This document shows positions 1 through 64,000 of a DNA stretch of 64,000 nucleotides, one piece after another (positions within the stretch are counted from its first letter, which is position 1; each line of letters starts with the position of its first letter). Source of the stretch: an uncultured Aquimarina sp. (lineage in GTDB: Bacteria; Bacteroidota; Bacteroidia; Flavobacteriales; Flavobacteriaceae); assembly GCA_938011245.1 (NCBI GenBank), contig CALLUJ010000002.1:28888-92887 (forward strand), written 5' to 3'. A program made the position numbers and the translations under genes. A model generated the notes under the pieces. It did not search any database. It had not been told where the DNA came from and was given only the letters and a program-made list of their open reading frames with translations.

Positions 1-34
1 TTTAACTTCGCAGGTTCGAATCCTGCTCTCCCCA
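1..34 (+). tRNA. tRNA-Tyr, 3' part only (cut by window start)
   Basis: T-arm GCAGGTTCGAATCCTGC followed by acceptor strand TCTCCCCA. The anticodon lies outside the window; Tyr is inferred from the long variable arm remnant and the conserved Tyr-Gly-Thr-tuf order. Confidence 0.75.
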
Positions 35-95
35 CAAAAAGAACTAATTTTATTAGTTTAAACTAAAATAAAGTGGTTTCTTTGTAAACCGAAAG

Positions 96-168
96 GCGAG
101 AGTAGCTCAGTTGGTAGAGCGTCAGCCTTCCAAGCTGAATGTCGCCGGTTCGAACCCGGTCTCTCGCT
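96..168 (+). tRNA. tRNA-Gly(TCC)
   Basis: 73-nt cloverleaf: acceptor GCGAGAG/CTCTCGC, D-arm AGCTCAGTTGGTAGAGC, anticodon loop CT-TCC-AA, T-loop GGTTCGAACC. Confidence 0.97.
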
Positions 169-234
169 CAAAGATATAGAACTGTGCATTGCATGGTTCT
201 ATATTTATATAAACAGATGTTTGTAGTCATAAAG

Positions 235-306
235 GCCGGTGTAGCTCAGTGGTAGAGCGTTTCCTTGGTAAGGAAGAGGTCACGAGTTCAATTCTCGTCA
301 TTGGCT
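235..306 (+). tRNA. tRNA-Thr(GGT)
   Basis: 72-nt cloverleaf: acceptor GCCGGTG/CATTGGC, anticodon loop TT-GGT-AA, T-loop GAGTTCAATTCTC. Confidence 0.96.
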
Positions 307-371
307 CAAATTTTTGAAAAAAGAAATAAATACTTTTTATTTATATAATTTAGAATTAAATAACACTCATT

Positions 372-1559
372 ATGGCAAAGGGAACTTTTGATCGTTCAAA
401 ACCTCACTTAAATATTGGTACTATTGGACACGTAGATCATGGTAAAACTACTTTAACTGCTGCGATTACTAAGGTATTGGCTGATGCAGGTCTTTCTGAG
501 GCAAGAGATTTCGATACTATCGATAATGCACCAGAAGAAAAAGAAAGAGGTATTACAATTAATACATCTCACGTTGAATATCAAACAGCTAACCGTCACT
601 ATGCACACGTTGACTGTCCAGGTCACGCCGATTATGTAAAAAACATGGTAACTGGTGCTGCTCAAATGGATGGTGCTATCCTTGTGGTTGCGGCTACAGA
701 TGGTCCAATGCCGCAAACTCGTGAGCATATATTGTTGGGTCGTCAAGTGGGTATTCCTCGTATCGTTGTTTTCTTGAATAAAGTGGATATGGTAGATGAT
801 GAGGAGTTGCTTGAGTTGGTTGATATGGAGGTTAGAGATTTACTTTCTTTCTATGACTATGACGGTGATAATGGTCCTGTTGTTTCTGGTTCAGCTTTAG
901 GTGCTTTAAATGGTGAGCAAAAATGGGTGGATACAGTGTTAGAATTAATGAATCAAGTTGATGCTTGGATTGAGGAGCCGTTAAGGGAAGTTGATAAAGA
1001 TTTCTTAATGCCAATTGAAGATGTGTTTTCTATAACAGGTCGTGGTACTGTGGCAACAGGGCGTATTGAAACAGGTATTGCAAATACAGGAGATCCAGTA
1101 GAGATTATTGGTATGGGTGCGGAGAAGTTAACTTCTACGATTACAGGTATTGAAATGTTTCGTCAAATCTTAGATAGAGGTGAAGCGGGAGATAATGCAG
1201 GTATTTTATTAAGAGGTATCGAGAAAACTCAGATTTCAAGAGGTATGGTTATTACTAAACCTGGATCTGTAACTCCTCATGCTAAGTTTAAGGCAGAGGT
1301 GTATATTCTTAAAAAAGAAGAAGGTGGGCGTCACACACCATTTCATAACAATTATCGTCCTCAATTCTATGTGCGTACAACAGATGTAACAGGTAATATT
1401 CAGTTGCCTGATGGTGTTGAGATGGTAATGCCAGGAGATAACTTAACAATTACCGTAGAGTTAATTAATACAATTGCAATGAATGTAGGTTTACGTTTTG
1501 CAATCCGTGAAGGAGGTAGAACTGTAGGTGCAGGTCAAGTAACTGAGATTCTTGATTAA
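372..1559 (+). CDS. tuf: Elongation factor Tu
   Basis: [25 protein letters not shown] and C-terminal [10 protein letters not shown] motifs; follows tRNA-Thr. Confidence 0.99.
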
Positions 1560-1584
1560 TTTATTGTATTGAATAAATAATATA

Positions 1585-1626
1585 AGCAAGGTATTTTGAT
1601 TTTTTTCAAAATACCTTGCTTTTTTT
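1585..1626 (+). terminator. Intrinsic terminator after tuf
   Basis: 15-bp stem AGCAAGGTATTTTGA/TCAAAATACCTTGCT followed by a T run. Confidence 0.9.
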
Positions 1627-1639
1627 AAATCTTTTTTCA

Positions 1640-1647
1640 TACTTTTG
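1640..1647 (+). promoter_or_regulatory. Bacteroidota sigma70 -7 element for tRNA-Trp/secE/nusG
   Basis: TACTTTTG matches TAnnTTTG; lies just after the tuf terminator. Confidence 0.65.
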
Positions 1648-1693
1648 CACACTCATTTTGTGTAATCATAAAAAATGATTTAAAAAGATAAAT

Positions 1694-1766
1694 ACGGGAT
1701 TAGCTCAGTTGGTAGAGCACTGGTCTCCAAAACCAGGTGTCGTGAGTTCGAGTCTCGCATCCCGTG
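1694..1766 (+). tRNA. tRNA-Trp(CCA)
   Basis: 73-nt cloverleaf: acceptor ACGGGAT/ATCCCGT, anticodon loop CT-CCA-AA; upstream of secE. Confidence 0.97.
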
Positions 1767-1780
1767 CAAAATAAATAATA

Positions 1781-1978
1781 ATGGCTGCATTAATTAATTA
1801 TATAAAAGAGTCTTTTGGGGAATTAAAGAATAATGTTTCTTGGACTCCTAGGTCTGAAGCGCAACGATTAACAGTTGTTGTGGTTGTTTTTACAGTATTA
1901 TTTTCCTTAGCTATTTGGGGGGTTGATTATGTGTTTAGTGGTGTTGTAGGAAGGTATTTTGAATTAGTAAAACAATAG
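1781..1978 (+). CDS. secE: Preprotein translocase subunit SecE
   Basis: 65 aa; ELKNNVSWT motif followed by one TM helix; between tRNA-Trp and nusG. Confidence 0.93.
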   Translation: MAALINYIKESFGELKNNVSWTPRSEAQRLTVVVVVFTVLFSLAIWGVDYVFSGVVGRYFELVKQ

Positions 1979-1983
1979 TAGCT

Positions 1984-2535
1984 ATGGCTGATTCTAATGT
2001 GAAAAAATGGTACGTTGTACGTGCGGTAAGTGGTCAAGAAAATAAAGTAAAAGATTATATAGATCGTGAAATAACACAGCAAGGCCTGAGTGATTATGTT
2101 GAGCAGGTATTAGTTCCTACGGAGAAAGTTGTTCAAGTTCGTAATGGGAAAAAAATAAATAAAGAAAAAGTTTATTTCCCAGGTTATATAATGATAGAGG
2201 CTAATCTCTCAGGGGAGGTTCCTCATACTATACGGTCTATTAATGGAGTTATTGGTTTTTTAGGAGAGGTAAAAGGAGGTGATCCTGTGCCTTTGAGGAA
2301 GTCAGAAGTTAATAGAATGTTAGGGAAGGTGGATGAGTTAGCTGTTAAGGTTGATAATGTGGCGATACCGTTTTCAGAAGGAGAGACAATAAAAGTTGTT
2401 GATGGTCCTTTTAACGGTTTTAATGGTACTGTCGAGAGAGTGAATGAAGAAAAACGTAAGCTTGAAGTGATGGTTAAGATTTTCGGAAGAAAAACACCGT
2501 TGGAATTAAGTTATATGCAGGTAGAAAAAATTTAA
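1984..2535 (+). CDS. nusG: Transcription termination/antitermination factor NusG
   Basis: WYVV...SGQE N-terminus, YFPGYI, KOW motif VDGPFNGFNG, IFGRKTPLEL. Confidence 0.98.
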   Translation: MADSNVKKWYVVRAVSGQENKVKDYIDREITQQGLSDYVEQVLVPTEKVVQVRNGKKINKEKVYFPGYIMIEANLSGEVPHTIRSINGVIGFLGEVKGGDPVPLRKSEVNRMLGKVDELAVKVDNVAIPFSEGETIKVVDGPFNGFNGTVERVNEEKRKLEVMVKIFGRKTPLELSYMQVEKI

Positions 2536-2601
2536 TAGTTATATATTCTGAATTGCTTTTTTGATGCTTCCGCTAAAGAGTAATTCGTTAATTTTTGAAA
2601 A

Positions 2602-3039
2602 ATGGCAAAAGAAGTTAGTAAGGTTGTAAAGCTGCAAGTGCGTGGTGGGGCAGCAAATCCGTCTCCTCCAGTAGGGCCAGCTTTAGGTGCTGCCGGAGTA
2701 AATATCATGGAATTCTGTAAGCAATTCAATGGTAGAACTCAGGATAAAGCCGGTAAAGTGTTACCTGTAGTAATTACAGTGTATAGTGATAAATCGTTTG
2801 ATTTTGTTATAAAAACACCTCCTGCTGCAGTTCAAATTTTGGAAGCGGCAAAAGTAAAAAAAGGGTCTGGAGAGCCTAATAGAAAAAAAGTAGCTTCAGT
2901 TACTTGGGATCAGTTAAAAGTTATTGCAGAGGATAAAATGGCAGATTTAAATGCTTTTACTATTGAATCTGGGATGAAAATGATGGCTGGTACAGCGCGT
3001 TCTATGGGTATAACTGTTAAAGGCGATGCGCCATTTTAA
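2602..3039 (+). CDS. rplK: 50S ribosomal protein L11
   Basis: [12 protein letters not shown] and GTARSMG motifs. Confidence 0.99.
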
Positions 3040-3051
3040 TTAAGGAAGATT

Positions 3052-3744
3052 ATGGCAAAATTAACAAAAAAACAAAAAGAAGCTCAATCTAAAATTGATG
3101 CAGATAAATTATATTCAGTAACAGAAGCTTCTGTGTTGGTGAAAGAGGTGTCTAAGGTAAACTTTGATGCGTCTGTGGATTTAGCAGTAAGATTAAATGT
3201 AGATCCACGTAAAGCTAATCAAATGGTTCGAGGTGTGGTAACATTGCCACATGGTACAGGTAAAGATGTTAAAGTCTTGGCTTTGGTTACTCCAGATAAA
3301 GAAGCAGAAGCTAAAGAGGCGGGAGCGGATTATGTTGGTTTAGATGAGTATTTGGCTAAGATTAAAGCAGGGTGGACCGATGTAGATGTAATTATTACTA
3401 TGCCTGCTGTTATGGGTAAGTTGGGACCCTTGGGACGTGTATTAGGGCCTAGAGGTTTAATGCCTAACCCTAAAACAGGTACTGTAACTATGGATATTGC
3501 AAAAGCAGTTTCGGATGTTAAGGCAGGTAAAATTGACTTTAAGGTAGATAAGACAGGTATTGTTCATGCTTCAGTTGGTAAAGCATCCTTTACTGCAGAT
3601 AAGTTGGAAGGTAATATTAAAGAGTTGTTGGGTACTTTGGTTAAACTTAAGCCGCAAGCGGCTAAAGGGGTGTATATTAAATCAATATATCTATCAAGTA
3701 CTATGAGTCCGGGTATTGCATTGGATAGTAAATCTTACGTATAA
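3052..3744 (+). CDS. rplA: 50S ribosomal protein L1
   Basis: [26 protein letters not shown] and STMSPG motifs. Confidence 0.99.
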
Positions 3745-3764
3745 GCTAATTAAGATAAACAGTT

Positions 3765-4280
3765 ATGACAAGAGAAGAAAAATCAATAGTTATTGAGGAT
3801 TTAGCTGCTCAATTAGCGGAAAATAACACTATTTATTTAGCGGATATTTCTGGATTAGATGCAGGGGTTACTTCAAATTTACGTAGAGCTTGTTTTAAAG
3901 CAAATGTATCTATTGCAGTAGTTAAAAATACATTGCTGGCAAAAGCAATGGAAAAATCAGACAAAAATTTTGGGGAATTACCGTCAGCATTAAAAGGTAA
4001 TACTTCAATTATGTTTGCAGAAGCGGGTAATGCACCGGCTAAAGTGATTAAAGAGTTTCGTAAAAAATCAGATAAACCTTTGTTAAAAGGAGCTTTTGTA
4101 GAAGAGGCTGTTTTTGTTGGTGATGAAAACTTAGAAACGCTTGTTAATATTAAATCTAAAGAAGAGGTTATTGGGGAAATCGTTGGATTACTTCAATCGC
4201 CTGCCAAGAACGTGGTTTCTGCACTTAAATCAAGTGGAGGAAAGCTAGCAGGAATTCTTAAGACATTGTCTGAAAAATAG
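3765..4280 (+). CDS. rplJ: 50S ribosomal protein L10
   Basis: LRRAC...VVKNTL motif; synteny. Confidence 0.97.
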   Translation: MTREEKSIVIEDLAAQLAENNTIYLADISGLDAGVTSNLRRACFKANVSIAVVKNTLLAKAMEKSDKNFGELPSALKGNTSIMFAEAGNAPAKVIKEFRKKSDKPLLKGAFVEEAVFVGDENLETLVNIKSKEEVIGEIVGLLQSPAKNVVSALKSSGGKLAGILKTLSEK

Positions 4281-4337
4281 GCAAATAAAAAGACACACAC
4301 GAGTAATTATTTATATTAAAATTTAAAAACGGTAGAA

Positions 4338-4715
4338 ATGGCAGATTTAAAAGATTTCGCAGAACAATTAGTAAATTTAACAGTTAAAGAAGTTAATGAA
4401 TTAGCTGATATTCTTAAAGAAGAATATGGAATCGAACCAGCAGCAGCAGCTGTAGCTGTAGCAGTAGGAGGTGGTGCAGCAGGAGGTGATGCAGCTGAGG
4501 AGAAAACTGAATTTGATGTTGTGTTAAAAGCAGCAGGTGGTTCTAAATTAGCAGTAGTAAAGTTAGTTAAAGAATTAACAGGTCTTGGACTTAAAGAGGC
4601 TAAAGGGTTAGTTGACGATACTCCAAGTGCTATCAAAGAAGGAATTTCAAAAGACGAAGCAGAAGCGTTAAAAGCTCAATTAGAAGAAGCAGGAGCTGAA
4701 GTAGAGCTTAAGTAG
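4338..4715 (+). CDS. rplL: 50S ribosomal protein L7/L12
   Basis: Ala/Gly hinge, [18 protein letters not shown]. Confidence 0.99.
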
Positions 4716-4737
4716 GTTTACTAATAAACAATACTAA

Positions 4738-4780
4738 GGTTTAGACCTAAAGAGTAATCTTTATGGTCTAAACCATTTTG
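4738..4780 (+). terminator. Terminator/attenuator hairpin after rplL
   Basis: GGTTTAGACC-TAAAGA-GTAA-TCTTTA-T-GGTCTAAACC followed by ATTTTG. Confidence 0.7.
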
Positions 4781-4946
4781 TGTATATACAAACTAAGTCT
4801 TTATAGAATCGATTTTTTTTGATTAAATTTAAAGTTTAGATTGTGAATTTTTGAGAAAGAAATTTCTCGCCATATTACGCGATTCGCGTTTTATTTTGGT
4901 TATTTCGGTTTGAAATAACTCTTATTTGATAATTTAATTCTATCCA

Positions 4947-7900
4947 TTGATGTCAGCAACTAAAACTGCAAGATTGAATTTTTCTTCGATTAAGAACATC
5001 CCTGCATATCCAGATTTACTAGATATTCAGATTAAGTCTTTTCAGGATTTCTTTCAATTGGAAACGAAATCAGAAGAAAGAGGGAATGAAGGTCTGTATA
5101 ATACCTTCATGGAAAACTTTCCAATTACAGACACACGTAATCAATTTGTACTCGAGTTTTTAGATTACTTCGTAGATCCACCTCGTTACGATTTACAAGA
5201 ATGTATCGAAAGAGGATTAACCTATAGTGTTCCTTTAAAAGCTCGTTTAAAATTATATTGTACCGACGAAGAGCATGAAGATTTTGAAACTATCGTTCAA
5301 GATGTGTATCTAGGTACTATACCTTACATGACTCCAAGCGGTACTTTTTGTATTAATGGGGCAGAGCGTGTAGTGGTTTCTCAATTACACCGTTCTCCAG
5401 GGGTGTTTTTTGGGCAGTCTTTTCATGCAAATGGGACTAAATTATATTCTGCTCGTGTAATTCCATTTAAAGGTTCTTGGATTGAATTTGCTACAGATAT
5501 CAATAGCGTAATGTACGCTTATATCGATCGTAAAAAGAAATTACCCGTAACGACTCTTTTCCGAGCTATAGGATTTGAGCGTGATAAAGATATATTAGAA
5601 ATTTTTGACCTTGCAGAGGAAGTAAAAGTTTCTAAATCAGGATTGAAAAAAGTGCTAGGAAGGAAACTAGCAGCTCGTGTACTAAACACATGGCATGAAG
5701 ATTTTGTAGATGAAGATACAGGAGAAGTTGTTTCTATTGAAAGAAACGAAATTGTTTTAGATCGTGATACGGAATTAGACAAAGATCATGTCGAAGAAAT
5801 TTTAGAATCGGGAGCTAAAACTATTTTAATTCATAAAGAGGATAACGATAAAGGAGATTATGCAATTATTCATAATACCCTTCAAAAAGATCCAACCAAC
5901 TCTGAAAAAGAAGCTGTAGAGCATATCTATAGACAATTACGTAATGCAGAACCGCCAGATGAAGAAACGGCGCGTGGTATTATAGATAAATTATTCTTTT
6001 CCGATCAACGTTACAATTTAGGTGAAGTTGGGCGTTATAGAATGAATAAAAAATTAGGTTTAGATATTGAAATGGATAAGCAAGTGCTTACCAAATTAGA
6101 TATTATTACTATTGTAAAGTATTTAATAGAGCTTATAAACTCTAAAGCAGAAATTGATGATATTGATCACTTATCGAACCGTCGTGTACGTACTGTAGGT
6201 GAGCAATTGTCTCAACAATTTGGTGTTGGTTTAGCTCGTATGGCACGTACTATTAGAGAACGAATGAATGTTCGTGATAATGAAGTGTTTACTCCTATCG
6301 ATTTGATTAATGCTAAAACATTATCATCGGTAATTAACTCGTTCTTTGGAACTAACCAGTTATCTCAATTTATGGATCAAACCAATCCATTAGCAGAGAT
6401 TACACATAAACGTCGTCTATCGGCTCTTGGGCCTGGAGGATTGTCAAGAGAGCGTGCTGGTTTTGAAGTTCGAGATGTTCACTATACACACTACGGCCGT
6501 TTATGTCCAATTGAAACACCTGAAGGACCAAATATTGGTCTAATTTCTTCACTTTCGGTTTACGCAAAAGTAAACAGTATGGGATTCATCGAAACACCAT
6601 ATCGTAAGGTAGAAAATGGGAAAGTAGATTTAACTAGTACTCCACAATATTTAAGTGCGGAAGAAGAAGAGGGGATGAAGATTGCGCAAGCCAATATTCC
6701 TTTATCTGAAGACGGTACAATTATTTCAGAAAAAGTAATTGCCCGTGAGGAAGGAGATTTCCCAGTTGAAGATTCGGCAAACATTAATTACACAGATGTA
6801 GCCCCAAATCAAATATCATCTATTTCGGCATCTTTAATTCCTTTCTTGGAGCATGATGATGCAAACCGTGCCTTAATGGGATCTAACATGATGCGTCAAG
6901 CCGTACCATTATTACGTGTGGATTCCCCAATTGTTGGTACAGGTTTAGAACGTCAAGTAGCTTCGGATTCTCGTGTATTAATAAATGCAGAAGGAAATGG
7001 AGTTGTAGAGTATGTAGATGCTAATAAAATTACAATTAAGTATGATAGAACTGATGATGAACAATTAGTAAGTTTTGAGTCAGATTCTAAATCTTACGGC
7101 TTAATTAAATTTAGAAAAACGAACCAAGGTACTAGTATTAACTTGAAACCAATTGTAGAAATTGGAGATAGAGTCGAAAAAGGTCAAGTACTATGTCAAG
7201 GTTATGCAACCGAAGAAGGGGAATTAGCACTCGGAAGAAATATGAAAGTAGCCTTTATGCCTTGGAAAGGGTATAACTTTGAAGACGCTATTGTTATTTC
7301 TGAAAAAGTAGTTAGAGAAGATATATTTACTTCTATTCATATTGATGAATATTCTTTAGAAGTTAGAGATACAAAATTAGGTAATGAGGAATTAACGAAT
7401 GATATTCCAAATGTTTCTGAAGAAGCAACAAAAGACCTTGATGGAAATGGAATGATTCGTATTGGTGCAGAAGTGAAACCTGGCGATATTCTTATTGGTA
7501 AAATTACACCAAAAGGTGAAAGCGATCCTACACCAGAAGAAAAGTTATTACGTGCAATTTTTGGAGATAAAGCAGGAGACGTAAAAGATGCTTCATTAAA
7601 AGCATCTCCATCGTTACATGGTGTTGTTATCGATAAGAAATTATTTTCAAGAGCAGTTAAAGATAAACGTAAACGTGTTCAGGATAAAGAGGATATTTCA
7701 AAATTAGAAGCAAAATACGAAACTAAGTTTGAAGGATTAAAAGATCAATTAATAGATAAGTTATTCTCAATTATTGGAGGAAAAACATCCCAAGGAGTTT
7801 CTAACGATTTAGGAGAAGAAGTTTTGCCAAAAGGTAAAAAGTACACTCTTAAAATGTTAAATAGTATAGATGATTTTTCTCACTTGACAAAAGGAGTTTG

Positions 7901-8762
7901 GACAACAGATAAAGATGTTAATAAATTAGTTGCCGATTTACTTCACAATTATAAAATTAAGGAAAATGATCTTCAAGGAAATTTACGTCGTGAAAAATTT
8001 ACAATTTCTGTTGGAGATGAATTGCCAGCAGGGATTTTAAAGCTTGCTAAAATTTATGTAGCGAAGAAACGTAAATTAAAAGTAGGAGATAAAATGGCAG
8101 GACGTCACGGTAACAAAGGTATTGTTGCGCGTATCGTTCGTCAAGAAGATATGCCTTTCTTGGAAGACGGAACACCAGTGGATATAGTATTAAATCCATT
8201 AGGGGTGCCCTCTCGTATGAATATTGGTCAAATTTATGAAACAGTTCTTGGATGGGCAGGTCAAAAATTAGGTCAGAAGTATGCAACTCCAATTTTTGAT
8301 GGAGCATCTTTAGATCAGATTAACGAGCTTACGGATAAAGCAGGTGTGCCTCGCTTTGGGCATACACACTTATATGATGGAGGAACAGGACAGCGTTTTG
8401 ATCAAGCTGCTACAGTAGGTGTAATATATATGCTTAAGCTGGGACACATGGTAGACGATAAAATGCACGCACGTTCTATAGGACCATATTCATTAATTAC
8501 ACAACAGCCTTTAGGTGGTAAAGCACAATTTGGAGGTCAGCGTTTTGGTGAAATGGAAGTTTGGGCACTCGAGGCTTATGGGGCATCAAGTACGTTACGT
8601 GAAATTTTAACGGTGAAATCTGATGATGTTATTGGTAGAGCTAAAACATACGAAAGTATTGTTAAAGGTGAGCCAATGCCAGAACCAGGTATTCCAGAGT
8701 CATTCAACGTATTAATGCATGAACTTAAGGGTCTCGGATTAGACATTCGTTTAGAAAACTAA
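4947..8762 (+). CDS. rpoB: RNA polymerase beta subunit (start may be the ATG at 4950)
   Basis: [30 protein letters not shown] and QFMDQTNPL motifs. Confidence 0.99.
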
Positions 8763-8850
8763 TCAAAGAACTAATTGACCGTCTGTAGTTTTATAATAAA
8801 CTTGCAGGCGGTATTTATCAAACATTAACATTCTTAAGACCTATTTTATT

Positions 8851-11800
8851 ATGGCAAGAAATAATGATAAGAATCAAGTACAGAGATTTAATAAAATCTC
8901 TATTGGTTTAGCTTCTCCAGAATCTATTTTAGAAACTTCTCACGGAGAAATTCTTAAACCAGAAACAATAAATTATCGTACACATAAACCAGAACGTGAT
9001 GGTTTATTTTGTGAGCGTATTTTTGGTCCTGTAAAAGATTATGAATGTGCTTGTGGAAAGTACAAACGTATTCGTTATAAAGGGATTGTATGTGATCGAT
9101 GTGGAGTTGAAGTTACCGAAAAGAAAGTACGTCGTGATCGAGTAGGACATATCAATTTAGTAGTTCCAGTAGCACATATTTGGTATTTCCGTTCATTACC
9201 TAACAAAATTGGTTATTTGTTAGGATTACCTTCTAAGAAATTGGATATGATTATTTACTACGAACGTTATGTAGTAATTCAACCCGGTATCGCTAAAAAT
9301 GAAGAAGGAGAATCTGTTAAAAAAATGGATTTCCTTACAGAAGAAGAATACTTAAATATTCTAGATAGTCTCCCTCAAGAAAACTTATATTTGGATGATT
9401 CTGATTCAGATAAGTTTATAGCTAAGATGGGAGCAGAGTGTTTAATTGAATTGTTAAAAAGAATTGAATTAGACGAACTTTCATATCAATTACGTCATAA
9501 AGCTAATAACGAAACTTCTAAGCAAAGAAAAGCAGAAGCTTTAAAACGTTTACAAGTAGTTGAAGCTTTACGTGATGCTAATAAAAATCGAGAAAATAAT
9601 CCAGAATGGATGATTATGAAAGTAATTCCGGTAATACCACCAGAATTACGTCCGTTAGTGCCATTGGATGGAGGTCGTTTTGCGACATCAGATTTGAATG
9701 ATTTATACCGTAGAGTAATTATTCGTAACAATCGTTTAAAACGATTGGTTGAAATTAAAGCTCCGGAAGTAATTTTACGTAACGAGAAGCGTATGCTTCA
9801 AGAATCGGTAGATTCATTATTTGATAATACACGTAAATCTTCTGCGGTTAAAACCGAAAGTAACCGACCATTAAAGTCTCTTTCCGATTCTTTAAAAGGA
9901 AAACAAGGACGTTTCCGTCAAAACTTACTAGGTAAACGTGTGGATTATTCTGCTCGTTCGGTTATTGTTGTAGGACCAGAATTGAAATTATTTGAATGTG
10001 GTTTGCCTAAAAATATGGCAGCCGAGTTATATAAGCCTTTCGTTATTCGCAAGCTTATAGAACGTGGTATCGTTAAAACGGTTAAATCGGCAAAGAAAAT
10101 TATAGACCGTAAAGAGCCAGTAGTATGGGATATTTTAGAAAACGTACTAAAAGGTCATCCAGTATTGCTAAACCGTGCTCCTACGCTTCACCGTTTGGGT
10201 ATTCAAGCCTTTCAACCTAAATTAATAGAAGGAAAAGCAATTCAATTACACCCACTAGTATGTACGGCCTTTAATGCCGATTTTGATGGAGATCAAATGG
10301 CGGTACATTTACCTTTAGGACCAGAGGCTATTTTGGAAGCTCAATTATTAATGTTGGCATCTCATAATATCCTTAACCCTGCAAATGGTTCGCCAGTAAC
10401 GGTACCATCTCAGGATATGGTTTTGGGTCTTTATTATATGACGAAAGAGCGTAAATCTACTCCAGAATTGATTATTAAAGGGGAGGGCCTAACATTCTAT
10501 TCTGCAGAAGAGGTTAATATAGCTTACAACGAAGGTAAATTAGACATTAATGCAGGGATTAAAATACGTGCAAACGATTTTAATGAAGCAGGGGAACTAG
10601 TTCCTCAAATTATACAGACTACTACAGGGCGTGTACTTTTTAATGAAAAAGTACCTACTGCGGCAGGATATATAAATCAAGTATTAACTAAGAAAGCACT
10701 TCGAGATATTATTGGAGATATTTTAAAGGTAACTTCAGTTCCAGAAACAGCGGCGTTCTTAGACGAGATTAAAACGTTAGGATATAACTTTGCCTTTAGA
10801 GGTGGATTATCATTTAGTTTGGGAGACATCATTATTCCGCCAGAAAAGCAAACAATGATTGATGCAGCTAATTCTAAAGTAGATAATATTATAGGAAACT
10901 ATAATATGGGACTTATTACAAATAACGAACGTTATAACCAAGTTATTGATATATGGACCTCTACAAACTCTGAATTAACAGAGCTATCTATGAAGCGTAT
11001 TAGTGAAGATCAACAAGGATTCAACTCGGTGTTTATGATGCTTGATTCTGGGGCTCGTGGATCTAAAGAGCAGATTCGTCAGTTAACAGGAATGCGTGGA
11101 TTAATGGCAAAACCTAAAAAATCTGCAGATGGTGGTGGAGCTATTATTGAAAATCCAATTATTTCTAACTTTAAAGAAGGTCTTTCTATTTTAGAATACT
11201 TTATTTCTACTCACGGTGCGCGAAAAGGTCTTGCTGATACAGCTTTGAAAACAGCAGATGCAGGGTATTTAACACGTCGTTTAGTAGATGTATCTCAGGA
11301 TGTTATTATTAACGAAACAGATTGTGGAACTTTACGAGGTGTTGAAGTAGAGCCATTAAAAAAGAACGAAGAAATTATAGAGTCTTTAGGGGCTCGTATA
11401 GTAGGGCGTACTTCTTTAAATGATGTTATTAATCCAGTTAATCAAGAAGTTATTGTAGAAGCTGGACAATTTATAGGAGAAAAAGAAGTGGAGCTTATCG
11501 AAGCAGCGCCAATTGATTCTGTAGAAGTTCGTTCAGCATTAACATGTGAAGCTAAAAGAGGAATTTGTGTAAAGTGTTACGGTCGTAACCTTGCTACAAA
11601 TAAAACAGTACAATTAGGAGAAGCAGTAGGAGTTGTGGCAGCACAATCCATTGGAGAACCGGGTACTCAATTAACGCTTCGTACCTTCCACGTAGGAGGT
11701 ATTGCAGGAAACATTTCAGAAGAAAATAGTTTGAAAGCTAAATTTGCTGGAGTTGCAGAAATTGATGAATTGAAGATTGTTAAAGGAGAAAATGCTGAAG

Positions 11801-13155
11801 GAAAGTTAGCAGATATCGTTATCTCTCGTACTTCTGAAATTAAAATTATTGAACCAAAAACTAAAATAGTATTAAGTACTAATTTAATTCCTTATGGATC
11901 AGAATTATTAATCACTTCTGGTGATAAGGTTAATGTTGGCGATGTAGTTTGTACTTGGGACCCATATAATGGTGTAATTGTTTCAGAATTTTCTGGTGCT
12001 ATTAAATATGAAAATTTAGAGCAAGGTATTAACTATCAGGTAGAAATCGATGAACAAACAGGTTTCCAAGAAAAAGTAATTTCTGAATCTAGGGATAAGA
12101 AAAAGATTCCATCTTTACTTATTATGGGTAAAGGAGAAGAAGTGTTGCGTTCTTATAATTTACCAGTGGGTGCTCACTTAATGGTAGAAGACGGAGAGAA
12201 AATTAAAGAAGGTAAAGTACTGGTAAAAATACCTCGTAAGTCTGCAAAAGCAGGTGATATTACAGGGGGTCTGCCTCGTGTAACGGAGTTATTTGAAGCT
12301 CGTAATCCTTCAAACCCTGCTGTAGTTTCTGAAATAGACGGAGTGGTTTCTTTTGGTAAAATAAAGCGTGGTAATAGAGAAATTATTGTAGAATCTCGTT
12401 TAGGAGATGTTAAGAAATATTTAGTAAAACTTTCTAATCAAATCTTAGTACAAGAAAATGATTTTGTACGAGCAGGGATGCCATTATCTGATGGAGCAAT
12501 AGCACCAGTGGATATTTTAAAAATTCAAGGACCATCTGCAGTACAGCAGTATTTAGTAAATGAAGTACAAGAAGTATATCGTTTACAAGGAGTAAAGATT
12601 AATGATAAGCATTTTGAGGTAGTAGTTCGTCAAATGATGCGTAAGGTTCAGATTCAAGATCCAGGCGATACTATTTTCTTAGAAAACCAATTAGTTCATA
12701 AATCAGATTTTATTGTAGAAAATGATCAAATTTTTGGAAAGAAAGTAATAGAAGACGCTGGCGAAAGTGAAAACTTGCGAGCAGGCCAAATTGTAACACC
12801 TCGTGAATTAAGAGACGAGAATTCTATTTTGCGTAGAGAAGATAAGAGTTTAGTAGTAGCAAGAGAAGCTTCTCCAGCAACTGCAACTCCAATTCTTCAA
12901 GGTATTACAAGAGCATCGTTGCAAACTAAATCATTTATTTCTGCAGCCTCTTTCCAAGAGACTACTAAGGTATTGAATGAAGCGGCAGTAAGCGGTAAGG
13001 AAGATTACTTAGAAGGACTAAAAGAGAATGTGATTGTTGGTAAGAAAATTCCAGCAGGAACAGGAATGCGTAAGTATGATTCTTTAATTGTAGGTTCTAA
13101 AGAAGAGTATGATAATCGTACGAAAGAAGTAGAACAACCAATGAATTTTAATTAA
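8851..13155 (+). CDS. rpoC: RNA polymerase beta' subunit
   Basis: [12 protein letters not shown] catalytic motif; both Zn-finger Cys sets present. Confidence 0.99.
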
Positions 13156-13157
13156 CT

Positions 13158-13469
13158 ATGGCTCAAGAGCAAGATAATACTAAAAGTTTAAATATTGAAA
13201 TTGATGAACAAATAGCAGAAGGTACTTATTGTAACCTTGCTATAATAAATCATTCAGCTTCAGAATTTGTAGTTGATTTTATAAATATGATGCCTGGAAA
13301 CCCTAAAAGTAAGGTGAAAAGCAGAATTATTTTAACTCCGCAACATGCAAAAAGATTGGCACATGCTCTTAATGAAAATATTAGAAAATTTGAAAAAGAA
13401 CATGGTAAAGTAAAGGATTATGAAAATCCTAGTATTCCATTAAACTTTGGTCCAACAGGACAAGCTTAG
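13158..13469 (+). CDS. DUF3467-family protein
   Basis: EGTYCNLAIINHSASEFVVDF...RIILTPQHAKRL pattern; starts 2 nt after the rpoC stop. Confidence 0.85.
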   Translation: MAQEQDNTKSLNIEIDEQIAEGTYCNLAIINHSASEFVVDFINMMPGNPKSKVKSRIILTPQHAKRLAHALNENIRKFEKEHGKVKDYENPSIPLNFGPTGQA

Positions 13470-13504
13470 AAAAAAAGCCTTGAATTTAGTTCAAGGCTTT
13501 TTTA
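13470..13504. terminator. Bidirectional intrinsic terminator
   Basis: AAAAAAAGCCTTGAA-TTTAG-TTCAAGGCTTTTTTT between convergent DUF3467 and prfC. Confidence 0.9.
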
Positions 13505-13656
13505 TTGAAAATAATTATTAAAAAGTAAATTAAAATAACTATTCATTATAATTGATAAAAAAACTCATTTTTTTAATACGTAAAATAACGAGTCTTTTCA
13601 TTTGTTAATATTGTGGATTGTTTTTTGAAATTTAAGCTCTTAAAACGGCTTAAATT

Positions 13657-15249
13657 TCAAAATTCGGAAGTAAAGTGAAATTTTAGAGTTTTAAATTTGT
13701 CTTGAGTCATTTGCAAGCTAAATTGTGAGTCCGCTAAAAATACTAACTGACCTTTTTTGTCTTTAGCTAAAAACTTACTTTTAATACGTTTAAATTCTTT
13801 AAATTCCTCATTTTTTTCATTTTCGGCTTCAATCCAGCAAACTTTATATACATTTAAGTTTTCGTAGGTGCATTTAGCACCATATTCATGTTCTAGACGA
13901 TATTGAATAACCTCGTATTGCAGTGCACCAACGGTACCAATAACTTTTCTTCCATTAAGATCTAGAGTAAATAGTTGAGCTACTCCCTCGTCCATAAGCT
14001 GGTCAATCCCTTTGGCTAATTGTTTAGACTTTAATGGATCTGCGTTATTTATATATCTAAAATGTTCTGGAGAAAAACTAGGAATACCTTTATATTGTAA
14101 TTGTTCGCCTGCAGTAAGTGTATCTCCAATTTTAAAGTTTCCAGTGTCATGAAGTCCAACAATATCACCAGCATATGAGATGTCTACAATTTCTTTTTTT
14201 TCAGCAAAAAAAGCGTTGGGGCTAGAAAATTTCATCTTTTTGCTTAAACGGGTATGTAAATAAGGTGTATTTCTTTCGAAGGTACCAGATACAATTTTTA
14301 TAAAGGCCAATCTATCCCTATGTTTAGGGTCCATATTAGCATGTATTTTAAATACAAAGCCAGTAAATTTTTTTTCTTGTGGAGAAACTTCTCGTAAATC
14401 GCTTTCTTTTGGTCTTGGCATTGGGGCAATATTTATAAAGCAATCCAAGAGCTCTCGAACACCAAAATTATTTAAAGCAGATCCAAAAAATACGGGTTGC
14501 AAATCCCCAGATTGATAAGCATGGGAGTTAAATTTAGGGTAAATACCAGTTACTAGTTCCACTTCTTCTCTTAAAGTATTAGCACTAGTATCCCCAATTA
14601 AATCATCAAGTTTTGAATCGTTAAGATTATTTATTTCAATAGTGTTATGAATATTTTTAGAAGAATCATCTTCGAAAAGGTTAATGTTTTTTTCCCAAAT
14701 GTTATATATTCCTTTAAAATCGTATCCCATTCCAATAGGGAAGCTAAGAGGGGTGACATTTAGTCCTAATTTTTGCTCTACTTCATCTAATAAATCAAAG
14801 GCATCTTTACCTTCTCTATCCATTTTGTTAATAAAAACAATCATGGGTATTTTGCGCATTCTACAAACAGAAACTAATTTTTCTGTTTGCTCTTCAACTC
14901 CTTTTGCAACATCAATTACAACAATCACACTATCTACAGCAGTTAATGTTCTAAAAGTATCTTCGGCAAAGTCTTTATGACCAGGAGTATCTAGAATATT
15001 TATTTTGATATTTTTATAATCAAAAGCTAATACAGAAGTTGCTACAGAGATTCCTCTTTGGCGCTCTATTTCCATGAAATCACTAGTAGCTCCTTTTTTT
15101 ATTTTATTTGATTTTACAGCACCTGCTTCTTGTATTGCTCCTCCAAAATAAAGTAATTTTTCAGTTAATGTAGTTTTACCAGCATCAGGATGAGAAACAA
15201 TCCCAAAGGTTCTTCGACGTTTAATTTCTTCTTCAAAAGTCAACTTCAT
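13657..15249 (-). CDS. prfC: Peptide chain release factor 3
   Basis: RRTFGIVSHPDAGKTTLTEK, DTPGHKDF, NKMDR, GALQYEV. Confidence 0.98.
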   Translation of the reverse strand: MKLTFEEEIKRRRTFGIVSHPDAGKTTLTEKLLYFGGAIQEAGAVKSNKIKKGATSDFMEIERQRGISVATSVLAFDYKNIKINILDTPGHKDFAEDTFRTLTAVDSVIVVIDVAKGVEEQTEKLVSVCRMRKIPMIVFINKMDREGKDAFDLLDEVEQKLGLNVTPLSFPIGMGYDFKGIYNIWEKNINLFEDDSSKNIHNTIEINNLNDSKLDDLIGDTSANTLREEVELVTGIYPKFNSHAYQSGDLQPVFFGSALNNFGVRELLDCFINIAPMPRPKESDLREVSPQEKKFTGFVFKIHANMDPKHRDRLAFIKIVSGTFERNTPYLHTRLSKKMKFSSPNAFFAEKKEIVDISYAGDIVGLHDTGNFKIGDTLTAGEQLQYKGIPSFSPEHFRYINNADPLKSKQLAKGIDQLMDEGVAQLFTLDLNGRKVIGTVGALQYEVIQYRLEHEYGAKCTYENLNVYKVCWIEAENEKNEEFKEFKRIKSKFLAKDKKGQLVFLADSQFSLQMTQDKFKTLKFHFTSEF

Positions 15250-15911
15250 ATTCTAGGTTTTAGTCATGCAAAAGTCTATTTAATAAGTCGGATATGCAAT
15301 AATAATCTTTTTTTTTAGAGAATTTATCTAATGCTGGTTTATCGATATTATAATGTGTTTAAACGAAAAAAACTAATGCTTGTATTAATTTTAGAATATC
15401 TAAAATATTTTTTGACGTTAATTTAGTTTTTGTTAAGGTTTAGCCTTATAAAATGTAAGTTAACTTAATCGAAGATTTACAATCTTGTAGATTTTGAACA
15501 TTTATTTTTAACTTTTTTAGGTTTAAAGCACTTCAGTAATTGAAATTAATAAAGTGAATTACGATATGGTAATTTCGGGAGAAGGATATAAGGTATTGAT
15601 AATACGGGGGTAATTATTTTTACGCCTTCTCCAGAATTTACGAAATATTTTTTGAATATTTGAGATTCGATATACTATCCACCACTAAAAATATAGTACT
15701 AGAATTTTAATTTTCTAAAAAATCATCTAAAAAGCATACTTTCTAGAAGTAGTCACTTTATCGGACTAATCAATCGTTTTAACGAAAAAAACAATAATTC
15801 TAATCCGTTTTCCGTTATTTCGAAACCATTTTAATGTTAATTTGTTCTTTGTAATAGCTGATTCTATAATGGTTTTAGTTATAATATTGAAAATCAAAAA
15901 CTTAAGTTTTT

Positions 15912-18900
15912 ATGAATTGTAATTACTTTTTTATCAACCTGTCATTAAGATATTTTAAGAGTGTCTTTCTGTTTTTTATTTTTTTAGCAGTAAGTAGTTT
16001 TGAGGTTTTGGTTGCCCAATCTGTTATATGTCCTACTGGTGTTAATGTCGGTATTGGTGTTCCTGTTACAGGTGATCTCACGGTAAACGGTTTTGGAGTT
16101 GGAGAAACAGATTTGACAGATTTAGATGATGATTTAAATGCTATCTATCCATTTAATGGAGCTTCTTTAAATTTTGATTTTAGAGTAGAAGGAACAGCTA
16201 ACTTTACAAATAATGGAAGTGTTCGGTCTGGAGTTAGAGTGTTTAATCAAACAACAAGTGGAGGAGTTATTAATGTGCAAGCTAATAATACTAACTTTGA
16301 TAATGGAGATATCGCTATTTATACATTAACTTTTACAGAGCCTGTAACAAATGTGAATTTCTCGTGGACAGGGCTAGACTTTGGGGATGTAGCAGAATTT
16401 CAAGCAAATAACAATGGTACTCCGGTGGCTATAGCTATAGATAATTTTAATTTTGTTAATGGTTTAGGAGGAGCTGTAACTACGATTCCGGGAAATGAGT
16501 CTAATGGAACGCCTTTACTTACAGGAAATGGTACTACATTGCCAAGGGTGACGACTTCGAATAATCAATCGCCAGGAAATGATACGGTTAATGGTGCAAC
16601 TGTTAATGTATTGTCGCCAATTACTCAAATAGTAATAAGGACAGCGAAAAGGTCAAGAGATAATGGAAATCGTAATAATGGCAATGTTACAATGCAGTTT
16701 TCTTTTTTATCTTATTGCGTAATTGATAATCCTATTGATGATGATGATGAGATTTTAGCAACTAATGAAGATACTGTATTAACAGGAGATTTGTTTGCTA
16801 ACTTGGTAGATGCGGATAGTAATAATCACAATATAACAAGTGCAAATGTAGATTTAGATGGTGATGGTGTGTCTGATGCTTTAAGTTTAGGGAACCCAAC
16901 TTTAATTGAGGATTCATTAGGTAATCCAATTGGAGAGATTACGGTGAATGCAGATGGTAGTTTTACTTTTGAACCTGCATTAGATTATAATGGAGCCGTA
17001 CCAAATATAAATTATGATATTGTAGATAATAATGATCCTACAGATACAGATAGTTCAGTGTTGAGTATTACGGTAACACCAGTAAATGATGCGCCAGTAG
17101 CAACAGATGATACGCAAGATATTCTAGAAGATGAAATTAGCGTAATTAGAGTTTTAGATAACGATGTTGATCCCGATAATGATTTATTAGCAATAACTGA
17201 AATTGATAATATACCTGTCTTGCCAGGGGATTCTGTTACTTTATCGGATGGAACGATAGTTACTTTAAATAATGATGGTACTTTAAGTGTTAACCCAGTA
17301 GATGATAGTGTAGCACCAATAAGCTTTGTGTACACAATTAGTGATGGAAATGGAGGAGAAGATGAAGGGCAAGTGAATTTAATGATTAATTCAATTCCAT
17401 TAGGAACAGTAAGTGGTATTGTTTACAATGATGAAGATAATAGTGGAACGTTAAATGGATTAGAGAATGGATTTGCAGGTGTAGATGTGTTTGCAGATTT
17501 AAATAATAACAATATTCAAGACATTGATGAGCCAAGTGCAATTACTGCAATAGATGGAAGCTATACAATAGCAGATGTACCAGCGGGGTCGCCAGTATCG
17601 ATAATAATTGATATTACAGATTTACCTTTAGGAGCTATTCAATCACAAGGGACTAATCCAACAGAAGTAACGCTAATTACAGGTGGAGATGTTCAAGAAG
17701 AAGAAAACGGATTTAATGTTCCAACAATAATAGGAATCCCATCAGTAAATGCGATAAGTAATGAGATTGAGAGGGAAGGGGATACTTTTGAATTTACAAT
17801 TACTTTAGATAGACCAGTAACAGAGGAAACTCAGGTTGAAATAGTTATAACAGATAGATTATTGCCAATACCATCTGGATTAGAATTTAGTCAAATTCCT
17901 GATGATGCGACTATACAAGCATCTGATGATAACGATTTTAATTCAACAGGTTTTGATAGAGATGCTATTATAGTAACCTTTAATGCAGGAGAATCAGAAG
18001 CAACGTTTAGTGTAGCTACAACTGACGATACAGAAAATGATCCCTACGAAACTTTTGAAGTTTCAATTGGAAATCTGTTAACTGGGATGCTTAATCCTAC
18101 AGCAATTACAGGTACAGGAGTTATTATTCCAGAAAGTAATATTGTTGGACACCTATACTTCGATTATAATGCTAATGGTACTCAGGAAACTAATGAAATA
18201 AACTTAGAGGGAGTTCAATTAAATGTTGTGGATGCTTTAGGTAATATTTTTACAGTACTTACAGATGCACAAGGAGATTGGAGATTGGATAATTTACCAT
18301 TTGGAGAAACAACATCTTCAATTGTGTTATCAACATTGCCTAATGGTGTTTTTCAAACAGAAAATACTACTTCACGATTAATAGATGTAAATAATGATTT
18401 AACAAGTACTATTGTTATATCTGATTTTACACCCCGAGTAGATTCTTTTGTTTCTGTGGATGGTTTTGCACCAAGCTTAATTTTACTTAAATCGGGAGTT
18501 TATGTGGACGTAAATGGTAACGGAATTCCAGATGTAGAGGACGAGATTCAGTACAACTATAGAATAGTAAATCAAAGTACAGAATCTATTACGGATATTG
18601 TATTAACAGATGATATTTTAAGAGGTAATAGGGGTGTGAATTTTGATTCTAATGGCAATACATTAGATCTTTTAAATGCTGGAGAAGAGTTTGTTTTTAC
18701 TTCTACATATAATCCAGAGGCTTTTGAGATTGAAAATAATGGAAATATAATTACTTTAAATGTAGAAAGTCAAGCCTCTGTAAGTGGTATGTTAGCGTTA
18801 GGAAGTATTACAATAACTGACAATGCTTCAGATAATTTGGAAGCAATTGATTTAGATTTTACAGATTTTGATAGTAATCAAGAAATTGATGATTCAACGG

Positions 18901-19247
18901 TAGTAACTATAGAGGCGTTAAATGTACTAGGAACACCGCCAGTAGTGGTAGCTAATACAGGGGTATCACCAAATAGTGGCACGGATAATGATGTATTTAC
19001 TATTACTGGAATCGAAAATTTTGAAAATACAGTTAAAATTTATAACCGTTGGGGAGTAGAAGTTTTTGAAGTACGAAATTATAATAATGAAGATCCTAGT
19101 AGGTCTTTTAGAGGGAGATCAGAAGGAAGAATAACTGTTTCAGCGGATGAATTACTTCCTGTAGGAACTTATTTTTATGTGATAACCTATACAACATCAA
19201 GTGGTAATGAGGAATGTTTGTCTGGTTATTTATATATTAATAGATAA
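15912..19247 (+). CDS. Large T9SS-secreted adhesin-like protein with type B (gliding motility-associated) C-terminal domain
   Basis: Signal peptide; Ig/cadherin-like repeats (VTPVNDAPVATDD), SdrD-B-like (VYNDEDNSG, YFDYNANG), Calx-beta-like (EGDTFEFTITL) and DUF11-like segments; CTD GVSPN..DNDVF..IYNRWG..GTYFY..GYLYINR. Confidence 0.9.
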   Translation: MNCNYFFINLSLRYFKSVFLFFIFLAVSSFEVLVAQSVICPTGVNVGIGVPVTGDLTVNGFGVGETDLTDLDDDLNAIYPFNGASLNFDFRVEGTANFTNNGSVRSGVRVFNQTTSGGVINVQANNTNFDNGDIAIYTLTFTEPVTNVNFSWTGLDFGDVAEFQANNNGTPVAIAIDNFNFVNGLGGAVTTIPGNESNGTPLLTGNGTTLPRVTTSNNQSPGNDTVNGATVNVLSPITQIVIRTAKRSRDNGNRNNGNVTMQFSFLSYCVIDNPIDDDDEILATNEDTVLTGDLFANLVDADSNNHNITSANVDLDGDGVSDALSLGNPTLIEDSLGNPIGEITVNADGSFTFEPALDYNGAVPNINYDIVDNNDPTDTDSSVLSITVTPVNDAPVATDDTQDILEDEISVIRVLDNDVDPDNDLLAITEIDNIPVLPGDSVTLSDGTIVTLNNDGTLSVNPVDDSVAPISFVYTISDGNGGEDEGQVNLMINSIPLGTVSGIVYNDEDNSGTLNGLENGFAGVDVFADLNNNNIQDIDEPSAITAIDGSYTIADVPAGSPVSIIIDITDLPLGAIQSQGTNPTEVTLITGGDVQEEENGFNVPTIIGIPSVNAISNEIEREGDTFEFTITLDRPVTEETQVEIVITDRLLPIPSGLEFSQIPDDATIQASDDNDFNSTGFDRDAIIVTFNAGESEATFSVATTDDTENDPYETFEVSIGNLLTGMLNPTAITGTGVIIPESNIVGHLYFDYNANGTQETNEINLEGVQLNVVDALGNIFTVLTDAQGDWRLDNLPFGETTSSIVLSTLPNGVFQTENTTSRLIDVNNDLTSTIVISDFTPRVDSFVSVDGFAPSLILLKSGVYVDVNGNGIPDVEDEIQYNYRIVNQSTESITDIVLTDDILRGNRGVNFDSNGNTLDLLNAGEEFVFTSTYNPEAFEIENNGNIITLNVESQASVSGMLALGSITITDNASDNLEAIDLDFTDFDSNQEIDDSTVVTIEALNVLGTPPVVVANTGVSPNSGTDNDVFTITGIENFENTVKIYNRWGVEVFEVRNYNNEDPSRSFRGRSEGRITVSADELLPVGTYFYVITYTTSSGNEECLSGYLYINR

Positions 19248-19279
19248 TCTATATTTGTGTTAAAGTTTAAATTAATTAT

Positions 19280-20230
19280 ATGAAGTTTTTTTACAGACTA
19301 TCTTATTTATTCTTATTGTTATGTAGCGTATTAAGTTATGGGCAACAAGACCCACAATACACTCAATACATATACAATACAGTTTCAGTAAATCCTGCAT
19401 ATGCAGGAACACGAGGAGTATTAAGTGTTGTTGGATTGCATAGAAGCCAATGGGTAGGATTAGATGGTGCTCCACGCACTCAAACTTTAGCGATTCACTC
19501 ACCAATAGGGTTGGGAAAAGTTGGGTTAGGTGGTTCAGTAATTCATGATGAAATTGGACCATCTCAAGAAACCTACTTTAGTGCAGATTTTTCATATACA
19601 ATACCAACTTCTACTAAAGGTAATTTGAGTTTTGGATTAAAAGCAGGTGGACGTTTATTAGACGTTGATTTTACAAAACTAAGCCTTGTTGATAATACAG
19701 ATTTTACATTTGCAGGCGGAGGTATTAGAAATCAATTTAGTCCTACGGTGGGAATTGGGGTTTATTACCACACTCAAAAATTATATTTAGGACTTAGTGC
19801 ACCAAATTTATTAGAAACAGAACATTTTGATAGAGATAATACATCTCTTAATTCTAATACTCAGTTGTTAGCTAAAGAGCGTATTAATTATTATTTAATT
19901 GGAGGATATACTTTTAATTTAAATGATGATATATTGTTTAAACCAGCAGCATTAACTAAATTAGTTTTAGGAGCACCATTGCAGATAGATGTTTCTGCTA
20001 ATTTTTTATTTTATGAAAAATTGACTTTGGGAGTAGCTTATAGACTTAGTGCCGCATTCAGTGGATTAGTAGCATTCCAAATATCGGACAGTACTTTAAT
20101 AGGTTTTGCTTATGATAGAGAAACAACCGAATTAGGGAATACAAAGTTTAATGATGGTAGTTTTGAATTAACTTTGCGTTTTGAACTATTTAGAAAATAT
20201 AATCGATTGTTAACCCCAAGATTCTTTTAA
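19280..20230 (+). CDS. PorP/SprF-family T9SS outer-membrane protein
   Basis: QQDPQYTQY..NPAYAG, HRSQWVGLDGAPRTQ; directly follows a type B CTD gene. Confidence 0.93.
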   Translation: MKFFYRLSYLFLLLCSVLSYGQQDPQYTQYIYNTVSVNPAYAGTRGVLSVVGLHRSQWVGLDGAPRTQTLAIHSPIGLGKVGLGGSVIHDEIGPSQETYFSADFSYTIPTSTKGNLSFGLKAGGRLLDVDFTKLSLVDNTDFTFAGGGIRNQFSPTVGIGVYYHTQKLYLGLSAPNLLETEHFDRDNTSLNSNTQLLAKERINYYLIGGYTFNLNDDILFKPAALTKLVLGAPLQIDVSANFLFYEKLTLGVAYRLSAAFSGLVAFQISDSTLIGFAYDRETTELGNTKFNDGSFELTLRFELFRKYNRLLTPRFF

Positions 20231-20265
20231 TAAGGAACTATGTTATAACACTACTAGAAATTATT

Positions 20266-22227
20266 ATGAAGAAAAAATATATTTACGCCATACTATCTAT
20301 TTTATTCTTTTCTACATTGGCCTTTAGCCAACAAAAACAAGAAAGGCAAATACAAAAAATAGATAAGAAATTTAATAAGTTTGCTTATATAGATGCACAA
20401 AAAATTCTCCAAAAAGTAGCTCAGGAAGGATATAGAAGCAAAGATTTATTTCAAAAATTAGGAGATAGTTATTATTTTAATGCAGATTATATTAACTCGA
20501 ATGTATGGTATGCAGAATTAATGATTGATTATATTAATGATGTTACTCCAGAGTATTATTTTCGATATGCGCAGTCTTTAAAATCAGTACAAAGATACGA
20601 CGAATCGGATCAAATGATGAGTAAGTTTTATGCTTCTAAAGGTAAAGACAGTCGAGCAGAACGTTATCAAAATCAACCAGATTATTTGCGTGCTATTAAC
20701 TTTCAATCTGGTAGATATAAAGTTAAAAATATAAAGGCTAATTCAGCATATTCAGATTTTGGACCAGCTTACTACGGTAAAGAATTAGTATTTGCATCTT
20801 CTAGAGATACGGGTTTAGTTGCTAAGCGTGTTCATCAATGGAACGAAAAACCTTTTTTAGATTTATATAAAGGAAAAGTAAAAGAAAAATCTAAAGAAGT
20901 TGTAGATGTAGAGAAGTTCAATTCGAAATTAAACACAAAATTTCATGAATCTAATGCAGTATTTACTAAAGACCTTAAAACAGTTTATTTCACAAGAAAT
21001 AACTATAATCTAGGAAAATATAAAAAGGATGATAATGGTACCAATAGATTAAAAATCTATAAATCAGTATTGAAAGATAATGGAAAATGGTCAAACGCAA
21101 AATCGATAAGTTTAAATAACGATCAATATAGTTTAGCACACCCAGCTTTAAGTCCAGACGATAAAAAACTATATTTTTCTTCTGATATGCCTGGTGGATA
21201 TGGATTGTCCGATATTTATGAAGTTACTATTGCTGAAGATGGTAGTCTTGGTAAACCACGAAACCTAGGGGCAAGTATTAATACAGAAGGAAGCGAAAAC
21301 TTTCCATTTATTAGTAAAAGTGGCGATTTATACTTTTCTTCTAATGGACATATTGGTTTAGGCGGATTAGATTTGTACGTAACCTCGTTAGACGAATTAG
21401 GAAATGTAGGAGCTATTGTTAATCTAGGAGAACCAGCCAATACACCGCAAGACGATTTTTCTTTTATTGTTAATGAAGATGATAAAACAGGATATTTTTC
21501 TTCCAATAGAACAGGAGGAAAAGGAGACGACGATATTTATAAGTTTATCCAATTAGAATACGTAAAAGAAAAATGCGAAATTATAATAACAGGTGTAGTT
21601 ACAGATAAAAGTAGCGGGGAAGTACTTCCAAATGCACAAGTAACCTTGTTTGATTCTAATAATGCTATTGTTGAAACAGTAGTTGTAGGTCCAAAAGCAA
21701 ATTATGAATTTGTGGTTGAATGTGATAAAAATTACTTTTTAAGAGGCGATAAGGAAACGTATAATTCTGCAGAAGAATTAATAACAACTCCTGCAATTTC
21801 CGAAACAATTAATGTGCCTTTACAATTAGAGAAGACAATTAGAAAAGCGAAAATAGGAGAAGACTTAGGTAAAATATTAAATTTAAATCCTATCTATTTT
21901 GACTTTGATAAATATAATATTAGATACGATGCTTCTGTTGAATTGGCTAAAGTAATAGCGGTAATGAAAGAATACCCAACGATGAAGATAGATGTACGTT
22001 CGCATACAGATAGTAGGGGTAATGATAATTACAATGAAATATTGTCGGATAATAGAGCAAAATCTACTGTAAAATATATTATATCTAAAGGGATAGGAAA
22101 AGAAAGATTAACAGGAAAAGGATATGGCGAAAAGCAACCAGTAAATAAATGTATTAACGACGTACCTTGTTCTGAAGAAGAACATCAGTTAAATAGGAGA
22201 AGTGAATTTATAATTTTAGAATATTAA
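20266..22227 (+). CDS. OmpA-family protein with TPR and PD40 repeats (PorE-like)
   Basis: TPR-like N-terminus; PD40 repeats (HPALSPDDKKLYFSSD); OmpA C-domain (IYFDFDK, SHTDSRG, NRRSEF). Confidence 0.92.
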   Translation: MKKKYIYAILSILFFSTLAFSQQKQERQIQKIDKKFNKFAYIDAQKILQKVAQEGYRSKDLFQKLGDSYYFNADYINSNVWYAELMIDYINDVTPEYYFRYAQSLKSVQRYDESDQMMSKFYASKGKDSRAERYQNQPDYLRAINFQSGRYKVKNIKANSAYSDFGPAYYGKELVFASSRDTGLVAKRVHQWNEKPFLDLYKGKVKEKSKEVVDVEKFNSKLNTKFHESNAVFTKDLKTVYFTRNNYNLGKYKKDDNGTNRLKIYKSVLKDNGKWSNAKSISLNNDQYSLAHPALSPDDKKLYFSSDMPGGYGLSDIYEVTIAEDGSLGKPRNLGASINTEGSENFPFISKSGDLYFSSNGHIGLGGLDLYVTSLDELGNVGAIVNLGEPANTPQDDFSFIVNEDDKTGYFSSNRTGGKGDDDIYKFIQLEYVKEKCEIIITGVVTDKSSGEVLPNAQVTLFDSNNAIVETVVVGPKANYEFVVECDKNYFLRGDKETYNSAEELITTPAISETINVPLQLEKTIRKAKIGEDLGKILNLNPIYFDFDKYNIRYDASVELAKVIAVMKEYPTMKIDVRSHTDSRGNDNYNEILSDNRAKSTVKYIISKGIGKERLTGKGYGEKQPVNKCINDVPCSEEEHQLNRRSEFIILEY

Positions 22228-22261
22228 AAACCTTTAACTTAAACAAAGTTAAAAAAACATC

Positions 22262-22292
22262 AAAAGCGTTTCTATTAAGGGACGCTTTTTTT
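22262..22292 (+). terminator. Intrinsic terminator
   Basis: AAAAGCGTTTCT...AGGGACGCTTTT (with G-U pairs) followed by a T run. Confidence 0.75.
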
Positions 22293-22327
22293 GTGTGTTT
22301 ACATCAACTTGTTTAGATTTGATATTG

Positions 22328-22846
22328 ATGGATAAAGAGCAGGTAATTTTAGTAGATACTAAAGATAGGCAAATAGGGGTAATGGAAAAGATAGAAGCTC
22401 ATGAGAAAGCATTGCTTCATCGCGCATTTTCAGTCTTTATATTAAATAATAAAGGAGAATTGATGTTACAGCAAAGAGCTTTTGATAAATACCACTGTGG
22501 CGGACTGTGGACAAATACCTGTTGTAGTCATCAAAGAGTTGGAGAAACGACGTTAGAGGCAGCTAAAAGACGCTTGCAAGAGGAAATGGGTTTTGTAACA
22601 GCCTTGAAAGAAAAATTTTCTTTTATATACAAAGCTCCTTTTGATAACGGACTTACAGAACACGAGTTAGATCACGTACTAGTAGGGTATTACGAGAAAG
22701 AACCTGTTTTGAATTTAAAAGAAGCTGCATCTTGGAAATGGATGAAAATAGAAGCGGTAAAAAATGAGATATATCAAGCGCCTGAAAAGTTTACTCCTTG
22801 GTTCAAAATTATTTTTGACAAATTTTACGAAAAAATTTACGATTAA
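22328..22846 (+). CDS. idi: Isopentenyl-diphosphate delta-isomerase type 1
   Basis: LHRAFSVF, WTNTCCSH, EHELDHV motifs; ATG at 22328 preferred over the upstream GTG. Confidence 0.95.
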   Translation: MDKEQVILVDTKDRQIGVMEKIEAHEKALLHRAFSVFILNNKGELMLQQRAFDKYHCGGLWTNTCCSHQRVGETTLEAAKRRLQEEMGFVTALKEKFSFIYKAPFDNGLTEHELDHVLVGYYEKEPVLNLKEAASWKWMKIEAVKNEIYQAPEKFTPWFKIIFDKFYEKIYD

Positions 22847-23824
22847 TTAAAAAACCATTAAGTTACACCCTCTAATATCGCTATTATCAAAACGACCTAG
22901 AATTTCAAAACTCCCATTTACAAAAACTTTTCCTAAGTCTTGAGTAGCTATAAAACTGCACGAATTTATATTAGCTAAATCAATTACATTAATACCTCCA
23001 GTTTTGTTAGCTCCTATTAATTGAGTAGCATCTTTAGTACTCCTGCCAATTACCTTCATCCAAGGCGGACAGTTAAAAACACCATTTCCTTTACTATAAG
23101 CCTGAGAAAGTAATTCAGTCATTCCATATTCACTATGAATCACTTTTGTGCCTAGTTTTGTATTTAATTTTTCATGAAGTTCAGATCGGATTAATTCTTT
23201 ACGTCTTCCTTTCATTCCACCCGTTTCCATAACAATAGTGTGTTTTAACTTAAGTTGGAATTTTTCTATAAGATCTAGTAAAGCAAAAGATACCCCAATT
23301 AGTAATACAGGTTGTTCTTGAGATTCTAATTTTTGTAACGTTTTAACTAATTCATCAATATTATCTAAATAAAAACCACTGTTAGGATGATTGCTTTCTA
23401 TTATAAGTTTTTCGGTCATATAAATTAAAGAAGAACCGTTACGCTCTAAATAAGAAGGCAGTAATGCTAATACGCAATAATTAGTTATGTTGCCGTAAAA
23501 ATTATAGAAGCCTTTAGAAAAACTTGCTTCATATATTTTTAAATTGGTTACATAATGTTTGCTAGTCTTATTTCCAGAGGTTCCGCTACTGGTAAAAACA
23601 ACTTCGTGCGAGTTTTGATTACAAGTAATTTTTTCTTTTTTAAAAAAATCTATAGGTAAAAAAGGGATGTCAGATAATTCTTTTACAGAATTTTTACTTA
23701 CTCCTAATAAATTGCAAAATCGTTGATAAATAGAATTATTGTTATACTGATATTTAAAAACTTCTAAAGAAAGAGATTGGAACTCTATGTCTGTAGAAAT
23801 AGTAAAAATAGAAGCTTCGTCCAT
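22847..23824 (-). CDS. LuxE-family acyl-protein synthetase/acyltransferase
   Basis: FTSSGTSG, METGGMKG, SEYGMTELLSQAY, GRFDNSDIRGC motifs. Confidence 0.85.
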   Translation of the reverse strand: MDEASIFTISTDIEFQSLSLEVFKYQYNNNSIYQRFCNLLGVSKNSVKELSDIPFLPIDFFKKEKITCNQNSHEVVFTSSGTSGNKTSKHYVTNLKIYEASFSKGFYNFYGNITNYCVLALLPSYLERNGSSLIYMTEKLIIESNHPNSGFYLDNIDELVKTLQKLESQEQPVLLIGVSFALLDLIEKFQLKLKHTIVMETGGMKGRRKELIRSELHEKLNTKLGTKVIHSEYGMTELLSQAYSKGNGVFNCPPWMKVIGRSTKDATQLIGANKTGGINVIDLANINSCSFIATQDLGKVFVNGSFEILGRFDNSDIRGCNLMVF

Positions 23825-23835
23825 AGCGTAAAGTT

Positions 23836-23877
23836 AAAAAAGCGATTGTTTAAAAAATAGAAAACAATCGCTTTTTT
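23836..23877. terminator. Intrinsic terminator after LysM-BON gene
   Basis: AAAAAAGCGATTGTTT...AAACAATCGCTTTTTT with A/T runs on both sides. Confidence 0.85.
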
Positions 23878-23976
23878 AACTTTACTTATGTCTTAGAAAA
23901 ATATTAATATTTGAAGCAAATAGTAATTGTAATAATCTTCTAATGTATAATTGGAGGTTAAACCTGTTTTAGATTT

Positions 23977-24465
23977 TTAAGATAAAGCAGGAATACGTAA
24001 AACTTGACCTGGATAAATCTTATCTGGGTGAGTTAACATAGGTTTGTTTGCTTCAAAAATAATTTCATACTTCATAGCATTACCATATACTTCTTTTGAA
24101 ATTTTACTTAAGTAATCTCCTTTTTTAACCGTATAAAAAGTAGCTTCTGGTTCTTGTATTTCTACTTCCACTTCCATTTGGTCATCAACCTGTGCAATAC
24201 CTTCTGTGTTACCCACAACAAGAATTACTTTTTCGCGCGTAGCATTATCTTTGGCTAACCCACTTATTGTAGCCGTATCATTACTAATAACTACCTGCAT
24301 TCCCTGTACGTTTAGCCCAAGCGCATTTGTGGTTTCAATCATTTTGGTTGCCGCGGCTTCATTAGCAGCAACAATTGCTGCCTCAGCCTCAGCTGCTTCT
24401 TCAGCTTCAGATTTTCCAATTCCAATTGCAGCACCTGCATTTTTAATAAATGAAAAAATACCCAT
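23977..24465 (-). CDS. BON-LysM protein (Kbp/YgaU-like potassium-binding protein)
   Basis: MGIFSFIKNAG N-terminus, BON domain (VGNTEGIAQVDDQM), LysM (YTVKKGDYLSKIS...IYPGQVLRIP). Confidence 0.9.
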   Translation of the reverse strand: MGIFSFIKNAGAAIGIGKSEAEEAAEAEAAIVAANEAAATKMIETTNALGLNVQGMQVVISNDTATISGLAKDNATREKVILVVGNTEGIAQVDDQMEVEVEIQEPEATFYTVKKGDYLSKISKEVYGNAMKYEIIFEANKPMLTHPDKIYPGQVLRIPALS

Positions 24466-24601
24466 TCTTTTAATTTTTTTAGTTAAAAAATAATAATAAA
24501 TTCAAATTACAAAATTTTATTTTAAAATTGGATATGAAAAAAAATAAACGTAATTTATTAGTAAACAATTAATTAGTGTACTTGTGTTTTTTAGGTTTAT
24601 C

Positions 24602-25087
24602 TTAAAATAACTTTCCTTTTTTAAAAAAAGAAGCGCCATTACGTTTGTAAGTAACCTTGCCATTACAAGTGCAAAAGTTATAAGTCCCTTTGGCTTTAGT
24701 TTCTGTAGTACTAATCAATTTAATATCGGCTATGCTACAGTTTTCCTTTTTAGCAACCTTCTTTTTTAGTTGTTTAATACTGGATCGGCTGCGTTTAAGA
24801 AAAGCTTGTACTTGAGTGTTTAACTTAGGTTCTTTGAAATTAGAGTTTAATTGACAAGTTGCAGCTTTGGTTAATTTAGGTTGATTTGTAATTTGCTCAG
24901 TTATATTCTTTGATTCTTTAGAGGTATTATTTACTGCTTTTGGTTCAGTTAAGTCGATATACTCCCAAGTATAATCAGCTTTCAGTAATACTCGTCTACC
25001 ATCTTCAGTTTTTACAATATAATTGTTTTGAGCTTTTGCTAGTATCGAAATAAAACAAATAACGAAAACCAATAAATACTTATGCAT
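24602..25087 (-). CDS. Secreted hypothetical protein (DUF3157-like N-terminus)
   Basis: Signal peptide, then KTEDGRRVLLKADYTWEY; four Cys in the C-terminal half. Confidence 0.7.
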   Translation of the reverse strand: MHKYLLVFVICFISILAKAQNNYIVKTEDGRRVLLKADYTWEYIDLTEPKAVNNTSKESKNITEQITNQPKLTKAATCQLNSNFKEPKLNTQVQAFLKRSRSSIKQLKKKVAKKENCSIADIKLISTTETKAKGTYNFCTCNGKVTYKRNGASFFKKGKLF

Positions 25088-25209
25088 AATTTAATTTTTT
25101 TCAAAAATAACTTTTTGTTGGGGTTTTCGAAAAAAGACTTTTAAATTTTAAGCAATCAAAGAAGCAGAAGTTTTAAATTAGCGGTCAAAAAATAAATAAG
25201 TCTAGTACT

Positions 25210-26196
25210 ATGTTTCCAATACAACGCAATCGACGTTTACGTTATTCCACTTCCATTAGATCTTTAGTAAGAGAAAATCAGTTGTCTGTAAATGATTTTT
25301 TAGTACCCATATTTGTTGTAGAGGGTGCAGGAATAAAAGAAGAAATAGCATCTATGCCTAATTATTATAGATTTAGTTTAGATGTATTGGAAGAGGAATT
25401 AAAGGAATTATGGAATTTAGGGTTAAAATCAGTATTAGTCTTTGTAAAAGTTCCAGATGAATTAAAAGATAATAAAGGAACTGAAGCATTGAACCCTGAA
25501 GGTTTAATGCAACGAAGTATTCGCTTTATTAAAGAAATAGTACCAGAAATGGTTGTAATGACCGATGTAGCTTTAGACCCGTATTCCTCTTACGGACATG
25601 ATGGTATTGTGAAGGACGGATATGTAGTTAATGATTCCACGATTGAAACTTTGGCTAAAATGGCATTATCCCACGCACAAGCAGGAGCCGATTTTGTGGC
25701 TCCAAGCGACATGATGGATGGACGTATTGAAAGTATTAGGGATATTTTAGAAGAAAATGAATATGTTAATACAGGTATTATGAGTTATAGTGCCAAGTAC
25801 GCATCAGCTTTCTATGGGCCTTTTAGAGATGCATTAGATTCTGCACCAGGATTTGGAGATAAAAAAACATACCAGATGGATCCTGCTAATAGAAAAGAAG
25901 CCCTTGCAGAAACATTATTGGATATTCAGCAAGGAGCCGATATTGTTATGGTAAAACCAGGAACAGCATATTTAGATATTATAAGAGATTTAGCTAATGA
26001 AATAGATACACCAATAGCGGTTTATCAGGTTAGTGGAGAGTATGCCATGCTTAAAGCAGCAGCAGAAAAAGGATGGTTAAATCACGATGAAGTAATGATA
26101 GAGCAATTATTAGCATTTAAGAGGGCAGGGGCTAGTATTATAGCTAGTTATTTTGCTAAAGATGTAGCTAAATTATTACAAGAAGATTTTTTTTAA
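25210..26196 (+). CDS. hemB: Porphobilinogen synthase (ALA dehydratase)
   Basis: APSDMMDGR, SAKYASAFYGPFRDA, MVKPG, YQVSGEY. Confidence 0.98.
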   Translation: MFPIQRNRRLRYSTSIRSLVRENQLSVNDFLVPIFVVEGAGIKEEIASMPNYYRFSLDVLEEELKELWNLGLKSVLVFVKVPDELKDNKGTEALNPEGLMQRSIRFIKEIVPEMVVMTDVALDPYSSYGHDGIVKDGYVVNDSTIETLAKMALSHAQAGADFVAPSDMMDGRIESIRDILEENEYVNTGIMSYSAKYASAFYGPFRDALDSAPGFGDKKTYQMDPANRKEALAETLLDIQQGADIVMVKPGTAYLDIIRDLANEIDTPIAVYQVSGEYAMLKAAAEKGWLNHDEVMIEQLLAFKRAGASIIASYFAKDVAKLLQEDFF

Positions 26197-26214
26197 AAAA
26201 ATAAAGGAAAAATA

Positions 26215-26240
26215 TGTAATTAATTATGTGTTTGTACGAC
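26215..26240 (+). promoter_or_regulatory. Candidate ECF-sigma promoter
   Basis: TGTAAT-N16-CGAC, 26 nt upstream of the lipoprotein start; resembles TGTAAC-N16-CGWC ECF promoters. Confidence 0.45.
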
Positions 26241-26266
26241 ACAGGTTTATATAAAAAATAATAATT

Positions 26267-27388
26267 ATGAAATGGTATACTCAATTTAGTGCTTACCTAG
26301 CTATAGGATTGTCTTTGTTTTCTTGTGTTGAAGATGAAACAGTATTTGTTGATAAATCAGATGTATTAGCTTTTGATAGGCAATTGTTTTCGATTGCGCA
26401 AGATGAAAACCCTAGAGTTGAAGTAACAATTAGAAATTCAAACCAAGAAGACGTAAAAGATAATTACGATATAACCTTTACAAGTTCTGATACAGGTGTT
26501 TTCACGATTGACAATGAAGGAATTATAAGTCCTGTAGCTGCTGCAATAGGAAGAGAAGCGTCAGTATCGATTACTGCTAAATTAAAATCGTCGGTGGCAA
26601 ATGAAGAAGATTCAGAAGAAACATTATTACTTACAACGGCAACTGATGATACGATACTGGTTGGAAGAGTTACAATTTCAGATAATGAAGCCTTAAGTTT
26701 TGGATCGTCTGAAGAGCAAAGAGCATTAGCTTTAACTGGATTTGAACCTAGAGGGGTTATTAATAATAGAATTACACAAATTAATATCGATAATCAGGAT
26801 GTAACGCTGAATGCTACTTTTTTTAATTTTAAAAATGAAGACTTGGATAATATACGACTAACATGGATAAGCGATACGCCATCTGTATTAGAAATTGATG
26901 CATTAGGTGGACTTTCACCAATTGCCCAAGGTGTTACAAATATAACCGTTTCTGCTGTGATAGACGGAGAAACGGTAACTTCAGAAAGTTTAGAAATAGA
27001 AGTATCGGAATTAGAAGAAACTGTTGAGGAAGAACCAGAACCAGAAGTGGTAATTGGACCTCAAATTATTGGTTCGGGTACATTACAATCTAATAGCTTC
27101 TATACAGTTAGTGGTTCTTTTAGAATTGTTACAGAGAATAATATTAATAGAATAATTATTGGGGATGATTATTTAACAGGTCCAAGATCAATTCCAGATG
27201 TAGTACTATACCTAAGTAATAATACCAATTCAAATACAGGTGCACAGTTTATATCTGAAGATATAACTAGATCTGGGGGTCAAGAGTTTATAATACCTGC
27301 TAATGTAAATATTAGTAACTACAGAAATGTACTATTGTTTTGTAGAAGATTCAATCAAAGAGTCGGATTTGGAGTTATTAATCGATAA
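26267..27388 (+). CDS. Lipoprotein with Ig-like (Big_2-type) domains and C-terminal DM13 domain
   Basis: Lipobox LFSC followed by acidic VEDE; two Ig-like segments; Glu/Pro linker; DM13-like end PDVVLYLS...YRNVLLFCRRF..VGFG. Confidence 0.8.
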   Translation: MKWYTQFSAYLAIGLSLFSCVEDETVFVDKSDVLAFDRQLFSIAQDENPRVEVTIRNSNQEDVKDNYDITFTSSDTGVFTIDNEGIISPVAAAIGREASVSITAKLKSSVANEEDSEETLLLTTATDDTILVGRVTISDNEALSFGSSEEQRALALTGFEPRGVINNRITQINIDNQDVTLNATFFNFKNEDLDNIRLTWISDTPSVLEIDALGGLSPIAQGVTNITVSAVIDGETVTSESLEIEVSELEETVEEEPEPEVVIGPQIIGSGTLQSNSFYTVSGSFRIVTENNINRIIIGDDYLTGPRSIPDVVLYLSNNTNSNTGAQFISEDITRSGGQEFIIPANVNISNYRNVLLFCRRFNQRVGFGVINR

Positions 27389-27414
27389 TTTGCACTTATA
27401 AATTACAGAATAGA

Positions 27415-28299
27415 ATGAAAGTTAATAAAATATTAGGGTATTTAGTTTTGTTGTTGTTGTCATCAAATGCATTTGCTGGAGGTGGATGGACTAAGAAGAA
27501 AGGGAAATCTTATATTAAAGTTGCCGGATGGTGGGTAGAAGGAAGAGAATTTTTTAACGGTAATGGTGATGAAAGTCCATCAACTATAGATTCTGGGTTA
27601 TTTAATGTTAATATCTATGCTGAATACGGTATTACAAACAAATTAACAGCGATTGGTTATATTCCTTTTTTTTCTAGATCATATCAGAACAGAGAGGTAG
27701 ATCAAGATGGAATACCAAGTGAACAGAGACCAGGAGGGGATATAAATACTTTTGGAGATTCTGAAGTAGGATTGAAATATAGTCTTTATAAGAATAGTAA
27801 AATTGCTTTAGCAGTAAGCGTTATATTAGGATTGCCATTTGGAGACGAAGGTTCTCCAGAGGACGTACCTGCCTTAGCTACAGGAGATGGAGAATTTAAT
27901 CAAATAATTAAACTAGATTTAGGAATTGGGTTGTATAATTCGTCAACAATTGATGTTTACGCTAATACTTATGTTGGATTTAACAATCGAACTGAAGGCT
28001 TCTCTGAAGAATTTAGAGGTGGCTTAGAGTTGGGAGCGGGTGTATTAGATAAGAAATTATGGCTTGTGGGTAAAGTAGACGTAATTGAATCATTCGAAAA
28101 TGGAGATGAAATTGATAATGCGGGCGGTGGCGGTACTATATTTGCTAACAATACGGAGGTAGTGAATGTTGTATCGGAGTTAGCCTATTATTTTACTAAA
28201 AAAATTGGAGTTTCAGCTTCTGCTTCATTCCCAGTTTCGGGAACTAATGTTTATGCAGAGCCGGCTTTTAGCGGAGGATTATTTCTAGACCTGAAGTAG
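27415..28299 (+). CDS. Putative outer-membrane beta-barrel protein
   Basis: Signal peptide AFA-GGGWT; alternating amphipathic strands; ends GGLFLDLK. Confidence 0.75.
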   Translation: MKVNKILGYLVLLLLSSNAFAGGGWTKKKGKSYIKVAGWWVEGREFFNGNGDESPSTIDSGLFNVNIYAEYGITNKLTAIGYIPFFSRSYQNREVDQDGIPSEQRPGGDINTFGDSEVGLKYSLYKNSKIALAVSVILGLPFGDEGSPEDVPALATGDGEFNQIIKLDLGIGLYNSSTIDVYANTYVGFNNRTEGFSEEFRGGLELGAGVLDKKLWLVGKVDVIESFENGDEIDNAGGGGTIFANNTEVVNVVSELAYYFTKKIGVSASASFPVSGTNVYAEPAFSGGLFLDLK

Positions 28300-28316
28300 G
28301 TAATAATATACCTTTT

Positions 28317-28354
28317 AAAAAGCTGAATTGTTAATTAACAATTCAGCTTTTTTT
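28317..28354 (+). terminator. Intrinsic terminator (perfect palindrome)
   Basis: AAAAAGCTGAATTGTTAATTAACAATTCAGCTTTTT followed by further Ts. Confidence 0.88.
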
Positions 28355-28418
28355 TGTGAGATATGTTTTTTCTACACTCAAATTAGTTAAATTAGCTATA
28401 TTATATTTTAAACAAATT

Positions 28419-29537
28419 ATGTTTTTATTATTCCTTTACGGAGCGCTATCTATACTTTTTTCTTTTTTATGTTCTATTTTAGAAGCTGTTTTACTAAGTA
28501 TTACACCTAGTTTTATAACGCTTAAACAGCAAGAAAATAAGAGTTATGTAGACTATTTGCAGTATCTAAAGAAAGATGTAGATCAGCCACTTATAGCTAT
28601 TTTAACACTTAACACTATTGCACATACAGTTGGAGCTATCTTAGTAGGTGTCCAAGCAGAAAATTTAGATTTAGAATGGAATGTTTTAGGATTTAATACA
28701 GTAGCAATTGTTTCTGCAGTAATGACTTTTTTGATTCTTACAGTATCAGAAATTATTCCCAAAACAATAGGAGCAACATATTGGAAGTCTTTAGCAGGAT
28801 TTACCACATTAATGCTGAAAATTTTAATTTTCCCTTTACGTTGGACAGGTATTCTGTGGTTATTACAATTAACAACACGTTTAATAGGAAAATCTGCCCA
28901 TGTAAATACTATGAGTAGGGAAGAGTTTATGGCTATTGCAGACACAGCAGAAGAAGAAGGAGCTATAAAAGGAAATGAAACTACGGTTATTAAAAACTTG
29001 TTGGCTTTTAAGTTAATTTCTGCTAAAGATGTAATGACTCCCTTTACAGTAGCACTTATAGAAGACGAAGAAACAAGTCTGTTAGAGTTTCATGAAGAAC
29101 ATAAAAATTTAAAATTTTCAAGAATACCTGTTTTTAAAGATAAATCTCACAATATTACGGGCTTTGTATTGAAAGATGATATATTAGAAGAGCTTGTAGA
29201 ACAAAACGGAGAGAAGAAATTAAAAGAAATTAAACGAGATATTTTAATAGTAAATAGCTTTCAACCTATACCAGAATTGTTTAATCAATTAATAAAAAAT
29301 AAAGCACATATTGCTATTGTAGTAGATGAATTTGGTAATATGATTGGGTTAATTACCATGGAAGATATTATCGAAACCTTATTAGGTTTAGAGATAATGG
29401 ACGAGAGCGATAATGTTGAAGATATGCAAGTCCTTGCTCGAAAGAATTGGGAAAAAAGAGCAAAACGTTTAGGAATTATTCCTATGGAAGAAGTAACTAT
29501 AGACGATAAATCAAAATCATCTCTAGGCGAAGGTTAA
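28419..29537 (+). CDS. CNNM/hemolysin-family CBS-domain membrane protein
   Basis: CSILEAVLLS, NTIAHTVGA, SEIIPK, SRIPV, VVDEFG..GLITMEDIIE; start moved to the ATG at 28419. Confidence 0.9.
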   Translation: MFLLFLYGALSILFSFLCSILEAVLLSITPSFITLKQQENKSYVDYLQYLKKDVDQPLIAILTLNTIAHTVGAILVGVQAENLDLEWNVLGFNTVAIVSAVMTFLILTVSEIIPKTIGATYWKSLAGFTTLMLKILIFPLRWTGILWLLQLTTRLIGKSAHVNTMSREEFMAIADTAEEEGAIKGNETTVIKNLLAFKLISAKDVMTPFTVALIEDEETSLLEFHEEHKNLKFSRIPVFKDKSHNITGFVLKDDILEELVEQNGEKKLKEIKRDILIVNSFQPIPELFNQLIKNKAHIAIVVDEFGNMIGLITMEDIIETLLGLEIMDESDNVEDMQVLARKNWEKRAKRLGIIPMEEVTIDDKSKSSLGEG

Positions 29538-29547
29538 AAATAAATTA

Positions 29548-30705
29548 ATGAAAACAATCGCGAAGAGTTTTAAAAGCATATTTATAATACTTTTTATTCT
29601 TGTAGGATTATTATACATTTTTAATTACGAATATATCCTTAGAGGAGTACGTATTGTTTATATGACAGGACATGTTACCGCATATATTGATGATACGCCG
29701 CATTTTGACACTAGAGTTATAAAAAATGATTCAAACAAGATTATACCTTGGCAAACTCATTTTAAATACAACAAAATACCAGTTACTAAAAAATTAGATT
29801 CTACTCATAAAGCATTAGGTACAGTTGCTTATTTGATTATCAAAAACGACAGTATTTTTCATGAATCGTATGCTAAAGGATACTCTCAAAAAAGTCAAAC
29901 AAATTCTTTTTCAATGGCTAAAAGTATTACGACAGCTTTACTTTTTAAAGCTATTGATGACGGTTATATAAAGAATTTAGAAGCTAAAGTAAATACATTT
30001 TTACCCGAAATAGAAGGAACATATGCCGCTAAACTTACGGTAGGCGATTTATCATCCATGGCATCGGGATTAAATTGGGACGAAAGTTATTCAAGCCCCT
30101 TTTCGGTTACAGCACGCGCTAATTACGATGCTGATATTAGAAAATTAATGCTCAACCTTAAAGTAATAGAAGAGCCAGGGCAATCATTTAAATACCTTAG
30201 CGGAGCTACCCAAATATTAGGTTTGGTAATAGAAAAGGCAACCAGAAAAAAACTAACAAATTATCTTAGCGAAAGCTTTTGGAAACCTTTAAATATGTCT
30301 CAGTTGGCGCTTTGGCAATTGGATAGCGAAAATAGTGGATTAGAAAAAGTATTTTGTTGTATAGCTAGTAATGCCAGAGATTTTGCACGTTTTGGACAAT
30401 TATGGAACAACAACGGACAATGGCAAGGAAAACAATTAATATCTAAAGAATTAGTTGAAAAAGCGCAACAACCAAGATTTAAAGAATCCCCAGAGTATGG
30501 GTACGGTTTATGGTTAGAAGATTATAAAGGGAAAAAGATAACCTATATGAGAGGTATTTTGGGACAATATGTTATTTGTATTCCCCAAGACAATCTTATT
30601 ATTGTTAGATTAGGTCATCATAGAAGTCCTACTAAACCATCAAGAGCAGGAGCTGATTTTTATATTTATATAGAAGAAGCCTACAAAATGCTCTCAAGAA
30701 GGTAG
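29548..30705 (+). CDS. Serine hydrolase, beta-lactamase class C-like family
   Basis: SxxK motif FSMAKS, FKYLSG, N-terminal membrane anchor. Confidence 0.88.
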   Translation: MKTIAKSFKSIFIILFILVGLLYIFNYEYILRGVRIVYMTGHVTAYIDDTPHFDTRVIKNDSNKIIPWQTHFKYNKIPVTKKLDSTHKALGTVAYLIIKNDSIFHESYAKGYSQKSQTNSFSMAKSITTALLFKAIDDGYIKNLEAKVNTFLPEIEGTYAAKLTVGDLSSMASGLNWDESYSSPFSVTARANYDADIRKLMLNLKVIEEPGQSFKYLSGATQILGLVIEKATRKKLTNYLSESFWKPLNMSQLALWQLDSENSGLEKVFCCIASNARDFARFGQLWNNNGQWQGKQLISKELVEKAQQPRFKESPEYGYGLWLEDYKGKKITYMRGILGQYVICIPQDNLIIVRLGHHRSPTKPSRAGADFYIYIEEAYKMLSRR

Positions 30706-30717
30706 TATGTACAATTT

Positions 30718-31455
30718 ATGAATATAACAATTAATAATATTCTGTTTTTGGATATCGAAACGGTACCCATTCATGAAAATTTTGAAGACACTTCTTTAGA
30801 ATTACAAGAATTATACGCTAAAAAAACAGCTTATCAACGTCAAGAAAAAGTAAGCCCAGAAGCCTTTTATGAAAAAGCAGGTATTTGGGCAGAATTTGGG
30901 AAAATAATCTGTATTTCTGTTGGTTATTTTGTAGAATCACTAAAAAACAGAAGCTTTAGAATAACCTCTTTTTATGGAGAAGAACAAAGGCTACTTATTG
31001 ATTTTAAAGAATTATTAGATATCCATTTTAATAAAGCGAAACATCTTTTATGTGCTCATAATGGTAAAGAGTTTGACTTTCCGTTTATTGCTAGAAGAAT
31101 GTTAATTAATGGAATAGCATTACCAAGTAAGCTAAACTTGTTTGGGAAAAAACCTTGGGAAATTCCGCATTTGGACACGTTAGAATTATGGAAATTTGGC
31201 GACTATAAAAACTATACATCTTTAAAACTACTAACCACTATTTTTAATATTCCAAGCCCTAAAAATGATATAGACGGGAGTCAAGTATATAAAGTTTATT
31301 ATAAAGAAAGAAATTTAAAACGGATTGTAACTTATTGTGAAAAAGACACTTTAGCCGTTGCTCAGTTAATTTTGCGTTTTAATCAATTACCATTACTAAA
31401 AGAAAACGAAATTATTTGGGTTTCTTCTGGTATAGAAGAAAATCCCATAATATAG
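30718..31455 (+). CDS. PolB-like 3'-5' exonuclease
   Basis: DIET (ExoI), HNGKEFDFPF (ExoII), YCEKD (ExoIII). Confidence 0.88.
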   Translation: MNITINNILFLDIETVPIHENFEDTSLELQELYAKKTAYQRQEKVSPEAFYEKAGIWAEFGKIICISVGYFVESLKNRSFRITSFYGEEQRLLIDFKELLDIHFNKAKHLLCAHNGKEFDFPFIARRMLINGIALPSKLNLFGKKPWEIPHLDTLELWKFGDYKNYTSLKLLTTIFNIPSPKNDIDGSQVYKVYYKERNLKRIVTYCEKDTLAVAQLILRFNQLPLLKENEIIWVSSGIEENPII

Positions 31456-31470
31456 TACATACCTTATACA

Positions 31471-33159
31471 ATGCAAGAAAGCGAAGCCCTCCTAAAAGTA
31501 AATAATTTATCTATTTCGTTTAATGAAAAGCAAATTATTCATAATGTTTCTTTTTCAATTAAACCAAATACTATTTTAGGTGTTGTAGGGGAATCTGGTA
31601 GTGGTAAATCGGTTACTTCAATGGCAATAATGGGGTTGTTGCCTAATAAAATCACAAAAATTAATTCTGGAGAAATTTTATATAACACTAATAATATTTT
31701 AGAGTTCTCTAAAGAAGAATATCAACGTTTACGAGGTAACAATATTGGAATGATTTTTCAGGAACCTATGAGTGCTCTAAACCCTTCGATGCGTTGTGGT
31801 AAACAAGTGGCAGAAGTATTGCAATTACATTTAAATTTGCCGTTAAAAAAAGCAAAAAACATAGTAATGCAACTTTTTACGAAAGTGAAATTACCTAATG
31901 TAGAGCGAATATACAATTCTTACCCTCATGAGCTTAGTGGAGGACAAAAACAACGTATTGTAATAGCTATGGCTATAGCATGTAAGCCAGCTTTACTTAT
32001 AGCAGACGAACCTACAACAGCTTTGGATGTTACTGTTCAAAAGGAAATTATAGAACTGTTAAAAATGCTTCAGCAAGAGTATAAGATGTCTATAATTTTT
32101 ATTTCTCACGATCTTAACTTGGTTAGTGAAATTGCCAATGAAACTTTAGTAATGTACCAAGGAAAAATTTTGGAACATCAAAAAACAGATAAATTATTTT
32201 TTAGCCCTAAAACAGAATATACCAAAGCACTTATTACTTCGAGACCTAATGATACTATTAGACTTAAAAGATTGCCTACGGTTTCAGATTATATAAACAA
32301 TCAAGTTATTGAAAACCGTATTACACAGCAAGAAAGAAAACAAAAGCATATTGTAACCTACGCTCAAAAACCATTGTTACGAATTGAAAGCGTAAGTAAA
32401 ATATTTACAATTAATAAGGGGTGGTTTTCAAAAAAACAATTTAAAGCAGTAGATAACGTTAGTTTTTCTATTTATGAAGGAGAAACACTTGGGCTAGTTG
32501 GAGAGTCTGGATGTGGAAAATCTACTTTAGGGAATTTAATTTTAAATTTAACTCCATTAACCAAAGGAACCATTTTTTATAAAGATAAAGATATAAGTCA
32601 ATTATCAAATTCAGAAATGAAAACCTTAAGAAAAGATATTCAGTTAATTTTTCAAGATCCTTTTGCTAGCTTAAATCCTAAAATTACTATTGGAAAAGCT
32701 ATAATGGAACCTATGATTGCGCATCAATTATGGGAAAACAATACACAAAGAAAACATAAAGTATTGGAACTGCTAAAACGTGTAGGTTTAGATGAATCAT
32801 ATTACAATAGGTACCCGCATGAGTTTAGTGGAGGTCAGAGACAACGAATTGGAATTGCAAGAACTATAGCATTACAACCCAAATTAATTGTTTGTGACGA
32901 ATCGGTAAGTGCTTTAGATATTTCGGTTCAAGCACAAGTTTTAAATTTATTAAACGAACTTAAAGAGAATTATAAATTTACATACCTATTTATATCTCAC
33001 GATTTGTCGGTAGTAAAATACATGGCAGATAATTTATTAGTAATGAAAGAAGGTAAAATAGTAGAATCGGGAGAAGCAGACTATCTCTATAATAATCCAA
33101 AACAAACATACACCCAGCAGTTAATAGGTGCAATTCCAAAGGCAATTTCAAACGATTAA
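31471..33159 (+). CDS. ABC transporter ATP-binding protein, two fused NBDs (oligopeptide type)
   Basis: GESGSGKS and GESGCGKS Walker A motifs; LSGGQ and FSGGQ signatures. Confidence 0.95.
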   Translation: MQESEALLKVNNLSISFNEKQIIHNVSFSIKPNTILGVVGESGSGKSVTSMAIMGLLPNKITKINSGEILYNTNNILEFSKEEYQRLRGNNIGMIFQEPMSALNPSMRCGKQVAEVLQLHLNLPLKKAKNIVMQLFTKVKLPNVERIYNSYPHELSGGQKQRIVIAMAIACKPALLIADEPTTALDVTVQKEIIELLKMLQQEYKMSIIFISHDLNLVSEIANETLVMYQGKILEHQKTDKLFFSPKTEYTKALITSRPNDTIRLKRLPTVSDYINNQVIENRITQQERKQKHIVTYAQKPLLRIESVSKIFTINKGWFSKKQFKAVDNVSFSIYEGETLGLVGESGCGKSTLGNLILNLTPLTKGTIFYKDKDISQLSNSEMKTLRKDIQLIFQDPFASLNPKITIGKAIMEPMIAHQLWENNTQRKHKVLELLKRVGLDESYYNRYPHEFSGGQRQRIGIARTIALQPKLIVCDESVSALDISVQAQVLNLLNELKENYKFTYLFISHDLSVVKYMADNLLVMKEGKIVESGEADYLYNNPKQTYTQQLIGAIPKAISND

Positions 33160-33315
33160 TTAGCCTATTAGAAATAATTTTTTTAAAATATAAAATATAC
33201 CCGAAAAGAACTCGCTAGTGTCTCCTTTTTTGTAGCTTTTTGTATTTTGTATAGTTACACTTTTAGTTTGTGCACTAGTAGCATTTAGAGTCTTTGACGG
33301 TAACGTAGCTTCCAT
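33160..33315 (-). CDS. Small 51-aa ORF below the ORF-track cut-off
   Basis: Hand translation: MEATLPSKTLNATSAQTKSVTIQNTKSYKKGDTSEFFSGIFYILKKLFLIG*. Its stop abuts the ABC gene stop; A/T-rich leader with a candidate promoter. Confidence 0.6.
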   Translation of the reverse strand: MEATLPSKTLNATSAQTKSVTIQNTKSYKKGDTSEFFSGIFYILKKLFLIG

Positions 33316-33526
33316 TAAATCTATATCCTAATTATTAATTAATTTTGAAAGGTTTAAATATATAACTTTTTAAAATTCAAATCGACTAAAAGTATTTAAA
33401 AATCGATTAAAAACGTGATTTTTTAACATTTATCAAAAAAAATATCGTTTTAGTATTAAAAACTGCATTTTATGAAAATAATTGTGTGTAAAAAAATGAT
33501 ATTTTTAAAAATTAAAATGTTCTTTT

Positions 33527-33578
33527 TATTAAGCATGTAATTTGAGCCTTAAATAAGGCTCAAATTACATGCTTAATA
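33527..33578. repeat. Perfect 25-bp inverted repeat
   Basis: TATTAAGCATGTAATTTGAGCCTTA-AA-TAAGGCTCAAATTACATGCTTAATA. Confidence 0.95.
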
Positions 33579-33680
33579 TTTTTTTAATAAGAGTATATAT
33601 TTCAACCTCTAATAAACATAATGCCTATTTATAATTTTAAGTAATGCAATATGAATAATGTATTGCGGCGTTTATTTATT

Positions 33681-34322
33681 CTATTTAATATCAGGTTGCG
33701 GAGTTGTACGTAAATAAGGCTTAATAACAGTATGTCCTTTTGGAAACAAAGTAGGGATATCTTCGGTTTTTATCGCAGGAGATACCACGCAATCGTCACC
33801 ATTTTTCCAATTAGCAGGAGTAGCTAATTTTTGATATGCTGTAAGTTGTAACGAATCAATAACTCGTACTAATTCATCAAAATTTCGACCTGTCGATGCA
33901 GGATATATTAAAATAAGTTTTATTTTTTTATCAGCACCAATTACAAAAACAGAACGTACAGTAAGTGTATTATCTGCTTTAGGATGAATCATATCGTATA
34001 GCGTAGCTACTTTTCTGTCTTCATCTGCTATAATAGGGAAATTTACAGTAGTATTTTGAGTTTCGTTAATATCTTTAATCCATCCATGATGTGATTCAAC
34101 GCCATCTACGCTAAGTGCGGCTACTTTTACATTTCTTTTTTTGAATTGTTCGGTATATTTAGCAACAGTGCCTAATTCGGTAGTACAAACAGGCGTATAA
34201 TCTGCAGGGTGCGAAAATAAAATACCCCAACTATCTCCTAACCATTCGTGAAAATTAATTTCCCCTTCAGAAGTTTGTGCGGTAAAGTCGGGAGCTGTAT
34301 CCCCTAATCTAAGTGCTGACAT
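33681..34322 (-). CDS. 1-Cys peroxiredoxin (Prx6 family)
   Basis: LFSHPADYTPVCTTELG, YPASTGRNFDE, ATPANW. Confidence 0.95.
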   Translation of the reverse strand: MSALRLGDTAPDFTAQTSEGEINFHEWLGDSWGILFSHPADYTPVCTTELGTVAKYTEQFKKRNVKVAALSVDGVESHHGWIKDINETQNTTVNFPIIADEDRKVATLYDMIHPKADNTLTVRSVFVIGADKKIKLILIYPASTGRNFDELVRVIDSLQLTAYQKLATPANWKNGDDCVVSPAIKTEDIPTLFPKGHTVIKPYLRTTPQPDIK

Positions 34323-34562
34323 TATTTTAATTTTTTATTATTATTACTATTGGTAGTCGAAATTTTATTTACGTATTATCAGTTTAATAAAAATCAATAT
34401 ATATTTATTAAGCCAAAAAAATATTTCGCCTTAATAAATATACAAAAGCTTTTTTGATTACAGATACATTAGCGTTTATTGTAAAAATTAAAGAAAAGGA
34501 GTTCTATAGCAGAAAGTAATAAAATAATAAATTGCTGTTTCGAAGATTTTTTAAATAAAACT

Positions 34563-34632
34563 GACTAAAAGTCACTTACCAGTCTTTAAAATCGGACATT
34601 TTGTCTTTTTTAAAGGTTGGTATTGTAATTGA
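34563..34632 (+). promoter_or_regulatory. clpB upstream region: two GAC-N5-GTC boxes plus sigma54-like -24/-12 element
   Basis: GACTAAAAGTC (34563-34573), GACATTTTGTC (34595-34605), TTGGTATTGTAATTGA (34617-34632; GG-N10-GA). Confidence 0.55.
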
Positions 34633-34688
34633 CTACTAAGAGTACAACACAACTAAATTGAAAAATTTGGTTCTAAAACTCTTAGATA

Positions 34689-37271
34689 ATGAATTTTAAT
34701 AATTATACCATAAAGTCTCAAGAAGCCGTACAACAAGCACAACAAATTGCGCAAAGCTATGGGCATCAGCAAATAGAAAATGAGCATATTTATAAGGCAA
34801 TAACTGAAGTAGACGAAAATGTACTGCCGTATTTGCTTAAAAAACTCAATGTAAATCAGCAGCTAATAAATCAAATTTTAGAGAGTACGCTACAAAGTTT
34901 TTCGAAGGTAACAGGAGGGCAACTACAGTTAGGAAGAGAAGCAAATACTACTTTGTTAGAAGCGAGTACAATTGCTAAAAAAATGAAAGATGAGTATGTG
35001 TCTATAGAGCATTTGTTGTTAGCCATTTTTGATTCTAAAAGTAAGATAGCTCAAATTCTAAAAGACCAAGGAGTCACTAAGAAAGGGTTACAGTCAGCTA
35101 TAGAACAAGTGCGTAATGGAGAGCGTGTTACCTCCCAAAGTGCCGAAGATACCTATCAATCCTTAAATAAATATGCTAAAAACCTTAACGATTTAGCCGA
35201 GAAAGGTAAATTAGATCCAGTAATTGGTAGAGACGATGAAATTCGTAGAGTTTTACAAATTTTATCCCGAAGAACTAAAAATAACCCTATGCTAGTAGGT
35301 GAGCCGGGTACAGGTAAAACCGCTATTGCAGAAGGTTTGGCTCATCGTATTATTTCTGGAGATGTGCCAGAAAACTTAAAAGAAAAACAGTTGTTTTCTT
35401 TAGATATGGGAGCACTTATTGCAGGAGCGAAATACAAAGGAGAATTCGAAGAACGTTTAAAATCGGTAGTAAAAGAAGTAACCAATTCGGATGGAAATAT
35501 TATTCTTTTTATAGACGAAATTCATACACTAGTTGGAGCAGGTGGTGGAGAAGGAGCTATGGATGCTGCAAATATTTTGAAACCGGCTTTAGCTAGAGGG
35601 GAGCTTAGGGCTATTGGAGCTACAACTTTAGATGAATATCAAAAATACTTTGAAAAAGATAAGGCCTTGGAACGACGTTTTCAAAAAATACTTGTAGAAG
35701 AGCCAGATACAGAAAGCGCTATATCTATTTTAAGAGGAATTAAAGATAAGTACGAAACCCACCATAAGGTTCGTATTTTAGATGAAGCTATTATAGGAGC
35801 AGTAGAATTATCACAGCGCTATATTTCCAATCGTTTTTTGCCGGATAAAGCAATAGACTTAATGGACGAGGCAGCTTCTAAATTGAGAATGGAAATTAAT
35901 TCTAAGCCTTTAGAATTAGATGTTTTGGATCGAAAAATAATGCAATTGGAAATAGAAATAGAAGCTATTAAGCGCGAAAATGATGTAGAAAAATTAAAAG
36001 GACTAAATGCAGAATTAGCAAACCTTAAAGAAGAACGCAATGCTATTTATACCAAATGGAGTGGAGAAAAAGAGGTGGTAGATAACATTCAACAGCATAA
36101 ACGGGAAATAGAAGAATTAAATTTAGAAGCCGATAGGGCAGAGCGTAATGGAGACTATGGAAAAGTGGCCGAGTTACGCTACGGAAAAATAAAAGAAAAG
36201 CAAGAAGTTTTAGAGAAGCTTATGGCTACCTCTGCAGATAAAGGGGAAAGTGCTTTAATTAAAGAAGATGTTACTTATGAAAACATTGCCGAGGTTGTAG
36301 CTAAATGGACAGGAATTCCAGTAACCAAGATGCTACAAAGCGATCGAGAAAAATTATTAAAGTTGGAAGACGAATTGCATAAACAGGTAGTAGGACAACA
36401 TAATGCTATTGAGGCAGTAAGTGATGCTATTCGAAGAAGTAGAGCAGGGCTTCAAAACCCAAGTAAACCCATAGGTACTTTTTTGTTTTTAGGAACTACT
36501 GGAGTTGGAAAAACGGAATTAGCCAAAGCTTTAGCAAACTATTTATTTAATGATGAAACAGCTATGGCACGTATTGATATGAGCGAATATCAAGAACGTC
36601 ATTCGGTAAGTAGGTTAGTAGGAGCACCTCCTGGCTATATAGGATACGATGAAGGAGGGCAGCTTACCGAAGCAGTACGTAGAAAACCTTATTCGGTAAT
36701 ATTATTAGATGAAATAGAAAAAGCACATCCAGATACGTTTAATATTTTGTTACAACTATTAGATGAAGGAAGATTAACTGATAATAAAGGACGAACAGCC
36801 GATTTTAGAAATACGATTATAATTATGACTTCTAATATGGGGAGTGAAATTATAAAGGATAAATTTGAAACTATCGATAACCCAGAAAAGGCATCTGAAT
36901 TAGCTAAAATTGAAGTTTTGGGAGTTTTAAAACAACAACTTCGCCCAGAATTTTTAAATAGAATTGACGATATTGTAATGTTTAGCCCATTAACACAAGA
37001 TAATATTACCGAAATTGTAGATATACAATTAAAAGGTTTAGCCCGTATGTTGTCGGAACAAAATATAACTATAGATGCGACCACAGAAGCTAAAGTTTTG
37101 TTATCAGAAAAAGGGTTTGACCCAGAATTTGGAGCAAGACCAGTAAAAAGAAGCATACAAAAGTTGGTTTTGAATGAGCTGTCTAAAAAAATGCTCTCTG
37201 GAGAGGTAAAAAAGGAAAGCACAATTCTTATAGATACCTTCGATTCTAAAATTGTTTTTAGGAATATTTAA
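34689..37271 (+). CDS. clpB: Chaperone ClpB
   Basis: Two AAA+ modules (GEPGTGKT, GTTGVGKT), coiled-coil M domain with AELRYG, GARPVKR. Confidence 0.98.
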   Translation: MNFNNYTIKSQEAVQQAQQIAQSYGHQQIENEHIYKAITEVDENVLPYLLKKLNVNQQLINQILESTLQSFSKVTGGQLQLGREANTTLLEASTIAKKMKDEYVSIEHLLLAIFDSKSKIAQILKDQGVTKKGLQSAIEQVRNGERVTSQSAEDTYQSLNKYAKNLNDLAEKGKLDPVIGRDDEIRRVLQILSRRTKNNPMLVGEPGTGKTAIAEGLAHRIISGDVPENLKEKQLFSLDMGALIAGAKYKGEFEERLKSVVKEVTNSDGNIILFIDEIHTLVGAGGGEGAMDAANILKPALARGELRAIGATTLDEYQKYFEKDKALERRFQKILVEEPDTESAISILRGIKDKYETHHKVRILDEAIIGAVELSQRYISNRFLPDKAIDLMDEAASKLRMEINSKPLELDVLDRKIMQLEIEIEAIKRENDVEKLKGLNAELANLKEERNAIYTKWSGEKEVVDNIQQHKREIEELNLEADRAERNGDYGKVAELRYGKIKEKQEVLEKLMATSADKGESALIKEDVTYENIAEVVAKWTGIPVTKMLQSDREKLLKLEDELHKQVVGQHNAIEAVSDAIRRSRAGLQNPSKPIGTFLFLGTTGVGKTELAKALANYLFNDETAMARIDMSEYQERHSVSRLVGAPPGYIGYDEGGQLTEAVRRKPYSVILLDEIEKAHPDTFNILLQLLDEGRLTDNKGRTADFRNTIIIMTSNMGSEIIKDKFETIDNPEKASELAKIEVLGVLKQQLRPEFLNRIDDIVMFSPLTQDNITEIVDIQLKGLARMLSEQNITIDATTEAKVLLSEKGFDPEFGARPVKRSIQKLVLNELSKKMLSGEVKKESTILIDTFDSKIVFRNI

Positions 37272-37274
37272 TTT

Positions 37275-37290
37275 TTGGCACACTATTTGA
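37275..37290 (+). promoter_or_regulatory. Sigma54-like -24/-12 element immediately after the clpB stop
   Basis: TTGGCACACTATTTGA (GG-N10-GA; TTGGCAC matches the -24 consensus). Confidence 0.6.
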
Positions 37291-37300
37291 TCTATTAAAT

Positions 37301-37373
37301 ATAGTTTAGTTAGTTTTAAGTTAGTTGGTTAGTAACGCTCGTAAGATTTTATATCTTACGGGCGTTGTTTATT
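37301..37373 (+). ncRNA. Candidate small RNA with AGUU/UUAG repeats and terminal hairpin
   Basis: C-free 33-nt repeat tract between a sigma54-like promoter and a 14-bp terminator hairpin; no ORF. Confidence 0.45.
37334..37373 (+). terminator. Intrinsic terminator after clpB/candidate sRNA
   Basis: AACGCTCGTAAGAT-TTTAT-ATCTTACGGGCGTT followed by GTTTATTT. Confidence 0.85.
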
Positions 37374-37569
37374 TAAGTAATAAACTTGATATGTTTAATC
37401 TCTACAAGTTTAGTTACCAGATGTTTGCATCGTACAAAGAAGAAATTTTTGAAAATCGTAGGTTTTCATCAAAGAAATTAGAATTCTAACAAATACGTTG
37501 CATGCTTGTATCGAGGAAATTTATTAATTACATAATTTAATCAAAAAAGAAGTATTTTAGTAGCAAATT

Positions 37570-38037
37570 ATGAAGACAAAAGTACAAACGGTAAATATCC
37601 AAAATAAAAAAGCCAAATTTGAATTTGAAATTTTGGATAAATACACCGCAGGAATTGTACTGCGAGGTACCGAAATTAAAGCGATACGCGAAGGTAAAGC
37701 AAGTATTGCCGAGAGTTTTTGCGAGTTTAATGATAAAGGAGAGCTTTTTGTGGTGAATATGACTATTCAAGAATATTCACATGCTACTTACTTTAATCAT
37801 AATCCTAAATCGGAACGTAAGCTATTATTAAATAAAAGAGAACTTAAAAAATTGGAAAAAGAAGTTTCTCAAAAAGGATTAACCATTGTTCCTTTAAAAG
37901 TTTTTACTACAGAAAAAGGCTTTGCTAAAATGATTATTGCATTAGCTAAAGGAAAAAAGATATATGATAAACGAGAGACAATAAAAGATAGAGACAATAA
38001 AAAAGATTTAGCGCGTATAAAAAAGAATTTTTCATAA
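37570..38037 (+). CDS. smpB: SsrA-binding protein
   Basis: NKKAKFEF, AGIVLRGTEIKAIR, RKLLL, GKKIYDKRE. Confidence 0.98.
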   Translation: MKTKVQTVNIQNKKAKFEFEILDKYTAGIVLRGTEIKAIREGKASIAESFCEFNDKGELFVVNMTIQEYSHATYFNHNPKSERKLLLNKRELKKLEKEVSQKGLTIVPLKVFTTEKGFAKMIIALAKGKKIYDKRETIKDRDNKKDLARIKKNFS

Positions 38038-38072
38038 TTCATTTGTAGCACTCTAATCGATACCTTTGGGGG

Positions 38073-39404
38073 ATGCTTCATTTATTTCAACAACATATTA
38101 TTAAATACTTTCCTAAACTTACAGAAGCAAAGCTTGGTGTTGCTATTAGTGGAGGAGTAGATAGTGTTGTGTTGGCTCATTTGTGTTTACGTTCGGGAAT
38201 ATCCATTTCGTTATTACATTGTAATTTTCAATTAAGAGGCATTAGTAGTGATGGAGATCAATCCTTTGTAAAACGTCTTTCCGAAGTTTGGGGAGTCCCG
38301 TTTATTACCACAGAGTTTAATACCAAGGGCTATATAGAAACTCATAAAACTTCGGTTCAACTTGGGGCAAGAGAATTGAGGTATAAATGGTTTCAAAAAA
38401 TGAGTAAGTTGTATTATTTAGATGGGATTGCTACAGCACATCATGCCGATGATAATTTAGAAACTTTTTTAATTAATTTATCTAGAGGGACAGGTATAGA
38501 GGGTTTAACAGGAATTCCTATAGTTAATGGAATATATATACGCCCGTTGTTACCTTTTTCTAAAGAAACGATTATTACTTATGCTAAAGAAAACAAGCTT
38601 TTATGGCGAGAAGATGCAAGTAATGCCGAAACCAAATACTTGAGAAATAAGTATAGACACACAGTTATTCCAGCCATAAAAGAAGCTCAGCCCAGCGTAT
38701 TGAACAATTTTAATACTACTATAGAATATTTGCAGCAGACGCAAGCATTAGTGAAAGCATATGTTTCGAAATTTAAAAACAAACACTTCAAAGAAGAGAA
38801 AGCTTATAATGGTTATCAAATAAACATAGAAGCAATTATAAAGGAACCTCAATCAGAAATATTATTATTTGAATTATTTAAAGAATATGGATTTACAGCT
38901 TGGTCAGATGTTTCTTCGCTTTTGAAAGCACAGTCAGGAAAAAAAATACTTTCATCTACCCATATTTTGTTAAAAGATAGAACCCATTTAATACTTTATG
39001 TTAAAAAGCAAGAAATAAAGGAAACTTTTGAGTTAACAAGTAACGAGGCTGCAATAGAGCTCTCGGAGAAGGAAACACTATCAATCTTAAAAGTAAGTAA
39101 AAGTGAACCCAATAAAAATAACAATGTAGTATATTTAGAGGCAGAAAAGTTGGAATATCCTTTAATTGTAAGAAAGAAGAAAGATGGCGACTATTTTTAT
39201 CCTACAGGAATGTTAGGAAAAAAGAAACTTAGCAAATATTTTAAGGACGAAAAATTTTCTATTCCCCAGAAAAATGTCACATGGTTGCTATGTTCTGGAG
39301 ACAATATTGTATGGGTAATGGGATATAGGGCCGATAAGAGATTTTTAATTGACGAAAAGTCAAAAACAATACTAAAACTAGAGTTTATAACAAACAGTAA
39401 ATAG
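38073..39404 (+). CDS. tilS: tRNA(Ile)-lysidine synthetase
   Basis: PP-loop SGGVDS, ARELRY, TAHHADD, RPLL, RNKYR. Confidence 0.96.
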   Translation: MLHLFQQHIIKYFPKLTEAKLGVAISGGVDSVVLAHLCLRSGISISLLHCNFQLRGISSDGDQSFVKRLSEVWGVPFITTEFNTKGYIETHKTSVQLGARELRYKWFQKMSKLYYLDGIATAHHADDNLETFLINLSRGTGIEGLTGIPIVNGIYIRPLLPFSKETIITYAKENKLLWREDASNAETKYLRNKYRHTVIPAIKEAQPSVLNNFNTTIEYLQQTQALVKAYVSKFKNKHFKEEKAYNGYQINIEAIIKEPQSEILLFELFKEYGFTAWSDVSSLLKAQSGKKILSSTHILLKDRTHLILYVKKQEIKETFELTSNEAAIELSEKETLSILKVSKSEPNKNNNVVYLEAEKLEYPLIVRKKKDGDYFYPTGMLGKKKLSKYFKDEKFSIPQKNVTWLLCSGDNIVWVMGYRADKRFLIDEKSKTILKLEFITNSK

Positions 39405-39407
39405 TTT

Positions 39408-41384
39408 ATGAATTATATAAAAAAAGTGCTTGTTTTTTTAAGTTTAATATTTGGGATATTTACTATAACAGCACAAGTTTCTAATCCAGTAATATGGAGT
39501 GCCTCCGCCTCTAAAATAACAGAAAACGAATACGAATTAGATATTGTAGCCACAATTGAACATCCTTGGCATATTTATAGTCAACATTTAGAAGGAAATG
39601 AAGGTCCCATTCCAACAAGTTTTACTTTTCAAGCAGAAGGGATTGAGCTTAAAGGAAAAACAATAGAACCTAAAGGGATAACTGGATATGATAAAACTTT
39701 TGAAATGGAAATTACCTATCATGAAGGAGAGGTACATTTCAAGCAAAAAATTAGAACATTACCTAGTTTTAAAAACCCAATAAATATTGTTACATTTTCA
39801 ATGGTTTGTAACGATGAAGCTTGTTTACCCCCAGAAGAAAAAGAAATATTAGTAAATCTTTCAGGATTTGGAGAAGCATCAACTAATATAGTTGTAGACT
39901 TAACAGAAAAAGACGCTTTATTATCTAAAGAATTAACGTTAGATATTAAATCATCACAAGGCTTCGAAATCTCTAAAACAGCGTCAAAAAGCTTGTGGAA
40001 TTTATTCTTTTTAGGATTTATAGGAGGTTTTATCGCTTTATTAACGCCTTGTGTATTTCCTATGATTCCTTTAACAGTTTCTTTTTTCTCTCAAAGTTCA
40101 GGAAATTCTAAAGCAGGAATATTTAAAGCCTTGCTATACGGTCTTTTTATAGTAGTTACGTATATGCTGGTAAGTGTTCCCTTTCATTTGTTAGATTCGG
40201 TAAATCCAGATTTATTAAATAATGTATCCACAAACACTTGGTTAAATGTTACCTTTTTTGTTGTTTTTATAGTGTTTGCTATTTCATTTTTTGGCTATTT
40301 TGAAATTGCGTTACCGTCAAAATGGGGTAATGCAATGGATGTAAAAGCAACTAGTTTAGGAGGAGGACTAGGAGTTTTTTTTATGGCATTAACCTTAGTA
40401 TTGGTTTCATTTTCTTGTACAGGACCTATTTTAGGCTCTTTATTAGGGGGCTCTTTAACTAATGACGGAGGAGCGATACAGCTAACGTATGGTCTATCTG
40501 GTTTTGGGTTAGCTTTGGCATTACCTTTTGCTTTTTTTGCGTTATTTCCTAATTTATTAAAAAAACTACCTAAAAGTGGAGGGTGGATGACAACAGTAAA
40601 AGTAGTATTAGGGTTTATTGAAATAGCATTTGCATTAAAATTTTTGTCTAATGCTGATTTGGTAGAGCATTGGGGCTTTTTAAAAAGAGAAATTTTTGTA
40701 GGCTTGTGGATTATTATAGCTTTAGGATTAGCAGTCTATTTATTAGGTTGGTTTCGTTTTCCACATGATAGTGCTAATCAAAAAATTAGTATTACTCGAA
40801 AAAGTTTAGCTTTAATAGTAATTGTTTTTGTAATTTATTTAGTGCCTGGAGTTTTAAAAACAAAAGAAGCAAACCTTAAGCTGTTAAGCGGATTTCCCCC
40901 ACCTATGGTATATAGCATATACCCAGAACAAGTAAAACATTTTAAAGCACATTCGTTTACTAATTTTGAAGAAGGTTTACTCGAAGCTAAGAAAAGTAAT
41001 AAGCCACTACTAATAGACTTTACAGGTTGGGCATGTGTAAACTGTCGTAAAATGGAAGAACATGTATGGAGTGTTCCCAATATTAAAAAGATTATCGATA
41101 ATGATGTAGTGTTAATTTCTTTATATGTAGACGATAGAAAACCACTACCTAAAGAAAAACAATTTGTATTCAAGTATCCTGGATCAAATAGCACAAAAAA
41201 AATAAAAACAATAGGGGATAAATGGGCAACTTTCCAAACTATAAATTTTAAAAACAACTCCCAGCCGTATTATGTTTTGATGGATACAAATTTTAATTTA
41301 TTACAAAAGCCAATAGGAAATACTCCTAATGCAGAGAAATACTACCAATGGTTAAAGGATGGTATCCAGGGATTTAAAAAATAA
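39408..41384 (+). CDS. dsbD: Thiol:disulfide interchange protein DsbD
   Basis: N-domain CNDEAC; TM-domain TPCVFPMIP and SCTGP; thioredoxin-like WACVNCRKME. Confidence 0.92.
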   Translation: MNYIKKVLVFLSLIFGIFTITAQVSNPVIWSASASKITENEYELDIVATIEHPWHIYSQHLEGNEGPIPTSFTFQAEGIELKGKTIEPKGITGYDKTFEMEITYHEGEVHFKQKIRTLPSFKNPINIVTFSMVCNDEACLPPEEKEILVNLSGFGEASTNIVVDLTEKDALLSKELTLDIKSSQGFEISKTASKSLWNLFFLGFIGGFIALLTPCVFPMIPLTVSFFSQSSGNSKAGIFKALLYGLFIVVTYMLVSVPFHLLDSVNPDLLNNVSTNTWLNVTFFVVFIVFAISFFGYFEIALPSKWGNAMDVKATSLGGGLGVFFMALTLVLVSFSCTGPILGSLLGGSLTNDGGAIQLTYGLSGFGLALALPFAFFALFPNLLKKLPKSGGWMTTVKVVLGFIEIAFALKFLSNADLVEHWGFLKREIFVGLWIIIALGLAVYLLGWFRFPHDSANQKISITRKSLALIVIVFVIYLVPGVLKTKEANLKLLSGFPPPMVYSIYPEQVKHFKAHSFTNFEEGLLEAKKSNKPLLIDFTGWACVNCRKMEEHVWSVPNIKKIIDNDVVLISLYVDDRKPLPKEKQFVFKYPGSNSTKKIKTIGDKWATFQTINFKNNSQPYYVLMDTNFNLLQKPIGNTPNAEKYYQWLKDGIQGFKK

Positions 41385-41486
41385 CCAAAATATATTCTTT
41401 TAGCAATTAAAGAGATAACCAAAAGTTAAAACAAAGAATCATTATTATTTCCAACAATGAATTCTATAATTTTATATACAAGTTGC

Positions 41487-41494
41487 TATATTTG
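41487..41494 (+). promoter_or_regulatory. Bacteroidota -7 element for accA
   Basis: TATATTTG, an exact TAnnTTTG match. Confidence 0.7.
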
Positions 41495-41552
41495 TGGGCT
41501 ATCAATAAGTTAATAGTCTTTATTATAGATTAAACTAATATACTATTCGACA

Positions 41553-42506
41553 ATGGAATATTTAGACTTTGAATTACCAATAAAAGATCTAGAAGAACAA
41601 TTAGAAAAAGCTTGTTCAATAGGTTCTGAAAGCAATGTAGATGTTACTGATACATGTAAGCAAATAGAAGACAAATTGGCTAAGTTAAAAACTGATTTGT
41701 ACAAAAAATTGACTCCATGGCAGCGTGTACAATTGTCTCGTCATCCAGAGCGCCCTTATACTTTAGATTATATAAAAGCGCTTTGTGGAGATACTTTTGT
41801 GGAATTGCATGGAGATAGAAGTGTAAAAGACGATAAAGCAATGGTAGGTGGTCTTGGAAAAATAGGAGATCAAACCTTTATGTTTATTGGTCAACAAAAA
41901 GGACATAATACCAAAACACGTCAGTATCGTAATTTTGGAATGGCTAACCCTGAGGGATACCGAAAAGCATTGCGCTTAATGAAAAGCGCTGAAAAATTTA
42001 GAATTCCTGTAGTTACTTTTGTAGATACTCCAGGGGCTTATCCAGGTTTAGAAGCAGAAGAAAGAGGACAAGGAGAGGCAATTGCAAGAAATATATATGA
42101 AATGGCACAGCTTGAAGTGCCTATTTTGGTTTTTATTATTGGAGAAGGAGCTAGTGGAGGAGCATTAGGTATTGGAGTAGGAGATAAAGTAATGATGTTA
42201 GAAAACACTTGGTACTCTGTAATTTCTCCAGAATCCTGTTCTTCTATTTTATGGAGAAGTTGGGAATACAAAGAGCAGGCAGCAGATGCTCTGAAGCTTA
42301 CGGCTCAGGATATGCTAAAACAAAAGTTAATAGACGAAATATTAAAAGAACCTCTAGGAGGAGCCCATAGAGATCCAGACGCTACTTACAATATTATTAG
42401 AAGTAAAATTTTAGAAAATTATAAAGTACTCCAAAACTTATCACCAGAAGAACTAATTAGTTCTCGAATAGATAAATATTCAAATATGGGAGTGTTTAAA
42501 GAGTAG
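41553..42506 (+). CDS. accA: Acetyl-CoA carboxylase carboxyltransferase alpha
   Basis: [30 protein letters not shown]. Confidence 0.98.
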
Positions 42507-42527
42507 AACCTTTTAAATATCACTTAT

Positions 42528-42562
42528 AAAAAAATCTAAGATCAAAAGTCTTAGATTTTTTT
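42528..42562 (+). terminator. Intrinsic terminator after accA
   Basis: AAAAAAATCTAAGAT-CAAAA-GTCTTAGATTTTTTT. Confidence 0.85.
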
Positions 42563-42676
42563 AGCTCTATTAACAAGAAATCAAAGTTATTAACATCCTA
42601 TTTGTTAGTAAACAGAAGATAAACGAGTTCACAAAATTTCAGCAATAGAATAACAATTTAGTTACATTCGCATAGT

Positions 42677-44230
42677 ATGGAAAAAGTACAGTCGGAACCT
42701 CAAAATAACTATACCCAAGGAAATGTAATTTCTCTTGAAAAAGGAAAATTACCCCCTCAAGCCCTAGATTTAGAGGAAGTAGTGTTAGGCGCTATGATGA
42801 TTGATAAGAAAGGTATTGATGAGATTATTGATATCTTAAGTCCAGATGTATTTTATAAACAAGGCCATAAGTTTATTTTTGAAGCTATAGTAAAACTGTT
42901 TGAAGAATCAAGTGCAATTGACTTATTAACAGTTTCTAATCAATTAAAAAAAGATGGGACTCTTGAAAAGTCTGGAGGAGAATTTTACCTTATTCAATTA
43001 ACTCAAAAAGTAGCCTCATCGGCACATATCGAGTTTCATGCCCGAATAATTCTTCAAAAGTATATTCAGCGAAGCTTAATAAAAATTTCTAACGAAATTA
43101 TTGAAGATGCTTATGATGAAGCAATTGATGTTTTTGATTTGTTAGATAATGCGGAATCTAAATTATATGAAGTTACCGAAGGTAATATTAAACGATCCTC
43201 AGAAACCGCTCAAAGTTTGGTAACCCAAGCAAAAAAGAAAATAGAAGAAATTTCTACAAAAGAGGGGATGAGTGGTGTACCATCTGGATTTACAAAGTTA
43301 GACGATCTAACATCGGGATGGCAACCAAGTGATTTAATTATTATAGCGGCTCGTCCAGGTATGGGTAAAACGGCACTTACTTTAAGTATGGCGCGTAATA
43401 TTGCCGTAGGACAACAAATCCCGGTAGCTTTTTTCTCTTTAGAAATGGCTTCTGTACAATTAATTACTCGTCTAATATCTTCCGAAACAGGATTGAGTTC
43501 TGAAAAATTAAGAACAGGGAAATTAGAAGATCATGAGTGGAAACAATTAAATGTAGGTGTTAAAGATTTAGAAAAAGCACCTTTATTTATAGACGATACC
43601 CCATCGTTATCTATTTTCGATTTACGTGCCAAAGCAAGACGCTTGTCTTCGCAACACGGTATTAAGATGATTATGATTGATTATTTACAATTGATGACTG
43701 CTGGTGGATCTGGAAAAAACGGAAATCGAGAACAGGAAATTTCTATGATTTCTAGAAACTTAAAAGCTTTAGCAAAAGAATTAAATGTACCCGTAATAGC
43801 GCTTTCTCAATTATCGCGTGCGGTAGAGACTAGAGGAGGGTCTAAAAGGCCTTTGTTAAGTGATCTTAGGGAATCGGGTGCAATTGAACAGGATGCAGAT
43901 ATTGTATCATTTATTTATCGTCCAGAATATTATAAAATTGATGAATGGGATGATGATGAAGCTTCTCCAACTCAAGGACAAGGAGAATTTATTGTAGCGA
44001 AACACCGTAATGGAGGTTTGGAAAATATTCGTTTAAAGTTTGTTGGAGAATTAGGGAAGTTTGATAACTTAGATGATTTCTCAACACCAATGGAATTTGG
44101 TTCTAGGATGAATGATAATGAAGAGACAAATCCTTTTACAACAGAAGGATTACCAACTCCAAATCCTAATGATGCTTTTGGAGGAGGTTTTTCAAGTAAT
44201 ACAAATCCAGAAGACGATATTCCATTTTAA
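42677..44230 (+). CDS. dnaB: Replicative DNA helicase
   Basis: AARPGMGKT, FSLEM, IDYLQL, SQLSR, DLRESGAIEQDAD, KHRNG; no intein-sized insertion. Confidence 0.98.
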   Translation: MEKVQSEPQNNYTQGNVISLEKGKLPPQALDLEEVVLGAMMIDKKGIDEIIDILSPDVFYKQGHKFIFEAIVKLFEESSAIDLLTVSNQLKKDGTLEKSGGEFYLIQLTQKVASSAHIEFHARIILQKYIQRSLIKISNEIIEDAYDEAIDVFDLLDNAESKLYEVTEGNIKRSSETAQSLVTQAKKKIEEISTKEGMSGVPSGFTKLDDLTSGWQPSDLIIIAARPGMGKTALTLSMARNIAVGQQIPVAFFSLEMASVQLITRLISSETGLSSEKLRTGKLEDHEWKQLNVGVKDLEKAPLFIDDTPSLSIFDLRAKARRLSSQHGIKMIMIDYLQLMTAGGSGKNGNREQEISMISRNLKALAKELNVPVIALSQLSRAVETRGGSKRPLLSDLRESGAIEQDADIVSFIYRPEYYKIDEWDDDEASPTQGQGEFIVAKHRNGGLENIRLKFVGELGKFDNLDDFSTPMEFGSRMNDNEETNPFTTEGLPTPNPNDAFGGGFSSNTNPEDDIPF

Positions 44231-44244
44231 AGATATTTTTTAAA

Positions 44245-45537
44245 ATGTTACACTTTATAAACTTTAAAAGTAAAAAGCAACATAGCATATGGCTATTGTT
44301 GCTTTTTGTTTTAATTTCATCAGTATTACGAGCTAATTATATTTTGATTCCAATGGATTCAGATTCCCAAAATAATCATTTAAAAGCTTACGGAATTACG
44401 TATTGGAGTTTACAGCAACAAACCAAAGTAAAATGGTTATTAAATTATAGAGGTGGTTCGTTTTTATTTCCGAATTCGGATCAATTAAAAAAGGAATGTA
44501 CAATTAGAGGAGTATCTTTTGAGTCTCTTTCTAATACCGAAACAGAGCAAATACTAAAAACTATTAGTAGCCCTTCTCAAAATATGGAAGCTGTAGTTTT
44601 AGAAAAAGCACCAAAAGTAGCGGTTTATTCTCCTAATGGGAAGCAGCCTTGGGACGATGCCGTAACGCTAATTCTTACCTATGCCGAAATTCCATACGAG
44701 ACTGTATATGACAAAGAAGTTCTAGGAGACGAATTAATTGTGTACGATTGGTTACACTTACACCATGAAGATTTTACAGGACAATACGGGAAATTTTACA
44801 AATCTTACCGCTCTGCGCCTTGGTATATTAATGAGAAAAGAAGACAGGAAGCCCTAGCAAAAAGTTTTGGTTTTAGTAAAGTGTCTCAAGAAAAATTAGC
44901 TGTGGCTAAAAAAATTCGCGATTACGTAATAGGAGGAGGCTTTATGTTTGCAATGTGTAGTGCTACCGAAAGCTTCGATATAGCTTTAAGTGCTGAAGGG
45001 GTAGATATTTGCGAACCAATGTTTGATGGAGACCCAAGCGAACCTAATTATCAGTCCAAAATTAATTTTAAGCGAACTTTTGCATTTAAAAACTTTGAAT
45101 TAGAGCGTACTTTGAAATATGATTTTTCTAATATAGACATGACTAACTATCGAAGAGAAGTTAGAAAAGAGTTGGATTATTTTTCGTTAAAGGATTATTC
45201 GGCTAAATGGGATCCTATTCCTACAATGCTATGTCAAAATCATACTAGTTTAATAAAAGGCTTTATGGGGCAGACTACCGCTTTTGCTCATGAAATGGTA
45301 AAATCTAATGTATTAATTTTAGGACAAAATAAAATTAATAACGAAGCACGTTATATTCATGGAATTAAAGGAAAAGGTTTTTTTACCTTTTATGGAGGTC
45401 ACGATCCCGAAGATTATCAGCATAAAGTAGGCGATCCCAAAACAGAATTAGAATTACATCCAAATTCACCTGGATATCGTTTAATTTTAAATAATTTGTT
45501 GTTCCCTGCGGCAAAAAAGAAAAAACAGAAAACCTAA
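44245..45537 (+). CDS. Conserved secreted protein of unknown function (family often labelled 'asparagine synthetase B' in Bacteroidota)
   Basis: Signal peptide; HLKAYGITYW, WDDAVTL, DWLHLHHEDFTGQYGKF, GGHDPEDYQH, YRLILNN. No N-terminal Ntn Cys and no PP-loop seen. Confidence 0.75.
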   Translation: MLHFINFKSKKQHSIWLLLLFVLISSVLRANYILIPMDSDSQNNHLKAYGITYWSLQQQTKVKWLLNYRGGSFLFPNSDQLKKECTIRGVSFESLSNTETEQILKTISSPSQNMEAVVLEKAPKVAVYSPNGKQPWDDAVTLILTYAEIPYETVYDKEVLGDELIVYDWLHLHHEDFTGQYGKFYKSYRSAPWYINEKRRQEALAKSFGFSKVSQEKLAVAKKIRDYVIGGGFMFAMCSATESFDIALSAEGVDICEPMFDGDPSEPNYQSKINFKRTFAFKNFELERTLKYDFSNIDMTNYRREVRKELDYFSLKDYSAKWDPIPTMLCQNHTSLIKGFMGQTTAFAHEMVKSNVLILGQNKINNEARYIHGIKGKGFFTFYGGHDPEDYQHKVGDPKTELELHPNSPGYRLILNNLLFPAAKKKKQKT

Positions 45538-45547
45538 AATAGAAAGA

Positions 45548-46066
45548 ATGAATATAAATTTTAATTTAGTTGTATTAGTAGTAGTGCCATGTATTGTAGT
45601 TGCTTTGGGAGCATATTTTTCGATGCAATTAATGCTAAAAAAAGAATTATTAAAGCAACGTTTTGAAGTGTTAAAAGGAAACCAAAAGGAAGCTTTACCT
45701 CTTAAATTACAAGCTTACGAGCGGTTTACATTATTATTAGATCGTATTAGTTTACAAAAACTATTAGTTAGAATAACTCCTGTGGATTCAGATAAAGAAG
45801 CTTATAAACATTTGTTATTAGCAACCATAGATCAAGAATTTGAACACAATACCACACAGCAAATTTATATTTCAGACGATTGTTGGAAAGCCATTGTATC
45901 TGCTAAATCTACTATTATTTCTCAATTACATCAGTTAGGTGGAGAAGAAGCTGTAATTAACGCTAGTTCGTTTAGGGAAATAGGTTTACAAAAGTTTGGA
46001 AGTGTTTCTAGTTCCAACCAAATTGCACAGTCTTTTATAAGAACGGAAGTAGGAGAGTTGTTTTAG
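45548..46066 (+). CDS. Conserved hypothetical membrane-anchored protein
   Basis: N-terminal TM; LQAYERFTLLLDRI, EFEHNTTQQIYIS. Confidence 0.75.
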   Translation: MNINFNLVVLVVVPCIVVALGAYFSMQLMLKKELLKQRFEVLKGNQKEALPLKLQAYERFTLLLDRISLQKLLVRITPVDSDKEAYKHLLLATIDQEFEHNTTQQIYISDDCWKAIVSAKSTIISQLHQLGGEEAVINASSFREIGLQKFGSVSSSNQIAQSFIRTEVGELF

Positions 46067-46224
46067 TTTATAAGTTGAAAATTTTATTATCGAATATCGA
46101 TGGTTTTTATTGATCCTAAAAATAGTTAAAACTATGATGTACTTTAGTGCATTTCGCTTTTAGCTTCTAAAAAATATCTTCGTATTATGTCTTATCAACA
46201 AAGTAATGGTTAACGAATATTAAG

Positions 46225-46321
46225 AGCATCATCGAAAGCCTAATGATGATGGTTCAAGTTTTACATTAGAATAATTTTCAGTCGCAAAGGGAACTATGGA
46301 CTTCAAGTCCATAGTGGTTCA
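46225..46321. repeat. Pair of GA(A/G)C-hairpin-TGGTTCA units (possible IS200/IS605 end or REP-like remnant)
   Basis: GAGCATCATC...GATGATGGTTCA and GAACTATGGACT-TCA-AGTCCATAGTGGTTCA. Confidence 0.4.
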
Positions 46322-46431
46322 TTTTTAAATTCAGTTTAAACATTCTAAATAGAATATACTTTAGGGTATATATTAAGCTAATTTAGAATTGAAAATAGAG
46401 ATGCGATTTTATGTAATTTTATTTATTACTA

Positions 46432-48042
46432 TTACTCAGTATGTCCAATAGCTTTAAGGTATTTTTGTATTTCTATTTTAACTTTAGGAGCTAAGATGAA
46501 TAATCCAATAAGATTAGGGAATACCATAGCAAAAATCATAGCATCTGAAAAATCAATAACAGAGCCTAAACTTGCAGAAGAACCTACTATAATAAAAAGA
46601 AGAAATATAAATTTATAGGCGTAATCGGCAATTTTACTTTTTCCAAACAAGTATTTCCAACCTTGCAATCCATAATAAGACCAAGATAACATAGTAGAAA
46701 AGGCAAATAAAATAACAGCTACAGTAAGGATATAAGAAAAATAAGGAATAGCAGATTCAAAGGCTAATGAAGTAAGATCGACACCACCAATTTTTTCTCC
46801 CGTGGCATTTAATATAACCGAAGACCCATCTACTTTTCCATAGCTAAATAAGTTTTCTTTAATATTAACAACAATAATTACCAGAGCAGACATAGTACAA
46901 ATTATAACAGTATCAACAAAAGGACCTATTGAAGCTACGATACCCTCGCTAGCAGGAAAACGTGTTTTTACAGCAGCATGCGCAATAGAAGCAGAGCCTA
47001 CGCCAGCTTCGTTAGAAAAAGCAGCACGCTTAAAACCTTGAATCATTACGCCTATAATTCCACCTAAAGCCGCTTCGGGAGAAAATACACCTGTAAATAC
47101 TTTAGCAATAGCTTGCGGGAGTATATTAAAATTCATAATTAAAATTAATAAACCAGCACCTACATATATAATTCCCATAAAAGGAACAATCTTTTCGGCG
47201 ACTTTTCCAATACGTTTAATTCCACCAATAATTACAATTCCTACTAATACAGCCATTATAATTCCAAAAACCCAGCCGTTTTCTATTCCAAATAATACTT
47301 TAGCCTGTGCTGCTGCTTGGTTGGCCTGAAACATATTTCCGCCTCCAAAAGATCCTCCAATAACCATAACGGCAAAAAGAAAAGCCAATATTTTTCCTAA
47401 AATAGGAGCGTTTTTTTCAGCTAATCCTTTTTTTAAATAATACATTGGCCCTCCATAAATACGACCTTTGCTATCTACTTCTCTATATTTTACTCCTAAA
47501 GTGGCTTCAACTAATTTAGATGACATTCCTAGGAAGCCTGCCAAAATCATCCAAAAAGTAGCACCAGGACCACCAATAGCAATAGCAACAGCTACTCCTG
47601 CAATATTTCCTAAGCCTACAGTAGCAGAAAGTGCAGCAGTTAAAGCTTGAAAATGAGTAACCTCGCCTACCATTTCTCCTTTGGGCGATTCAAAAATATT
47701 TTCTTCATTAGTAGTAGTATCTCCCTCTAGAGTTGTTACTTTTTTGTGAGAATCTATATGGTCGTACTTTCCTCTAACAGTGTTAATAGCTACGCCTAAA
47801 AGACGCACATTAGCAAATTTATTATACAAAGTAAAAAATAGAGCACCTAGTATTAGGATTACAACAATTAAAGGTACTTTAGAGTTAGCTAAGGGAATAG
47901 AGTAGAAGATGCTCCCTACAAAATCTTCGGTGTATTTTTTAAAAAAATGATCAATCTTGGCATCAATTCCTTGGCTGTTATTAGCCATTAAAAAAGAGGA
48001 TTGTAGTAATAAATAGGTGAAAGCTATAATTTTCTTAGTCAT
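46432..48042 (-). CDS. Alanine/glycine:cation symporter (AGCS family)
   Basis: ATVGLGNIAGVA, GGPGATFWM, RAAFSNEAG, FAFSTMLSWSYYG. Confidence 0.95.
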   Translation of the reverse strand: MTKKIIAFTYLLLQSSFLMANNSQGIDAKIDHFFKKYTEDFVGSIFYSIPLANSKVPLIVVILILGALFFTLYNKFANVRLLGVAINTVRGKYDHIDSHKKVTTLEGDTTTNEENIFESPKGEMVGEVTHFQALTAALSATVGLGNIAGVAVAIAIGGPGATFWMILAGFLGMSSKLVEATLGVKYREVDSKGRIYGGPMYYLKKGLAEKNAPILGKILAFLFAVMVIGGSFGGGNMFQANQAAAQAKVLFGIENGWVFGIIMAVLVGIVIIGGIKRIGKVAEKIVPFMGIIYVGAGLLILIMNFNILPQAIAKVFTGVFSPEAALGGIIGVMIQGFKRAAFSNEAGVGSASIAHAAVKTRFPASEGIVASIGPFVDTVIICTMSALVIIVVNIKENLFSYGKVDGSSVILNATGEKIGGVDLTSLAFESAIPYFSYILTVAVILFAFSTMLSWSYYGLQGWKYLFGKSKIADYAYKFIFLLFIIVGSSASLGSVIDFSDAMIFAMVFPNLIGLFILAPKVKIEIQKYLKAIGHTE

Positions 48043-48047
48043 AATGC

Positions 48048-49070
48048 TTATTCAAAAGAGGTTGAAATATCGTATAATTTATTTAGAGTCTGTATTTGTT
48101 TAGCGTCACCCAATACTATTATTTTAGAATCTTTAACGAGTAATTGGTTAGCATTTGGATTCACCGTATATTTTCCTTCTGGATTTTTATACCCAATAAT
48201 AGTACAACCTGTTCTAGATCGAATATTAAGATCTAAAATAGATTGATTTTCTTTACCATGGGTAAGCTTATCGGTGGGGATTTCTTCGACATTAACAGAA
48301 CCGTCTCCAACTAACGAAATATTGTCTAGGAATTCAATTAAATCGGGAACCACAACTAATGATGCCATGTGGTCTCCACCAATTCTATCAGGCATAATAA
48401 TATTATCGGCGCCTGCTAATTTTAGTTTTCTATAGGAGGAAGGCTTAGCGGCACGGCTTATAATTTTTAAATCTTTATTCATTTGTCTTGCAGACAATAC
48501 AATAAATAAATTATCTGCATCTTCTGGAAGAGAGCAGATAATGGTACTTGCTTTGTAAATGCCAACCTTTTTTAATACTTCATCTTCTATAGCATCTCCC
48601 CAAAGCATAGGAAGAGATTCATTTTTAAACTTGTCGACAATTTCTTTTTCTTGCTCTATTATTACAAAAGGACGTTTATGAGCTAATAGTTTTTGAGCAA
48701 CCTGCTTTCCATTTCGTCCGTAACCACATATAATTACATGATTTTCTAAATTTGAAATCATTTTTTTAATTTTTTTACGCTTTAATAACTCGGGGTTGCT
48801 TTGTTTAACAATATACTCTGTTATTACAGATATTGAAAATGCAATAATAGCTACACTGGTTAAAATTAAACCTACCGTAAACAATTTTCCAAAGCTATCT
48901 AAAGGTTGTGTTTCTCCGTAACCAACAGTAGTTATAGTAATTACAGTCATGTACAACGAATCTGTCCAACTGTAATTAGAAATGGTATGATAGCCTAGTA
49001 CTCCAATGCATAGGAGACTAATTAATAGAGAAACAGCTAAATAAAATTTATTAGTTAAAAGTTTCCCCAT
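48048..49070 (-). CDS. Potassium channel protein with RCK (TrkA_N/TrkA_C) domains
   Basis: Selectivity filter TTVGYG; Rossmann motif ICGYGRNG. Confidence 0.93.
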   Translation of the reverse strand: MGKLLTNKFYLAVSLLISLLCIGVLGYHTISNYSWTDSLYMTVITITTVGYGETQPLDSFGKLFTVGLILTSVAIIAFSISVITEYIVKQSNPELLKRKKIKKMISNLENHVIICGYGRNGKQVAQKLLAHKRPFVIIEQEKEIVDKFKNESLPMLWGDAIEDEVLKKVGIYKASTIICSLPEDADNLFIVLSARQMNKDLKIISRAAKPSSYRKLKLAGADNIIMPDRIGGDHMASLVVVPDLIEFLDNISLVGDGSVNVEEIPTDKLTHGKENQSILDLNIRSRTGCTIIGYKNPEGKYTVNPNANQLLVKDSKIIVLGDAKQIQTLNKLYDISTSFE

Positions 49071-49072
49071 AA

Positions 49073-49291
49073 TTAAATATCAAAAACAGAAGATCGTTTA
49101 GTGTAGATTAAGTCTTTCAAACGAAGCCAAAAGGCTAGTGTTAAATACAAGAAAAAACCGACTCCTATTGTTGCAAAGGTGGCATATACAAAAAAGATAC
49201 GTACGTTTTTGGTACGCATCCCTAGGCGATCTGCTAACCTTGTACAAACATAAAATCCATGACGTTCAAAAAAGTGTCTAATTGCATACAT
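49073..49291 (-). CDS. PspC-domain protein
   Basis: GFYVCTRLADRLG..VRIFFVY followed by a TM helix. Confidence 0.8.
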   Translation of the reverse strand: MYAIRHFFERHGFYVCTRLADRLGMRTKNVRIFFVYATFATIGVGFFLYLTLAFWLRLKDLIYTKRSSVFDI

Positions 49292-49434
49292 AACTGCAAA
49301 AATAGACTTTTTAGTTTTTAGTATCTCGTAATTAATTTACTAGTTTTAATACTGCTTAATTTTTATGAATTATTAAAAAATAGAACTATAAAAATTTAGA
49401 AACCAAAATTTTATAAGCTATTGCTAGTTAATTT

Positions 49435-50706
49435 TTATTCTTTTAATAGTTCAAAGCCAACAGCACATTTAAGGCAATTATTTAAATTACAATATTCTTT
49501 TTTTAAATGAATAAGAGCTTGAGAATGTAGAGCAGAGTTTAGATGTTTTTTTTCTTTTTTAAAATTAGTTACTATGGTATTTTTTTCTAGGGCTAATGAA
49601 GATATAAGTTGTAATATATCTTCTTCTTTAAAAGAATTAATACTTTTAGCATAACTAAGTTGTAAAGGTAGTAAAGCGTTAATAATTAAAATATCTATAA
49701 AAGATGAGGTAGTTTTTTTGATACTCTTTTTAGATTCTTTTCCAAAATTGTAGTGTGTATTCCAATACATACTAGCAGTAGTATTAAAATAAGAATAAAA
49801 CTTTTGAATACTCCTTTCGGAATGAATGTTAGAAAACAATTGATGCTTATTAGCGTATAAATTAGCTAATTGTGCTAAACGAATAGTAGGAAAATTTGAT
49901 GGACGTAATCGAAAAAACTCTAATTGTAAACCTAAAATTGATTGAAGTTTATATTTGTGCTTTAGGTATTGGTATTCCTGTTGTAATGTAGTATAATAAT
50001 TATCTTCTATATGCTTGTTTAATAGATTGGCTTGTCCAAAAAATAAAGCTTCTAATTGTTGTACCGAATTACTTTTTTGAATAATAGGAAAAGGGATACT
50101 TTTTACAATTTGCAAAAAAGATTCACCGTTAGTGTTTCCTCCAAAATATTGAGCAATAAGGTAAAAACAAGTAGCTTCCCAATTATTATTGGATTCAAGA
50201 TATAGATTAGTTGTTTGGTGAGATTTTTTGTCAAGTCGTTCTAAATATAGTCGCTCTAGCCAATTGTTCCAAGTAAAGTTGGAAACCTTAGAAAGCTGTC
50301 CTTCGCAATTAATCCATTTTAATCTTTTTTGAAATAAATTATTGTAATGTTGGAGTGTTTTAGGGGACACAATATTTTGTAGTTCAATGGTAGGAATAGG
50401 ACTGTTGTCTTTTCTATAAATTTCTATATCGTGTTTCCAAACCACATGTAAAATTACATTATCGTATTTAGAATCGTTTTGGTGTTGATGTGTATACCAA
50501 TCGCTAGATTTTAAATGAATTTCTATAGTACCAGCCCACCGTTGGTTATCAATTATTAATTGTGCGTTAAAAAAATCGGGACCAGATTGTGAGGTATTAT
50601 GCTCTCCCACTTTTACTATTTGTAGTGAGTTACAATCTGTAGTTAGAAGTTTAGAAGTTGTTATTTTTTGAAACTTCCATAGGTAATGTAAAAAATCTTC
50701 TTTCAT
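49435..50706 (-). CDS. DUF2851-family protein
   Basis: MKEDFLHYLW, GPDFFNA, EIHLKSSDWYTHQH, FFRLRPSNFPTIRLAQL, terminal CLKCAVG. Confidence 0.88.
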   Translation of the reverse strand: MKEDFLHYLWKFQKITTSKLLTTDCNSLQIVKVGEHNTSQSGPDFFNAQLIIDNQRWAGTIEIHLKSSDWYTHQHQNDSKYDNVILHVVWKHDIEIYRKDNSPIPTIELQNIVSPKTLQHYNNLFQKRLKWINCEGQLSKVSNFTWNNWLERLYLERLDKKSHQTTNLYLESNNNWEATCFYLIAQYFGGNTNGESFLQIVKSIPFPIIQKSNSVQQLEALFFGQANLLNKHIEDNYYTTLQQEYQYLKHKYKLQSILGLQLEFFRLRPSNFPTIRLAQLANLYANKHQLFSNIHSERSIQKFYSYFNTTASMYWNTHYNFGKESKKSIKKTTSSFIDILIINALLPLQLSYAKSINSFKEEDILQLISSLALEKNTIVTNFKKEKKHLNSALHSQALIHLKKEYCNLNNCLKCAVGFELLKE

Positions 50707-50774
50707 GTATATTACATCTGCAAAAAAAATGTAATATATTGATTTTTAATATTTTAATACTGTTTAATTAAAGT

Positions 50775-51350
50775 TTATTTATTAATCCAGTTAGTTATTG
50801 TGGAACTTAAAGGAGAAGTAGTGGGTAATATAGATTTTACTACATAACCGTTTTCATCAATTAAAAATTTTTGAAAATTCCATTTTACGGAAGAATCTAA
50901 TTTAGCGTTAAACTTTTTTTGTGTTAGAAATTGATAAATTGGAGCTTGGTCTTTTCCTTTTACACTAATTTTAGACATCATAGGAAAGCTTACTCCATAA
51001 TTTTTTTGACAAAAAACGGCTATTTCACTTTCCGAACCAGGTTCTTGTGACATAAAATTATTAGCAGGAAATCCAATAATGGTAAAATTCTGATGTTGAT
51101 ATAATTCGTACAATTTTTGCAGATCTTTGTATTGTGGTGTAAGTCCACATTTAGATGCGGTATTAACTATTAAAACTTTTTTCCCTTTTAGTGAAGAAAA
51201 ATGAAAATCGTTACCATATAAATCTTTAACGGTAAATTGGTGTATCGATTGTTCTTTTCCATTTAAAAGCAATGGATTGTTTTTTTGAGAAGTTCCTATG
51301 GAACATCCTAGTAAAGAAGTTAAAAAAGCAAAAACCATAAGTTTAATCAT
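50775..51350 (-). CDS. Glutathione peroxidase (Cys-type) with possible lipoprotein signal
   Basis: NTASKCGLTPQY, GFPANNF..QEPG, WNFQKFLID; start at ATG 51350 gives MIKLMVFAFLTSLLGC. Confidence 0.92.
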   Translation of the reverse strand: MIKLMVFAFLTSLLGCSIGTSQKNNPLLLNGKEQSIHQFTVKDLYGNDFHFSSLKGKKVLIVNTASKCGLTPQYKDLQKLYELYQHQNFTIIGFPANNFMSQEPGSESEIAVFCQKNYGVSFPMMSKISVKGKDQAPIYQFLTQKKFNAKLDSSVKWNFQKFLIDENGYVVKSILPTTSPLSSTITNWINK

Positions 51351-51445
51351 ATTTAAACAAAAGTAATTATTGACGTTACTTACGAATCTTAATTTTATTA
51401 TAATTATTAAAACTTGTTTAAAAAAATCATAAAAAAACAAACACG

Positions 51446-52819
51446 CTATAAAGAAACTTTAGACACTAAAGTTTCAAAGTCTACAGATTCTTGATCTCCA
51501 GTGTGCATGTTTTTTAAAGTGTAAGTGTTATTTTTGGCTTCGTTGGTTCCTGCTAAAATTACAAACGGAAATGAGCGTTTATTGGCATAGTTCATTTGTT
51601 TTTTCATTTTAGCACTATCAGGATAAAGTTCTGCAGAAATACCAATATTTCTAAGTCTTTTAATAGTTTGGTAACAATATAAAGCCTCTTCATTTCCAAA
51701 GTTTATAAAAAATACTTTAGTAGTTTCTAAAACTTCTGTAGGAAATAGGTTTAATTCTTCTAATACAAGATAAATTCGATCTAAGCCAAAAGAGATTCCC
51801 ACACCACTTATATTTTTTAAACCAAAAATACCTGTTAAATCATCATAACGCCCCCCCCCACCAATAGAGCCTAATTTTATTTCTTTAGGAGCACTTACTT
51901 CAAATATAGCTCCTGTGTAATAGTTTAGCCCACGTGCTAGTGTTACATCTAAATCCAATGTGGCTGTTTGTAATCCTAATTGTTCTATGTTGTGAAGAAT
52001 AAAAGATAATTCTTCCACACCCTTTAAACCTTCTTGCGAAGAAGAAAGAAGGTTTTTTAATTGCTGTAATTTTTCGGTAAAAGAACCTGAAAAAGAAAAA
52101 AGCGGTTGAATTTTTTCGATAGCTTTTTCAGAGATTCCTTTAGTAATCATTTCTTGTTTAACACCGTCTTCTCCAATTTTGTCTAGCTTGTCTAAAGCTA
52201 CAGTAAAATCAATTAACTTATCTTTGGCGCCAATAACTTCGGCAATACCCGAAAGTATTTTACGATTATTCATTTTTATAGTTACGCCATTTACTCCTAG
52301 TTCGGTAAATACGACATCATATAATTGAATAAATTCTATTTCTTGCCATAAAGAATTACTTCCTACCACATCGGCATCGCATTGAAAAAATTCTCTGTAG
52401 CGCCCTTTTTGAGGTCTGTCGGCACGCCAAACAGGCTGTATTTGGAAACGCTTAAAAGGAAATTCAATATCGTTTTGATGTTGTACCACATAGCGTGCAA
52501 AAGGAACTGTAAGGTCATAACGTAACGCTTTTTCACTAATTTGAGTAGTTAATTTTTGGCTGTCTTTTTCTGTAAGGAAAGCTTCGGTTGTCTTTTTTAA
52601 ATAATCGCCACTATTTAAAATTTTAAAGATTAGACGGTCTCCTTCTTCCCCGTATTTACCCATAAGTGTACTACTATTTTCAAAACTAGGAGTTTCAATA
52701 GGGTTAAATCCAAAGTTTTTAAAGTGCTTACGTATAGTATTTACTATATAAGTACGCTTAGCTACTTCGGTAGACGAAAAATCGCGAGTTCCTTTGGGTA
52801 AAGATGGTTTTTGAGCCAT
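51446..52819 (-). CDS. hisS: Histidine--tRNA ligase
   Basis: [44 protein letters not shown]. Confidence 0.98.
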
Positions 52820-52856
52820 TTAGAATCTAAAATTTTAAATTAAAAGTTTAAAGCTG

Positions 52857-52864
52857 CAAATATA
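52857..52864 (-). promoter_or_regulatory. Bacteroidota -7 element for hisS
   Basis: TATATTTG on the minus strand, 37 nt upstream of the ATG. Confidence 0.7.
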
Positions 52865-52995
52865 GGATTTCCTAGGTATTAGTAGAATAAAGAAAATAGA
52901 TGATTAATAAAGGTGGGAATTAAATTTTTGCTGTATTCTAAGAGGTATATGCTATTATTCAAGTGAAATTTTAAATAGGTGTTTTATTAAAAAAA

Positions 52996-53736
52996 TTAAA
53001 ACTCCAACTTTTTTTTGCGTAATTCAAAATTTTGACCTAAATATACCTTTCGTACCATTTCGTCGGAAGCTAATTCTTCTGGTATTCCAGATTTTAAAAT
53101 ACTACCTTCAAACATTAGATAAGTTTTATCGGTAATTGCTAAGGTTTCTTGCACATTATGATCGGTAATTAAAATGCCTATATTTTTGTTTTTAAGTCGA
53201 GCAATAATTCCTTGAATATCCTCTACAGCTACAGGGTCTACTCCAGCAAAAGGTTCGTCTAGCAAAATAAAATTAGGGCTTGTAGCAAGAGCACGTGCAA
53301 TTTCGGTTCTTCTACGTTCTCCACCACTAAGCAAATCCCCTCGGTTTTTACGAATATGTTCTAAGCTAAACTCTTCAATAAGTTCTTCCATTTTTAGATG
53401 TTGTTCTTTTTTAGAAAGTTTGGTAAGTTGTAAAACACTTAAAATATTATCTTCGATACTCAGTTTTCTAAAAACAGAGGCTTCTTGGGCTAAATATCCA
53501 ATACCATTTTGAGCCCTTTTGTACATTGGATAATTTGTAATATTGGTATTATCTAAATAGATGTTTCCGCCATTAGGTTTAACAAAACCTACAATCATAT
53601 AAAAAGAAGTAGTTTTACCAGCTCCATTAGGTCCCAACAATCCTACAATTTCTCCTTGATTTACTTCTAAAGAAATACCTTTAACTACTTTCCTTCCCTT
53701 ATAAGATTTCATCAAATTATCGGCACGTAATTTCAT
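52996..53736 (-). CDS. lptB: LPS export ABC ATPase
   Basis: [43 protein letters not shown]. Confidence 0.97.
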
Positions 53737-53767
53737 ATTTTGCTGTATTTTCTACCTAATGGTAAAG

Positions 53768-54589
53768 TTACTTTAATTTTTGCTCTTTTTTTAATACTGC
53801 TCTGGATATGAAAATACTAATTTCATATAATATTAAAACAGGTATGGTTACTATAATTTGACTAGCCACATCGGGAGGGGTAATTACAGCAGCAATAATA
53901 AGAACTCCTACAAGGGCAAACTTTCTATATTTTTTAAGAATTTCTGGAGTAACAACACCTACTTTAGTAAGGAAGAAAATAATTATAGGAAGCTCAAAGA
54001 TAAACCCACTAGCTAATACAGACGATCTAATTAATGAAATATAACTAGATAGGTCAAATTCGTTTAATACTTCTGCGCTTACATTGTAGCTACCTAAAAA
54101 GTTAATAGATAGCGGTGCTATTATATAATAACCGAATAAAACACCTAAGAAAAATAGAAAAGAAGAAATAAAAATAAATCCTTTAGCTGTTTTTTGCTCG
54201 TTTTCGTGCATTGCAGGCTTTATAAATTTCCAAAACTCGTAAATAACATAAGGGAAAGCAATTATAAATCCGGCAGTTATAGCAGTCCATATATGGGCAG
54301 AAAATTGACCCGCCATAGTTCTACTTTGAATAATAAAGGGAAGTTTATCTAAGCAAAAGCCATCTTCTATTCCAAAAAATTTAGAAAGATTACAGAGTAT
54401 CCTATAAGTAAAGAAATTCACTTTTTTAGGTCCAAAAAGAATAACGTCAAAAATAAAGCCTTTAGCAATAAAGGCTATAAAACCGCAAATAATAATAGAT
54501 AAAGTAGCTCTAATTAAATGCCATCGTAATTCTTCCAAATGGCTTAAAAAAGACATGTTTGGAGTATTATTTTGTTGGGAATTACTCAT
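53768..54589 (-). CDS. tatC: Twin-arginine translocase subunit TatC
   Basis: MSFLSHLEELR, FIKPA, FELP, ITPPD. Confidence 0.96.
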   Translation of the reverse strand: MSNSQQNNTPNMSFLSHLEELRWHLIRATLSIIICGFIAFIAKGFIFDVILFGPKKVNFFTYRILCNLSKFFGIEDGFCLDKLPFIIQSRTMAGQFSAHIWTAITAGFIIAFPYVIYEFWKFIKPAMHENEQKTAKGFIFISSFLFFLGVLFGYYIIAPLSINFLGSYNVSAEVLNEFDLSSYISLIRSSVLASGFIFELPIIIFFLTKVGVVTPEILKKYRKFALVGVLIIAAVITPPDVASQIIVTIPVLILYEISIFISRAVLKKEQKLK

Positions 54590-54789
54590 AATGAACTTTG
54601 ATAATTTTTTAGTTTAGGTGCTGAAATTTGCGTAAAAATAAAACATAATGTAATTTTACTTACCAAATGGTGTATAAATTTATTTTTTACCGTTCTAACA
54701 GATTCATTATCTCAGGCTCATATTTATAAGATAACTTTTGTTATCTTGTAGATACAAATATACGTAAATACTAATTTATTCTTACATAA

Positions 54790-56979
54790 GTGGATGACAA
54801 CGAATTAGAACAAGCGCTCAAGAAATATTTTGGTTTTAGCCAATTTAGAGGTTTACAAGAACAAGTAATTAAAGGTGTTTTAAATAAACAGGATACCTTT
54901 GTAATTATGCCAACAGGTGGCGGAAAATCTTTGTGCTATCAGCTCCCAGCATTAATGCTAGAAGGAACCGCAATTATTGTATCTCCTTTAATTGCATTAA
55001 TGAAAAATCAAGTAGATGCTATACGTAGTATTTCTTCCGATAATGGTATAGCACATGTTTTAAACTCTTCTCTGAATAAAACAGAGATTGCTCAAGTAAA
55101 ATTGGATATCACATCGGGAATTACTAAGTTACTGTACGTTGCACCAGAATCTTTAGTTAAAGAAGAGTATGCATCGTTTTTAGCAACACAAACTATTTCG
55201 TTTTTGGCAGTAGACGAAGCTCATTGTATTAGTGAGTGGGGACATGACTTTAGACCAGAATACAGGAATTTAAAGCGTATTATTGGTACTATAGGAGACA
55301 ATATCCCAATTATTGGTTTAACAGCTACGGCAACACCTAAAGTACAAGAAGATATCTTGAAAAATTTAGGGATATCGGGAGCAAATACTTATAAAGCTTC
55401 TTTTAATAGACCTAATTTGTTTTATGAAGTACGCCCTAAAACCGCTAATGTAGAAATGGATATTATTCGTTTTATAAAACAAAACGAAGGTAAAAGTGGT
55501 ATTGTGTACTGTTTAAGTAGAAAGCGTGTCGAAGAATTGGCACAGGCGTTGCAAGTTAATGGAATTAAAGCAGTGCCCTACCATGCTGGTTTAGATGCTA
55601 AAAAAAGAGCTAGCCATCAAGATATGTTCTTAATGGAAGATATAGATGTTGTTGTGGCTACTATTGCGTTTGGTATGGGAATAGATAAACCAGATGTACG
55701 TTTTGTAATCCATCACGATATTCCAAAGAGTATAGAAAGTTATTATCAAGAAACAGGACGGGCAGGTCGAGATGGTGGAGAAGGACATTGTTTAGCGTAC
55801 TATTCATACAAAGACATAGAAAAATTAGAAAAGTTTTTAAGTGGAAAACCAGTAGCAGAACAAGAAATAGGAATGGCTTTGTTACATGAAATTGTTGCCT
55901 TTGCCGAAACCTCTATTTCTCGACGTAAATTTATACTTCATTACTTTGGAGAACATTTTGATGAATCCACAGGAGAAGGAGGCGACATGGACGATAATGT
56001 TCGTAACCCTAAAAGTAGAGTAGAAGCAAAAGAAGAAGTAACTAAAATTTTATTAGTAGTAAATAAATCTGGAGGAATATATAAGTCTAAAGAAATAGTA
56101 AATGTACTTATAGGTAAAGAAAATGCATTAATAGTATCTCATAAAACACACACGCAGCCCTTTTTTGGAATAGGAAAAAAGCATGAAGCTAAATATTGGG
56201 TGGCGTTAATTAGACAAGTAATTGTATCTGGTTTTATTAAAAAAGATATTGAAACTTATGGTATTCTTAAAATAACAGATTCGGGTAAACAATTTTTGGA
56301 TAAACCAAAAGGTTACTTAATGACAGAAGATCATAGTTTTGACGATACCGAAATATTATCAAATATAAAGTTAGGATCCTCGGTTAGTACCGATGAAAAA
56401 TTATTAAAATTATTAAAAGACCTTCGTAAAAGAGTAGGAAAAAAGCTTTCTGTGCCACCATTTGTAGTCTTTCAAGACCCATCTTTAGAAGATATGGCAT
56501 TTAAATACCCAATTACTATAGAGGAATTATATAATGTACATGGCGTTGGAGAAGGAAAAGCAAAGAAATACGGAAAAGAATTTATTAGTTTAATAAAAAA
56601 GTATGTAGACGACAATGATATTGTTAGGCCAGATGATTTTGTCGTAAAATCAACAGGAGCTAATAGTGCAATTAAACTATATATTATACAAAGTATAGAT
56701 AGAAAACTACCACTTACCGATATTGCAGATGCTAAAGGAAAAACCATGGACGAGTTTATCTCTGAGATGGAAGCTATTGTATATAGTGGGACCAAATTAA
56801 ATATCGGTTATTGGATAGATGATCATTTAGATGAAGAACAACAAGAAGAAATTCATGATTACTTTTTAGAGTCAGAAACGGATAATATAGAAGAAGCTAT
56901 GGAAGAATTTGATGGAGATTACGAAGAAGAAGATCTTCGTCTATATCGTATTAAATTTATATCTGAAGTAGCAAACTAA
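54790..56979 (+). CDS. recQ: DNA helicase RecQ
   Basis: [29 protein letters not shown]; RQC and HRDC domains; GTG start. Confidence 0.97.
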
Positions 56980-57238
56980 ATAAATGAAAAGAACTACTTT
57001 TTCTGCAGTTTTGTTTTAATTCTTTGTGTAAGATACGTACTGCTGTTGCCTAATTTAGTATTCAGAATAAGGCATAATAGTTATTCGTGTTATAGTTTAT
57101 TATGGACTTATTCTTATAATTTGTTTTACTATAACATTTGAAATTTTATTTACTCCTATTTTTATTGAAAACCTCTATTTTTATTATACCTGACAAGCTA
57201 TTTTTTTGTTACTTGCGGCTCCTAAAATTAAAGCTTAT

Positions 57239-58927
57239 ATGGATAAATTTTTATGTGTTTTATGTTTTGTAATTATCAATAATTTATACGTTTTTGGACA
57301 ATTAGAATTGTGTTCTGGAGATAAAGGATCCCCTGTTTTTTTAGAAACTTTTGGTTCGGGAAACGATTTGATAAATAAATCAGCAATTGGAGAAACTTTA
57401 TATAAATTCTCAGGTAAAAAAGCTCCAAAAGAAGGTAATTATACTATTTCTAATAAATTTAATTGGTTTCCACATTGGTTTTCTACTAAAGACCACACTA
57501 AAAGAGACAGTAAAGGAAATGCGCTTATAGTAAATGTAGACGAAGAGAAAGTAGGGGCTTTTTTTATTAGAAAAATTTCAGGTTTATGTCCAGAAGTTAG
57601 CTATGAATTTTCGGCATGGATACTTAATTTAAGCACTAGTAAAAATTCTGTTTGTACAGAATTGACTTCAGCATTAGGAGGACTACCTGTTAATATTCGT
57701 TTTGAAATATGGGACGAAACAGAGACCAAAATGCTTAAAACAGCTAGTACAGGACAGATATTTAGCGAATCAAGTCCAAAATGGAAAAAATATGGAATAC
57801 TGTTTACTACTATTCCAGGTCAAGATAATATAGTGCTTAAGATAAGTAATTACGCTAAAGGAGGTTGTGGTAATGATGTTGCTATAGACGATATTCAATT
57901 TGTTTCTTGCGGAGAAAAAACAGATATACTTTTAGAGAACGAAATATCAACTTCATTAAAAGTATGTGAAAATAATTTAAATAAAGTTGTTTTGAAGACG
58001 ACGGCAGCAAATGATATATTCAAGAGGAAATATTACCAATGGCAACAATCTGTAGATAGTCTGACTTTTCAAGATATGGATTTAGTGGATAATCAATTTA
58101 AGATTTCCGATAGTTTAAAACCAGGTAATTACTATTATCGGGTAAAGGTTGCAGGAAGTAGAGGAGGGCTTAATACACCATATTGTTTTTCGGTTTCAGA
58201 ACTATTTAAACTAGAAATTGTAGCCCCAGCAGCTAGCCCTATTCCAATTGATGTAAAAGATTATTGTTATGGGGAGAAAGTAGTATTTAGTGTGGATAGA
58301 CCCATAACTAAAGAATCCATAAAATGGTATAATCGTAAAACAGGAGGAGATGTTATAAGTGAATCTAATATATACGTAGCAGGAGAATTAGAACCAGGTG
58401 AATATACATATTATGCAGAGTCGAAACGTAACGATTTTGATTGTGTTAATTTAGAGAGAGTTCCTGTTAAAATAAAAGTTCATGATGCCTTACCAGAACT
58501 TAAAGAAGATCGAACAATAAGAAAATGTGGTCAAGATATTATAACCTTAGATAGTGGAGTAGACGGAGTAGAATATCTATGGAATACAGGAGAAACAACA
58601 AAAACTATAGAAGTGTTACAGGAAGGAGATTATTACGTGCTTATAAATGCAAAGAATAATGATTATTGCAAAACAGGTAGAAATTTTAGAGTAAATAATA
58701 TTCCTGGGCCTGTGGTATCTAAAGTAGTTAACGAAAATGGAAACTTAAAAGTTTTGCTTAGCGAGTATATTGGTGAATACGAATATTCGATAAATGGAGG
58801 AGCTACTTTTAAAGACTCTCCTGTTTTTGAGGATATTAAAAACGGAAGATATAAGTTTTATGTAAAGCGAATAGACTCTTGTGATGTTACGGGTCCAGCA
58901 TTTAATTATACAAAATTAAGAAACTAA
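57239..58927 (+). CDS. Secreted Ig-like-domain protein resembling T9SS type B cargo, with no recognisable C-terminal sorting domain
   Basis: Signal peptide; CSGDKGSPVFLETFG N-domain; Ig-like repeats (YLWNTGETT, YSINGG). Ends FNYTKLRN* without the TPNGDG/IFDRYG/WDG motifs. Confidence 0.75.
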   Translation: MDKFLCVLCFVIINNLYVFGQLELCSGDKGSPVFLETFGSGNDLINKSAIGETLYKFSGKKAPKEGNYTISNKFNWFPHWFSTKDHTKRDSKGNALIVNVDEEKVGAFFIRKISGLCPEVSYEFSAWILNLSTSKNSVCTELTSALGGLPVNIRFEIWDETETKMLKTASTGQIFSESSPKWKKYGILFTTIPGQDNIVLKISNYAKGGCGNDVAIDDIQFVSCGEKTDILLENEISTSLKVCENNLNKVVLKTTAANDIFKRKYYQWQQSVDSLTFQDMDLVDNQFKISDSLKPGNYYYRVKVAGSRGGLNTPYCFSVSELFKLEIVAPAASPIPIDVKDYCYGEKVVFSVDRPITKESIKWYNRKTGGDVISESNIYVAGELEPGEYTYYAESKRNDFDCVNLERVPVKIKVHDALPELKEDRTIRKCGQDIITLDSGVDGVEYLWNTGETTKTIEVLQEGDYYVLINAKNNDYCKTGRNFRVNNIPGPVVSKVVNENGNLKVLLSEYIGEYEYSINGGATFKDSPVFEDIKNGRYKFYVKRIDSCDVTGPAFNYTKLRN

Positions 58928-59016
58928 TAAAAAGTTTATATTCGTTTTAGGAATTACTTTAATATTTAAGTGTACGCTTACATAAAAAATAGTGTACAGT
59001 TTATTATATGTTTAAG

Positions 59017-59053
59017 AATAAGCAAAAATAAGATTCTATTATTTTTGCTTATT
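59017..59053. terminator. Hairpin, possible terminator
   Basis: AATAAGCAAAAATAA-GATTCTA-TTATTTTTGCTTATT followed by TTTG. Confidence 0.55.
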
Positions 59054-59183
59054 TTTGTTTAAACTGTGCTTAAATAAAATTCATTAGACAAGTTAAAGTA
59101 TAGTTGTGTACTATATAAGCAATAAAGTATTACTGTAATTAGTGCTTTATTTTTTTGAAAAATAAAATTTATAGAGTTTTTAA

Positions 59184-60314
59184 ATGAAAATTAAAGAAAT
59201 TAAACCTTACGTATTAAAGGATCAACTAGATAAACCTTTTTATTTTTCTCAATGGCAATACGATACTAGAAAAATATGTTTAGTAAAAATAACTCTTGAA
59301 GATGGAACTTATGGATGGGGAGAAGGTTATGGTCCTGCAGATTTGATTAAAGCAGGGATTGATTTTTTTACTCCTTTTATAACAGGTAAAAATGCTTTAG
59401 AGCACGAAACGATTTGGCAAGAAATGTATTTAAGATCGTTGGATTATGGTCGTAGTGGTGTGTTTCAAGCAGCTGTAAGTGCTATAGATGTTGCTCTTTG
59501 GGATATTAAAGGTAAAATTTTTAATCAACCAGTAGGAACATTATTAGGCGGAATTAAAAATGAAATTATTCATCCATACGCAACAGGTTTGTATTTTGGC
59601 GAATTTGATAATTTAACACAAAAATTAGCAGACGAAGCTGCTGAATATAAAGAGCAAGGTTTTAAATTATTGAAAATGAAAGTTGGACATGATATTAAAA
59701 CCGATATTAAACATGTCTCTGCCGTAAGAAAAGCTATAGGCGATGATATGAAATTGATGGTAGATGCCAATCATGCCTACTCTTTTAAAGAAGCCTTACA
59801 GCTATCTAGAGCTATCGAAGAATTTGATATTTCATGGTTTGAAGAACCAATATCTCCAGAAGACTATGTAGGTTACAAGCGTTTAAGAGATAAAACAGAT
59901 ATTCCTATTGCAGGAGGAGAATGCGAATATTTAAAGTATGGTTTTAAACGTTTATTTGAAAACGAATCCATAGATATAGCACAACCCGATATATGCTCTA
60001 CAGGCGGATTAACAGAAGCAAAAAGAATAGCAACGCTAGCACAAACATATTCAAAAGACATTGTACCACACTCATGGGGTACATGGGTTGCCATTAGTGC
60101 AGCAATTCATTTTGTAGGGAATTTGGATAAAAACCCAGGAAGAATGTTTTCTGAAATTCCTACACTTGAATTTGATAGAACAGAAAATGCATTGCGAGAC
60201 GAGGTCGTAATTCATAACCTTCATTTTAAAGATGGAGTTTTAAAAGTACCTACCACGCCAGGGTTAGGAATAGAGATAAATAACGACGCACTAGAGAAAT
60301 ATTTAGTAAAATAA
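59184..60314 (+). CDS. Enolase-superfamily enzyme, probable 3,6-anhydro-galactonate cycloisomerase (DauB-like)
   Basis: GWGE, KMKVG, MVDANH, FEEP, GGECE, PHSW; operon context. Confidence 0.8.
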   Translation: MKIKEIKPYVLKDQLDKPFYFSQWQYDTRKICLVKITLEDGTYGWGEGYGPADLIKAGIDFFTPFITGKNALEHETIWQEMYLRSLDYGRSGVFQAAVSAIDVALWDIKGKIFNQPVGTLLGGIKNEIIHPYATGLYFGEFDNLTQKLADEAAEYKEQGFKLLKMKVGHDIKTDIKHVSAVRKAIGDDMKLMVDANHAYSFKEALQLSRAIEEFDISWFEEPISPEDYVGYKRLRDKTDIPIAGGECEYLKYGFKRLFENESIDIAQPDICSTGGLTEAKRIATLAQTYSKDIVPHSWGTWVAISAAIHFVGNLDKNPGRMFSEIPTLEFDRTENALRDEVVIHNLHFKDGVLKVPTTPGLGIEINNDALEKYLVK

Positions 60315-60332
60315 AAGATAAAAAACAACGAT

Positions 60333-61775
60333 ATGAGTTCACTGAAATTTGGTCATAAAAAATTATACATAGATGGGGCTTTAGTTGAAGCATCCAACAA
60401 TAAAACATTTGAAGTAATTTCTCCTGCAGATGAAAAGCCAGTAGCAACAATTGCTTGGGCAACTAAAGAAGATACCAATAAAGCGTTAGAAGCGGCGCAA
60501 AAAGGATTTGAATCTTGGTCCAAGTTACCTTTAGAAGAAAGGCTAGAATGGATTGATAAATTACGTAATCAGATTATTAAAAACAGTGATTTGTTGCGAG
60601 AAAGTATTATGCATGAAATGGGTAAAACTTGGGAAGGCAGCGAAGAAGACATTACAAGTATAACGAACTCTTTAAAATTTTACTCAGAAGAAATTCAGAA
60701 GAAAAAGACTTTCGAAATAGCAGATAAAGAAGGAACACATTCACATCATATGTTGAGCCAGCCTTTAGGGGTAGCAGTTGCATTTTTAGCATATAACTTC
60801 CCCTTATTAAATTTAGGATTTAAATTAGGTCCAGCCTTAGCTTCAGGTTGTAGCGTTGTGTTAAAACCATCCGAATTTTCACCAATTTCTGCTCATATTA
60901 TAGGAGAATTAGCTGCGGAAATTAATTTCCCTAAAGGGGTAATAACAGTACTCTCTGGAGATGTACATGAGGTAGGGATTCCTTTATGCGAAAGTACTAT
61001 ACCAAGATTAATTACTATGATTGGCTCTACGCAAACCGCTCAAAAACTAATAGCACAAAGTAGTAAAACTTCAATAAAAAGATACAGTATGGAGTGTGGT
61101 GGTAATGCACCGTTTATTGTATGCGAAGATGCCGATTTAGATTTAGCAATTGAAATAGGAGCCGCTTTGAAACTAGGAAACTCAGGTCAAATATGTGTAG
61201 CTCCAAATCGTTTTTATATTCACGAATCGGTTATCGATGTCTTTTTAGCAGGAATGAAACAGAAGTTTGAAAAGGCTAAAATTGGATTTGGTAGAGAAAA
61301 CAAACCAGATATGGGACCATTAGCAAATAAACCTTCTGTATCTAAAGTCCATGGAATTGTTAAAGAAGCGGTAAACCAAGGAGGGAAAGTGTTAACAGGA
61401 GGATCTCCAATAAACCAACCGGGGTACTACTTTGAGCCTACGTTAATAAAGTTAACAGATGCAAACGCAGAAATTTTACAACACGAAGTTTTTGGACCTG
61501 TAGCAATTGCTGCTACATTTACAAATAAAGAAGAAGTATTAGAATTAGCGAATAGTGTAGATGCAGGATTAGCTTCTTATGTATTCTCTCAAGACGATGC
61601 TACTATTGATTTCTTTACAGAAAATTTAGAATTTGGAGAAGTACAAGTAAATGGAGTAAAATACGATATATACCTTCCTCATTTAGGAGTTAAAAATGCA
61701 GGTATTGGAATGGATTGTTCCGAATTTGCTTTAGACGATTATTTAGTTAAAAAAAGAGTTACTAAAAAGTTATAA
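60333..61775 (+). CDS. NAD(P)-dependent aldehyde dehydrogenase, probable 3,6-anhydro-galactose dehydrogenase (DauA-like)
   Basis: YNFP, LKPSE, MECGGNAP, catalytic GQICVAP, EVFGP; operon context. Confidence 0.8.
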   Translation: MSSLKFGHKKLYIDGALVEASNNKTFEVISPADEKPVATIAWATKEDTNKALEAAQKGFESWSKLPLEERLEWIDKLRNQIIKNSDLLRESIMHEMGKTWEGSEEDITSITNSLKFYSEEIQKKKTFEIADKEGTHSHHMLSQPLGVAVAFLAYNFPLLNLGFKLGPALASGCSVVLKPSEFSPISAHIIGELAAEINFPKGVITVLSGDVHEVGIPLCESTIPRLITMIGSTQTAQKLIAQSSKTSIKRYSMECGGNAPFIVCEDADLDLAIEIGAALKLGNSGQICVAPNRFYIHESVIDVFLAGMKQKFEKAKIGFGRENKPDMGPLANKPSVSKVHGIVKEAVNQGGKVLTGGSPINQPGYYFEPTLIKLTDANAEILQHEVFGPVAIAATFTNKEEVLELANSVDAGLASYVFSQDDATIDFFTENLEFGEVQVNGVKYDIYLPHLGVKNAGIGMDCSEFALDDYLVKKRVTKKL

Positions 61776-62725
61776 TGAGTATTCCAAAGCAATTTATTAG
61801 TTGTGATTGGGGAACTTCTAATTTTCGAGTTCGTTTAATCGATACAGAAACTTTAGAAATTATCTCAGAACACAAGACAGAAGTAGGAGTAAAAAAGCTT
61901 TTTACCGATTTTTCTAATCAAAAAGAAATTAATAGGAACCAATTTTTTGGTTCCTATTTGTTAGAACAAATCAAAAAACTGAATATTGAAGCTAAGGGAA
62001 AGAAAACAATTATTGCTTCGGGGATGATCTCTTCATCTATAGGAATGCATGAATTACCTTACGCCGAAATGCCTTTCGGTTTCCAAGGAAAAGAACTAAT
62101 TAGTAAACATATAGACCTTAACGAAGAATTTGAAATTTATATAATTTCAGGAACTAAAACTGTTGCCGATGTAATGCGTGGTGAGGAAATTCAAGCTATT
62201 GGGTTATCTAGTGTTTTACCACAAAACCAATCGGGATTATTAGTTTTACCAGGTACCCATAGTAAACATATAACATTTAATAATGGTGTGTTTGAAAACT
62301 TCACAACGTTTATGACGGGTGAACTTTTTGATATTATTAGCAAGGAAAGTATTTTATCTAATTCTGTTACTCACGCTTCGTGGAATAGCTTGTTAAAAAC
62401 ACCTTTTTTAGAAGGAGTCGCTAAAGGGGTTGCAAATCAACAAATGGCTTCATTTTTTTCAATAAGAGCAAATAGTTTGTTTGAAACAAAAAGTAATGAA
62501 GAAAATTTTTATTTTTTATCGGGTCTACTAATAGGCGGGGAAATCTCCAGTTTAAAAAACTTTGACGGAGTAATTTACCTTTCGGCATCAGGTGTTTTAA
62601 ATGAGCTATATAGATTAGCACTTAATTCGTTTTTGCCAAAAGAAAAGCTAGTATGCTTCGAAGAAAGCCATATAGAAAAAGCATTATTAATAGGACAAAA
62701 AGCAATATTAAAAACATATGAATAA
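61775..62725 (+). CDS. dgoK: 2-dehydro-3-deoxygalactonokinase
   Basis: CDWGTSNFR, SGMISS, DVMRGEE, LPGTHSKH, TFMTGELF. Confidence 0.9.
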   Translation: MSIPKQFISCDWGTSNFRVRLIDTETLEIISEHKTEVGVKKLFTDFSNQKEINRNQFFGSYLLEQIKKLNIEAKGKKTIIASGMISSSIGMHELPYAEMPFGFQGKELISKHIDLNEEFEIYIISGTKTVADVMRGEEIQAIGLSSVLPQNQSGLLVLPGTHSKHITFNNGVFENFTTFMTGELFDIISKESILSNSVTHASWNSLLKTPFLEGVAKGVANQQMASFFSIRANSLFETKSNEENFYFLSGLLIGGEISSLKNFDGVIYLSASGVLNELYRLALNSFLPKEKLVCFEESHIEKALLIGQKAILKTYE

Positions 62726-63353
62726 TCAAGTATTTTCATGGGATAAATTTAATGCAAATCCAGTGGTTGGAATCCTTAGAGGATTTTCTATAGCTACCGT
62801 TTTAGAAATTATTCCAGTATATCTAAAAAGTGGATTTTATACAGTAGAAGTAACTATGAATTCCCCTAATGTAGAAGAAACTATAGCAGCCATAGTAAAA
62901 GAATTTCCAGAAATGAATGTAGGGGCAGGTACCGTTTGTAATATGAATGATTTGAAAAGAGCGTTAAAAGCAGGATCTCAATTTATTGTTACCCCTATAT
63001 TAGACGAAGAAGTAATTAAGTATTGTGTAGATAATGGAATACCTGTTTTTCCAGGAGCATACACACCGTCAGAAATATATAAAGCATGGAGTTTAGGCGC
63101 TAATGCGGTTAAAATATTTCCAGCAACCCAATTAGGTATTAAGTATATTAAAGATATTTCAGGACCGTTAAATGAAATTAAAGTACTTCCTACAGGAGGA
63201 GTTTCCAAGGATAATATTGGAGAATTTTTTAAAATAGGATGCGTTGGAGTAGGAATGGGAGGTTCTTTGTTTGATAAAACCTTAATTAATTCAGGAAATT
63301 TAGAAGCTTTAGCCACTCATTTCGAAGCGGTAAAAATAGCAAAAGATAATTAA
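62718..63353 (+). CDS. 2-dehydro-3-deoxy-6-phospho-galactonate/gluconate aldolase
   Basis: VGILRG, EVTM, GAGTV, FIVTP, PGAYTPSE, VKIFPA, PTGGV. Confidence 0.9.
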   Translation: MNNQVFSWDKFNANPVVGILRGFSIATVLEIIPVYLKSGFYTVEVTMNSPNVEETIAAIVKEFPEMNVGAGTVCNMNDLKRALKAGSQFIVTPILDEEVIKYCVDNGIPVFPGAYTPSEIYKAWSLGANAVKIFPATQLGIKYIKDISGPLNEIKVLPTGGVSKDNIGEFFKIGCVGVGMGGSLFDKTLINSGNLEALATHFEAVKIAKDN

Positions 63354-63370
63354 ACTAAAAGTTAGTTAAG

Positions 63371-63409
63371 ATGCAGATACGTTTTAGTGATTAAAAAAGG
63401 TATCTGCAT
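63371..63409 (+). terminator. Hairpin after aldolase gene
   Basis: ATGCAGATAC...GTATCTGCAT stem; weak U tract. Confidence 0.6.
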
Positions 63410-63755
63410 TATAAATTTGTAGATATAAAATACTGTTTACAGCTTTTCTGAATTTTCACAAAATTAATAGTTAAACTTTTTGTGTTTTTAAGAATTATAA
63501 GGAGGAATTTAAAATGCTACAATAGCCAAATACAATACAAATTAAGGAAAACGTTTGAGTAATTTGTGTGTCTAAATATTAAAAGAAGTAATGCTTTAAT
63601 TTAGAGGCTGTAAATAAATATAAAAAGGTAAAACTATATCGGGATTATCTTGTTTTAAAAAAATAAGATAGAACTACGGAGACAAAGGTATATGTTGCTA
63701 TATGTAAGCATTCAAAAAATAAAATAGATAGAAGATATTTTAAAAAGTCTAAAAA

Positions 63756-64000
63756 ATGAAAAAAATAGTTTTTACCATTTTGGGGATTACCTTATTAAGT
63801 GTTAATAGCTTGTTTTCGCAACACGATTGGGAAAATGAATTAGTTTTTGAAAAGAATAAAATGGCAGCAAGAACAGCGTCCTATTCTTTTTATAATACGA
63901 AAGATGCCATAGAAGGAAATCGTGAAAAGTCAAGATTTCAATCGTTAAATGGAACATGGAAATTTAATTTTGTCCCTAAAACTTCCGAAAGACCAACTAA
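63756..64000 (+). CDS. GH2 beta-galactosidase-like protein, 5' part (runs off window)
   Basis: Hand translation MKKIVFTILGITLLSVNSLFSQHDWENELVFEKNKMAAR...SLNGTWKFNFVP; DWEN and SLNGxWKF are typical of the LacZ-type GH2 N-terminus. Confidence 0.85.
   Translation, partial: MKKIVFTILGITLLSVNSLFSQHDWENELVFEKNKMAARTASYSFYNTKDAIEGNREKSRFQSLNGTWKFNFVPKTSERPT

Follow-up and report, generated by a model that had tools for sequence, protein, structure and literature searches.

We propose that the 3′ end of clpB in an uncultured Aquimarina sp. contains an embedded small RNA gene that is read from a sigma54-type promoter of its own, that this RNA probably base-pairs with other messages in trans, and that the cassette from which it is built is modular and distributed across the Flavobacteriaceae. 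We hold the proposal as a whole tentatively, with somewhat less than even confidence; its sigma54-driven small-RNA component is, judged from the genome comparisons, well supported. In outline, a sigma54 promoter 3 nt past the clpB stop codon would drive a non-coding RNA of ~73 nt, made up of an unstructured G/U-rich tract of AGUU and UUAG units and a terminator that would also end the clpB mRNA. Because the unit shares the clpB 3′ end and has a promoter of its own, the tract would be present in the cell both as the 3′ UTR of clpB and as free small RNA, in each case under sigma54, the factor that drives the protein-quality-control genes in flavobacteria. The same cassette ends not only clpB but also hsp20, Spy-like genes and several genes for exported proteins, and at other loci it stands alone behind sigma54-type promoters. 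The single-stranded tract may pair with A/C-rich CAACUAACCAACC-like boxes just upstream of start codons and thereby block translation of selected mRNAs under stress, many of them for membrane proteins, and the RNA would then be a non-coding arm of the sigma54 stress response.

The Flavobacteriaceae are a major family of marine bacteria and fish pathogens that lacks sigma32, the phylum to which they belong has unusual translation start signals, and to our knowledge regulatory RNA has barely been explored in the family. The clpB small RNA is a concrete and testable candidate linked to the regulon through which sigma54 controls heat shock and quality control. Its locus is present in the cultured A. 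agarilytica ZC1 and A. agarivorans HQM9. The family-wide cassette is a more interesting result than the single locus. It ends clpB in ~40% of the sampled genera and also follows hsp20 and envelope-stress genes; the comparisons suggest a conserved RNA signal missing from all databases, and point to an arm of the sigma54 stress response that works through RNA and has not been described before. If the RNA acts in trans, it would show stress mRNAs doubling as regulators.

The window analysed here is a 64,000-nt stretch of the Aquimarina genome, and the features below are all on its plus strand. The open reading frame list places clpB (860 aa) at 34689–37271, with the stop codon at 37269–37271. The sigma54-type promoter of the small RNA occupies 37274–37290, with TTTGGCAC as its −24 element (TGGCAC at 37276–37281) and TTGA as its −12 element (37287–37290). 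The sequence-only reading had placed TTGGCACACTATTTGA 3 nt beyond the stop, and it lies there, at 37275–37290; GG at 37277–37278 and GA at 37289–37290 give it the GG-N10-GA form, and the stretch 37276–37290 fits the sigma54 form TGGCAC-N5-TTGA with GG and GA exactly 10 nt apart. The tract ATAGTTTAGTTAGTTTTAAGTTAGTTGGTTAGT follows at 37301–37333 and has the composition claimed for it: 33 nt with no C, five AGTT units and four TTAG units. The intrinsic terminator (37333–37376) is also present as described, except that the stem, given earlier as 14 bp, is counted here as 15 pairs, one of them G-U; the hairpin, which has a loop of 5 nt, spans 37333–37367, and T-rich sequence continues to ~37376. 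Inspection of the sequence and of terminators reveals no hairpin from the clpB stop to 37333. With no terminator before the small-RNA hairpin, the clpB mRNA must include the small-RNA sequence as its own 3′ UTR, and the terminator is common to the two transcripts. The small RNA itself is predicted to extend from 37302 to 37376 (~73 nt) on the basis of promoter geometry, fold and covariance-model matches in 10 genomes, with the start taken from the usual spacing, ~12 nt past the −12 element, and the end placed at the T-run.

Folding of the 75-nt RNA leaves the first 31 nt unpaired in the minimum-energy structure, which agrees with the earlier statement that the tract is poor at self-pairing and with its prediction here as single-stranded. 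The hairpin contributes −21.2 kcal/mol (z = −4.7 relative to shuffles) and is the sole hairpin of the 37301–37376 transcript. Coding potential was likewise correctly judged to be lacking: the only reading frame in the region starts with TTG and is not kept in the orthologues, and a small protein encoded by the unit was rejected for want of a conserved open reading frame. We take the tract at 37301–37333 to be the conserved functional part of the unit, a view that rests on its sequence and on the alignment discussed below. Part of it, AGTTGGTTAG at 37322–37331 of the window, is also a common tRNA D-loop sequence, and a search with the complement matched a tRNA gene on contig C70.

Downstream of the unit lies smpB (37570–38037), which has its own promoter region. 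In F. psychrophilum, 5′-end mapping gives smpB its own sigmaA start site and shows it to be nearly leaderless (PMC9723704). Between the small-RNA terminator and smpB, at 37395–37530 of the window, we also observed a repeat of ~135 nt. Three further copies occur in this genome (G000 C12:6550–6686, C21:25730–25858 and C74:13847–13982; 78–85% identical) and others in further Aquimarina genomes; the repeat has no Rfam match and may be a mobile element or an RNA gene.

A covariance model built from three copies of the unit was run on 91 Aquimarina genomes. Ten of them have the unit, always as a single copy, and A. agarilytica ZC1 and A. agarivorans HQM9 are among these. All 10 copies are directly after clpB, and smpB is the next gene in nine. 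In the alignment of the 10 orthologues, the −24 element (TTTGGCA) and the −12 element (TTG) are each 100% identical, while the 6-nt spacer between them has 60% identity and the flank upstream of the promoter 56%. The spacing is fixed and the elements are invariant while the spacer sequence drifts. The tract retains 85% column identity; the terminator stems are at 80–92% and their loop at 60%, with compensatory changes at 4 of the 11 consensus pairs. In two of the orthologues the tract differs in length by a complete AGTT unit, an insertion or deletion of one entire repeat. These comparisons support the earlier claim of an sRNA unit of ~70 nt under a putative sigma54 promoter. In the other Aquimarina species examined, clpB ends in a plain terminator. 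A separate element was noticed in Aquimarina genomes that have no small RNA, where a palindrome-like TTACGGTTTTACCGTAG followed by TTAACA lies ~120–170 nt after clpB, upstream of a conserved gene (loci L004, L006–L008, L010, L013, L014, L016, L019, L025 and L030).

The suggestion that the RNA belongs to a paralogous family was not supported within this genome. An nhmmer search found no close paralogue of the unit in its own genome; two further short sites in which a tract precedes a terminator are present there, and many related cassettes occur in other genera. The pattern (GTTR)x3 occurs five times in this genome, three times within 30 nt upstream of a terminator. The two additional sites, at C23:14700(−) and C109:11779(−), each have a terminator within 30 nt; AT-rich intergenic sequence surrounds one of them, and the other forms the 3′ UTR of a gene for a secreted protein. 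GTTAGTT was rejected as a general pre-terminator motif of this genome, since GTTAGT-type hexamers are only ~2.7-fold enriched at such positions. The tract pattern also matched sequences of Leptospira, of Acidobacteriota and of two further MAGs from the Flavobacteriaceae, all of which were judged to be chance.

The promoter assignment is consistent with the sigma54 machinery and promoter set of the genome. It encodes rpoN (Sigma54_DBD, 173.8 bits) and three full sigma54 activators (Sigma54_activat). TGGCAC-N5-TTG is found twice in the window, against 0.22 occurrences expected, and 12 times in the whole genome (2.99 Mb, 31% GC), mostly within genes. The second occurrence in the window, TGGCACAGGCGTTG at 55538–55551, lies inside an open frame of 729 codons and is probably due to chance. 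Among the 10 Aquimarina genomes the orthologous promoters read TGGCA[CT]-N5-TTG[ACGT], and that of A. agarilytica, TGGCACATTTATTGC, has the full consensus TGGCAC-N5-TTGC. In this genome the −12 element is TTGA rather than TTGC, a variant also used by mapped flavobacterial sigma54 promoters, among them that of F. psychrophilum clpB (PMC9723704). As the sequence-only reading had noted, the same GG-N10-GA form precedes clpB itself: its sigma54-type promoter, TGGTATTGTAATTGA, is at 34618–34632, with the ATG 56 nt downstream. The mapped sigma54 (SM4) promoter of F. psychrophilum clpB, TTGGAATAACAATTGA, has this form too (supplement to PMC9723704).

Intergenic TGG-N8-TTG[AC] motifs precede the stress genes clpB, htpG, lon and grpE here, and they are also found ahead of msrB, of one thioredoxin-like gene, of one activator gene and of several genes for exported proteins. 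In F. psychrophilum, 5′-end mapping placed sigma54 promoters at groES, lon, dnaK, grpE–dnaJ, htpG and clpB, and sigma54 start sites also at three sRNAs, Rfp1, Rfp36 and Rfp45 (PMC9723704). The predicted heat-shock promoter set of this genome mirrors that mapped regulon. Two GAC-N5-GTC boxes (34563–34573 and 34595–34605) lie upstream of the clpB promoter and may form an operator or activator site. A GACAnTTTGTC box is located 12–15 nt before the −24 element at clpB, htpG and grpE here and at F. psychrophilum clpB, and may serve in heat shock as an operator or as a site for an activator. The small-RNA promoter differs from those of clpB, htpG and grpE in having no GAC-N5-GTC box, and a different activator may therefore serve it; any activator site of this promoter would fall inside the clpB coding sequence, and none was identified. 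Elsewhere in the genome, on the minus strand of contig C118 near position 2510 (locus L267, G000), a short hairpin and a T-run come after a perfect TGGCACATCACTTGC, and the next 625 nt contain no long open reading frame; this may be a second small sigma54-driven transcript.

Related cassettes extend well beyond Aquimarina. A second model, run over 401 Flavobacteriaceae genomes, gave ~70 weak matches, of which 59 were inspected. Six of these follow clpB, six follow hsp20 and several follow Spy/LTXXQ-like, YHS-domain and recurrent exported-protein genes; TGGCA[CT]-N5-TTG is present upstream in two of the 59. The C-terminal homology of clpB is present in 110 of 111 family genomes, and the clpB 3′ flanks of 80 other genera were scanned for (GTT[AG])x3 within 200 nt past the stop. 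The pattern was found in 32 of the 80, at a median of 48 nt from the stop, compared with none of 80 on the antisense strand and 0.0006 per 200 nt at unselected loci. The usual form is TTG-GTTGGTTAGTTG-AAAAGCAACG...CGTTGCTTTT, that is, a tract and a terminator whose stem is itself conserved, and the number of tract units varies from 2 to 5 between genera. Of these 32 cassettes, 6 passed a strict automatic check for terminators, which accepted only short loops on stems without mismatches; inspection by eye does show the inverted repeats and T-runs. We conclude from this distribution that the tract-plus-terminator cassette is old and modular in the Flavobacteriaceae.

A sigma54 motif between the clpB stop and the tract was found in none of the 32 cassette-bearing genera, so the internal promoter after clpB is particular to a subclade of Aquimarina. 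Units of promoter, tract and terminator with no open reading frame do occur at other loci of other genera (L085, L210 and L211), including after uvrA in two genera, and the same sigma54-type promoter motif is found at L101, after lipA. The canonical tract TTGGTTGGTTAGTTGA itself fits TGG-N8-TTG (clpB 3′ flanks L139, L140, L150, L171 and others), and naive sigma54 scans will therefore flag it. Downstream of many flanks of this type come ATATACC...GGTATAT palindromes and a TetR-like gene. At L133 (G159), a (TGGTTGA)n microsatellite of ~9 units lies directly after clpB, where other genera have the GTTGGTTAGTTG tract.

The distribution of the cassette across the family is new here, and no described family matches it. 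The Rfam search for which the sequence-only reading had called, as a match to a described family would have ended its case, returned none: at permissive thresholds the window and 13 related loci (cassettes of other genera) gave nothing credible, and the best of the Bacteroides sRNA models was BTnc049, with 16.6 bits against a threshold of 81.9 bits. A literature search with the tract sequence gave no match, nor did the tract string match anything in the F. psychrophilum supplementary data, sRNA list included, to the extent that these were available (PMC9723704).

How might such an RNA act? A unit made up of promoter, tract and terminator alone offers no target in cis, which favors an RNA that acts in trans. 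The exact complement CAACTAACCAACC with an ATG 2–12 nt after it is found in 54 of 401 genomes, and a reversed-pattern control gave a single match. Most of the matches are cassettes read backwards; among 30 sampled loci, seven are true start regions of long open reading frames, with an exact 13-nt complement 3–9 nt before the ATG. Five of the seven frames look like membrane proteins when their N-terminal sequences are judged by eye, and the genes that have the complement box differ between genera. Within this genome, 59 start regions are complementary to the tract over 9 nt or more, compared with 37 for the reversed tract and 22 for a within-gene control. This weak enrichment (1.6-fold) may reflect the A-rich composition of start regions. 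A genome-wide duplex scan of start regions produced no outlier target in this genome, and the leaders of the sigma54 regulon show no enrichment of pairing. The best local pairing site is at an MBOAT gene that has many paralogues and no clear ortholog. Pairing with tmRNA, considered on account of the neighboring smpB, was rejected (z ~ −1.2). The bolder form of the proposal, in which a portable cassette, attached to stress mRNAs or standing alone, would silence mRNAs with CAACUAACCAACC boxes as a family-wide post-transcriptional arm of sigma54 that needs neither Hfq nor an RRM protein, is possible but on balance doubtful.

An alternative is that the cassette acts in cis only, as a 3′-end module that sets termination efficiency or 3′-end stability, and that the promoter motif is either a weak promoter with no role or a stress promoter that reads into smpB. 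Such a module would account naturally for the 32 of 80 genera in which the cassette follows clpB with no intervening promoter and for the many other coding genes that it follows. A promoter reading into smpB gains from the three orthologues in which smpB begins ~31 nt past the terminator, and ribosome rescue would suit a quality-control regulon. The distance to smpB ranges, however, from 31 to 334 nt across the orthologous loci, a repeat element has been inserted between the two in this genome, and a strong 15-bp terminator stands in the way. Furthermore, a motif with no role would not be expected to show −24 and −12 elements that stay identical across 10 genomes amid drifting surroundings, the units without an open reading frame at unrelated loci of other genera have no cis cargo, and the modest hexamer enrichment noted above shows that the tract is no general pre-terminator feature here. 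We consider a purely cis-acting module unlikely, if far from negligible. That the locus has no function at all, the 3′ UTR of clpB merely holding a promoter-like word that arose by chance and a simple repeat prone to slippage, is very improbable. With 31% GC the genome is AT-rich, the tract has low complexity and ~12 TGGCAC-N5-TTG words exist genome-wide by any cause, yet chance does not explain promoter elements and a tract conserved across 10 species, or a several hundred-fold enrichment of the tract after clpB over 80 genera with none on the antisense strand.

The sequence-only reading itself favored a protein sponge, in which the repeat units would titrate an RNA-binding protein. Applied to the wider cassette, this would mean that the protein normally occupies the tract wherever it forms part of a 3′ UTR, as on clpB, hsp20 and further stress mRNAs, and that the free sigma54-driven RNA competes for it through its AGUU and UUAG units. 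The tract does offer short repeated units in a single-stranded region. Its length changes in whole AGTT steps among orthologues and from 2 to 5 units among genera, a variation that a binding platform tolerates better than a fixed seed does, and its recurrence on many mRNAs that are otherwise unrelated suggests that a single factor recognizes them all. Protein sponges driven by sigma54 are also known elsewhere: CrcZ of Pseudomonas carries A-rich (AAnAAnAA) repeats that bind Hfq/Crc. In the sponges CsrB, RsmY and RsmZ, many GGA motifs, mostly in hairpin loops, bind CsrA/RsmA. The likeness to these RNAs goes no further than repeated short motifs on a small RNA and, for CrcZ, the promoter. The tract here is G/U-rich rather than A-rich and Hfq is absent from this genome, as had been anticipated, so the RNA is not of the CrcZ type; the earlier comparison with CsrB and RsmY fails in that the 37301–37376 transcript has no GGA motif, in loops or otherwise, and its tract is linear and confined to ~five or six units in 33 nt. 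The proposed RRM partner fares no better. Neither this genome nor any of 19 further Flavobacteriaceae genomes has a protein of the RRM_1 class, to which RbpB belongs, whereas the B. thetaiotaomicron control was positive, and the RRM-sponge mechanism thereby loses its stated premise. Titration of some other protein is conceivable, although nothing that we found points to one and no candidate protein emerged. We regard a sponge as quite unlikely, and return to the 3′-UTR-embedded, base-pairing small RNA as the preferred reading.

Among known systems, close parallels to this preferred reading include the enterobacterial small RNAs embedded in 3′ UTRs or tied to stress regulons, such as DapZ, MicL and CpxQ, the last from the cpxP 3′ UTR. 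Like these, the clpB small RNA has its promoter at the end of the upstream gene, just after the coding sequence, a terminator in common with the mRNA and a place in the stress regulon of its host gene, and the cassette also occurs after Spy/CpxP-like genes. The enterobacterial RNAs differ in needing Hfq and in being controlled by sigmaE, Cpx or other regulators and not by sigma54, and none of them is a repeat tract reused on many genes. A sigma54 promoter before a non-coding RNA is in turn shared with CrcZ/CrcY and the Qrr RNAs, which are sigma54-dependent, and with GlmY, which is so as well (PMC3045617). Rfp1, Rfp36 and Rfp45 show that flavobacteria make sigma54-driven sRNAs, and were rejected as relatives since their sequences, lengths and locations are unrelated (PMC9723704).

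Within the phylum, GibS and FopS of B. thetaiotaomicron are ~65–145 nt long, with a long unstructured 5′ seed ahead of a terminator hairpin, and act by pairing at translation start regions (PMC7366714; bioRxiv 10.1101/2023.12.22.572801). FopS is a multicopy modular family with one member derived from a 3′ UTR, and the protein partner of these RNAs, RbpB, is an RRM protein (same sources). The clpB small RNA resembles them in phylum and in its unstructured 5′ part followed by a terminator. Their promoters are not of the sigma54 type, in contrast to the one predicted here: FopS is on a housekeeping promoter and GibS on PM2, a non-canonical motif associated with stationary phase (PMC7366714; bioRxiv 10.1101/2023.12.22.572801).
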